From assembly GCA_025361445.1 (NCBI GenBank), contig JANYLP010000015.1, positions 1 to 44,053 on the forward strand: a stretch of 44,053 nt of DNA. The letters are read 5' to 3'. The stretch is from Coriobacteriia bacterium (lineage in GTDB: Bacteria; Actinomycetota; Coriobacteriia; Anaerosomatales; PALSA-660). Position numbers and translations under genes: made by a program. Under the pieces are notes generated by a model. It ran no database searches, was not told the DNA's origin, and saw nothing but the letters and a program-made list of their open reading frames with translations. Below are positions 1-44,053 of this stretch, piece by piece. How positions within the stretch are numbered: position 1 is the first letter of the stretch; the number at the start of each line of letters is the position of its first letter.

Positions 1-1013
1 CCCGGCGGGAGGGCATCGACGACGTAGGTGTTGTAGGCGCTCTGGGTCTGCAGATCAGCCAGCGTCAGCTTCACCTTGCCGTGCAGCGCGTACTGAACCG
101 TGGAGTCGAGCTGCAACCGCATGTGGATCGCGAGTCGGTTGTAGATGACCGACGCGACCTTCGGCCTGTCCGCCGGAACCGATGCCTCACGCTCGATGAT
201 CGAGGCGATCGTGAGGGCGTCGTGCGATGTGAGCCCCTTCGATTCGGCGTACGAGTAGTCGAGCGACGCGGTCTCCTCGCCGTACTGCGCGAGCATCACG
301 TTGATGACCCCCGTGGCCGTGGTGCCCTCCTTGACCGTATACGTCTTCGGAAAGAGGTAGCCCTCGAGCGAAGGGGTCTTGTTCTCGGCGAGGAACGCAT
401 AGTGGAACTGCTTCGCACCGGTGGTGGCGAGGTTGATGAAGGCGTCGGCCGGGATGCCGAGCTTGTCCTCGAGCCGCGCGGCGGTTCGTTCGATGCCCCA
501 TCCCTCAGGGATCGTGAACGTGACCGTCGGGTCCGCGGGGGGACCCTGCTGCAGCCGGCGGATGACCGACTCGTAGTCGGAGCCGGTCACGAACGCGTAG
601 GTGCCCGCCTTGATGTCACCGGTCGCACCCATGAGCTGAGCCTGGACCCGGAACATTGTCGCGTTAGCGACGACGCCCGCCCCGGACAGCTGCGAGGCGA
701 CCTTGTCGCCGGACGACCCGTCTGCGATGACCACAGTGACGGACTTGCCCGCAAGGATGCCCGCGGCGTCGGGGCTGTAGAGCGTCGACCACGCCGCATA
801 CACGATCACGCCGACGATCAGCACGAGAAGGCCGAGCGCTATCCACAGCCGGCGCATGCGCGCCTGCGCGGAGGCAGGGATTGCCCGAGCCGGGCGACGC
901 GGAACTGAGGACCGGGGCGCGGTGCGACGCAGTGGGGACGGCCGCAGCGGCTCGTCCTCCACCTCCGGTACGTCCGTGATCTCGGGCTCGCTCAGTCGGT
1001 CGTCATCGGTCAT
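1..1013 (-). CDS. mltG: Endolytic transglycosylase MltG (YceG family), 3' end truncated by window edge
   Basis: Not in ORF track; translated by hand from ATG at 1013: MTDDDRLSEPE..., one TM helix (LWIALGLLVLIVGVIVYAAW), then IKAGTY, TIPEGW, LEGYLFPKTY and TIASIIERE motifs. Follows alaS-ruvX as is usual. Confidence 0.92.
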   Translation of the reverse strand, partial: MTDDDRLSEPEITDVPEVEDEPLRPSPLRRTAPRSSVPRRPARAIPASAQARMRRLWIALGLLVLIVGVIVYAAWSTLYSPDAAGILAGKSVTVVIADGSSGDKVASQLSGAGVVANATMFRVQAQLMGATGDIKAGTYAFVTGSDYESVIRRLQQGPPADPTVTFTIPEGWGIERTAARLEDKLGIPADAFINLATTGAKQFHYAFLAENKTPSLEGYLFPKTYTVKEGTTATGVINVMLAQYGEETASLDYSYAESKGLTSHDALTIASIIEREASVPADRPKVASVIYNRLAIHMRLQLDSTVQYALHGKVKLTLADLQTQSAYNTYVVDALPP

Positions 1014-1018
1014 GTGGG

Positions 1019-1441
1019 TCAGTCTCCGTGGCCGTGATCCGCTTCCAGGTAGCTTTGCAGCAGCACCGACGCGGCGACCATGTCGACCGCGCCGCGCCGC
1101 GCTCGTGCATCCGCGCCGGCGGCCGCCATCGCCCGCTCGGCTTCGGCACTCGTGAACCGCTCGTCATGGTAAGCGACGACTATGCCGAGAGGCTCGATAA
1201 GTCGCCGCACTGTTGCCCGAACGGTAGCTGCCTGTGGGCCTTCATCGCCGGCGAGCGTCAGTGGCAGGCCCACGACGATCTCGCCCGGCTCGTAGTCCTC
1301 GACGAGCCGGCGCAGCGGCCCGGCATCGCGCGCGAGGGCACGCGCGTCCAGCACCGTGAGCGGCGTTGCGACCGTTCCGGTCGGGTCGGAGACGGCGACG
1401 CCGATCCTGCGCTCGCCGATGTCGAGCCCGAGGCGGCGCAT
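1019..1441 (-). CDS. ruvX: Holliday junction resolvase-like / pre-16S rRNA nuclease RuvX (YqgF)
   Basis: LGLDIGERRIGVAVSD, VVGLP, DERFTS and VDMVAA motifs; directly downstream of alaS. Confidence 0.95.
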   Translation of the reverse strand: MRRLGLDIGERRIGVAVSDPTGTVATPLTVLDARALARDAGPLRRLVEDYEPGEIVVGLPLTLAGDEGPQAATVRATVRRLIEPLGIVVAYHDERFTSAEAERAMAAAGADARARRGAVDMVAASVLLQSYLEADHGHGD

Positions 1442-1450
1442 GACGGTCCC

Positions 1451-4072
1451 CTATCCCGCGACCAGCGCGCGAGCCGCCGCGAGCGCGGCTTCCACGCCGC
1501 TCGCATCGTCGCCGCCACCCTGTGCCATCGCTGGCTTGCCTCCGCCACGACCGCCCACGTGCGGAGCCATCGCCTTCACGATCGCTCCGGCGTCGAAGCC
1601 GGCCGCGATCGCTTCGGGAGAACCGGCCGCGAGCAGGAGCACGCGGCCCTCGGCGACGGCGGCAAGAACGACCGCGTCCACCGTTCGCCGCAGGACGTCC
1701 GACCATTCGCGCAGGTCGTCGACACTCTCCATCTCGGGAACGAGACCGACAGCGACCTTGTGACCTGCCGCTGAGGTGACGGTCGGGAACTCGTCGAATG
1801 ACGCGCCACCCTGAGCGCGCTTCTTCGCGTCTGCGATGACCTTCTCGAGTTCACGAACGCGCTTCAGCGTCGCGGTCACGCGATCGGCGACCTCGCTCGG
1901 ACGGCTCTTGAACGCGTCGGCCGCAGCGACGAGCACGACCTCCTCCTCGCGCAGGTACTCCAGCGCGTCAAAGCTCGTGATCGCCTCTATGCGGCGCAGG
2001 TTCGAGCCGACCGACCCCTCGCTCGTGACCTTGAGCAGGCCGATCTCGGTCGTGCGCGTGACGTGCGTTCCGCCGCACAGCTCGTGGCTGAAGTTCCCGA
2101 CCTCGAGCACGCGGACGATCTCGCCGTACTTCTCGCCGAACAGAGCGGTCACACCGGACTCCCGGGCGGCCTGCAGAGTCGTCTCGTAGGCCCGCACCGG
2201 ATGGTCTTCCATGATCTTGGCGTTCACGAGCCGCTCCACCTTCGCGAGCTGCTCGGCGCTGACGGCCTCGAAGTGCGTGAAGTCGAACCTGAGGCGCTCG
2301 GGGCTGACGAAGCTGCCCGACTGCTTCACGTGGTCGCCGAGCACGAGCCGGAGCGCCCAGTGCAGCAGGTGGGTCGCCGTGTGGTTTCGGCGGATGCGCT
2401 CGCGGCGCAGGTGATAGATCTTGGCGTGGACCTGCTCGCCCACGGCCAGCGAGCCCGACTCCAGCAGGCCCCGGTGCGAGACGAGTCCGGCGAGCGGGAG
2501 CTTCGTGTCCTCGACGAGGAATGCGCCGTCCGAAGCGACGAGCTCGCCGGTGTCCCCGACCTGACCGCCCTGCTCTCCGTAGAACGTGGTGGTGTCGAGC
2601 ACGACATCGGCGACCTGCCCGGCATCGATGCGCTCGACTGCCGCACCATCCACAAGGATCGCGAGCACTCGGGCGGTCGCCTCGTCGACTTCGTAGCCGA
2701 GGAAATCGGTCCGGCCGCTGGCGCGCGCGATGTCGTCGAACGAGGATCCGATGTTCCACGACTCATCCTTGACCGCCGAACGCGCGCGATGTCGCTGCGC
2801 GGCCATGTCCGCCTCGAACGCGGTCATGTCGACGTGCAGACCGGCCTCTGCGGCGATCTCGGACGTGAGCTCGATCGGGAACCCGTACGTGTCGTGCAGC
2901 GTGAACGCGACCGAGCCGTCGAGCGCATTGCCGTGTATGGAGCCCTTCGTCCGATCGATCTCGGCCTCGAGCAGGACGAGCCCCTGGCGCAGTGTCGCGC
3001 CGAACCGCTGCTCTTCCGAGAGCACGATGCGGGTGATGAACGAGTGGTGCTCGACGATCTCCGGGTACGCGGGACCCATGAGCTCCACGACGACGTCGAT
3101 CAGCGTACCGAGGAATGGGTCATCGACACCAAGAAGGCGACCGTGGCGCACAGCACGACGCAGGATGCGCCTCAGCACGTAGCCCCGGCCCTCGTTCGCG
3201 GGAAGGATGCCGTCAGCGATCATGAACGCGACCGCGCGGGCGTGGTCCGCCAGGATACGAAGGGATGTATCGACCCTCTCCCCTTCCGCACCGTACACAC
3301 GACCCGTGATCTCCTGCGCCTTCGCCATGATCGTCTTTAGAACGTCCGTCTCGTAGTTGCTCGTGACGCCCTGCAGGATGCCGGCGATGCGCTCGAGGCC
3401 CATGCCCGTATCGATGTTCTGCTTCGGCAGCGGGGTCATGGTGCCGTCTTCGGCCCGGTCGTACTGCATGAACACGAGGTTCCAGTACTCGAGATACCGG
3501 TCGCAGTCGCAGCCGATGGCGCAATCGGGGCTGCCGCAGCCGACCTCGGGGCCCTGGTCGTAGTAGAGCTCGGAGCAGGGGCCGCACGGCCCGGTGGGGC
3601 CGGCCGCCCAGAAGTTGTCCTTGGCGCCCATGCGCACTATGCGGTCCTGCGGCACGCCGACGACGTCACGCCAGATGCGCTCGGCATCGTCGTCGTCCTC
3701 GAAGATCGTGAACCACAGCCGGGTCGGGTCGAGGCCCAGGACGTCGACGGAGTACTCGTACGCCCAGGTGCAGGCCTCGGTCTTGAAGTAATCGCCGAAT
3801 CTGAAATTCCCGAGCATTTCGAAGAACGAGTGGTGCCGCCCCGTGGTCCCGATGATGTCGATGTCGGTGGTACGGACGCACTTCTGCACCGTGGTCGCTC
3901 GAGTGAAGCCGAGGTCGCGCACACCGAGGAATACCGGCTTGAACTGCACCATGCCGGCGCTCGTCATCAGCAAGGAGGGATCGTCGGGTACGAGCGACGA
4001 GGACGGCCAGCGGCGGCAGCCCTTGCTCTCGAAGAAGGACAGGTAGCTCTCGCGGATCTCGGCGGAGTTCAC
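1451..4072 (-). CDS. alaS: Alanine--tRNA ligase
   Basis: 873 aa; SAGMVQFKP, QKCVR, FFEMLGNF, WNLVFMQY, IDTGMGLER, editing motifs HTATH and ELCGGTH, C-terminal GGRGGG. Confidence 0.99.
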   Translation of the reverse strand: MNSAEIRESYLSFFESKGCRRWPSSSLVPDDPSLLMTSAGMVQFKPVFLGVRDLGFTRATTVQKCVRTTDIDIIGTTGRHHSFFEMLGNFRFGDYFKTEACTWAYEYSVDVLGLDPTRLWFTIFEDDDDAERIWRDVVGVPQDRIVRMGAKDNFWAAGPTGPCGPCSELYYDQGPEVGCGSPDCAIGCDCDRYLEYWNLVFMQYDRAEDGTMTPLPKQNIDTGMGLERIAGILQGVTSNYETDVLKTIMAKAQEITGRVYGAEGERVDTSLRILADHARAVAFMIADGILPANEGRGYVLRRILRRAVRHGRLLGVDDPFLGTLIDVVVELMGPAYPEIVEHHSFITRIVLSEEQRFGATLRQGLVLLEAEIDRTKGSIHGNALDGSVAFTLHDTYGFPIELTSEIAAEAGLHVDMTAFEADMAAQRHRARSAVKDESWNIGSSFDDIARASGRTDFLGYEVDEATARVLAILVDGAAVERIDAGQVADVVLDTTTFYGEQGGQVGDTGELVASDGAFLVEDTKLPLAGLVSHRGLLESGSLAVGEQVHAKIYHLRRERIRRNHTATHLLHWALRLVLGDHVKQSGSFVSPERLRFDFTHFEAVSAEQLAKVERLVNAKIMEDHPVRAYETTLQAARESGVTALFGEKYGEIVRVLEVGNFSHELCGGTHVTRTTEIGLLKVTSEGSVGSNLRRIEAITSFDALEYLREEEVVLVAAADAFKSRPSEVADRVTATLKRVRELEKVIADAKKRAQGGASFDEFPTVTSAAGHKVAVGLVPEMESVDDLREWSDVLRRTVDAVVLAAVAEGRVLLLAAGSPEAIAAGFDAGAIVKAMAPHVGGRGGGKPAMAQGGGDDASGVEAALAAARALVAG

Positions 4073-4105
4073 TTGCGGCGCCTGCGTCTCTTCCGGTGGT
4101 TGTCA

Positions 4106-4163
4106 GCACTCGCGCGCGTGCGTACGCGAGTGCATACGTGCGCTTACCCTCGGATTCTACCGT
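4106..4163 (-). promoter_or_regulatory. Putative alaS promoter (-10 TAGAAT at 4154-4159) and 5' leader hairpin (4106-4133)
   Basis: Minus strand reads cacggTAGAATccga. A 9-bp inverted repeat gcactcgcg/cgcgagtgc lies between it and the start codon. Confidence 0.55.
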
Positions 4164-4197
4164 GAGCGGGGCGCTGCGGCGATACTCGCGGACGCGC

Positions 4198-5409
4198 TCA
4201 GCCGTCGCGCCCGCTCGGCTCGCCGGAGCCATCAGATGCGAGGTCGTCATCCGGCTTCGCGCGGTCGAGCGACGCGCTGTCATCCTCGGTGTCCTGCTTG
4301 GAAGCGCGGAAGATCACGCCGTCCTCGTCGGTCAGGGGATGGTCGGTCGACTTCTCGTACCGGTAGAGGAGCATGCCCTTGGCGACGGCCGCGACCGGCA
4401 CCGAGAACACCATCCCCGCCATCCCGAACAGCGCGGTTCCGAGCAGCAGCGACGAGAGAACGATGAGCGGGTGCAGATCGACGCTTTCCGACATGATCCG
4501 TGGCGCGAACACGAAGCCGTTGATGTTCGATGCGGCCCATGCCACGAGGAACGCCCACAGCGCCATCCACGGCCCGAGGATCAGCCCGGCGGCGCCTGCG
4601 ATCACCCAACTGATTGTCGACCCGACGTAGGGCACCGGGTTGAGTAGTCCGCCGAGCACGCCGATCAGGACCGCATACGGCACGTTCAGCAACATGAGAC
4701 CGACCGTCATGAGTACGCCGACGATGACCGACTGGATCAGCGTCCCGGTGAGCCACCCGCCGACCACGCGCGTGGTCGTCCGCAGCGCATGCGCGAGCTC
4801 CTCGCGCGACTTCTCCCCCGCTATCGCGAACACCTCGCGCTCCAGACGCGGCAGGTCGGCGAGGGCGTAGAAGGCGATCATCAGTGCGATCGTCACGTTG
4901 AAGAAGACGGCCATGACCCAGCCGCCCGCGTTGAGCGCGAATTGTGCGGCGCCGGTGGAGAGCGATCCGGAAGCCGCGAGCAGCTGGTCCTTGAGCGCCA
5001 CCGTCGCGGTCCGCAGCCACGCGGAGTCCGGGGTGGTCTGCTTCAGCATGACGTTGTCCTGCCACCAGTTGTACGACTGGGTGACGTAGCCTCCCGCTGC
5101 CTGGACGAACTGGACGATCTGGGCGTAAACGGGAGGGATGATGACCATCAGCATGATGGCGATGACCACGAGAGAGCCGAGATAGACGACGATCACCGAA
5201 GCCGTGCGACCGATCTTCTGCCCGACGAACTCGACCGGACCTTCGAGCAGAAGCACGATCAGTAGGCCCAGAGTGAGCGGGAGCAATGCGAAGGAAATGG
5301 CCGACAGCAGCCATATCCCCGCGAAGACCAGAACGACGATGCCGACGACGGTCCACACCCGGATCCCGGCGAGCGTCCAGCGTGCCTTGGAGTGCTCGTT
5401 CGAGGCCAT
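4198..5409 (-). CDS. AI-2E family (PerM/YhhT) transporter
   Basis: Multi-TM protein with LNPVPYVG, FVFAPRIMSESVDLHP and GMVFSVPVAA motifs. Start set at ATG 5409 (MASNEH), just after the sigma factor stop. Confidence 0.88.
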   Translation of the reverse strand: MASNEHSKARWTLAGIRVWTVVGIVVLVFAGIWLLSAISFALLPLTLGLLIVLLLEGPVEFVGQKIGRTASVIVVYLGSLVVIAIMLMVIIPPVYAQIVQFVQAAGGYVTQSYNWWQDNVMLKQTTPDSAWLRTATVALKDQLLAASGSLSTGAAQFALNAGGWVMAVFFNVTIALMIAFYALADLPRLEREVFAIAGEKSREELAHALRTTTRVVGGWLTGTLIQSVIVGVLMTVGLMLLNVPYAVLIGVLGGLLNPVPYVGSTISWVIAGAAGLILGPWMALWAFLVAWAASNINGFVFAPRIMSESVDLHPLIVLSSLLLGTALFGMAGMVFSVPVAAVAKGMLLYRYEKSTDHPLTDEDGVIFRASKQDTEDDSASLDRAKPDDDLASDGSGEPSGRDG

Positions 5410-5411
5410 GA

Positions 5412-6212
5412 TCAGTAGCTCCCCTCGGGCACGATGCCTTGACGAAGTGTTCGCAGCGTCCGTCGCAGCAGACGCGATACCTGCATCTGCGAGATACCCA
5501 ACTTCTCCGCGATCTCGGTCTGGGTCAGTCCCTCGAAGAACCGCAGATAGAGCACACGCTGCTCCTGCGGCCCGACGGCCTTGAGTGCGGCTGTCAGGAC
5601 CGCGCGGTCGTCGACCACGCTCAGCAGCTTGTCGTCGTGGCCGATGTACTCGAGTATCGAGAACGACTCGGAACCGTCGCTGGTCCGGTCCGTCTCCAGT
5701 GAGACGAAGTTGTACGCGTCGAACGTCTCGAACGCCTCGAGGACGTCGTCGGGAGTCACACCGAGGTACTCGGCTATCTCGGGCACCATGGGCGAACGCT
5801 GCAGCTTGGACGTCAGCGCGTCGACGGCCTGATTGACCTTGAACGAGAGTTCCTGGAGCCGCCTCGGGACCTTGACGGCCCAACCCTTGTCGCGGAAGTG
5901 GCGCTTGATCTCCCCCACGATCGTGGGCGTCGCGTAGGTCGTGAACTCGACCTCACGCTCGATGTCGAAGCGGTCGACCGCCTTGATCAGCCCGATCGTG
6001 CCGACCTGGATGAGGTCGTCCACCGGCTCGCCGCGGTTGCGGAAGCGGCTCGCAAGGTACTTCACGAGGTTCAGGTACATCTCGACGAGCTCGTCGCGTG
6101 CGGCCTCGTCCCCGTTGAGGCGGTAGGCGACGAACAGCTCGTGAGTGAGCTGCTTGTCCCACACGAGCCTCCGGGAAGGCCGGGTGGTGCGTCGTCGGGG
6201 CGTGATCGCCAC
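5412..6212 (-). CDS. SigB/SigF/SigG family (group 3) RNA polymerase sigma factor
   Basis: DDLIQVGTIGLIKAVDRFD, FTTYATPTIVGEIKRHFRDKGWAVKVPRRLQEL, and region 4 LTQTEIAEKLGISQMQVSRLL. Confidence 0.95.
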   Translation of the reverse strand: MAITPRRRTTRPSRRLVWDKQLTHELFVAYRLNGDEAARDELVEMYLNLVKYLASRFRNRGEPVDDLIQVGTIGLIKAVDRFDIEREVEFTTYATPTIVGEIKRHFRDKGWAVKVPRRLQELSFKVNQAVDALTSKLQRSPMVPEIAEYLGVTPDDVLEAFETFDAYNFVSLETDRTSDGSESFSILEYIGHDDKLLSVVDDRAVLTAALKAVGPQEQRVLYLRFFEGLTQTEIAEKLGISQMQVSRLLRRTLRTLRQGIVPEGSY

Positions 6213-6217
6213 TCCCG

Positions 6218-6595
6218 CTACACCGTTCTCTTCACCAGTCGGATGTGGCAGGAGTCGTCGTCAGAGACTAGTTCGAACTCGTCACAGATCGATTCGAGGA
6301 TGTAGCGCGAGTAGCGTTCGCCGCGGTCCGGCCCGTCATCGTCACACGAAGGAAGAAGAGGACCGACCTCAAGGACCACGAAGCCCGCGCCCACATCGAA
6401 CGTGAAGGTCACGTTCGGTCCCATGATGTGCTCCGACGCGAAGACGAACGCTTCTTCGACGGCCAGCCGGACATCCTCGATGCCTTCGATATCCATCCCG
6501 GCTCGTGACGCCAGTTCGGCAGCGGTCATCCGCACCGTGCGAGCGAACTCGCCCAGCGCGGGCACCGTCAGAACCACTCTGTCTGCGTCGGCCAT
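6218..6595 (-). CDS. RsbW-like anti-sigma factor (HATPase_c_2 fold, degenerate ATP-binding motifs)
   Basis: VVLTVPA...VRMTAA...IEDVRLAVEEA...ILESICDE pattern, immediately upstream of the SigB-type sigma. GGGAGG RBS precedes ATG 6595. Confidence 0.82.
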   Translation of the reverse strand: MADADRVVLTVPALGEFARTVRMTAAELASRAGMDIEGIEDVRLAVEEAFVFASEHIMGPNVTFTFDVGAGFVVLEVGPLLPSCDDDGPDRGERYSRYILESICDEFELVSDDDSCHIRLVKRTV

Positions 6596-6665
6596 CGAAA
6601 GCCTCCCGATCGTGGGTTCGTGCACGTGCGCCGAGCAGTGCGTAGGTCGGGCCCCGAGAAGCCCG

Positions 6666-7019
6666 CTACTTCCGGAACAGGGTCCGCAGGAAGGTCAGCG
6701 CGCCCTCAGCCAAGCCGGTCATGGCCGCCACCGGCGCGTCCACGAGCCCCTGCGCGGCGCGAGTCGTGCTGGTCACGCGGTCGGATACCTCTTCGATCTG
6801 CGAGACGACCCCATTGATGCGCTTGAGTTCCAGGTCGACCGAGTCGAGTGTGGACTCGGCGCGCTCGATAAGTGGCGGCAACGTCTTCTGCAAGTCGTCG
6901 GAGAGTGTCCGGACGGAGCGCGCCGTTGCGACAAGCTCGCGCACGCACCAGATCGCAAAACCGACGAAGATGATGAGCGCCGTATAGAGCGCGATGACAA
7001 GGCCCGCCTGAACGTCCAT
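6666..7019 (-). CDS. DUF948 (YtxG-like) membrane-anchored coiled-coil protein
   Basis: N-terminal TM helix followed by heptad-rich helix (LPPLIERAESTLDSVDLELKRINGVV). Alternative GTG start at 7031. Confidence 0.65.
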   Translation of the reverse strand: MDVQAGLVIALYTALIIFVGFAIWCVRELVATARSVRTLSDDLQKTLPPLIERAESTLDSVDLELKRINGVVSQIEEVSDRVTSTTRAAQGLVDAPVAAMTGLAEGALTFLRTLFRK

Positions 7020-7056
7020 CTTGAGCTGCACCCCCGCTGGTAGGACCGTCGTTCCG

Positions 7057-7065
7057 AGTCTAGCA
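7057..7065 (-). promoter_or_regulatory. Extended -10 promoter (TGcTAGACT) for the DUF948-rsbW-sigma operon
   Basis: Minus strand tcTGcTAGACTcgg in the rarA/DUF948 intergenic gap; matches TGnTAnnnT. Confidence 0.5.
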
Positions 7066-7074
7066 GACCCCTGC

Positions 7075-8391
7075 TCAGGCGCCGGGCTTCGTGCGGCGCT
7101 CGATCATCGCCTTGCGCGCCGTGGCGCGCTCGGCCTCCCAGCCCTTCGAGCCGGCCTTGAAGAAGACACCTTCGGCGAGCCCTTCGGGCAGGTATCGCTG
7201 ATCCACCCAGCCATCCGGGAAGTCATGCGGATAGCGGTACGGGCCGTAGGACTCGGCTCCGGGTCGGTGCCTGTCGCGCAGGTGGTCCGGCACGGAGCGC
7301 GACGGACCCGTGCGCACGTCCTTCAGCGCCGAATCAATCGCGAGATACGACGCGTTGCTCTTGGGAGCGAGCGCGAGGTAGACGGCCGCCTGGGCCAGGT
7401 TGATGCGACACTCGGGCCACCCGATCGACTCCGCTGCCTTGAAGGCGGCCGCGGCGACCTGGATCGCCTGGGGGTCGGCGTTGCCGACGTCCTCACTCGC
7501 GAAGATGAGCATGCGGCGGGCGATGAACTTCGGGTCCTCGCCTCCGTGAACCATGCGGGCGAGGTAGTACACCGCCGCGTCCGGGTCGCTACCCCGCATC
7601 GACTTGATGAAGGCGGAGATCACGTCGTAGTGCGTGTCGCCGCGCTTGTCGTACGTGAGCTGCCGGGCCCCGCCAAGGCGTTCGAGCACGGCGACGTCGA
7701 TCTGCGCGCCCGGGCCAGCCTCGGCCGCCGCCTGTTCGAGGGTGTTGAGCGCCGCGCGCGCGTCCCCGCCTGCACGGAGCACGATCGCGTCCTCGGCCTC
7801 CGGCGCGAGCGGATTCGCCCCGGCAAGGCCGCGCTCGGCATCGGCAAGCGCGCCGCGCACGATCCGACGCACATCCTCGTCCGTCAGCGGGTGCAGCTCG
7901 ACCACACGCGAACGCGAGATGAGCGGCGCGTTGACCTCGAAGAACGGGTTCTCCGTCGTGGCACCGATGAGGATGACGAGCCGATCCTCGACCGCGTGCA
8001 GGAGCGCGTCCTGCTGCGACTTCGAGAAGCGGTGTATCTCGTCGATGAACAGGATCGTGCGCCTGCCCTGGAACGACAGTCGGTCGCGCGCGGTGTCGAT
8101 CGACTTCCTGATGTCCGCTACGCCCGAGCTGACGGCCGAGACCTCGGTGAAGGCGGCGGCCGTCGTGTTCGCGATGACCCTCGCCAGGCTCGTCTTCCCG
8201 CAGCCGGCGGGTCCGTACAGGATCAGTGAGCTGAGTTCGTCCCGCTCGATCGCCGCCCGCAGAGCCGTATCCGGCCCCACCGCCTGCTCCTGCCCGACGA
8301 ATTCGTCCAGCGAACGCGGACGCATCCTCGCCGCGAGTGGTGCTTCGCGAGCGAGGATGCTGTCGGTCGAATCGGAGAAGAGGTCAGTCAC
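7075..8391 (-). CDS. rarA: Replication-associated recombination protein A (RarA/MgsA AAA+ ATPase)
   Basis: PLAARMRP, GPAGCGKT, FIDEIHRF, GATTENP, YDVISAFIKSMRGSDPDAA and ASEDVGNAD motifs. Confidence 0.97.
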   Translation of the reverse strand: MTDLFSDSTDSILAREAPLAARMRPRSLDEFVGQEQAVGPDTALRAAIERDELSSLILYGPAGCGKTSLARVIANTTAAAFTEVSAVSSGVADIRKSIDTARDRLSFQGRRTILFIDEIHRFSKSQQDALLHAVEDRLVILIGATTENPFFEVNAPLISRSRVVELHPLTDEDVRRIVRGALADAERGLAGANPLAPEAEDAIVLRAGGDARAALNTLEQAAAEAGPGAQIDVAVLERLGGARQLTYDKRGDTHYDVISAFIKSMRGSDPDAAVYYLARMVHGGEDPKFIARRMLIFASEDVGNADPQAIQVAAAAFKAAESIGWPECRINLAQAAVYLALAPKSNASYLAIDSALKDVRTGPSRSVPDHLRDRHRPGAESYGPYRYPHDFPDGWVDQRYLPEGLAEGVFFKAGSKGWEAERATARKAMIERRTKPGA

Positions 8392-8413
8392 GTCGGTGGT
8401 CGTAGCCCCCGTG

Positions 8414-8998
8414 CTACTGGGTGGCGCGCATCACTTCGCGCACGAGGAGGCCGCTGTCGACGATGCCGGCGAACCGGTAGGTGATGCGGCCGTACTGGTC
8501 GACGAAGACGATGTAAGGCGTCGTGCTGATCCGTAGCGACCTCGCGAACAGCGCGATCTTCGCCGTCTCAGAACCGGCGGGTGCCGTCGTATTGGTCGAG
8601 GGAAGACCGACGGTGTAGTCGATGGAGACGAGTTCGATCGCGCCGGTGTACTTCTTGAGAGCCGACGTGATCTCCTTGACCTGGTCCGTCGCGACCTTGG
8701 TGGTCGAGTCGTACCAGAACAGCAGCATCGGCTTCTTCGCCGCGACGTTGGCGAGTACCGAAGCCGGAACGACCGCGGCGTCCTTCGAGAGTGTCTCTCC
8801 CGGCGTCACTGTCTGCGTAGGCGAGTAGATGTCACCAGGAGCTGCAGCACCCGTCTGACCGGTGACAGCCGGCTGATTGGCCCTCGCGACCGGCGCAGGG
8901 GTGGGGCTGGTGGTTGTCGTGGCCGCCGGCGCCCCGCCGCACGCGACAAGTGCTGTGGCGACCATGACGATCATAAGAACTGTGACGACTCTTCGCAT
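8414..8998 (-). CDS. Putative lipoprotein with thioredoxin-like fold lacking CxxC
   Basis: Signal peptide with lipobox ALVA-C, Ala/Pro/Thr linker, then KPMLLFWY...TTPYIVFVDQYGRITYRFAG, which resembles the Trx cis-Pro strand pattern. Confidence 0.6.
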   Translation of the reverse strand: MRRVVTVLMIVMVATALVACGGAPAATTTTSPTPAPVARANQPAVTGQTGAAAPGDIYSPTQTVTPGETLSKDAAVVPASVLANVAAKKPMLLFWYDSTTKVATDQVKEITSALKKYTGAIELVSIDYTVGLPSTNTTAPAGSETAKIALFARSLRISTTPYIVFVDQYGRITYRFAGIVDSGLLVREVMRATQ

Positions 8999-9053
8999 GT
9001 AGCTGCCCTCCGCCGGTGCTGCCTAGCCGGTCAGGTACTCCCCGCTCCCCACT

Positions 9054-9232
9054 AACCCCGCCTTGCCGTGCCTCGACTGGTGAACCTGTCTCTAGTGACA
9101 GGGGGGTGTCCGCACCCCGGATTCCGTGCTTCCCCTACGAGGGGGCTTCCGCGTCCGCCGGGCTGATGTAGGACTCCCAATTACAAAATACTGGTTCAAC
9201 CGATATGTCGAAGTCACGAGCAAGGCGAAGTC
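9054..9232 (-). ncRNA. ssrS: 6S RNA
   Basis: About 179 nt. 5' gacttcgccttgc pairs with 3' gcaaggcggggtt; UGAACC/GGUUCA pair flanks an A/U-rich central bubble; GGGAG and CACC motifs; long terminal stem. Lies downstream of aspS as B. subtilis 6S-1 RNA does; own -10 TAGTAT at 9239-9244. Confidence 0.9.
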
Positions 9233-9238
9233 TACTCC

Positions 9239-9244
9239 ATACTA
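9239..9244 (-). promoter_or_regulatory. -10 element (TAGTAT) of the 6S RNA promoter
   Basis: Located 7 nt upstream of the predicted 5' end of the 6S closing stem. Confidence 0.6.
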
Positions 9245-9286
9245 GCGTTCGCTCGAAAGAACCGCCACGCCGCGCACGGCCGTTCG

Positions 9287-9310
9287 GCTGCGCGGTCGCC
9301 TCCGCGCAGC
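9287..9310 (-). terminator. GC-rich hairpin directly after aspS stop (possible terminator without U-tract)
   Basis: gctgcgcgg-N6-ccgcgcagc perfect 9-bp stem, 5 nt downstream of aspS. Confidence 0.4.
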
Positions 9311-9315
9311 GTCCG

Positions 9316-11085
9316 CTACTGCGTCCGCAGACGCAATTCCCCAAGTTGTGCAGCGCTGACCGCATCGGGCGCACCGGTCAGCGGACACGAGCCGGAACTC
9401 GTCTTCGGGAACGCGATGACGTCGCGGATCGAGGATGCGCCGGCGAGCAGCATGATCAGACGGTCGAGGCCCAGTGCGATGCCACCGTGCGGCGGCGCGC
9501 CATGCTTGAGCGCATCAAGAAGAAACCCGAACCGGCGCTGCGCGTCCTCATCCGTCATGCCCATGAGGCGGAAGACCTTCATCTGCAGCTCGGGATCGTG
9601 GACACGGAGCGTCCCACCGCCGATCTCGAGTCCGTTGATAACCAGGTCGTGCGAGTAGCCGCGCACGGCACCCGGATCGGTGTCGAGCAGAGGCAGGTCC
9701 TCCTCGAACGGACGCATGAACGGGTTGTGCTTGGCGTCCCAGCGCTTGTTCTCCTCGTCCCACTGGAACAGCGGGAAGTCGAGTACCCACAGAGCCGACC
9801 AGCGGGCGCGCGCCAGTTCGAGGTCATCGGCGAGGCGGAGACGCAGCCCGCCGAGCACGTCGTTCGCAACGGCGCGCGCATCGGCGACCATGCAGACCAG
9901 GTCGCCGGGCTCGACTCCGAGCGCGGACCTGAGCGTTGCCATCTCGTCCTCGGTGAAGAACTTGGCGACCGGGCTGCGGACCTCGCCCTCGGTCGTGAAT
10001 GCGACCCACGCGAGGCCCTTTGCACCGGCGTCGAGCACGAACTGGTTCAGGCCGTCGATGCGACTGCGACTCCAGTCGCCCGCACCCTTCGCGTTGATGG
10101 CCTTGATGGCTCCGCCCGCGGCGAGTGCGCCCGCGAAGACCTTGAACTCGGACTCCGCGAATACCGTCGACACGTCGACGAGCTCGAGCCCGAAGCGCGT
10201 GTCCGGACGGTCGCAGCCGTAGCGCTCCATGGCCTCGCTGTAGAGCATGCGCGGCAGCGGGACAGGCAGATCCTGTCCGGCCTCGTGCATGACCTCGTGC
10301 ATGACGTCCTCCATCATGGCGAGGACGTCGTCCTGCTCCACGAAGGACATCTCGATGTCGACCTGCGTGAACTCGGGCTGGCGGTCCGCCCGCAGGTCCT
10401 CGTCGCGGAAGCAGCGTGCGATCTGGTAGTAGCGCTCGACCCCCGCGACCATGAGCAACTGCTTGAACAGCTGCGGTGACTGCGGCAGCGCGTAGAACTC
10501 GCCCGGGCTCATGCGGGACGGCACGAGGAAGTCGCGTGCGCCTTCCGGCGTCGACTTCGTCAGTATCGGCGTCTCCACTTCCATGAAACCGCGATGCTCG
10601 AGCGACTTGCGGAACCGCTGGGTGACGCGGTCGCGGAGCACGAGCGCGGCGAGCACCTCGGGCCGGCGGATGTCGACGTAGCGGTACTTCAGGCGCAGCA
10701 CCTCGTCGACGTCGATCGCGGAATCGACCTCGAACGGCGGCGTGACGGACTCGTTCAGGACCTCCGCCGACGCGATGATGACCTCGACCTCGCCGGTGGC
10801 GAGGTTCGGATTGACCGTTCCGTCGGGACGCGGCCGAACGGTGCCCGTGAGCTTGACGACCCACTCGGTGCGTACGCGCTCCGCGGTCGCGAAGGCGGCG
10901 CCGGAGGCATCGGGGTCGAAGACGCACTGGACGAGTCCGCTGCGATCGCGGATGTCGATGAAGACGAGCCCGCCATGGTCGCGGCGGCGATGGACCCATC
11001 CGGCAAGCGTGACCTGCTCGCCGACGTTCTCGCGGCGGAGGTCGCCGGCTACGTGTGTTCTGATCGAATAGCGTGCGTCGAACAT
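9316..11085 (-). CDS. aspS: Aspartate--tRNA ligase, probably non-discriminating (Asp/Asn)
   Basis: [52 protein letters not shown] and [12 protein letters not shown] motifs. Confidence 0.98.
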
Positions 11086-12426
11086 CTAGGACCTTCCCTC
11101 GGACGGCGTACCGGAGACGGCGACATCACGCGCCAGGTACCTCTCGAAGAGCGCAGTGCGCACCTGGTCTTCGATCCCGTGCAGCGAGACGCGCCATTCG
11201 TTCTTATCGGTCATGTCGCGAACAGTGACCTCGCCTCTGGCGAGCTCATCCGGCCCCACGAATACGACGAGCAGGGAACCCAGCCGGTCGGCCGCCTTCA
11301 TCTGGGACTTCAGCGAGCGACCCTGATGATCCATCTCGGCGGGCACACCGGCGGAGCGCAACCGTTGCGTGACGGCGAACACCTCTGAGGCGAGTTCGGG
11401 AGCCGCGGATGCCACGAAAACGTCCGCGATCGCGGGCGCCGGGAGATCCACGCCCGCGGAGCGAAGGGCGAGCATGGTGCGCTCGAAGCCGAGCGCGAAG
11501 CCGAGGCCCGGCGTCGGCCGGCCGCCGTACATCTCGAAGAGGCGATCGTAGCGGCCGCCCCCGCCGATAGCGTTCTGGGCGCCCAGGCCCTCTGCCTGCA
11601 CCTCGAACACCGTGCGGGTGTAGTAGTCGAGGCCACGAACGAGCGACGTGTCCTCCTCGTAGGCGATGCCCAGCGCGTCCAGATGCGACTTGACAGCGGC
11701 GTAGTGCACAGCGCAGTCGTCGCACAGGCGGTCCCGAAGCACCGGCGCTCGCTTCATCGTCTCGCGACACGTCAGGTTCTTGCAGTCGAAGGCTCTCAGC
11801 GGGTTCGTGTCCGCGCGCCGGGCGCACTCGTCGCACAGCCCGGCCGCGTTGCCGCGGATGAACGCAGCCACCTCGGAGCGGTACGCGGGGCGACAGACCT
11901 CGTCTCCCATCGTGTTGATCAGTAGACGCATGGCGGACCGTGGGATCCCGGCAGCGGCGAAGAACTCCATGAGAAGCGCGATCGCCTCGGCATCCGCGGT
12001 CGGCTCCCCCATTCCGAGCGACTCGACGCCGATCTGCCAGAACTGGCGGCGACGTCCCGCCTGCGGACGCTCGTAGCGGAACATCGGGCCCGAGTAGTAG
12101 ACCTTGGCGGACTGGCCGTTGGCCGTGAGACCGTTTTCGAGGGCCGCGCGCACGATGGGTGCCGTGCCTTCAGGCCGCAGTGTCAGCGAGGTGGGAGGAG
12201 TGCCCTTGTCGTCGAAGGTGTACATCTCCTTGCCGACGATGTCCGTGGCCTCGCCGATACCGCGGACGAAGACATCGGTGTGCTCGAAGATCGGCGTGTA
12301 GACGGGCTCGTAGCCGTACCTCGCGAAGAGGTCCTGGGCGACGGCCAGCAGATGCTGCCACGCGCGCGCATCGGCGGGGAGCAGATCCGAGGTGCCCTTC
12401 GGGGCGCGGTATTCCGCCTTCGCCAT
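11086..12426 (-). CDS. hisS: Histidine--tRNA ligase
   Basis: LRPEGTA, FRYERPQAGR, LVRGLDYY and GGGRYD motifs. Confidence 0.98.
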   Translation of the reverse strand: MAKAEYRAPKGTSDLLPADARAWQHLLAVAQDLFARYGYEPVYTPIFEHTDVFVRGIGEATDIVGKEMYTFDDKGTPPTSLTLRPEGTAPIVRAALENGLTANGQSAKVYYSGPMFRYERPQAGRRRQFWQIGVESLGMGEPTADAEAIALLMEFFAAAGIPRSAMRLLINTMGDEVCRPAYRSEVAAFIRGNAAGLCDECARRADTNPLRAFDCKNLTCRETMKRAPVLRDRLCDDCAVHYAAVKSHLDALGIAYEEDTSLVRGLDYYTRTVFEVQAEGLGAQNAIGGGGRYDRLFEMYGGRPTPGLGFALGFERTMLALRSAGVDLPAPAIADVFVASAAPELASEVFAVTQRLRSAGVPAEMDHQGRSLKSQMKAADRLGSLLVVFVGPDELARGEVTVRDMTDKNEWRVSLHGIEDQVRTALFERYLARDVAVSGTPSEGRS

Positions 12427-12468
12427 GGTCGGGGTACTGCCTTTCGCGGGACTGGGATTCCGGCTGCG

Positions 12469-12477
12469 AGTGTAACA
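12469..12477 (-). promoter_or_regulatory. Extended -10 promoter (TGtTACACT) for hisS-aspS
   Basis: Minus strand ccTGtTACACTcgc about 45 nt upstream of the hisS ATG. Confidence 0.5.
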
Positions 12478-12514
12478 GGCACTCCGCGCGCGAGCGCTGG
12501 TCCTGAGAATGCGC

Positions 12515-12934
12515 CTAGGACTCGGTTTTCGCGCCCGGCTCCTCGACCCTGTTCAGCTGGAGAAGGTTCGTCGCGTCGACCGAGACGCACGCGACGCCGA
12601 TGATGACGCCGTCACGCCGCGCCGGACAGTAGGTCACGGAGTAGAGCCTGCGGGACCCGTCGGTGCCGTACCAACTCGCATCCCGGTAAACCTCACCCGC
12701 AAGCGCGTGGTCGATGTTGGCTTGAGCCGTACGTCGATCCTCCTCGAGCATCACCGTGTCGAGCAGACTGTCGCCCACGGCGACCTCGGTGCCGTACAGC
12801 ACGCGCACGGCGACCCGATGGGCTTCGTTGAAGGCCAGATACCGGTACTCACTGTTAACGAAGAACGCGGGGTCGGCGACCGCGTCGAGAAGCGCCTCTT
12901 GGGCGATGCGGTTGATGTCTCCGGAGATGTACAT
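12515..12934 (-). CDS. Stand-alone PAS domain protein (PAS_4-like)
   Basis: ALLDAVADPAFFVNSEYRYLAFNEA...ALAGE...DGSRRLYSVTYCPARRDGVIIGVACVSVDAT is a canonical PAS pattern. The upstream part of the 266-aa track ORF overlaps crcB and is probably not translated; start uncertain (12934 or 12979). Confidence 0.75.
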   Translation of the reverse strand: MYISGDINRIAQEALLDAVADPAFFVNSEYRYLAFNEAHRVAVRVLYGTEVAVGDSLLDTVMLEEDRRTAQANIDHALAGEVYRDASWYGTDGSRRLYSVTYCPARRDGVIIGVACVSVDATNLLQLNRVEEPGAKTES

Positions 12935-13028
12935 CGCTGCCCGACCCTTCACCTTGCTCCAGCACGGCGTTTCAACCATCCGGTCACCCTTCGAGTATCG
13001 CCCAGATCGACCGACACCGCACGCACTG

Positions 13029-13427
13029 CTACAGCACGGAGCGACCGAGGAAGATGCCGGCCGCCGCAGCCGCAAGACCGACCGCAAGCGAGCCGAGCGA
13101 GTACGCGGCCGCCATCCCGTACGAGCCGCGCAGCATGAGCTCGACCGACTCGAGCGCGAACGTCGAGAACGTCGTGTAGCCGCCGAGGAGTCCCACAGCA
13201 AGGAGCGGGCGCCACCAGCCAGGCCAGCCCAGCCGTGCCGCGGCGACCAGCAGAAGGCCGATCGCGAACGATCCCGTGGCGTTGATGAGGAACGTGTGCC
13301 AGGGGAACGAGGCATCCGCAGTCGGACCCATCAGCCGGCCGATGCCGTACCGAAGCGCGGAACCCGTTGCGCCCCCCGCGGCGACAAGCGCCAGATCGCG
13401 AATCGTCGCGTCCATGACCGCGGTCAC
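13029..13427 (-). CDS. crcB: Fluoride efflux channel Fluc/CrcB
   Basis: GGATGSALRY, FPWHTFLIN and GLLGGYTTFSTF motifs; GTGA overlap with the upstream MBL gene. Confidence 0.95.
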   Translation of the reverse strand: MTAVMDATIRDLALVAAGGATGSALRYGIGRLMGPTADASFPWHTFLINATGSFAIGLLLVAAARLGWPGWWRPLLAVGLLGGYTTFSTFALESVELMLRGSYGMAAAYSLGSLAVGLAAAAAGIFLGRSVL

Positions 13428-14062
13428 CGGGGCCAGAAGTAGTTATGACGGCTCTCGTGCCCGATCGTCGTGTCGGGGCCGTGGCCCGGATGGACGACCG
13501 TGGAGGGCGGCAACGACGCGAGCACGGCGATCGAGGCCCTCAAGGCGCGTGGATCGCCCCCCGGGAAGTCGGTGCGTCCTACGCTTCCGGCGAACAGCGT
13601 GTCCCCCGAAAACAGGTGCTCGTCCCCATCGAACCCGCTCGCCAGGAGACTGACCGAGCCCGGGGTGTGCCCCGGTGTGGCCCAAACCGAAAGGGTCAGA
13701 CCGCCCGCAGTGATGATGTCTCCGTCGGAGAGCAGCCGGTCGGGTGCGGGTGCGGCGAAGTCGAATCCGAACGCCGCTCCCCCGTTGTCCTCCGCGGACA
13801 TGATCGACTCGGCGTCATCCACGTTGACGAGAAGCGGCGCGCCGGTGGCTTTCACGACCTCCGCCGCCGCACCGAGATGGTCGAAATGGCCGTGCGTCAG
13901 CACGACCGCGGCGACCGGTCGGCCCGCGACCGCCTCGAGTACCCGAGCCGGTTCGGCAGCAGGGTCGATCACGACGAGCGGACCGCCCGACACGTCGGAG
14001 ACGATCCAGCAGTTGGTGTCGAGCTCGCCAAGGACGAGTCGCGTGACGGAGAGCGCGGTCAC
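13424..14062 (-). CDS. MBL-fold metallo-hydrolase (glyoxalase II-like, YcbL type)
   Basis: LTHGHFDH, TPGHTPG, FSGDTLF...GRTD and PGHG motifs. Start GTG 14062 overlaps the rel stop (GTGA). Confidence 0.92.
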   Translation of the reverse strand: MTALSVTRLVLGELDTNCWIVSDVSGGPLVVIDPAAEPARVLEAVAGRPVAAVVLTHGHFDHLGAAAEVVKATGAPLLVNVDDAESIMSAEDNGGAAFGFDFAAPAPDRLLSDGDIITAGGLTLSVWATPGHTPGSVSLLASGFDGDEHLFSGDTLFAGSVGRTDFPGGDPRALRASIAVLASLPPSTVVHPGHGPDTTIGHESRHNYFWPR

Positions 14063-16263
14063 GAGCGCTGCAAGCCGGGCGAGGGCATCATGCGGTCCGC
14101 CGAGAAGACGCCGTCGAGTCCGCGTACGCGCGCAAGGACGGCACCGAGCTGCTCCATGTTCCCCAGCTCGAACAAGAAGCGCATCGTGGCGATGCCCTGC
14201 CTGTCGGTGGCGATGTTGGCGGACAGCACGCTCACGCCCGCCTCGGCCAGCGCGACGGTTACATCGCGCAGAAGCGCCGTTCGGTCGCGCGCCTCGATGT
14301 AGATCTCCACCTGGTACGTGGTAGCGGCGTCGGTGTCCCACTCGACTTCGATGATGCGCTCCGGACTTGTGAGGAGGTCCTTTGCGTTCGGGCAGTCCTT
14401 CCGATGCACTGACACGCCGCGGCCGCGCGTCACGAAGCCGACGAGCGGGTCGCCGGGCACGGGGTTACAGCATCGAGCGAGGCGTACCAGCAGGTCGTCG
14501 ATCCCCTTGACGCGAACACCCGTGACCGACTTGCGGCGGTTGGATCTGGGAGCGATCATCGGGGTCGCGAGCGTGAACTCGGGCTTCTCCGGTTCGGCGG
14601 GGGCCGCCTCGGTCCCGGCGAGCAGCTTGATGAGCTTGCCCACGACCATCTTGGCGGAGACCTTGCCGGCCCCGATGTGGGCGACCAGATCGTCCGACTC
14701 GGCGAAGTTCATCTCTTTGGCGATCGCCGTGAGAGCCCTGACCCCCGCCGACGATCCGATCGAGAGCCCCTGCTTGCGAAGGATCTTCTGCAAATCGTCC
14801 TTGCCACAGGCAAGGTCATCGGTGCGGCTGGCTTTCGAGAAGAACGTGCGGATCTTGCTTCGCGCGCTCGAGGTGCGCACGATGTTGAGCCAGTCGCGGG
14901 ACGGTCCCGCGGAGCCTTTGTTCGTCATGATCTCGACGCGGTCACCCATCTGCAGCTCGTAGCCGAGCGGCACGATGGACCCGTTGATCTTCGCGCCGAC
15001 GGTGTGGTTGCCGATCTCGGTGTGGATCTGGTAGGCGAAGTCGATGGGAGTCGACCCTTTGCGTAGGCTGACCACATCGCCCTTGGGCGTGAAGACGAAC
15101 ACCTCGTCCTCGAACAGGTCGATCTTGAGCGCCTCCATGAACTCGCGAGGGTCCTTGAGCTCGGTCTGCCACTCGAGCATCTGCCGCAACCAGGCGAGAC
15201 GCTCGTCGAAGCTCTCGTCGCTGCGGCCGCCGTCCTTGTAGCGCCAGTGTGCCGCGATGCCGTACTCCGCGGTGCGGTGCATCTCCTCGGTACGGATCTG
15301 GAGTTCGAGGGGACGGCCCGCGGGGCCGATGACGGTCGTGTGCAGTGATTGGTACATGTTGAACTTCGGCATCGCCACGTAGTCCTTGAAACGCCCCGGC
15401 ACCGGCTTCCAGATGGAGTGGACCGTGCCGAGTGCGCCGTAGCAGTCCTTCACCGAGGCGACGATGATCCGCAGAGCGATCAGGTCGTATATCTCGTTGA
15501 AGTCCTTATCTTTCTGGGACATCTTCTGGTAGATGCTGTAGAAGTGCTTCGGCCGCCCCGAGATCTCGGCGTGGATGCCCACCTCACCAAGTTCCCGAGT
15601 CAGTTCGTCGATGACCTGCTTGAGATACGCCTCACGGGCGGCGCGGCTGTCGGACACGAGACGCTGTATCTGCTGATACTTCTGCGGCTCGAGCACCTTC
15701 ATGCACAGGTCCTCGAGCTCCCACTTGACCTGCTGGATCCCGAGCCGGTGCGCGAGCGGCGCGTAGATCTCCATTGTCTCGATCGCCTTGTCGCGCTGAC
15801 GCGTCGCGTCGAGGAACTCGATCGTCCGCATGTTGTGCAGGCGGTCGGCGAGCTTGATGAGGATGACGCGGATGTCCTTCGCCATGGCGATGAGCATCTT
15901 GCGCAGGTTCTGGGACTGAGCCTCGTCGCGCGAATCGAATTTGATCTTGCCGAGCTTGGTGACGCCGTCCACGAGCGCCGCGACCTCTTCGCCGAACGCG
16001 GCGCGGACCTGCGCGACCGTGACCTTGCTGTCTTCCACCGTGTCGTGGAGCAGGCCCGCTATCAGCGTCTCCATGTCGAGGTGCAGCTCAGCAAGGATGC
16101 CGCATGCTTCGACCGGGTGCGTGATGAACGGCTCGCCGGAGTTGCGCATCTGCCCCTCGTGCGCGGCGGCGGCGAAATCGTAGGCGCGGCGCAGCAGTGC
16201 GATATCCACCGACGGGTTGTAGGCGGAGACGCGCTTCTCGAGCTGCTCCATCGTGAGGGTCAC
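14059..16263 (-). CDS. rel: Bifunctional (p)ppGpp synthetase/hydrolase Rel (long RSH)
   Basis: HD motif LLHDTVED, KLADRLHNMRT, RFKD, YQSLHT, ELQIRT, TGS domain, CCNPVPGD and ACT domain. Confidence 0.98.
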   Translation of the reverse strand: MTLTMEQLEKRVSAYNPSVDIALLRRAYDFAAAAHEGQMRNSGEPFITHPVEACGILAELHLDMETLIAGLLHDTVEDSKVTVAQVRAAFGEEVAALVDGVTKLGKIKFDSRDEAQSQNLRKMLIAMAKDIRVILIKLADRLHNMRTIEFLDATRQRDKAIETMEIYAPLAHRLGIQQVKWELEDLCMKVLEPQKYQQIQRLVSDSRAAREAYLKQVIDELTRELGEVGIHAEISGRPKHFYSIYQKMSQKDKDFNEIYDLIALRIIVASVKDCYGALGTVHSIWKPVPGRFKDYVAMPKFNMYQSLHTTVIGPAGRPLELQIRTEEMHRTAEYGIAAHWRYKDGGRSDESFDERLAWLRQMLEWQTELKDPREFMEALKIDLFEDEVFVFTPKGDVVSLRKGSTPIDFAYQIHTEIGNHTVGAKINGSIVPLGYELQMGDRVEIMTNKGSAGPSRDWLNIVRTSSARSKIRTFFSKASRTDDLACGKDDLQKILRKQGLSIGSSAGVRALTAIAKEMNFAESDDLVAHIGAGKVSAKMVVGKLIKLLAGTEAAPAEPEKPEFTLATPMIAPRSNRRKSVTGVRVKGIDDLLVRLARCCNPVPGDPLVGFVTRGRGVSVHRKDCPNAKDLLTSPERIIEVEWDTDAATTYQVEIYIEARDRTALLRDVTVALAEAGVSVLSANIATDRQGIATMRFLFELGNMEQLGAVLARVRGLDGVFSADRMMPSPGLQRS

Positions 16264-16316
16264 GAACGCTCCCTTGCGCGCGACGGTCGCGCGCCGCTTG
16301 CGGGGCCGGTGTGAGG

Positions 16317-16325
16317 ATTCTAGCA
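16317..16325 (-). promoter_or_regulatory. Extended -10 promoter (TGcTAGAAT) for the rel operon
   Basis: Minus strand gcTGcTAGAATcct just after the recJ stop. Confidence 0.55.
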
Positions 16326-16332
16326 GCGAGCG

Positions 16333-19300
16333 CTACGCCGTAGGCAGGATCGGCCGGTCGAAGGCCGCGAGAAGCTCCTCGGCGCGTGCCGCGAGCACCC
16401 ACGTACGGAACTCCGCGAACTCCTCGGCCTCCTCTACGCCTTCGGCGTATCGGACGGACGAAGTCAGGTCGACTTTCCCGTCGACGGGCAGCAGTGAGAG
16501 GCGTCGGTAGGCGCCTGAACCCTCCCCTGTCACGAGTCCCACTTCACGGAACACGCCGAGGCCCGAGGATGCGCCGCGGTCGGTCATGCGCGACCTCGGG
16601 CGGCGCTTCTTCACCTCTGCAGCGAGCTCTGCGTTCGTGACCTCGACCCAGCCATCCGCGGCGGAGTTGCCCATCGCCCTGAGTGCGGCGTACAGGGCCC
16701 GCAACTCCTCGAGATCGGGTGCGCCCGATTCGAGCACCAGCTCGTTGACCCGGCCGTCGCGCTCGCCGAACAGCAGGTGAACCGTCGCCTGGTCGCCATC
16801 GCGTCCCGCCCGGCCGCACATCTGGTTGAACTCGACCCGGTTGAAGGGCAGGTGGTAGAGAGCGACGTGCCGGACGTCCGGGATATCGACGCCTTCACCG
16901 AACGCACTCGTCGCGACGATCGCCGTGATGTCGCCGGCGCGGAAGGCCCTCTCGACCGCGTGACGGGCTGCACGGGACACGCCACCGTTGTAGAAGGCCA
17001 CGCGCTGTGCGAGATGCGGGCTCGCATCGCGCAGTCGCATGGCGAGCCGCACCGATTCGTCACGGCTGTTCACGTAGACGATGACCTTCTCCCCGCGCGC
17101 GGCGATGGCCGCCAGGTGCCCGGCCTTGTCGGCGAGACCGCGCCGATCGGCCACGCGCAGGTTGTCGCGGCGTGTGTCATCGAGAACGAGCGCGTCGATC
17201 CCGAGCGTACTGCGGATCACGGAGGCGGCGTCGTCGCCCGCGGTGGCGGTCACGGCGCAGACGACGGGGTGCCCGAGCGTCTCCAACGCGTCGCCGAGGC
17301 GCGAGTAGGCGGGGCGGTGGCCGGCACGCGCGAGCCCCACGTGATGCGCCTCATCGACGACGATGAAGCGCACGCGACTGCTCTGGGCGAAACGGGCCGC
17401 ATGGCGTTCGAGGAACTCCGGCGTGGTGAGCAGTACGTCGAGGCCGCCCTCGGCAAGCGCGGCGAAGATCTCGTCGCGGCCGCCGGGAGCCGTCTCGCCG
17501 GTGATCACCTTCACCGCCAGACCGAGGGAAGCGAACGCCTCGGTGAGGTGGAACGCCTGGTCGGCGACGAGCGCGCGCAGCGGATAGACGAACACGCTCG
17601 CCTCCCCGCGCGCGAGTGCGACGCGAGCGGCGTGCGACTGGAACACGAACGACTTGCCGCGGCCGGTGGCCATGACCGCGAGGCACGAACGGCCCGCGGC
17701 GAGGTGTGCCAACGCCTCGACCTGTGCGGGATGAGGGACCCGCTCGCCGATGAGCGCGCGGGTGATCTCGGCATCGCGCTCCGCGGGGTCCAGCGCCGAG
17801 AGCTCTGCGCGCCGGGCCACCCGCGCTTCTGTCTCTCGCTCCGCCTCGTCCTCGGCCCCGGGCCGGGAGAACAGCACGTTGACGCCGCGCGCACCCGCCT
17901 CGTCGCCGCCGGTGACGTCCGTGACGCTGACGTCCCACTCCGCGCCGGAGTCGAGGGCGGGCGCAAGCACCGATGCGAGGCGCCGATTGAGGAAGCCGAT
18001 CTGCTCCCCCGTCGGGGCGAGGACCGCGATCGCGTTGGGGTCGAACTCGTTCTCCGGCTGCCGCACGAGCCGGAGCGGCATCCCCGGCTGCAGGCGCGCC
18101 ACGACATCCTGCCGGCCTTCGAAACTGACGCCGGCCAGCTTTGTGTGGAACGACTCGGCGTCGGCTATCCCCTCGTACTCACCGCGTGCCAGTATCCGGG
18201 CTGCGTCGGCGAAGAGCTCCTCGACCAGTTCCGCCGCCGGAGCGTCCACGGGGGCCTCGTGCACGGCGATGCTGCGCACGACTAGCTGCACCCGCTCCCG
18301 GCCGCGCCACTCGTCCGTCTCGAGCGAGTATGCGAGGTCGACCGCAGCCTCGCGACCAGCCAACGCAGCGGCCTCGGGAACCCGGAACGCGATCGCCGGG
18401 ATCGAGGAGATACCGTCGTACGCCTCGAACTTGAGATGTTCGGCCGCCTTCCCGACGAGGGAGCGCTGGGACATGAACACACCGCGCGTCCCCATGAGCG
18501 GTCGGGCGTTTCCCTGTCCGAACGGTTCGAGAGCGGACAGCGCGACCGACAATCGGCGCGTCGCGTCGTGGAGCGGTAACTCCGCATCGACGACGATGCG
18601 GCTCCCGAATGCCTCCGCGGGCAGCGCGGCGAGCGCGTTCTGCAACCGATCGGCGAACGCTCCCAGCGAAGCGACGGGCAGCGTCGCACCCACCGCGGCC
18701 GCATGTCCACCGAAGCGGGTCAGCAGGTCGGAGCACGCTTGAAGAGCCGCGTGCAGGTCGACCTGGCCGACGCTGCGTCCGCTTCCGCGAGCCTCCCCAT
18801 CCTCGATGCTGAAGATGAGCGCCGGGACGCCGTACCGTCCGGCCACCCGCGACGCCACGATGCCACGCACGCCCTCGTGCCACCCCTCGCCGGCCAGAAC
18901 AAGCACGCGGCAATCGGGCCGCCATGCAACCTCGGCCGCGCGCAGCGCCTCCTCGGACAAGTCGGCCTCCGCAGCCTGGCGCACGGTGTTGTAGCCGTCC
19001 AACGCCGACGCTATCTCCGCGGCGCGGACGGCATCGTCGGTCAACAGCAGTTCCAGCGCTTCGGCCGGATCCGCGATGCGCCCGGCGGCATTGAGCCGCG
19101 GGGCGAGCCCGAACGCGATCCTGTCCGATGTCAGGGTCGCGATGTCGACGCGACCCACGCTGCATAGCGCGGCGATCCCGCGACGCGGCGACGTGCGCGC
19201 TTTGGCGAGGCCGGCTGCCACGAGCGCGCGATTCTCGTCGAGTACCGGAACGATGTCCGCCACCGTTCCGATCGCGGCAAGGTCGGTGAGCTCGAGCCAG

Positions 19301-19962
19301 GCGTCCGGGAACCCGAGCCGCGCGCCCACGGCGGCGATGACCTTCAGGGCGACGCCGGCTCCGGCCAGGCCCGTGAAGGCGTAGGCGCCGAGCTTTGGAT
19401 CGCACACGGGCACGCCATCGGGCAGTCCCTCGCCCGGTTCGTGGTGGTCGGTCACGACGACGTCGACGCCCGCAGCACGGAGCATGCCGACCTCGCGCGC
19501 GCTGCCGATGCCACAGTCAACGGTGATGACGAGACCCGGGTTCATGGTGAGCACTCGGGCCACTGCCGCGTCCGAGAGCCCGTAGCCTTCTTCGAAACGG
19601 TGCGGGACGACCGCGCTCACGGTAGCGCCCATCGCCTCAAGGCCGCGGCAAGCGACCGCGGCCGCCGTCAGGCCATCGACGTCGAAGTCCCCGAACACGA
19701 CGATGGACCGGCCTTCCCGCACGGCAGCAGCGACCGCGTCGGCGCATGCGGGCATGCCGGGCAGCGTCTCGGGGTCGCGCCAGTCTCGCGCGAGGTCCGG
19801 GCTCAGAAAGCGCCGCGCCTCATCGGCCGTGGTGACTCCGCGCAGGGTGAGCACCCGCGCCACCACCGGCTCGAGCCCCGTGGAGGCCGCCAGTGCCGAG
19901 ACCGCGCCCTCGTCAACAGGGGCGCAGCTCCAAAGCGTGGATGAGTGGTGGGGGCTGGACAC
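16333..19962 (-). CDS. recJ: RecJ exonuclease fused to a HIRAN domain and a RecQ-like SF2 helicase, ending in a RecJ C-terminal-like domain
   Basis: DHH/DHHA1 motifs GDFDVDG, TVDCG, TDHH, GTVADIV, PRLNAAGR, GSGRS, FGGH; OB fold; HIRAN-like FHTKLAGVSFEG...RQPENEFDPNAIAV...IGFL; helicase motifs ATGRGKS, YPLRALVADQ, DEAH, TATA, ATSAFGEGVD, QMCGRAGRDG. Confidence 0.93.
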   Translation of the reverse strand: MSSPHHSSTLWSCAPVDEGAVSALAASTGLEPVVARVLTLRGVTTADEARRFLSPDLARDWRDPETLPGMPACADAVAAAVREGRSIVVFGDFDVDGLTAAAVACRGLEAMGATVSAVVPHRFEEGYGLSDAAVARVLTMNPGLVITVDCGIGSAREVGMLRAAGVDVVVTDHHEPGEGLPDGVPVCDPKLGAYAFTGLAGAGVALKVIAAVGARLGFPDAWLELTDLAAIGTVADIVPVLDENRALVAAGLAKARTSPRRGIAALCSVGRVDIATLTSDRIAFGLAPRLNAAGRIADPAEALELLLTDDAVRAAEIASALDGYNTVRQAAEADLSEEALRAAEVAWRPDCRVLVLAGEGWHEGVRGIVASRVAGRYGVPALIFSIEDGEARGSGRSVGQVDLHAALQACSDLLTRFGGHAAAVGATLPVASLGAFADRLQNALAALPAEAFGSRIVVDAELPLHDATRRLSVALSALEPFGQGNARPLMGTRGVFMSQRSLVGKAAEHLKFEAYDGISSIPAIAFRVPEAAALAGREAAVDLAYSLETDEWRGRERVQLVVRSIAVHEAPVDAPAAELVEELFADAARILARGEYEGIADAESFHTKLAGVSFEGRQDVVARLQPGMPLRLVRQPENEFDPNAIAVLAPTGEQIGFLNRRLASVLAPALDSGAEWDVSVTDVTGGDEAGARGVNVLFSRPGAEDEAERETEARVARRAELSALDPAERDAEITRALIGERVPHPAQVEALAHLAAGRSCLAVMATGRGKSFVFQSHAARVALARGEASVFVYPLRALVADQAFHLTEAFASLGLAVKVITGETAPGGRDEIFAALAEGGLDVLLTTPEFLERHAARFAQSSRVRFIVVDEAHHVGLARAGHRPAYSRLGDALETLGHPVVCAVTATAGDDAASVIRSTLGIDALVLDDTRRDNLRVADRRGLADKAGHLAAIAARGEKVIVYVNSRDESVRLAMRLRDASPHLAQRVAFYNGGVSRAARHAVERAFRAGDITAIVATSAFGEGVDIPDVRHVALYHLPFNRVEFNQMCGRAGRDGDQATVHLLFGERDGRVNELVLESGAPDLEELRALYAALRAMGNSAADGWVEVTNAELAAEVKKRRPRSRMTDRGASSGLGVFREVGLVTGEGSGAYRRLSLLPVDGKVDLTSSVRYAEGVEEAEEFAEFRTWVLAARAEELLAAFDRPILPTA

Positions 19963-19970
19963 GGTTCAGG

Positions 19971-19979
19971 ATGCTAGCA
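19971..19979 (-). promoter_or_regulatory. Extended -10 (TGcTAGCAT) 8 nt upstream of the recJ GTG; near-leaderless
   Basis: Minus strand cTGcTAGCATcctgaaccGTG; no SD sequence between the -10 and the start. Confidence 0.45.
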
Positions 19980-20064
19980 GACGGGCCCGACACGCTGACG
20001 TTCGCGTGCCGGGCCCGACGGGAGCACCTACCGGCACCGCATCAGCGGCGCGTCGCTTGACGCA

Positions 20065-20964
20065 TCACTTGGCAGCGGCGAACTTCTTTGCGAGCGCCTG
20101 GTAGCGCGGCTCGCGCTCCTTCCACATCGCGTAGAGCGGTGCTGCGACGCCAACCGACGAATATGCGCCGGAGAGCAGTCCGATGGTGAGCGCGAATGCG
20201 AAGTCCTTCAGCGTGTCCTGCCCGAAGATGAGCAGGCACACGACCGGGATCAGCGACGACAGGCCGGTGTTGATCCAGCGCGCGAGCACCTGGTTCAGCG
20301 AGTCGTTGGCCATCGACATGAAGGTCTTTTTGGTCAGGCTCTGGGTGTTCTCACGGATCCGATGGAACACGACGATCGTGTCGTAGAGCGAGTATCCGAG
20401 GATCGTCAGGAGCGCGGCGACCGTGTTCGGCGTCAGCTCCCGTCCCAGCAGGGCATAGAGGCCGAGCGTGATGAGAGCGTCATGCACGAGTGCGACGACG
20501 CCCGTGACGGCCATCTTGTACTCGAACCGGATCGAGACGTAGAGCAGGATCGCGATGATCGACACGGCGAGAGCGAGCATCGCAGCGTTCGTGATCCCGG
20601 CTCCCCACTCGGGCCCGATCGTGCTTACCTGCGTGTCGGCGGCAGCGACGCCGAGGGCGGTGGCCACCTCGGCGGCCTGCCTTCCGGCGACCGTCGCACT
20701 CGGCTCGGTCGAGCGGACGATGAAGCCGGAGCCGATGGTCTGGACGGTCCCGTCGACGATGTTGGCCTTGACGACCGCGTCACGGACCTCCGTGAGTGTC
20801 ACGGCCGTCGAGCCGCTGAGCGTGATCTTGGTGCCGCCCTTGAACTCGTATCCGAGGGTCAGGCCCTTGAATGCGAGCGAACCGATGGCGACCGCCAGAA
20901 CCACGGACGAAGCCAGGAAGAGCCACTTGCGATTGCCCATGAAGTCGATGTAGGGCCTACGCAT
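20065..20964 (-). CDS. secF: Protein translocase subunit SecF
   Basis: GYEFKGG, HDALI, LTILGYSLYDTIVVFHRIRE and GAYSS motifs. Confidence 0.97.
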   Translation of the reverse strand: MRRPYIDFMGNRKWLFLASSVVLAVAIGSLAFKGLTLGYEFKGGTKITLSGSTAVTLTEVRDAVVKANIVDGTVQTIGSGFIVRSTEPSATVAGRQAAEVATALGVAAADTQVSTIGPEWGAGITNAAMLALAVSIIAILLYVSIRFEYKMAVTGVVALVHDALITLGLYALLGRELTPNTVAALLTILGYSLYDTIVVFHRIRENTQSLTKKTFMSMANDSLNQVLARWINTGLSSLIPVVCLLIFGQDTLKDFAFALTIGLLSGAYSSVGVAAPLYAMWKEREPRYQALAKKFAAAK

Positions 20965-22576
20965 CTGCGCGACCGCCCTTCACGCCGAAGAAAGCGGGGA
21001 TCTTGGCGACCACGCTCTCCGAGAGAAGGATGACCATCGGGCGCGTGAAGAGCAGCGCGATAGCCATGTCGCACACGATACCGATCATGAGCGTGAGCGC
21101 GAAGCCCTTGACCGTGCCGCTCGCGAACAGGAACAGCGGGATCGCGCTGGCGAACGTCACGGCGTCGGCGTCGAGCGAAGTCAGGATCGCGTGCTTCGAG
21201 CCCGACTTCGCAGCCGTGCGCGGGGTGCGGCCCATCGCGATCTCTTCCTTGTAGCGCTCGAAGATCAGGATCGACGTGTCGGCCGCGAGACCGATCGATA
21301 GCACGATGCCGGCGATACCCGGCAGCGAGAGCGCGTACTGGCCAGCATGGGAGAGCAGCGAGAGCAGACCCAGGTAGACGACCGCGAAGGCACCGAGCGA
21401 GAACCACGAGAGCACGCCGAACCCGCGGTAGTAGATCCCGAGGTAGATGCAGACGATCACGAGCCCGACAAGGGCGGCCAGTATGCCCTTCGCGAGCGCG
21501 TCCTGGCCGAGCGTCGGGCCGACACTCTCGGTCTGAGAAGCCTGCAGGTTGACGGGCAGGGCGCCCGACTTGAGGATCGCAGCGAGCGTCTTGGCCTCGT
21601 CGGCGGTGAAGCTGCCACTGATCTCGGTCTTGCCGTCCGGGATGGAGCTCAGTACCGACGGGGCCGACTTCACGATGCCGTCGAGCACGATCGCGACGCG
21701 CGCCCGGGTTGGTGCCGCCTTGGCGGTCACCTTGGCCCAGATGTCGGTGCCCGCCGGATTGAAGGTCATGTTGACGACGTATCCGGGCTTCAGCTTATCG
21801 CCGCTCGCACCGGCCGAGGCGTCGGTGATGACCTCGCCGGTCATGAAGGCCTTGTAGGTACCGGGGACCATGACGTAGCCATCCTGGATCAGGCCCTGCG
21901 TCGTGGTGTCGAGGCTGGAGACCTCGAGGAACTCGAGCTGACCGGTCGAGCCGAGCGCCTTGAGCGCCGCCTGCGAGTCCTTGACTCCCGGCAGCTGCAC
22001 GAGGATGGCCTTGCTGTCGCTCTCGAGCTGAACGGTGGCCTCCGACACGCCCAGTCCGTTCACGCGGTTGCTCATGATCGTGAGCGCGCGCGACATCGCC
22101 GCAGCATCCGCCGGCTTGGTCGGTGTCAGCGTCACGGACAGTCCACCGCGAAGGTCGAGGCTCTGCGTGATGCTGGGGCGCCCCTCTTCCATCGTGAACT
22201 CCTGCGCGTGCACGGTGAATGTCGTCCCGTACGAGACGAGCGCTTCGCGCACAGGCAGACCGCCAACGAACACCGGCTCCGTCGTGTCGGCGGAAGCAAC
22301 GATGCGCCAGCTTTCACCAGCGGTCGAGGTCGATTCCGTGACCCGCGAGAGCGTGGCCAGCGTCGTCCCGGGCTGCCCTGAAGCGACGACCTCCACTGCG
22401 CCGCCATTGAGCACGATGCTCGCGGCGGACTGTGTGAGCGTGAAGCTCTGCTTCGCGGCCGCGGTCCTCCACGAAACCGTGTCGGACTGCTTGAGTGGCA
22501 GCAGCGAGAAGAGGGATCCGATCAGCAGTACGATCAGGCCCCCGACGGCGAGTAGGTTCTTCTGCCTCGATTTCAT
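20957..22576 (-). CDS. secD: Protein translocase subunit SecD with N-terminal extracytoplasmic insertion
   Basis: LDLRGG, RVNGLGVSE, VQLPG, AIVLDG, GALP, VGPTLG, LPGIAG, ILIFER and KGFA motifs. Confidence 0.96.
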   Translation of the reverse strand: MKSRQKNLLAVGGLIVLLIGSLFSLLPLKQSDTVSWRTAAAKQSFTLTQSAASIVLNGGAVEVVASGQPGTTLATLSRVTESTSTAGESWRIVASADTTEPVFVGGLPVREALVSYGTTFTVHAQEFTMEEGRPSITQSLDLRGGLSVTLTPTKPADAAAMSRALTIMSNRVNGLGVSEATVQLESDSKAILVQLPGVKDSQAALKALGSTGQLEFLEVSSLDTTTQGLIQDGYVMVPGTYKAFMTGEVITDASAGASGDKLKPGYVVNMTFNPAGTDIWAKVTAKAAPTRARVAIVLDGIVKSAPSVLSSIPDGKTEISGSFTADEAKTLAAILKSGALPVNLQASQTESVGPTLGQDALAKGILAALVGLVIVCIYLGIYYRGFGVLSWFSLGAFAVVYLGLLSLLSHAGQYALSLPGIAGIVLSIGLAADTSILIFERYKEEIAMGRTPRTAAKSGSKHAILTSLDADAVTFASAIPLFLFASGTVKGFALTLMIGIVCDMAIALLFTRPMVILLSESVVAKIPAFFGVKGGRADA

Positions 22577-22685
22577 TCCTTGCCTTCCGCTCGCATTCCT
22601 TCAGCACACGACAACCGCCCCCCTGCTGACCGGCGGCGGCACATCGGGGAGACGATACACCATTGTCCGGACGTTTCGGGCGGCT

Positions 22686-23426
22686 CTAGAGCAGCTTCGT
22701 ACCGTTTATCTCGAGATGGAACGTCGCGTCGAGCACCGAAGCAGCCGCGCGACACATCTGCATGCGGGAGAGGAATATCTCGAAGTACTCCATGACCTGG
22801 CTCGCCGAGGTGTCGATGTCGAGTTCCAGCGTGAGCGTGCGCGCCGCGCCGTCCACGCGCAGGAACGACCGGCTCGCGGCGTGGTTGACGCGGTCGTGGA
22901 TGTCGAACGCCGCGGGATCGGGATTACGCACCCGTGTGTGATGGACGTCGGACTTGTCGGCGATGATCGTCGCGGCCCCTACCGGGTTGGCGGGGGTGCC
23001 GAACTCCTCTTCATGGTTGCCGAGCGCATTCATGATGTGGATGGTCTCGATGGGGTCCATCCCGAGTTCGCGCAGCACCTCGCGCGCGAGCATCGCCGAG
23101 CTGACGCCGTGGTGGTCACGTCCGATGCAGTTGCCGATGTCGTGAGTGAAGCCGGCGATCTCGGCGAGCTCCACCTGGCGCTCCTCGAAGCCCAGCCGCC
23201 GCATGATGTTCCCGGCGATGTGGGAGACCAGGTTCGCGTGACGGAAGCCGTGCTCCGTGTAGCCGATGGCGCCAAGGTACTCGTCGGCGACCTCGATCAT
23301 CGCCTTGACGTCCGGAGAGGCCACCACGTCCGCGATGGTCACGCGGCGCCACACCGTCGGCGACGGTGCGGGCGCGGGCGGCTCGACGTCCCCGGCCGCC
23401 GAGGTGGGGATCCCGGTGTCACTCAT
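22686..23426 (-). CDS. HD-domain phosphohydrolase
   Basis: GYTEHGFRH...HDIGN...H...ADKSD metal-binding motifs; overlaps the yajC stop by 8 nt. Confidence 0.88.
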   Translation of the reverse strand: MSDTGIPTSAAGDVEPPAPAPSPTVWRRVTIADVVASPDVKAMIEVADEYLGAIGYTEHGFRHANLVSHIAGNIMRRLGFEERQVELAEIAGFTHDIGNCIGRDHHGVSSAMLAREVLRELGMDPIETIHIMNALGNHEEEFGTPANPVGAATIIADKSDVHHTRVRNPDPAAFDIHDRVNHAASRSFLRVDGAARTLTLELDIDTSASQVMEYFEIFLSRMQMCRAAASVLDATFHLEINGTKLL

Positions 23427-23709
23427 CGACGGGAGCGACGTCCTCGGTCATGCGTTCGATGATGGCGCGCTTCGTGAACTGCCCGACGACACCGGGGGCG
23501 ATCTCGATGTTCAGGACGTCGCCGTCGACGGAGCGCAGCGTGCCGATGAGGCCGCCGGCGGTCATCAGTCGATCACCGGGAGCGAGCGCAGCGAGCATCT
23601 CGGTCGACTTCTTGCGCTGCGTCTGCTGGGGACGGAACCACAGGAAGTAGAACACTCCCCCTATGAGAACCATGTAGACGATGAAGGAGGTGATCTCGGA
23701 ACTGCTCAT
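23419..23709 (-). CDS. yajC: Preprotein translocase subunit YajC
   Basis: MSSSEITSFIVYMVLIGGVFYFLWFRPQQTQRKK...LAPGDRLMTAGGLIG; this is the C-terminal part of the 440-aa track ORF. GGGAG RBS before ATG 23709. Confidence 0.93.
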   Translation of the reverse strand: MSSSEITSFIVYMVLIGGVFYFLWFRPQQTQRKKSTEMLAALAPGDRLMTAGGLIGTLRSVDGDVLNIEIAPGVVGQFTKRAIIERMTEDVAPVDE

Positions 23710-23815
23710 GAGGAGTGACTCCCGTCGATACGGGCACGAGATCCGAGTCCGCGGGACCCGTGCGATGGTGTCCGGTGCGCGCAACGGCCGCGAGAACAGC
23801 GGTCGGAGCGTTCCG

Positions 23816-23824
23816 ATGATAGCA
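23816..23824 (-). promoter_or_regulatory. Extended -10 promoter (TGcTATCAT) for yajC-HD-secDF
   Basis: Minus strand ggTGcTATCATcgg in the tgt/yajC gap. Confidence 0.5.
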
Positions 23825-23876
23825 CCGCCACTCGCGCGCTCGTGTGCGCACACGCGAGGGCGCGCGCCCGCCATGG

Positions 23877-25100
<1,224 letters not shown>

Positions 25101-25113
25101 AAGAGAGCGTGGG

Positions 25114-25671
25114 ATGAAGCAGCCCCAGCGTGACGATCCAGAATTGGTTCGGGCGGCGAACGACGGCGACGTCGGCGCGTTCGAAGAGCTCGTTAGAGCG
25201 CACACCGATGCGGTCTACGCGCACGCGTACCGGTTCTTCGGGGACATCAACGCCGCTCAGGACGCGACGCAGGAGGTGTGGATCAAGGTGTATCAGGCGC
25301 TACCGGAGTTTCAGGGTCGCTCAGCGGTCTCGACCTGGCTGTTCCGTATCACCCGGAACACCTGCCTCGACATGCTCCGGGCCGGCCGTCGCGTTGCGAC
25401 GCCGATCGACCCGCTCGACGTGACCGGGGCGGCTTCCGATGACACGGCGGGTGACGCGGGCAGCAGGGTTGACCTTCAGACCGCGCTGCGCGCCATCTCC
25501 CCGGAAGACCGTGACGCCTTCAACGCCGTAGCGCTGTTCGGCCTGCCGTACGCCGACGCCGGGACCGCCCTCGGTGTCCCGGCAGGCACGGTGAAGTCGC
25601 GCGTGTTCCGTGCCCGAAGAGCGCTCATCGCACTACTCTCCCTCGATGCGCAGGGAGGTGTCGCCCGATGA
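25114..25671 (+). CDS. ECF (group 4) RNA polymerase sigma factor
   Basis: GDVGAFEELV, AQDATQEVWIKVY, STWLFRITRNTCLD and GVPAGTVKSRVFRAR motifs. Start uncertain (25051, 25060 or 25114). Confidence 0.92.
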   Translation: MKQPQRDDPELVRAANDGDVGAFEELVRAHTDAVYAHAYRFFGDINAAQDATQEVWIKVYQALPEFQGRSAVSTWLFRITRNTCLDMLRAGRRVATPIDPLDVTGAASDDTAGDAGSRVDLQTALRAISPEDRDAFNAVALFGLPYADAGTALGVPAGTVKSRVFRARRALIALLSLDAQGGVAR

Positions 25672-26756
25672 CCTGCCTCGAAGCACAGGCGCTCTTCTCT
25701 GCCGAACACGATGGTGAGACCGTCTCCGAAGCCGAACTCGCGGCCGCAAGCGCACATTGTGAGGAGTGCGCGGAGTGCTCCGCGTTCGCTGCCGGCATTC
25801 GGTGGCTGGACGAAGCGCAGGTGCCTGCCGCACCCGAGGGTCTCGTTGAGCGGATACTCGCCGCAGTCGCACCCCTTCAGGAAGCGCGCGAAAATGCCAT
25901 AGCGCTTGCCGCCGACGAGGATGAGGTCGCCGGTCTGGGGCTGGAGCTTCCCGTCCCGGAAGAGGATCCTGCGCCCGTCGACTGGCTGGCCGAGTCCCCC
26001 ACCGTTCCCACTCCGACGATCTGGTCCCGCTTCGAGTGGTTCCAGGGTCCGACACGCTGGGCCTCTTTCGGAGCGATCGGCGCGCTTGCGGCGACCGCGC
26101 TCATCGCGTTCGTCGTCACGGGGATCGGCACTCCGCCCAAGACGGCGGACACGACGCTCACCGCGGGTAGCACCAGCGCTGCGCCGGAAGCGTCGTTCGG
26201 TTCTGCCGCACAAAAGGCCGCCCCTGCGGCGAGCGATGGGCGGGTGAACGCGGCCCCCGTACAGGCGCCCGACCTGGTGCTCTACAAGGAGTTCGTCTAC
26301 AGGCCCGGCGCGCTCCTGGCCGATGCCTCCGGTGCGACCCCCACGATCGGGACGCTCACGACCGCATTCGCTTCGGGCAGCGTGCGCACCGCACCGGTGT
26401 ATCGCTCGCCCCTGACCGATGGTTCCATCGTCGTGAAGGGGCCCGACGGGCTTCGCGTCTACGCCCCGGTCGTCCGGATGCGTTCCAGCGTTCGCTACCA
26501 GCTCACCTCGGGAGGTCCGATCGAGAGGTTCGGCGTCTGGCCCATACTGCCGACACGCTTCCCGGTTCCCTCGACAGCTGACGGGACCCCCTCGTTCGTC
26601 GTTGCCGGTACCGACGCGGACAACGTCACGATCTACGCCGCGACGGGCCGCCCCACAAGCGAGGGTTTCGCCGTGGCGCCGGGTACGCCGACGACCGACC
26701 CAGCCGGAGGAAACCCGAACTGGACGTGGTGGGCCCCGGCGCCCGCCAATCCCTAG
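25668..26756 (+). CDS. Membrane-anchored zinc-binding (zf-HC2/ZAS) anti-sigma factor with extracytoplasmic domain
   Basis: MTCLEAQ...AHCEECAEC (HxxxCxxC), TM helix WASFGAIGALAATALIAFVV, beta-rich C-terminal region; ATGA overlap with the ECF sigma. Confidence 0.85.
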   Translation: MTCLEAQALFSAEHDGETVSEAELAAASAHCEECAECSAFAAGIRWLDEAQVPAAPEGLVERILAAVAPLQEARENAIALAADEDEVAGLGLELPVPEEDPAPVDWLAESPTVPTPTIWSRFEWFQGPTRWASFGAIGALAATALIAFVVTGIGTPPKTADTTLTAGSTSAAPEASFGSAAQKAAPAASDGRVNAAPVQAPDLVLYKEFVYRPGALLADASGATPTIGTLTTAFASGSVRTAPVYRSPLTDGSIVVKGPDGLRVYAPVVRMRSSVRYQLTSGGPIERFGVWPILPTRFPVPSTADGTPSFVVAGTDADNVTIYAATGRPTSEGFAVAPGTPTTDPAGGNPNWTWWAPAPANP

Positions 26757-26819
26757 CGGGATCCGCACAACCGACGATCATCGAAACGGCCCCGCGCACC
26801 TGCCCGGAGCCGTTCGGTA

Positions 26820-27854
26820 TCACTCGATGAGCATCGCATCGCCGAAGCTGAGGAACCGGTAGCGCTCGGCGACCGCGAACTCGTATGCCCGCATGATCGC
26901 ATCGCGCCCCGCGAACGCACTGACGAGCATCATCAGAGTCGAGCGCGGGACGTGGAAGTTCGTGATCATCGCGTCGATGGTGCGGAAGCGGTATCCGGGC
27001 AGCACGAAGAGCGAACTTGCGCCTTCGGTGGCGACCACCGCGCCCGCCTCATCGCTGTAGGCCGTCTCAAGGGCCCGAACGGTCGTGGTACCCACCGCGA
27101 TGACTCGGCCTCCGCGCTCTCTGCATTCGGCGATGGCATCGGCCGTGTAGGCCGGCACCCGGAAGTGTTCGGTATGGATGTGGTGGTCCTCGGCGCGATC
27201 CTCGGTGACGGGCCGGAACGTATCGAGTCCCACGTCGAGTTCGACGCGCGCGAGATGGGTGCCGCGTTCGACGATGGAGTCGAGCAGCTCGCTCGTGAAG
27301 TGCAGGCCTGCAGTGGGTGCGGCCGCGCTGCGCTCGTCCGTGGAGAACACCGTCTGATAGAGCTCCGGATCGGCAAGCGGGCGCGTGATGTAGGGCGGGA
27401 GCGGTACCTCGCCCAACCGATGCAGCACGTCTGTGAAACGCTCGCTCCCCGCATCGAACTGGACGACGCGCACGCCCGAGTCCTCGGCGACGTCGACGAC
27501 GAGCCCGGCAAGCTCACCGGTGCCGAAGACGATCCGGGCGCCGGGGCGCAGCTTCCGGCCGGGACGCACCAGGCACTCCCACGTATCGCTCCCGCGGTCC
27601 TTGAGCAGCAGGACCTCGACCGCAGCGCCGCCATCCTGTTTGACCCCCCGCAGCCGGGCCGGCATGACCCGGGTCTCGTTCACGACGAGGAGGTCGCCGC
27701 GTCGGAAGTGATCGGCGATGCCGGAGAACACCTCGTGCGAGACCGCGCCGCTCGAGCGCTGGAGCACGAGCAGGCGACAGCTGTCACGCGGCTCGGCAGG
27801 GCTCTGCGCGATCAGCCCGGTCGGGAGCTCGTAGTCGAAGTCGTCCGTAAGCAC
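26820..27854 (-). CDS. queA: S-adenosylmethionine:tRNA ribosyltransferase-isomerase
   Basis: FDYELP, LIAQ, VPLPPYI, YQTVF, AAPTAGLHF, AVGTT, TNFHVP and YRFLSFGDAM motifs. Confidence 0.98.
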   Translation of the reverse strand: MLTDDFDYELPTGLIAQSPAEPRDSCRLLVLQRSSGAVSHEVFSGIADHFRRGDLLVVNETRVMPARLRGVKQDGGAAVEVLLLKDRGSDTWECLVRPGRKLRPGARIVFGTGELAGLVVDVAEDSGVRVVQFDAGSERFTDVLHRLGEVPLPPYITRPLADPELYQTVFSTDERSAAAPTAGLHFTSELLDSIVERGTHLARVELDVGLDTFRPVTEDRAEDHHIHTEHFRVPAYTADAIAECRERGGRVIAVGTTTVRALETAYSDEAGAVVATEGASSLFVLPGYRFRTIDAMITNFHVPRSTLMMLVSAFAGRDAIMRAYEFAVAERYRFLSFGDAMLIE

Positions 27855-27977
27855 CTTTGCTGCTTCCCTTCGCGTGCCGTGTCGGCGTTCCGCGCCCGAG
27901 TGTAGCCGAGCGCAACGCGACCGATGGGCTCGGCTCTCTGTCGCAGATACGCCTCATCGGGTACCATGTGCCGCGCC

Positions 27978-28763
27978 ATGGTAAACGAGGCTTGGTCCCC
28001 AGCGGACCTCCACATACACACAACGGCGTCCGACGGCGTCGCCACCCCCTCCGAGGTCCTCGACTGGGTGTGCGAGCGAACCGATCTCAAGGTCATCGCC
28101 ATCGCCGATCACAACACCAACGTGGGCGCGATCGAGGCTTCCCGTCTCGCCATCGAACGCGGACTTCCGATCGAAGTCGTCATCGCACAGGAAGTCGAAA
28201 GCGCTGAGGGCCACATCCTCGGCCTGTGGACCCCCGAAATCATCAGTCCGGCGATGAGCGCCGCCGATACCGTCGCGGCGATACACGCCCAGGGCGGACT
28301 CGCGGTCGCCGCCCACCCGTTCGCGCCGCGCCTGTGGTCTCGTGCGGGGCTGGACCGTGGAAACCGGACCATCTACGGCAGCGTCGACTACGACGCCATC
28401 GAAGTCGCCAACTCCACGCCGTTGCTCTTCGTCGCGAACTTCCTCGCGCAGCTCTACCAGCATTCGCGCAGCGACCGTTTCGCGTGCACGGGTGGGAGCG
28501 ACGCACACATCCTCAACGTGATCGGCTCATCGCGGACCTACTTCGCGGGCGAGACCGCTGCCGATCTCCGCGTGGCGATCGAGGAACGCACGTCTCGCGT
28601 CTCGCGTCCCGGTTACAGCCCTATGCGCCAGATGCGCTATGCGCGCAACGTGCCGCACATCATGGCGCGCGACCGCGAGCGCAAGGCCCGCGAGGTCGAG
28701 GCGGGCATCCGGGAACCGAAACCCGAGAGGCGAGAGACACGCGCCGAGAGGCGCAAACGCTAG
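27978..28763 (+). CDS. PHP-domain metal-dependent phosphoesterase
   Basis: DLHIHT..SDG, ADHN, QEV, GHI, AHP, IEV.N and GGSDAH motifs. Start uncertain (27966 or 27978). Confidence 0.88.
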   Translation: MVNEAWSPADLHIHTTASDGVATPSEVLDWVCERTDLKVIAIADHNTNVGAIEASRLAIERGLPIEVVIAQEVESAEGHILGLWTPEIISPAMSAADTVAAIHAQGGLAVAAHPFAPRLWSRAGLDRGNRTIYGSVDYDAIEVANSTPLLFVANFLAQLYQHSRSDRFACTGGSDAHILNVIGSSRTYFAGETAADLRVAIEERTSRVSRPGYSPMRQMRYARNVPHIMARDRERKAREVEAGIREPKPERRETRAERRKR

Positions 28764-29311
28764 CGCTTCCGCCGGGCCTCGCGGGCTTCGATCGCTTCCG
28801 TCTCCGAGTACCTGCACCCGCAGTAGTTCTGACGGTACATGCCGAGTTCCCTGCTGCGGCGCGTGGCTTCCCTGTAGCGATCGCGGAAGTCGGTCACCAC
28901 GAACGCGACACCCACCTCGGCGCACACATCCTCGCCGACCTCCCGGATTGAATCGGGGTCCTGATACGGGCTGACCGCGAGCGTCGTCGCGACGGCGTCA
29001 TACCCGAGTTCGGTAGCGTGACGCGCGGCCGCTCCCAGGCGCACGCGGAAGCAGGCGCGACAACGCTCGCCGCTCTCGCGATCGAGGCCCGCCACCGCGG
29101 CCTCCCACGCGTCCGTGTCGTAGTCGAGCTCGTCGACCACGACACCGTTCTCGGCGGCGTACGCGAGCAGCGTGTCACGCCTGCGCTCGTACTCCGCGCG
29201 CGGGTGGATGTTCGGGTTCGCGTAAACGACGCGCACCTCATGCTCGGCAGCCAGGGCGTCGTACGGCTCGAGCAGACAGGGACCGCAGCATGCGTGGAGG
29301 AGCAGCTTCAT
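28760..29311 (-). CDS. queH: Epoxyqueuosine reductase QueH (DUF208)
   Basis: LLLHACCGPC, NPNIHP..EY..R, RCRACF..RL and YRQNYCGC motifs. Confidence 0.95.
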   Translation of the reverse strand: MKLLLHACCGPCLLEPYDALAAEHEVRVVYANPNIHPRAEYERRRDTLLAYAAENGVVVDELDYDTDAWEAAVAGLDRESGERCRACFRVRLGAAARHATELGYDAVATTLAVSPYQDPDSIREVGEDVCAEVGVAFVVTDFRDRYREATRRSRELGMYRQNYCGCRYSETEAIEAREARRKR

Positions 29312-29348
29312 CAGTTACCTCATGTGCCGGCGACACGGCGCGCGGGAC

Positions 29349-30014
29349 TCATGCGCTGCCAACGAACGCCGCAACCAGCGAGGCGACGCCGAATAGGATG
29401 AAGATCACACCGGAGATGCGGGTGATCAGGCGCTCAGGTAGCTTCTTCCCGAGCACCGAACCCACGATGATCGCGACTCCATCGGCGATCATCATCCCGA
29501 CGGTCGACCCGAGCCATACTCCCCAGAAGGTGTCGCCACTCGTGAGGCCCTGAGCAGTCAGTCCGATCGACTTCAGGGCGCCTGCGATGGCCGGACCGGC
29601 GGAGCCGAACGTCCGAAGGACCGCAGCGGGATCAGCTGCGATGGTCATCGTCATGATCTGCGTCTTGTCGCCGAGCTCTGCGAGGAAGAATGCGATGCCG
29701 ACGGTGACTATCGGTCCGAACTTCGAGGTCCGTGCTCCGTCGTCGTCATCCTTGTCACCGCGCAGCGTCCAGATGCCGAAGCCGATGAACAGCAACCCCG
29801 TGACTATCGAGAGCCACAGCTTGGGGATCACATCGCCGATCAGCTGTCCGGCGACGGTAGAAAGCAGGTGGATGGCCAGCGTCGCGACAAAGATCCCCAC
29901 GAGCACCTGCCATGCCTTATAGCGGCACGCGAGCGCCAGCGCGAGCAGCTGCGTCTTGTCGCCGAGCTCCGCAAGCGTGATGAGGATCGTCGCTACCACG
30001 AACGCGTACAGCAC
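29349..30014 (-). CDS. TMEM165/GDT1 (UPF0016) Mn2+/Ca2+ transporter
   Basis: Two copies of the ELGDKTQ signature in a multi-TM protein. Confidence 0.93.
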   Translation of the reverse strand: MLYAFVVATILITLAELGDKTQLLALALACRYKAWQVLVGIFVATLAIHLLSTVAGQLIGDVIPKLWLSIVTGLLFIGFGIWTLRGDKDDDDGARTSKFGPIVTVGIAFFLAELGDKTQIMTMTIAADPAAVLRTFGSAGPAIAGALKSIGLTAQGLTSGDTFWGVWLGSTVGMMIADGVAIIVGSVLGKKLPERLITRISGVIFILFGVASLVAAFVGSA

Positions 30015-30062
30015 TCGTGCTCCTTGGTCGCCTCGGTCAGTGCCTCGATACGTGCGAGAGTC

Positions 30063-30911
30063 CTATGCGGTCTGTATCTCCGCAGCGGCCGCCGTGTTCG
30101 ACATAAGCATCGCCCGCGTCATGGGACCTACTCCACCGGGCACCGGTGTGATCGCCGAACAGATAGGCGCCACGGCCGCGAAGTCGACGTCGCCGACCAT
30201 TCCCGCGTCCGTGCGGTTGATGCCGACGTCGATAACGACGGCACCCTCGCGCACGTACTGCGCACCGATCATCATCGGACGACCGATCGCGGCCACCAGG
30301 ATGTCCGCCTCACGGCACACGCCCGGGAGATCGACCGTGCGGGAGTGACAGTAGGTGACCGTGCAATCACGCTCGAGCAACATGAGCCCCATCGGCTTGC
30401 CGACGAGCAGCGAGCGACCGATCACGACGGCGCGCTTGCCTTTAAGCTCGATACCGTAATGGTCGAGCATGCGCATTACCCCCCAAGGCGTGCAGGCGCG
30501 GTGACCCGGAAGACCACGCATCAGGCGACCGAGGTTCTCCTGATGGAAGCCGTCGACATCCTTCACGGGCGAGACGCGCGCTACGACGGCCTCGACGTCG
30601 AGATGCCGCGGGAAGGGCTGCTGAACCAGGATTCCGTGCACGTGCGGATCGGCGTTGAACCCGTCGATGACGTCGTGCAGGTCGGCTTGCGAGATATCGG
30701 CAGACAGGCGCGAGTCGAAGCTGCGGATGCCGATCCTCTCGCAGTCGCGTTCCTTCATCTTCACGTAGGACTGCGAAGCCGGGTCATCTCCGACGAGCAC
30801 GACGGCGAGACCCGGTATCACCCCACGGGCCCGAAGCGAAGCGACGCGTGCCGCGGTCTCTATCTCGACCGCTGCAGAGACCGTCTTGCCATCGATGATC
30901 ATGGGCGTCAT
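30063..30911 (-). CDS. folD: Bifunctional methylene-THF dehydrogenase/cyclohydrolase
   Basis: IIDGK, VGDDPAS..YV..K, KDVDG, CTP.G, VIGRS..VGKP, VIDVG and [11 protein letters not shown] motifs. Start at ATG 30911. Confidence 0.97.
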
Positions 30912-30966
30912 GAGGATGAAGGTCCTTCGTGCGCAGGGAAAGGACGGAGCACTCGCAGGGTAACCG

Positions 30967-32661
30967 CTAGAAGAGGCCGACGATGTTGCCGTCGGCGTCG
31001 ATGTCCACCTGCTCACCCGCGGGACGACTCGGCAGACCGGGCATCGTCATGATGTCACCGCACAGCGCGTAGAGGAACCCCGCACCGGCGGACAATCGGA
31101 TGTCGCGCACCGGCAGAGTCCACCCGCGAGGTCTACCCTTGCGGTCCGCGTCGTGGCTGAGCGACAGGTGCGTCTTCGCCATGCAGACCGGAAGGTGTCC
31201 GAAGCCCATCTCGACGAAGCGCGTGAGCGAGCGGATCGCCTCCTTGGAGAACTCCACGCCGTCCGCGCCGTAGACCCCGCGGGCGATCGACTCGACCTTC
31301 GCCTCGACCGGGTCCTCGTCAGCGTATGTCAGCGTCAGCTGCGAAGAGACTGTGCACGCGCAGGCGACCGCTTCGGCGAGCTCGATGCCGCCGTCGGCAC
31401 CGTCCGTATGCATCGTATGTGAGACGGCCCGGATGGCGCCGGCTTGCAGTGCCGCGGCCTTGATCAGGTCGTGCTCGGCGTTGGTGTCCGACGGGAATCT
31501 GTTCACGGCGACCACGACCGGGACACCGAAGCTCGCGACGTTCTCGATCTGCTTGACCAGGTTCGGCATGCCCTCCCGGACCGCCTCCAGGTCCTCGTAC
31601 GCCAGCCGCGGATCGAGCGGTTTGCCCGGCTGCACCTCGTAGTGGCCGGAGTGAGCCTTGAGCGCCCTGACCGTGCACACGAGCACCGCGCAGTCAGGCG
31701 CCAGGCCGCTCGTCCGGCACTTGATGTTGCAGAACTTCTCGAAGCCCATGTCCGCGCCGAAGCCGGCCTCGGTCACCGTGTAGTCGGCCAACTTGAGCGC
31801 GATGCGATCGGCGATGATCGAGGAGTTGCCATGTGCGATGTTGCCGAACGGGCCCGCATGGACGAAGACCGGGCCGCCGTCCATGTTCTGGAGCAGGTTC
31901 GGCATGATCGCCTCGCGCATCAGAACGGTCATCGCGCCCGCGACCTTCAGTCCCTCGGTCGTGACCGGCTTCCCCGACCGATCGGTGCCCACGACTATGC
32001 GCCCTATACGCGAGCGCAGATCTTGGAGGTCATCGGCAAGCGCCAGTACCGCCATCAGCTCGCTCGCGGATGTGATCTCGAAGCCCGTCTCGCGCGGAAC
32101 ACCACCGAACCGCCCCCCGAGTCCGATGACCACATCGCGAAGTGCGCGGTCCGAGATGTCGAGAACCCGCCGCCACGTGACCGCGTACGGATCGAGATCG
32201 ATCGCGGACCGGTGGTGCAGCGCGTTGTCGATGAAAGCTGCGCACAAGTCGTGTGCGGTGGTCACGGCGTGCGCATCACCGGTGAGATGCAGGTTCAGGT
32301 CGGTCATCGGCAGCACCTGCGAGTACCCACCGCCGGCCGCGCCGCCCTTGATGCCGAAGACCGGCCCCAGTGACGGCTGCCGGATGCACGTGAAGGCGCT
32401 TCGCCCGGTCCTCGCAAGCGCCTGACCCAGGCCCACCGTGGTGAGCGTCTTGCCTTCGCCGAGAGGCGTAGGCGTCATCGCCGTCACGACCACGTACTTG
32501 CCATCGGGCCGAGCAGCGAGGCTCTCCCCGATCGACAACCGGACTTTCGCCTTGTAGACCCCATATGGCTCGATGAACTGCGCGGCGATGCCCGCGCTGT
32601 CAGCGACCTCTGTGATCGGCAGGAGTTCCGCCCGCTGGGCGATCTCGACATCTGAAAGCAC
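30967..32661 (-). CDS. fhs: Formate--tetrahydrofolate ligase
   Basis: [55 protein letters not shown] and MTMPGLP motifs. Start GTG 32661 after a GGAAGG RBS. Confidence 0.97.
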
Positions 32662-32836
32662 GTTGTTCCCTTCCACTATCTATGGCCGCGCTCGGCGTAC
32701 AGACGACGCCGTGGCCCGCGTGGCATTCTATCTTGGTCCGCACAAGGCAACATGCGTCGTGCCGTGCCGGGTTCGGGTAGACAATACCCGTACGCGAACG
32801 ACCTTGGATTCGATTCCTCTTCTGTCAGGAGATCTC

Positions 32837-33175
32837 ATGGCCGATGCCCCGCTCATCACGCTCGTCGGCGATTTCGCCGCGGCAAGCGATTTCGAGAAGA
32901 AGCACACACCCTTCATCACGCTGGCGCCACAGGGCGAGGGAGTCCTCGTCAACATCGAGGTCGGGCACGAAGTGCCGCACCCCAACGGGACCGACCACTA
33001 CATCACGTTCATCGAGCTATACGCGGGGATGGTTCCGATCGCGCGACTGGACGTCTCCCCCATCGTCACCCGACCACGCTTCTGCGTGCCGGTCGACCTT
33101 CCCGCCGGCACAGTTCTGCGCGCCGTATCGCACTGCAACCTTCACGGATGGTGGGCGTTCGAGGCCACGCTGTAG
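32837..33175 (+). CDS. 1Fe superoxide reductase (neelaredoxin / class II SORL)
   Basis: EKKHTP, VPHP...DHYI and CNLHGWW iron ligands; AGGAG RBS before ATG 32837. Confidence 0.9.
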   Translation: MADAPLITLVGDFAAASDFEKKHTPFITLAPQGEGVLVNIEVGHEVPHPNGTDHYITFIELYAGMVPIARLDVSPIVTRPRFCVPVDLPAGTVLRAVSHCNLHGWWAFEATL

Positions 33176-33196
33176 TAGACCGTTCGCGAACAGGAA

Positions 33197-33230
33197 GAGA
33201 GGGCGCCTGCCGGGTGGTGGGCGCCCTCTC
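33197..33230 (-). terminator. Intrinsic terminator between convergent SOR and ruvB
   Basis: gagagggcgcc...ggcgccctctc 11-bp stem, followed on the minus strand by ttcctgtt. Confidence 0.65.
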
Positions 33231-33248
33231 GATGTGCGCGATGTCCGG

Positions 33249-34322
33249 CTAGAACAGACCGCCCTGACCCTCCGCGGCACCCCCGGGAAGCTTGAGCCCG
33301 AGGTGCTCATAGGCGCGCGGGGTCGCCTGGCGGCCCTTGGGCGTACGCATGATGAACCCGAGCTGGAGCAGGAACGGCTCGTAGACATCCTCGAGCGTGT
33401 CCGGCTCCTCACCCACGGAGGCGGCGAGTGTCCCGAGGCCGACAGGCTTGCCCGAGAACTTCGTCGTCAGCGTCTCGAGTATCCGCACATCCATCTTGTC
33501 GAGACCGAGATGATCGACTTCGAAGAAGGCCAGCGCCTCGGCCGCGATGTCTTCCGTCACATGACCGCTGTGGCGGACCTGTGCGTAGTCGCGCACCCGC
33601 TTGAGCAGGCGGTTAGCCAGGCGTGGCGTCCCGCGGCCTCGACGTGCGATCTCGGCCGCTCCCGCCTCATCGATCTGCACACCGAGGATCCCGGCAGAAC
33701 GTCGAACGATCGCCTCGAGATCCTCGGTCGCATAGTAGTCGAGGCGGAACGACATCCCGAACCGGTCGCGCAGAGGGCCGGTGAGCAAGCCCGTCCGGGT
33801 CGTGGCACCGACGAGCGTGAACCGCGGGATGTCGAGCCGCAGCGAGCGGGCGGCGGGGCCCTTGCCGATGACGACGTCAAGGACGAAGTCCTCCATGGCC
33901 GGGTAGAGGACCTCTTCCACCGAGTGGTTCAGCCGGTGTATCTCATCGATGAACAGCACGTCGCGCTCTTCGAGGTTCGTGAGTATCGCCGCGAGGTCGC
34001 CGGGCCGCTCGATCGCGGGGCCGCTGGTCGTGCGCATCGTCACGCCGAGCTCGTTGGCGATGACGCCCGCGAGCGTCGTCTTGCCCAGCCCGGGAGGGCC
34101 GGAGAGCAGCACGTGGTCGAGCGGCTCGTTGCGGCCCGACGCCGCCTCGATCAGCACGGAAAGCGACTCCTTGACCTTCGCCTGCCCGAGGTACTCCGAG
34201 ATGCGCTTGGGCCGCAGCGAGCGGTCGATCTCAAGATCGTCGGTCGTGTAGCGGGCCGAAACCAGGCGCTCGTCGGCGTCCCCCTCGCCCGCGGTCCACT
34301 CCGATGAGACGGGTTCGGTCAT
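33249..34322 (-). CDS. ruvB: Holliday junction branch migration helicase RuvB
   Basis: [32 protein letters not shown] and RGTPR motifs. Confidence 0.99.
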
Positions 34323-34903
34323 CAGCGGCCTCCCAAAGCCTTGAGGGCCAGCCGGAGCAACTGCTCCGCGGTCGCACCCTCATCTGCATCGCGCAGCGCC
34401 GCTGCCGCCTCGACAGCGGTGAAGCCCATGGACAGAAGCGCGTCGCGCGCCTCAGCGACGGCCGCTGCGCGCGGACCGCGTGCTCCTGCGGCCAGGTCCG
34501 GCAGATCGAGCTTGTCCTTGAGCTCCAGCGCGAGGCGCTGGGCCGTCTTCTTGCCCACGCCCGGCACGCTTGAGAGCACGGCGACGTCATCCGACGCGAC
34601 CGCCGATCGCAAGGCGTCCGGCCGCAGGGCCGAGAGCACGGCGAGCGCCACCTTCGGTCCGACCCCGCTCACTCCGATCAGGGTCTCGAAGAGCACGCGC
34701 TCGTCGTCGTTCTCGAACCCGTAGAGCGTGAGCTCGTCCTCACGCACGTGGAGGTACGTATGGACAGTGACGCTGTCACCCTCCGCGGGGAGCGACGACA
34801 GCGACCGCGTCGACATGAGCAGTCGGTAGCCGACTCCACCGACATCCAGAAGAGCCGAACCGGCGCTCTTTCCCGCGACCCTGCCGGTCAGAAACGCGAT
34901 CAC
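34322..34903 (-). CDS. ruvA: Holliday junction branch migration protein RuvA
   Basis: [25 protein letters not shown] and [10 protein letters not shown] motifs. Confidence 0.98.
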
Positions 34904-35409
34904 GACGCCTCCTTTCCGCGCGAGCGAGCGCGCGCGATCCGCTGGTTCGCATGACAGATCGCGGCCGCGAGGGCGTCCGCGGCGTGGTCGGGCTTGGGAT
35001 CGTGGTCGAGCGCGAGGATCGTTCGCACCATGTACGTGACCTGCGCCTTGTCAGCGGAACCGGAGCCGACGACGGCAAGCTTGATCTCACCGGGGCCGTA
35101 CTCGCCCACAGTGAGTGCGGCATCGGCGACAGCAACCAGAGCCGCGCCGCGGGCCTGGCCCGTAGCCATCGCGGTCGCGACGTTGCGGTTGAAGTAGATG
35201 TTCTCGAGCGCAGCCTCGGATGGCCGGTGACGCACGATCACGTCGGTCAGGCCGTCGCGCACCGTCTTGCATCGACGCGCCAGGTCATCCTGGGAGTTGC
35301 TCCGGATGCATCCGTACGCCAGACAGCGGAACCGCGGGCCATCGACTTCCACGACCCCCCACCCCGTGTTCGCGAGGCCGGGGTCGATCCCGAGTATCAC
35401 CACAGGCAC
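34900..35409 (-). CDS. ruvC: Crossover junction endodeoxyribonuclease RuvC
   Basis: ILGIDPG..TGWG, ALE..Y, GQARG, G.A.K.QV and DHAADALA motifs. Start probably GTG 35409 or 35403 after GGGGAG; the track ATG at 35442 lies inside the LexA box. Confidence 0.97.
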   Translation of the reverse strand: MPVVILGIDPGLANTGWGVVEVDGPRFRCLAYGCIRSNSQDDLARRCKTVRDGLTDVIVRHRPSEAALENIYFNRNVATAMATGQARGAALVAVADAALTVGEYGPGEIKLAVVGSGSADKAQVTYMVRTILALDHDPKPDHAADALAAAICHANQRIARARSRGKEAS

Positions 35410-35435
35410 GAGACTCCCCCGCAGACGTCGGCAAT

Positions 35436-35454
35436 CGAACATATGTTCAGTCTA
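35436..35454 (-). promoter_or_regulatory. LexA (SOS) box GAAC-ATAT-GTTC adjacent to the ruvCAB -10 (TAGACT, 35449-35454)
   Basis: Perfect palindrome GAACATATGTTC at 35437-35448 matching the Gram-positive/actinobacterial CGAAC-N4-GTTCG consensus; covers the predicted transcription start. Confidence 0.85.
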
Positions 35455-35470
35455 CGGCACGGCACCGACA

Positions 35471-35512
35471 CAAAGCAAAGCGAAGGGCGCCCGTCGCACG
35501 GGCGCCCTTCGC
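35471..35512 (-). terminator. Intrinsic terminator of yebC
   Basis: gcgaagggcgcccgt-cgc-acgggcgcccttcgc 15-bp stem, followed by tttgctttg on the minus strand. Confidence 0.8.
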
Positions 35513-35535
35513 GCACACCGGAATACGGTCGAGGA

Positions 35536-36294
35536 TCAGTCGGCGTCGAGCGCTGCTGCGATCTCCTCTGTCATCTCCATGTTGTGGTAGACCTCCTGGA
35601 CGTCGTCGCTGTCCTCGAGGTTGTCGATGAGCCGCATGACCTTGCGCACCGTCTCGAGCTTCACCGCGACCGGCGTCAGAGCGCGCATCGACCACTCGGC
35701 GCCCTCCACTTCGATCCCGGCCGCCTCGAGCGCGTTCTTCACGCTCATGAGATCGTTCGCCGCCGTCACGACGATGAACTCCTCGTCGTTGTCCTCGAGA
35801 TCCTCCCCGCCGGCCTCCATGACCGCCATGAGGAGTTCTTCTTCGTCCGGAGCGCCGGCCTTGGCGACCACGATCTCACCGCGGCGCTCGAACTGGAACG
35901 CGACGGATCCGGTCGCACCGAGCGAACCGCCAGCGCGCGTGAACGCAGCACGGACGTCAGCGGCGGTGCGGTTACGGTTGTCCGTCAGCGCTTCCACGTA
36001 GATGGCCGTTCCGCCGGAGCCGTAGCCCTCGTAGATGACCTCTTCGTAGTTCGCGCCGGCGCTGGCGCTGAATGCCTTGTCGATCGCGGTCTGGATCTTG
36101 TCTTTCGGAAGCGAATAGCCCTTCGCCTTCACGATGGCGGCGGCCAGTGAGGCGTTGTTCTCAGGCTTGGGGTCGCCGCCGGTCTTCGCGGCGACGGTGA
36201 TGATGCGCGCGAGCTTGCTGAAGAGTTTGGATCGCTTGGCATCCACAGCACCCTTGCGGTGCTTGGTGGTCGCCCACTTGGAGTGTCCCGACAT
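35536..36294 (-). CDS. yebC: YebC/PmpR family protein
   Basis: MSGHSKWATTKHRK, YEGYG.GG, LTDNRNRT and DDVQEVYHN motifs. Start at ATG 36294. Confidence 0.97.
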   Translation of the reverse strand: MSGHSKWATTKHRKGAVDAKRSKLFSKLARIITVAAKTGGDPKPENNASLAAAIVKAKGYSLPKDKIQTAIDKAFSASAGANYEEVIYEGYGSGGTAIYVEALTDNRNRTAADVRAAFTRAGGSLGATGSVAFQFERRGEIVVAKAGAPDEEELLMAVMEAGGEDLEDNDEEFIVVTAANDLMSVKNALEAAGIEVEGAEWSMRALTPVAVKLETVRKVMRLIDNLEDSDDVQEVYHNMEMTEEIAAALDAD

Positions 36295-36415
36295 GCGCGG
36301 CGCCTCTCTCTCTTCTTCGAACGCGCGCATGCGTGCGCGCGGGAGGATGACCGTCGACAAGGATACCCGAACGCGAGCGATGAGGCGGCGCGAGACGCTC
36401 GGTGAGCCGCGGCGA

Positions 36416-37003
36416 CTACGCCCGGGGCGATCCCACGACCTGCTCGACGAACAGCCGGTGTATCCGGGGATCCCCGGTCAGTTCGGGATGGAACGTGGTC
36501 GCCATCAGATCGCCCTCGCGCGCGGCGACGATGCGTCCGGCATGCCGCGCGAGAGCCTCGACGCCTTCTCCGACGCTCTCGATCCACGGTGCGCGGATGA
36601 ACACACCCGTGTAGGGACCGCCCGAAAGCCCGGAGACGTCCAGCCCGACTTCGAACGACTCGGACTGCCGGCCGTAGGCGTTACGCCGAACGGCGATGTC
36701 CATGAGCCCGAGAGTCCGCTGCCCCGGAAGCGCATCCAGCACGCTGCGCGCGAGCAGTATCGCCCCGGCACACGTTCCCCAGATCGCCATTCCCTCTTCG
36801 TGGCGGCGCGCCACGGCCTCGTAGAAGCCGTATGTCTCCATCAACTTGCCGATGGCGGTCGACTCCCCGCCGGGGATGACGAGACCGTCGCAGCCGTCCA
36901 GTTGCTCGGGCAACCGGACCGCGAGCGCAGTCACACCCAGCGCCTCGAGAGAGACGATGTGCTCGCGAAAGGCTCCCTGCAGCGCGAGGACGCCGACCTT
37001 CAC
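36416..37003 (-). CDS. pdxT: Pyridoxal 5'-phosphate synthase glutaminase subunit
   Basis: GVLALQG..REH, PGGEST, GTCAG, RNAYGRQ, FIRAP and FHPE motifs. GTG start 37003. Confidence 0.97.
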   Translation of the reverse strand: MKVGVLALQGAFREHIVSLEALGVTALAVRLPEQLDGCDGLVIPGGESTAIGKLMETYGFYEAVARRHEEGMAIWGTCAGAILLARSVLDALPGQRTLGLMDIAVRRNAYGRQSESFEVGLDVSGLSGGPYTGVFIRAPWIESVGEGVEALARHAGRIVAAREGDLMATTFHPELTGDPRIHRLFVEQVVGSPRA

Positions 37004-37004
37004 G

Positions 37005-37895
37005 CTACCAGCCACGCTCCTGCATACGCTCGGCGGGCGGGATGTCGGAGATGTTGATGCCGACCATGGCCTCGCCGAGGTTGCGGGAGACGCGCGCGAT
37101 GATCTCAGCATCCTCGAAGTGCGTCGTGGCCTCGACGATCGCCTTGGCGCGCTTGGACGGGTCGCCGCTCTTGAAGATGCCGCTCCCGACGAAGACGCCG
37201 TCGCAGCCGAGCTGCATCATGAGAGCCGCATCGGCGGGGGTCGCGATCCCACCGGCGGAGAAGTTCACGACCGGCAGCTTCCGGTTCTCGGCGACCCACT
37301 TCACGAGATCGTACGGAGCCTGAAGGTCCTTGGCCGCAGCGAAGAGTTGCTCGGGACGCAACCCGGAGAGCCAGGAGATCTCATCGGTGACGGCACGGAT
37401 GTGCCGGACCGCTTCGACGACGTTGCCCGTGCCGGGCTCGCCCTTGGTGCGGACCATCGAAGCACCCTCACCGATCCGGCGCAGCGCCTCGCCAAGATTG
37501 CGGCATCCGCACACGAACGGGACGGTGAAGTCCCACTTGTTCACGTGGTGCTCTTCGTCGGCCGGGGTCAGCACCTCGGACTCGTCGATGTAATCGACGC
37601 CGAGCGACTGCAGTATCTGGGCCTCAACGAAGTGGCCTATGCGGCACTTCGCCATGACGGGAATGGAGACGGCGCCCACGATCGCCTCGGTGATGGTCGG
37701 GTCGGCCATGCGGGCAACGCCGCCGGACGCGCGGATGTCGGCCGGCACGCGCTCCAGGGCCATTACGGCTACGGCGCCCGCATCCTCGGCGATCTTGGCC
37801 TGTTCGACGTTGACGACGTCCATGATGACGCCGCCCTTGAGCATCTCGGCGAGGCCGGTCTTCACCCGCAGGGTCCCGGTGGTGGCGTCACTCAT
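37005..37895 (-). CDS. pdxS: Pyridoxal 5'-phosphate synthase lyase subunit
   Basis: [35 protein letters not shown] and [10 protein letters not shown] motifs. AAGGAG RBS before ATG 37895. Confidence 0.98.
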
Positions 37896-38058
37896 GATTC
37901 TGGATCTCCTTCGTGACTGGTCGCTTCCAACGCGGCGTTCGCGTCCGATCACGGCCAGGTCGCTGTCGGGCGAATGGATATGTCAGTCTAGCGCCCGCCT
38001 CCCGCCACAACAACCGCCGCGCGGACCCCGAACCGCACCAAAGGACGCGGGAAGCGCG

Positions 38059-39096
38059 CTACTTCGACGAGATCGCCTGCGTGGTCGAGATGACCTGGAT
38101 CCACGTGTTGCCGGGATCGAGCTTGATCGTGGAACCGTCCGCCGCCACGAAACGCGGGGGCGCATCCGTCCCCGCCGTCCACGTGCCGTCCACGCGCTGG
38201 CCGCCGATGAACACCGCGGCCTTCCCGGTTCCTGCGAGCTTGATGTCGACCACGTTGTGCTTGTCGCCCGGCCACGGCGTGATCTTGGCCCAGATCACGA
38301 CCAGATTGCGAGCGGTGAGCTGCTTCCCCGAGACCGCGTCCTTGTGGGCCTTACCGTTGATCGACCGCGCGTAGGTGCGCAGCGCGGTGTCATAGCGCCA
38401 CGTGACCGTGTCCATTCCCGACATCGGAACGGTCACGAGCTTCACGGTCGGAGTCGCCGTCTGTGACGCGGGAGCGAAGTCGAAACCCATCACGGTCTCG
38501 GTCGCCGCATATCCGCGCTTGCTCACGGCGAACCCGCGGAGCTTGGTGATGTCCAGATACATGTTGTGCGGTGCGGCGCGGTCCTTCGATCGCGAGTACG
38601 ACGCAGGATTGAAGAACTGGTCCATGTCGTTGTACTTCGTCTTGTCCGACGCGAGGATCGTGCGCACCGACTGCGGACCGCCAACGTGGGCCAGGATCGA
38701 GTGGTACTGCTGGATCAGGAACAGGTCCGGCGGGCGGCAGGAACGGACGGGACCGACGACCGGCGGGACCTGCGACTGGAACAGCGCATGGAACCGGGTG
38801 ATGCCGCCCTCGGCGATCACCTCGTAGACGACGTCGGCCTTGTCGAGCCCGGTCTGGGGACGCGCCGCAGGCGAGTTCTCGATCTTGACCGAAGCCACTC
38901 GGATCGACACTGCCTCAGCGGACGGCGCGGGAAGACCGGTCAACGGCCACTTGAGCGTGCCGGCGGGCTGCGGGACCGTGCGTTCCGCTGTGGCGGTCGG
39001 CCAGACGGCCTCAACGGTCTTCGGCGCCTCGCACCCGGCGAGAAGCACGAGTGCGAGAAGGGCTGAGAGTGTGGTCGCGATGACGCGGCGGCTCAT
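38059..39096 (-). CDS. DUF3048 (YerB-like) lipoprotein
   Basis: Lipobox LLAG-C; WPLTG, VKIENS..ARPQ.GL..AD.VYE...[18 protein letters not shown] and GNTW motifs. Extended -10 TGcTATCCT at 39136-39144. Confidence 0.88.
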   Translation of the reverse strand: MSRRVIATTLSALLALVLLAGCEAPKTVEAVWPTATAERTVPQPAGTLKWPLTGLPAPSAEAVSIRVASVKIENSPAARPQTGLDKADVVYEVIAEGGITRFHALFQSQVPPVVGPVRSCRPPDLFLIQQYHSILAHVGGPQSVRTILASDKTKYNDMDQFFNPASYSRSKDRAAPHNMYLDITKLRGFAVSKRGYAATETVMGFDFAPASQTATPTVKLVTVPMSGMDTVTWRYDTALRTYARSINGKAHKDAVSGKQLTARNLVVIWAKITPWPGDKHNVVDIKLAGTGKAAVFIGGQRVDGTWTAGTDAPPRFVAADGSTIKLDPGNTWIQVISTTQAISSK

Positions 39097-39151
39097 GATG
39101 GCTTGGTCGCCTCCGGAAGAGTCGGGGTTTTCCGCAGGATAGCACGCACGC

Positions 39152-40000
39152 CTACGCTCGTACGGCGGCCTTGCGCATGCGGGATTCCGCGCGGGTCGCC
39201 CGCACGATGAGCCAGACGCCGACGACGACCATCGGCACGCTGAGCACCATACCCATGGTGACGTCGCCCGAATGCATGCCGAACTGGCTCGCCAGCGGTC
39301 TGAAGAACTCAACGAGCTGCTGATCCGGCTCACGGAAGAACTCGACGAAGATGCGGAAGATGCCGTAGAGCGTGAGCATCCATCCCACGAGGAGACCGTC
39401 CACGCGCCGCTTGCGCGCCAGGTAGAGCATCACGAGGAAGATCACGAGCCCCTCGAGGCCTGCCTCATACAGCTGCGACGGATGGCGCGCGCCGGGGCCG
39501 GCTCCGGGGAAGCCGGTGACGCCCCAGGCCACATCCGTCGTTCTCCCCCACAGCTCGCCGTTGACGAAGTTGGCCAGGCGACCGAAGAAGATGCCGATGG
39601 GCGCGCCGACCGCGCCGAGGTCGCACATCGTCAGGAACGAGACCTTGTAACGCCGCGCGAACCAGACGCCCGCGAGGAGTATCCCGACAAGCCCCCCGTG
39701 GAACGACATGCCGCCGTCCCATACCGCGAAGACTTTCAGGGGGTCGGCGAAGTACTTCCCCACGCCGTAGACGAGCACGTAGCCGAGTCGACCGCCGACG
39801 ATCACGCCGGCGACCGCAACGAGTACGGCGGTCATGAGCTTCTCGGGGCCGAGCCCCAACTTCCAGCGCTTGTCGAGGATCCCGGCCACCCACCATGCGG
39901 CCAGGAAGGCGACGACGTAGGCGAGGCCGTACCAGCGCACCGCGAGCGGCCCCAGCGTGAAGGCGATCGGGTCGATGTTCGGGTAGGCGAACGACGCCAT
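39152..40000 (-). CDS. lgt: Prolipoprotein diacylglyceryl transferase
   Basis: VRWYG, GGRLGYV, GGMSFHGG, GRLANFVNGELWGR, RHPSQLYE and RIFVEFFREPD motifs. Confidence 0.98.
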   Translation of the reverse strand: MASFAYPNIDPIAFTLGPLAVRWYGLAYVVAFLAAWWVAGILDKRWKLGLGPEKLMTAVLVAVAGVIVGGRLGYVLVYGVGKYFADPLKVFAVWDGGMSFHGGLVGILLAGVWFARRYKVSFLTMCDLGAVGAPIGIFFGRLANFVNGELWGRTTDVAWGVTGFPGAGPGARHPSQLYEAGLEGLVIFLVMLYLARKRRVDGLLVGWMLTLYGIFRIFVEFFREPDQQLVEFFRPLASQFGMHSGDVTMGMVLSVPMVVVGVWLIVRATRAESRMRKAAVRA

Positions 40001-40027
40001 CGCAGATGACCCTTCGGTCCGACGCGG

Positions 40028-40588
40028 CTAGAGAGTGACGGTGACCGGTTCGGAGGCGCTGGCCTCGATCTCGAAGTACGTGCGCTCCTCGAAGCCGAAG
40101 GCGCCGGCGATGAGGTTGGCGGGGAACTGCTGGACCGCCATGTTGAGAGTCATCACGGCGTCGTTGAAGAACTGGCGCGCGTAGGCGATCTTGCCCTCGG
40201 TGTCGACGAGCTGCGACTGGAGCGCGAGGAACGACGCATTGGCCTTCAGGTCCGGGTACGCCTCCGCCACCGCGAACAGGGACCGCAGAGTCGCCGTCAG
40301 GTGGTTCTCGGCGACCGTCCTGCCCTCGACGCCCGTGGCGTCCATGGCGGCCGCGCGCGCGGCGGTGACCTGCTCGAGCGTCTCGCGCTCGTGCGCGGCG
40401 TAGCCCTTGACCGTGGCGACGAGATTCGGGACAAGGTCGTAGCGGCGCTTGAGCTGGACGTCGATCTGCGCCCACGCGTTCTCGCACCGATTGCGCAGCG
40501 TGACGAGGCGGTTGTACGTCAGGGCCAGGAACGCCGTCCCCGCGAGGACGATGATCAGCGCACTGACGACTACAAGAGTCAGATCCAT
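40028..40588 (-). CDS. lemA: LemA family protein
   Basis: TM helix, then YNRLV..RN....AWAQIDVQLKRRYDLVPNLV, AEAYPDLKAN and QFPANL motifs. GGAGG RBS before ATG 40588. Confidence 0.95.
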   Translation of the reverse strand: MDLTLVVVSALIIVLAGTAFLALTYNRLVTLRNRCENAWAQIDVQLKRRYDLVPNLVATVKGYAAHERETLEQVTAARAAAMDATGVEGRTVAENHLTATLRSLFAVAEAYPDLKANASFLALQSQLVDTEGKIAYARQFFNDAVMTLNMAVQQFPANLIAGAFGFEERTYFEIEASASEPVTVTL

Positions 40589-40726
40589 GAGAACGTGACC
40601 TCCTGGGTCGCTTCCTGGCGGGATCGAAGAGGAGCGCGGGCCACTCGGGCGCTCGGCGCGACTAGGATACACTTCCCCCCGACCTTGAGAGACGCCCGCC
40701 GCGCGCAGCGGCGAGAAGAGGCCCGT

Positions 40727-41431
40727 GTGTTCCCACTGAAAGACGAGAACCCGACCTCGCGCACCGTCCTCGTGACGTGGCTCATCCTCGCGGCGAACGT
40801 GGCCGCCTTCCTGTGGGAGCTGTGGCTCCGGGCCAACGGAGGGGAAGCGGCACTGGCCGCCTTCATCCGGCAGTGGGCGTTCGACCCTTCGGCGCTCGCG
40901 GCATCGCCTCTGTCGCCCGGCGTGTGGCTCACCGTCCTGAGCTCGATGTTCCTGCACTCCGGATGGGTGCACATCGGCGGGAACATGCTCTATCTCGCCA
41001 TCTTCGCGAACAACATCGAGGACCGCCTCGGCCCGCTGCGCTTCCTCGCGTTCTACCTCGCGTGCGGCGTCGCGGCCGCACTCGCCCAGGCAGCGGGGTC
41101 GGGTTTCGCGCCCACTCCCATGCTCGGCGCTTCGGGCGCTGTCGCCGGCGTCCTTGGCGCCTATCTGTTGCTCTTCCCTCGAGCTCGTATCCTCACAGCC
41201 ATCTGGGTGTTCGTCTTCGTGGAGCTCGCCCGCCTGCCGGCCTGGATGCTGATCGGGCTGTGGTTCCTGATACAGCTCGGTTCCGGGCTTGCGACGATCG
41301 GGCCCGCAGCGAGCGCGGGCGGCGGCGTCGCGTACCTTGCGCATGTCGGCGGGTTCCTCGCGGGCATGGCGCTCATCGCCCCCGCGTGGCTGAGCGCGAG
41401 ACAGCGAGGCCGCTTCATCGCGTGGCGATGA
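40727..41431 (+). CDS. Rhomboid family intramembrane serine protease
   Basis: Begins (M)FPLKDENP; SMFLH.GWVH..GNM, GASGA catalytic Ser and AYLAHVGG catalytic His. Confidence 0.94.
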   Translation: MFPLKDENPTSRTVLVTWLILAANVAAFLWELWLRANGGEAALAAFIRQWAFDPSALAASPLSPGVWLTVLSSMFLHSGWVHIGGNMLYLAIFANNIEDRLGPLRFLAFYLACGVAAALAQAAGSGFAPTPMLGASGAVAGVLGAYLLLFPRARILTAIWVFVFVELARLPAWMLIGLWFLIQLGSGLATIGPAASAGGGVAYLAHVGGFLAGMALIAPAWLSARQRGRFIAWR

Positions 41432-41436
41432 TGGCA

Positions 41437-41445
41437 TGGTATCTT
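41437..41445 (+). promoter_or_regulatory. Extended -10 (TGgTATCTT); probable leaderless azlC transcript
   Basis: TGgTATCTT-ctcgcgc-ATG (7-nt spacer), no SD. Confidence 0.55.
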
Positions 41446-41452
41446 CTCGCGC

Positions 41453-42151
41453 ATGTCTGAGACGCACCCGGATATGACCGTACCCGCGCCCACAGCGAGC
41501 TTCGCTCGCGGCGTGAAGCTGGGTATGCCCGTCTTCCTCGGCTACATGGCCCTCGGCGCGGCCTTCGGGCTCATGGCGGTCTCGGCCGGCTTCTCGGTGC
41601 TGCAGGCCACCGCCTGCTCCGCGCTCGTCATCGCCGGTGCGGGCCAGTACCTCGCCATCCGCATGATCCCCGCAGGGGACCTCGCCGCGACTCTGCTCGC
41701 AACGGGCGTCGTCAACATGCGCTATCTGTTGTTCTCTGCCACGATGGCGCCGTATCTGCGAGGAGTGCCGCGCTGGCACCAGGGTCTGCTCGCATTCACC
41801 CTCACGGACGAAACCTTCGCCATCAACGCCGCCGATGCGCGAGCGGGCCGGGCCGACCGGTTCTCGATGCTCGGCGTGGGAGCCATCTCATGGCTCGGCT
41901 GGACACTCGGCACGTTGACCGGCTCGCTCGCGGGCAGCGCGATCGGTGACCCGAAGTCGTGGGGCGTGGAGTTCGCGCTGCCGGCCATGTTCATCGCACT
42001 TCTCATCGGTCAGCTGACCGGACGTCGCGAGATCCTCGCCGCCGGGCTTGCAGCGGTCGTCGCGCTGGCCTTGTCGCTCGTCGTCCCGCGGGACTGGGCG
42101 CTGGTCGCGGCAGCGGTAGTCGTGGCGACCGTTCTGACGGCGGTTCGGTGA
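41453..42151 (+). CDS. azlC: AzlC family branched-chain amino acid exporter, large subunit
   Basis: AGAGQY, NMRYLL.S, LTDETFA and FALPAMF motifs. Confidence 0.92.
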   Translation: MSETHPDMTVPAPTASFARGVKLGMPVFLGYMALGAAFGLMAVSAGFSVLQATACSALVIAGAGQYLAIRMIPAGDLAATLLATGVVNMRYLLFSATMAPYLRGVPRWHQGLLAFTLTDETFAINAADARAGRADRFSMLGVGAISWLGWTLGTLTGSLAGSAIGDPKSWGVEFALPAMFIALLIGQLTGRREILAAGLAAVVALALSLVVPRDWALVAAAVVVATVLTAVR

Positions 42152-42477
42152 TGGATCCCACTCTGGTCTGGGGACTCATCGCAGGCATGGCGATCACGAA
42201 CATCGTGGTTCGTGCGATGCCGATCGCCGTGATGTCCCGCTTCGAGTTGCCGGAAACGGTCAGGCGCTGGCTCTCCTACGTGCCCGTTTCGGTCATGGCG
42301 GCGATGGTCGCGCTCGAGGTGGTCAAGCCGGGCGACCGGTGGCAGATCACGCTCGCGAACCCCTATCTGCTCGCCGCGATCCCCACCGCGCTCGTCTATC
42401 GGTTCACGCGCAGCTTCCTCGGAGCGACCGTTGCCGGCATCGCCTCGTTTCTGGCGTTTCGATACCTGCTCGGGTAG
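42151..42477 (+). CDS. azlD: AzlD family small subunit
   Basis: Short hydrophobic ORF (GMAITNIVVRAMP...WLSYVPVSVMAA) overlapping the azlC stop. Confidence 0.85.
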   Translation: MDPTLVWGLIAGMAITNIVVRAMPIAVMSRFELPETVRRWLSYVPVSVMAAMVALEVVKPGDRWQITLANPYLLAAIPTALVYRFTRSFLGATVAGIASFLAFRYLLG

Positions 42478-42541
42478 GATTCGGGCACACTGAGGCGCCC
42501 GCGCGCCCTGCCGCTGGAAACCGAAGAGACGAAGAGGCATC

Positions 42542-43843
42542 GTGACTCGAATCCTGCCGTTCCGCGCCGTCCGCTACCTCCGACCGGACGGAAGCGACCT
42601 CTCATCGGTCGTGGCTCCGCCCTACGACGTGATCACGCCGGACGAGCGTGAGACGCTCCTTACGCGGGACGCGCACAACGTCGTCGCCCTTGAGCTGCCC
42701 GAGGGTTCGAAGGATCCGTCGGAGCCGGGGAATCGATACGAGACGGGTGCCCTGCGCTGGCGCGAGTGGATCGCGGGTGATGTTCTCGCCTTCGATGCCG
42801 CACCGGCCGTGTACGTCGCCGAGCAGCGGTTCATCGTTGAGGGACGGGAGGTCGCGCGGCGCGGATTCGTGGCAGCGGTCGGACTCGAGCCGTTCTCTGC
42901 GGGGGTCGTCCTTCCCCACGAGCGCACGCTTCCCAAGGCCCTCGACGACCGCCTGAGGCTGACGCGTTCCACGGCCGCCAACCTGAGCCAGGTCTTCGGG
43001 TTGTTCTCGGATCCGGGCCGGCAGACCGATGCGCTCTTCTCCGCGGCGATGGAGCAGCCGCCGCTCGCGACAGCGGAACTGGACGGCGTCACGTCGACAC
43101 TTTGGGCGCTTCGCGATCCCGCCGCCCACGCGGAGCTCGCCGCGTTCCTCGCCCAGCGGCCCGTCTACATCGCCGACGGACACCATCGCTACACCACCGC
43201 GCTCGCCTACCGAGACGAACGGCGAGCGGCAGAAGGAGAGCAGGCATCGCCGGACGCGGCCTTTGAGACGGTCATGATGGCGCTCGTGAACATGGACGAC
43301 CCGGGCCTCGTCGTGCTGCCGACCCATCGCGTGGCGGATGCGCCCGGCGGATTCCATCCGGATGCCTTCTGGTCCGCCCTCGCGGGACGCTTCGAGCTCG
43401 CCGACCTGCCCGACGGCGAACACGCCACTGCCGCTCTCGCGGCCGCGGCCGACCGTCCGAGCTACATCATCCGTACCAAGGACGGCACCACGCGACTCGC
43501 CCGCCTGCGCTCCGACGTCGACTTGTCGGAGGCGTATCCCGCCGAGTCTTCGAAGGCGTGGCGGACGCTCGACGTGGCAACGCTGCAGGAGCTCATCCTC
43601 TCGCCGCTGCTCGACATCCACCCGGACCGTCCCGCCACGCTCGAGCGGGTCAGCTTCGTCAAGGACGCCCACGCCGCCCTGGCCCTCGCGGGACAGCACG
43701 ACGTCGCGTTCGTGCTCAACGCGACGAGGATGGAGCAGGTGGCCGCGGTCGCTCTGCGTGGCGAGACGATGCCGCAGAAGTCGACCTACTTCTATCCGAA
43801 GTTGACGTCGGGACTGCTCTTCAAGTCGCTCGATACCCTCTAG
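42542..43843 (+). CDS. DUF1015 family protein
   Basis: PF.A.RY, APPYDVI, PHE.T, YIADGHHRY, LPTHR and MPQKSTYFYPK..SG motifs. Confidence 0.92.
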   Translation: MTRILPFRAVRYLRPDGSDLSSVVAPPYDVITPDERETLLTRDAHNVVALELPEGSKDPSEPGNRYETGALRWREWIAGDVLAFDAAPAVYVAEQRFIVEGREVARRGFVAAVGLEPFSAGVVLPHERTLPKALDDRLRLTRSTAANLSQVFGLFSDPGRQTDALFSAAMEQPPLATAELDGVTSTLWALRDPAAHAELAAFLAQRPVYIADGHHRYTTALAYRDERRAAEGEQASPDAAFETVMMALVNMDDPGLVVLPTHRVADAPGGFHPDAFWSALAGRFELADLPDGEHATAALAAAADRPSYIIRTKDGTTRLARLRSDVDLSEAYPAESSKAWRTLDVATLQELILSPLLDIHPDRPATLERVSFVKDAHAALALAGQHDVAFVLNATRMEQVAAVALRGETMPQKSTYFYPKLTSGLLFKSLDTL

Positions 43844-44053
43844 GCGGGCGTCACCGGCCCGGCCTTCGGGCCGCGGCGCGGAGTACCCACACCCTCTACG
43901 GAGCGCGTGACCATTCGCGGACACACCGAACCGATGCGACACTCGCCGCAGCGCGGCCTCGCGGGATGGCACCACTGCCGACCGATGAGCCATGTGGGCA
44001 GATCGAGTCTGCCGGGCGATACGGGCAGCGCTCGGGCCGCGGCCCGAGCGACC
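43840..44053 (-). CDS. C-terminal fragment of an endonuclease III-like (HhH-GPD) Fe-S protein, 5' part outside window
   Basis: Not in ORF track; manual translation gives ...PGRLDLPTWLIGRQWCHPARPRCGECRIGSVCPR...TPA*, containing the C-x6-C-x2-C-x5-C [4Fe-4S] motif. Confidence 0.8.
   Translation of the reverse strand, partial: VARAAARALPVSPGRLDLPTWLIGRQWCHPARPRCGECRIGSVCPRMVTRSVEGVGTPRRGPKAGPVTPA

Follow-up and report, generated by a model that had tools for sequence, protein, structure and literature searches.

RecQ and RecJ form the two-protein team of RecF-pathway resection. A gene in a contig of a Coriobacteriia bacterium (JANYLP010000015.1, of which a stretch of 44,053 nucleotides, here called the window, was analysed) raises the question of whether both activities may reside in a single polypeptide chain, what the additional domains found there would contribute, and how such a chain is related to the long RecJ proteins of Gram-positive bacteria.

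A single reading frame at the secDF-recJ-rel locus

The gene is a single uninterrupted frame of 1209 codons without an internal stop, located on the minus strand at 16333-19962 and starting with GTG. A preliminary description, made from the sequence alone, had proposed one 1209-residue protein at this place, and the frame is indeed open throughout. The Pfam scan returned DHH, DHHA1, RecJ_OB, HIRAN, DEAD and Helicase_C in this order, which is the architecture that had been claimed, with boundaries (RecJ 18271-19872, HIRAN 17944-18153, helicase 16795-17730) in agreement with the earlier ones. The features are as follows (all on the minus strand):

16333..19962, minus: whole gene, RecJ-HIRAN-RecQ-like helicase-winged-helix tail (open reading frame, 1209 aa plus stop)
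18271..19872, minus: complete RecJ core, aa 31-564 (TIGR00644, Pfam, intact motifs)
19267-19704, minus: DHH, aa 87-232 (Pfam)
18631-18909, minus: DHHA1, aa 352-444 (Pfam)
18274-18591, minus: RecJ_OB, aa 458-563 (Pfam, E 7e-24)
17944..18153, minus: HIRAN, aa 604-673 (PF08797, E 1.3e-12, 47.8 bits against a cut-off of 24.7)
17749..17856, minus: two predicted helices at the HIRAN-to-helicase joint, about aa 703-738 (AF2 whole-chain model)
17227..17730, minus: helicase lobe 1, DEAD, aa 745-912 (PF00270, E 1e-20)
16795..17103, minus: helicase lobe 2, Helicase_C, aa 954-1056 (PF00271, E 6e-22)
16336..16785, minus: tail, aa 1060-1209, with two helices, a winged helix and two closing helices, ending RPILP (AF2, 8y30 fold match, hhalign)
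16471-16716, minus: predicted winged helix, about aa 1083-1164 (AF2)
20957-22576, minus: secD, upstream neighbour (Pfam)
20065-20964, minus: secF, upstream neighbour (Pfam)
14059..16263, minus: relA/spoT, downstream neighbour (Pfam HD_4, RelA_SpoT, TGS, ACT)

In the public annotation the gene product (P0002, 1176 aa) begins at V34 of this frame. Since the N-terminal residues from about 3-11 onwards are conserved among relatives, the GTG at 19962 is a likelier start than V34; no clear Shine-Dalgarno sequence precedes it. Pfam places secD and secF upstream and relA/spoT downstream, so that the gene does sit at the housekeeping locus to which it had been assigned, and hisS and aspS are also found around it. 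The window holds rarA/mgsA and ruvB as well (Pfam). The AF2 model of the whole chain reached a pLDDT of 89.4 and a pTM of 0.71 and has no stretch under pLDDT 50, so the linkers are predicted to be structured rather than floppy.

The fused gene is real and conserved. Contigs produced by a second assembler from four runs of one study match it exactly, with 0 differences and 0 indels, but these runs may themselves be the source of the window DNA, and their identity is thus not independent support. They do show that every domain junction is bridged by one contig, since a single X1 contig spans 17548-20100 and a single X3 contig spans 16200-18667; the contigs are identical across all junctions. Independent support comes from the same frame standing in other genomes. 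There is next to no chance that assembly or gene calling merged separate recJ and helicase genes, an idea to which the broken frames of a few relatives lend some colour (TGA stops in G001 and G024; the RecJ half only, in two pieces, in G031), against an uninterrupted frame in 29 of 41 related genomes, single-contig G010 and G032 included, its recurrence in other families, again in genomes of one contig (G113, G200, G076, G110), and the other assembler's identical contigs over each junction.

It had been left open whether the architecture is common in this lineage, and it proves to span the class Coriobacteriia and to occur in further phyla as well. A match was found in 250 of the 251 genomes of the class, and in a phylum sample of 301 genomes the helicase module occurs in 24/24 Coriobacteriia and in 6 other Actinomycetota. 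RecJ_OB, Helicase_C and HIRAN are present together in all 120 close homologues among the matches listed. Carriers include Peptococcus, Selenobaculum and Collinsella, and those within Coriobacteriia comprise human-gut Collinsella and Eggerthellaceae. Widespread as the fusion is, a literature search found no study describing a RecJ-HIRAN-RecQ-like fusion. Every source annotates the protein as "RecJ" only, so that pathway reconstructions for carriers miss a helicase.

The RecJ core, the HIRAN domain and the helicase

The first domain is a RecJ in every part. The recJ profile TIGR00644 (NCBIfam) scored 454.4 bits against a cut-off of 396.9, residues 31-564 covering positions 2-545 of its 546, and the whole-chain model superimposes on the RecJ structures 8y30, 2zxo and 5f54 with Z 39.6-42.6. 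The catalytic motifs are present (D92/D94/D96, D149, D172-H173-H174, D236 and G418-G419-H420) and invariant in 70/70 cluster representatives. The intact nuclease core of the preliminary description is thus borne out: by profile score, DHH motifs I-IV, the DHHA1 GGH and the OB domain the fused protein is a RecJ, and it is predicted to be a 5'-3' ssDNA exonuclease. It is also the only RecJ detected in the cell, as had been expected from the locus, TIGR00644 giving one match (457.3 bits) in a genome that is 91% complete.

The middle region, described beforehand as HIRAN-like, does match HIRAN, with PF08797 over its gathering score, and a search of the whole genome with this profile returned one HIRAN only (51.8 bits). 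HLTF HIRAN binds the free 3'-OH end of DNA. The nearest solved HIRAN is that of human HLTF (2mzn/4xzf, E 9e-4), with which the window domain has R-x-P-x-N-x-x-D-x-N-A-I in common. The helices that join HIRAN to the helicase, 670-689 and 693-705 in P0002 numbering (+33), are modelled with pLDDT 77-94 (AF2) and belong to no assigned family. HIRAN is absent in about 22 of the 70 cluster representatives, in 4/5 genomes examined from other Coriobacteriia families, and in the fused forms of Collinsella and Eggerthellaceae. Because so many carriers are without it, HIRAN would be an accessory targeting part.

The next block is a RecQ-type helicase, an SF2 core nearest to RecQ in sequence with all ATPase and helicase motifs intact. 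In lobe 1 these are motif 0 (Q747), Walker A (GRGKS, 767-771), DEAH (870-873), HRPAY (882-886) and TAT (905-907), while in lobe 2 motif VI reads QMCGRAGR (1047-1054; Q1047..G1050-R-A-G-R1054). Among solved sequences it comes closest to RecQ 4tmu/1oyw (E about 1e-28), all the best solved matches are RecQ-family proteins (4tmu, 1oyw, 4q47 and the WRN core among them), and SNF2-rel_dom reached an E of 0.055 only. Profile alignment to 4tmu recovers motifs 0, I, II (DExH), III and VI and the RecQ-type DEAH...RPxY stretch, in keeping with the RecQ-type core first recognised from the sequence. On the other hand, the scores fall under the RecQ cut-offs, both for recQ_fam TIGR00614 (151.2 bits, cut-off 219.8) and for TIGR01389 (169.4 bits, cut-off 640.2). 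The lack of an RQC zinc site and of HRDC had also been noticed correctly: RecQ_Zn_bind (PF16124) and HRDC gave no Pfam match at E<=0.1 in the fused protein, and the translated sequence holds no cysteine beyond residue 1049. The aromatic residues of the RecQ loop are likewise absent from the alignment to 4tmu. HRDC is also missing from many RecQ relatives. Given these scores and the lack of zinc subdomain, HRDC and loop aromatics, the polarity and unwinding activity of the fused motor are taken as assumptions in what follows.

Walker A, DExH and motif VI are kept in 63/70 cluster representatives; in the other seven the helicase is dead and the RecJ motifs are intact. Thermotogota forms carry an extension of roughly 480 residues without a Pfam match. 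Many carriers do without HIRAN, and some have a dead motor.

The tail and the C-terminal domain of Gram-positive RecJ

By profile and fold comparison, the tail (150 residues, AF2 pLDDT 88.6) is a winged helix and a homologue of the domain that ends Firmicutes RecJ. It gave no match to Pfam at E<=10, PF10141 (ssDNA-exonuc_C) included, and none to an HMM of 14 long-RecJ C-terminal domains, so that in the window itself this link rests on profiles and on fold. The modelled tail aligns to residues 633-756 of S. aureus RecJ 8y30 with Z 10.2 over 119 residues (rmsd 5.8, VIA-align), and the whole model aligns to 710/756 residues of 8y30, versus 489-501 for RecJs without a C-terminal domain. Foldseek of the tail against PDB returned nothing at E<=1e-3, its weak hits being winged-helix regulators, and no RecQ chain, the bearer of the RQC winged helix, is among the 50 matches listed in the tail fold comparison. 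In addition, 8y30 is the best solved match of the full-length family profile (611.9 bits, versus 499 for Deinococcus RecJ and 431 for Thermus RecJ), its second stretch (651-731) contributing 7.7 bits only (i-Evalue 5.4). A profile of 30 tails did not retrieve 8y30 from the PDB sequences at E<=10; only the WRN motif VI stretch was matched.

With hhalign the tail matched the Bacilli RecJ C-terminal domains at E 4.7e-13, and twelve such domains aligned to lobe 2 plus tail with Prob 98.4 and E 9e-15 over 196 columns, versus controls of E 0.11 (lobe 1), 0.57 (HIRAN) and 0.43 (reversed); lobe 2 alone was not significant (E 0.021). Three of the 12 aligned domains were scanned (Listeria, S. mitis, Paenibacillus) and all are PF10141, at E 1e-32 to 3e-54. 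Among relatives, the HMM of 14 C-terminal domains matches 31/75 fused proteins, always in the tail, and PF10141 matches 6/40; P0161 (31.2 bits) and P0180 (31.1 bits) score over its cut-off of 26.4. An atlas look-up of the tail, to be read as a lead only, ranked a PF10141 cluster fifth, with 153 features in common and a score of 0.91. Two complex-prediction runs pairing the RecJ core (aa 30-570) and the tail (aa 1075-1209), made without controls, scored 0.00 and carry no weight in either direction.

That the tail resembles the C-terminal domain of Gram-positive RecJ, first suspected from a few short stretches, is upheld by these comparisons. The suggestion that the HIRAN-helicase block was inserted inside RecJ holds for its topology, but the polarity is probably the reverse. 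The Bacilli domain aligns through lobe 2 and shares the family-specific D939-x-R941, with motif VI and the middle of lobe 2 deleted; it thus looks like a helicase remnant and not like an insertion host. The HIRAN-helicase-winged-helix block would be an early addition to RecJ in lineages of the Gram-positive type, of which Bacilli retain only a decayed remnant in their "long RecJ". In its widest form, held with slightly less than even confidence, the fused enzyme would be the more ancient RecJ of phyla of the Gram-positive type (Actinomycetota, Bacillota, Thermotogota, Armatimonadota), the PF10141 domain seen in 8y30 a fossil of lobe 2 plus winged helix, the living fused forms self-contained ATP-driven 5'-resection machines gripping the 3' end by HIRAN, and the dead-helicase forms decay intermediates. 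A quick LG+G4 tree of RecJ cores (106 rows, unrooted) has a poorly resolved backbone on which fused RecJs are intermingled with long and short ones, and thus cannot tell gain from loss. It omits 15/80 loci (3 cut or broken, 12 near-duplicates), its length-based labels are crude (L064 and L104 are tagged 'fusedHIRAN' and have no HIRAN or helicase Pfam match), and L077 runs off its contig.

Proposed function and comparison with known systems

RecQ translocates 3'->5', and RecJ is a 5'->3' ssDNA exonuclease that needs a 5' tail. Both activities travel in the same direction along the duplex, which makes the fusion geometrically sensible. In a plausible mechanism, HIRAN would capture the 3' end at a double-strand end or gap, the helicase would load onto the HIRAN-held strand and move 3'->5' into the duplex, and the displaced 5'-ended strand would enter the RecJ hole of the same chain. 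The product would be 3'-tailed ssDNA for RecOR and RecA, recO and recR being present in the genome as partners. The preliminary description had asked whether carriers lack recQ or adnAB; this genome keeps a separate short RecQ (375.8 bits with the RecQ-family profile) and an AddAB/AdnAB-like pair. Resection here thus does not fall to the fused protein alone, and its motor is not needed to supply those activities. Altogether, it is somewhat more likely than not that this is the housekeeping RecJ in the form of one polypeptide that carries its own motor, coupling unwinding to 5' resection, whose additional block joined early and persists in Bacilli as a remnant.

E. coli RecQ and RecJ act on nascent lagging strands. 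A processor of stalled forks would be a one-chain version of such degradation at blocked forks: HIRAN would, as in HLTF, sit on the 3' end of the newly made leading strand, the helicase would strip away the new lagging strand, and RecJ would digest the latter from its 5' end. This reading is compatible with end resection, from which it differs only in the preferred substrate. HLTF, owner of the nearest solved HIRAN, is a fork remodeller, the AddAB/AdnAB-like enzyme is available for double-strand ends, and the window also carries rarA/mgsA and ruvB. We nevertheless regard fork processing as rather unlikely to be the main role, since the absence of HIRAN from 4/5 other-family Coriobacteriia genomes, Collinsella and Eggerthellaceae means that the core job cannot depend on it.

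Somewhat less likely again is a helicase block that serves as a DNA- or partner-binding scaffold, or as a ssDNA translocase feeding RecJ, rather than as a duplex unwinder, with ATP hydrolysis auxiliary. The seven representatives with a dead helicase beside intact RecJ motifs, together with the Bacilli remnant, indicate that ATP hydrolysis is not required for the block to function or at least to be tolerated. The Thermotogota extension without a Pfam match, the remnant kept alone in Bacilli, and a paper on S. aureus RecJ (Gao et al. 2026, Protein Sci 35:e70484, as cited in PMC13527009) whose title names 'CTD-mediated functional divergence' would all fit a scaffold. Conservation of the ATPase and helicase motifs, here and in 63/70 representatives, implies selection for catalysis instead. 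An anti-phage helicase-nuclease akin to DpdF- or PsyrT-type RecQ-like helicases is highly improbable, for the PADLOC models (E 1e-50 to 1e-55 on the helicase core) match only within residues 739-1100, a generic RecQ-like similarity, and the gene is the only RecJ, stands among secDF, relA, hisS and aspS, and is vertically conserved across the class.

Compared with known systems, end resection by the fused chain would bring together the same two activities as RecQ and RecJ of the RecF(OR) pathway in E. coli and D. radiodurans, which are there two proteins and here one chain with an extra HIRAN. Unlike RecQ proper, the fused helicase lacks the zinc subdomain and HRDC and scores below the RecQ cut-offs, and a separate short RecQ remains beside it. 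The long Firmicutes RecJ (S. aureus 8y30; Listeria, Streptococcus, Paenibacillus) carries a PF10141 domain resembling the fused tail, but it continues for about 185-250 residues beyond the OB domain, versus 645 in the fused RecJ, and lacks the HIRAN, lobe 1 and motif VI that the latter possesses. In HLTF and Rad5, too, HIRAN precedes an SF2 ATPase on the same polypeptide, their motor being SNF2 and not RecQ-like, whereas the fusion has no RING and does have a nuclease. Motor and nuclease are likewise coupled in WRN (RecQ helicase plus 3'-5' exonuclease), whose core is among the best helicase matches, and in the AddAB, RecBCD and AdnAB machines; S. aureus DinG (PMC12345164) combines exonuclease and helicase. 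The nuclease of the fusion is a DHH/RecJ enzyme, of predicted 5'-3' polarity, and not DnaQ-like or PD-(D/E)XK as in the set formed by WRN, DinG and AddAB/RecBCD/AdnAB. The covalent union of a RecQ-like helicase with RecJ offers a direct handle on how unwinding is coupled to 5' degradation, as well as on the role of a bacterial HIRAN domain, and the PF10141 link would offer an origin, and with it testable ideas, for the C-terminal domain that RecJ carries in Staphylococcus and Bacillus.

Gene, domains and genomic setting

The minus strand of the window holds, at 16333-19962, a single ORF that starts at a GTG and runs for 1209 codons without an internal stop; its product gives the following Pfam matches from the N- to the C-terminus.

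Pfam domains of the fused RecJ (residues of the 1209-residue chain)
87-232: DHH
352-444: DHHA1
458-563: RecJ_OB
604-673: HIRAN (E 1.3e-12; 47.8 bits against a gathering score of 24.7)
745-912: DEAD
954-1056: Helicase_C

These ranges and those of NCBIfam agree with the coordinates and domain list of the preliminary description. The NCBIfam recJ model is covered from end to end (residues 31-564 on profile positions 2-545 of 546) and scores 454.4 bits where its curated cut-off is 396.9, so that the RecJ part is complete by itself. The protein belongs to RecJ and has all of its motifs in place: DxDxD at 92-96, D149, DHH at 172-174, D236 and GGH at 418-420. The middle region, earlier called HIRAN-like, is a bona fide HIRAN domain that scores above the gathering threshold; among solved structures human HLTF comes closest (E 9e-4), and the two have RxPxNxxDxNAI in common.

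The helicase motifs are likewise all present (Q747, GRGKS 767-771, DEAH 870-873, TAT 905-907, QxxGRAGR 1047-1054). Among proteins of solved structure, those closest in sequence to residues 571-1209 all belong to the RecQ family, namely Cronobacter, E. coli and Deinococcus RecQ (E 1e-26 to 1e-28), followed by RECQ4, RECQ5, WRN, BLM and RECQ1. Profile alignment to RecQ 4tmu contains the RecQ-type DEAH...RPxY stretch, in which the aromatic residues of RecQ are absent. The NCBIfam RecQ models align to residues 744-1099 below their cut-offs (recQ_fam 151.2 against 219.8 bits; recQ 169.4 against 640.2). The helicase part is predicted to work like RecQ, yet it fails the curated RecQ tests. As had been noticed, it has neither the zinc site nor HRDC: Pfam gave no RecQ_Zn_bind or HRDC match in the fused protein, and there is no cysteine C-terminal of residue 1049. 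A whole-chain AF2 model (pLDDT 89.4, pTM 0.71) has no stretch below a pLDDT of 50, and helical connectors flank HIRAN on either side.

The fused frame recurs in related genomes. Counting the window's own, 41 genomes of the order were compared: 29 have at least query residues 38-1202 in one stop-free frame, and in eight others (G002, G003, G006, G008, G017, G023, G037 and G040) the gene is cut at contig ends. TGA codons break it in G001 (several) and G024 (eight), each 51% complete. Errors in sequencing, decay or a different decoding of TGA could account for this. G031 has the RecJ half only, split in two pieces, and G004 (78% complete) gave no match to the fused gene. A different assembler, applied to four runs from a single sediment study, gave contigs with 0 differences and 0 indels relative to the window, and all junctions are bridged, by single contigs spanning 17548-20100 in run X1 and 16200-18667 in run X3. 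Since these runs may be the source of the window's DNA, independent support comes from the comparison across genomes. In the public gene call the protein begins at V34, 33 codons further in, and has 1176 residues. In the relatives, conservation begins at about residue 3-11, which makes the GTG at 19962 the likelier start. No clear Shine-Dalgarno sequence was seen in the 102 bases between secF and this GTG (19963-20064).

As proposed at the outset, the gene sits at the housekeeping secDF-recJ-rel locus, the usual Gram-positive recJ neighbourhood. The order, all on one strand, is ruvB ... queA, tgt, yajC, an HD-domain gene, secD, secF and the fused recJ, then relA/spoT, and beyond it an MBL-fold gene, a PAS gene, hisS, aspS ... 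rarA/mgsA ... alaS. Other features of the window are:

7075-8391, minus strand: rarA/mgsA
33249-34322, minus strand: ruvB; queA, tgt and queH lie between these two genes
23419-24741, minus strand: 440-residue ORF with YajC only at its C-terminal residues 353-428
23877-25058, minus strand: tgt, overlapped by the 440-residue ORF

The real yajC is probably much shorter, the long ORF being an effect of high G+C.

The window's genome (1.57 Mb, 115 contigs, 91% complete) has one RecJ, in keeping with the suggestion that this is the only RecJ of the cell, and its HIRAN is confined to the fused gene. Whether carriers lack recQ, recBCD or adnAB had been raised; this genome keeps both a RecQ and an end-processing pair. 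Its separate RecQ-family gene (421 residues; DEAD, Helicase_C and RecQ_Zn_bind; 375.8 bits, above the cut-off) lies at 5111-6376 of contig C41 (locus L002 1429-2694, minus strand), directly upstream of xseA, which encodes the exonuclease VII large subunit; neither a winged helix nor HRDC was found in it. At about 9400-15000 of contig C14, two adjacent genes (L026, L027) with C-terminal PD-(D/E)XK nuclease domains, one also with UvrD_C, form an AddAB/AdnAB-type end-processing enzyme. Both recO and recR were also found. The fusion is thus the sole RecJ, and it has taken the place of neither RecQ nor the chief enzyme acting at double-strand ends.

The C-terminal tail and the Gram-positive RecJ domain

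In the window's protein, residues 1060-1209 have no Pfam match even at E<=10. Among 40 fused relatives, PF10141 (ssDNA-exonuc_C), the C-terminal domain of Gram-positive RecJ, matches six. Two of the six are above the gathering threshold, P0161 (31.2 bits, residues 994-1169 on profile 32-185) and P0180 (31.1 bits, residues 1063-1151 on profile 101-181), and Peptococcus simiae (P0184) reaches 26.2 bits. For the tail, an AF2 model (pLDDT 88.6) based on an alignment of 30 tails from other genomes shows a canonical winged helix with two helices before it and two after. Against 48,161 PDB representatives, S. aureus RecJ (8y30_A) ranked second with a Z of 10.2 (119 residues aligned, positions 1-143 of the model against 633-756 of the chain, at an rmsd of 5.8). 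Among the top rows it alone covers nearly the full tail, the others (such as CAP, Z 10.5) matching a winged-helix core of 63-80 residues. The C-terminal domain of this S. aureus protein is reportedly the subject of a study by Gao et al. 2026.

An HMM was made from 14 C-terminal domains of long RecJ proteins, that is, genes with 185-258 residues past the OB domain. Of 75 fused proteins it picked out 31 (lowest E 3e-11), each time with its strongest match in the tail; the window's own protein is outside the 31. In several (P0161, P0243, P0129) the match begins at HMM position 7-9, at the start of helicase lobe 2. With 12 Bacilli domains only, three of which were scanned (Listeria, S. mitis and Paenibacillus; PF10141 E 1e-32 to 3e-54), hhalign gave E 4.7e-13 for the tail alone and Prob 98.4, E 9e-15 over 196 columns for lobe 2 plus tail. 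The controls gave 0.11 (lobe 1), 0.57 (HIRAN) and 0.43 (reversed template), and lobe 2 alone, at E 0.021, is by itself not significant. Pfam matches in relatives, fold, HMM and profile alignment together uphold the earlier view of the tail as resembling the C-terminal domain of Gram-positive RecJ. The whole chain agrees: 710 of the 756 residues of 8y30 align with the model of the full chain (Z 42.6; at an rmsd of 17.8 this is no single rigid body), against 489-501 for Thermus and Deinococcus RecJ, which have no such C-terminal domain, and the family profile gives 8y30 611.9 bits against 499 for Deinococcus and 431 for Thermus RecJ.

The alignment of the Bacilli domains is collinear with the entire lobe 2. 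The Bacilli sequence 'QLFDyRg' falls on 'LxVxDxRG', a stretch whose D939 and R941 do not vary across the fused family and differ from the residues of RecQ. A gap takes up the central part of the lobe; the last strand, 'VVLYHLP' in Bacilli, is aligned with 'vvllDlP', and the GRAGR of motif VI is missing from the Bacilli domains. The helices, winged helix and closing helix then align. The Bacilli domain thus retains the first and last elements of helicase lobe 2, minus its motifs. The preliminary description had the HIRAN-helicase block inserted inside RecJ. The helicase does sit between the RecJ core and a Gram-positive-type tail; the insertion itself is put in doubt, as we read the Bacilli domain from its alignment as a likely vestige of the HIRAN-helicase-tail module, because a helicase built around an existing stub would be much harder to account for than one that decayed. 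A tree of RecJ cores (106 rows, quick search, unrooted, weak backbone) interleaves fused, long and short forms and requires at least seven changes on starred branches for the fused forms with HIRAN; it does not polarise gain against loss.

Distribution and variation of the fusion

Among 7996 homologue candidates scored, 4266 were significant. All 120 of those listed (59-100% identity) have RecJ_OB, Helicase_C and HIRAN; they are mostly Coriobacteriia MAGs and, where named, appear only as 'single-stranded-DNA-specific exonuclease (RecJ)'. That the architecture might be common in this lineage had been allowed for, and it is: 250 of 251 genomes of the class, each at least 85% complete, have a match at E<=1e-45 (the lone exception is 86% complete). 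In a phylum sample the HIRAN-helicase-tail module occurs in 30 of 301 genomes, comprising 24 of 24 Coriobacteriia and six small genomes of other classes. In those six the match starts at query residue 6-10, in frames of 1201-1279 residues, so HIRAN is included; the remaining 271 gave no match to the module with the window's query. Five of five genomes from other Coriobacteriia families have RecJ and helicase in a single ORF (1110-1265 residues), just one of them with HIRAN.

In a representative library of 1.8 billion proteins, 69 of the best 150 matches to residues 571-1209 are at least 1000 residues long, align at about 550-1270, and are fusions. Carriers include Peptococcus simiae, Anaerosinus/Selenobaculum gibii, one Bacillota MAG, one Armatimonadota MAG and, with HIRAN, Candidatus Oleimmundimicrobium americanum. 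They also include Collinsella ureilytica, Collinsella sp. An7, a C. aerofaciens MAG and an Eggerthellaceae bacterium. Of these four, two were scanned, C. ureilytica and the Eggerthellaceae bacterium, and neither has HIRAN. Two contigs with Collinsella-like or fused RecJ genes, labelled 'Treponemataceae bacterium' (L057) and 'uncultured Klebsiella sp.' (L127, broken after 348 residues), are probably mis-binned.

Across 70 representatives of at least 1000 residues, the RecJ motifs are kept in all; Walker A, DExH and motif VI are kept in 63, and the helicase is degenerate in seven. The HIRAN columns hold about 80 residues in 48 of the 70 and few or none in 22, and Pfam matches HIRAN in 27 of 40 fused relatives. 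As many carriers do without it, HIRAN is an accessory part. Within the HIRAN region of P0198, a fused relative, residues 647-682 match LysM (E 3.9e-9), a domain that is unexpected in a repair protein of the cytoplasm. In two Thermotogota MAGs (L064, Petrotogaceae; L104, Thermotogae) the RecJ core is followed by an extension of ~480 residues with no Pfam match. L104 aligns by tblastn to query residues 11-1206 (34% in the best segment), and such an extension probably represents a strongly decayed helicase module. If the vestige reading is true, these and the dead-helicase forms would be intermediates of decay.

Possible activity and known systems

RecQ translocates 3' to 5', RecJ is a 5' to 3' ssDNA exonuclease that requires a 5' tail, and the HIRAN domain of HLTF binds a free 3'-OH end. 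By analogy, we infer that the fused enzyme would couple unwinding to digestion of the 5' strand. HIRAN would capture the 3' end, the motor would run 3' to 5' on the captured strand into the duplex, and the displaced 5' strand would thread into the hole of the RecJ part on that very chain. What is left would be a 3' tail on which RecOR and RecA act. The C-terminal tail of the protein may contact duplex DNA or a partner. Equally compatible with the same parts is fork processing, in which HIRAN would hold the 3' end of the nascent leading strand and the nascent lagging strand would be degraded.

No description of a RecJ-HIRAN-helicase fusion was found in a full-text collection that covers few subscription journals. 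The fused sequences are public under the label 'RecJ', and the fusion is common yet unstudied. It is present in human-gut genera, and it now offers a possible origin for PF10141. Among the closest known systems are the separate RecQ and RecJ pair, the long RecJ of Firmicutes (8y30), HLTF/Rad5, with HIRAN and an SF2 motor, and the single-chain helicase-nucleases of the WRN type.
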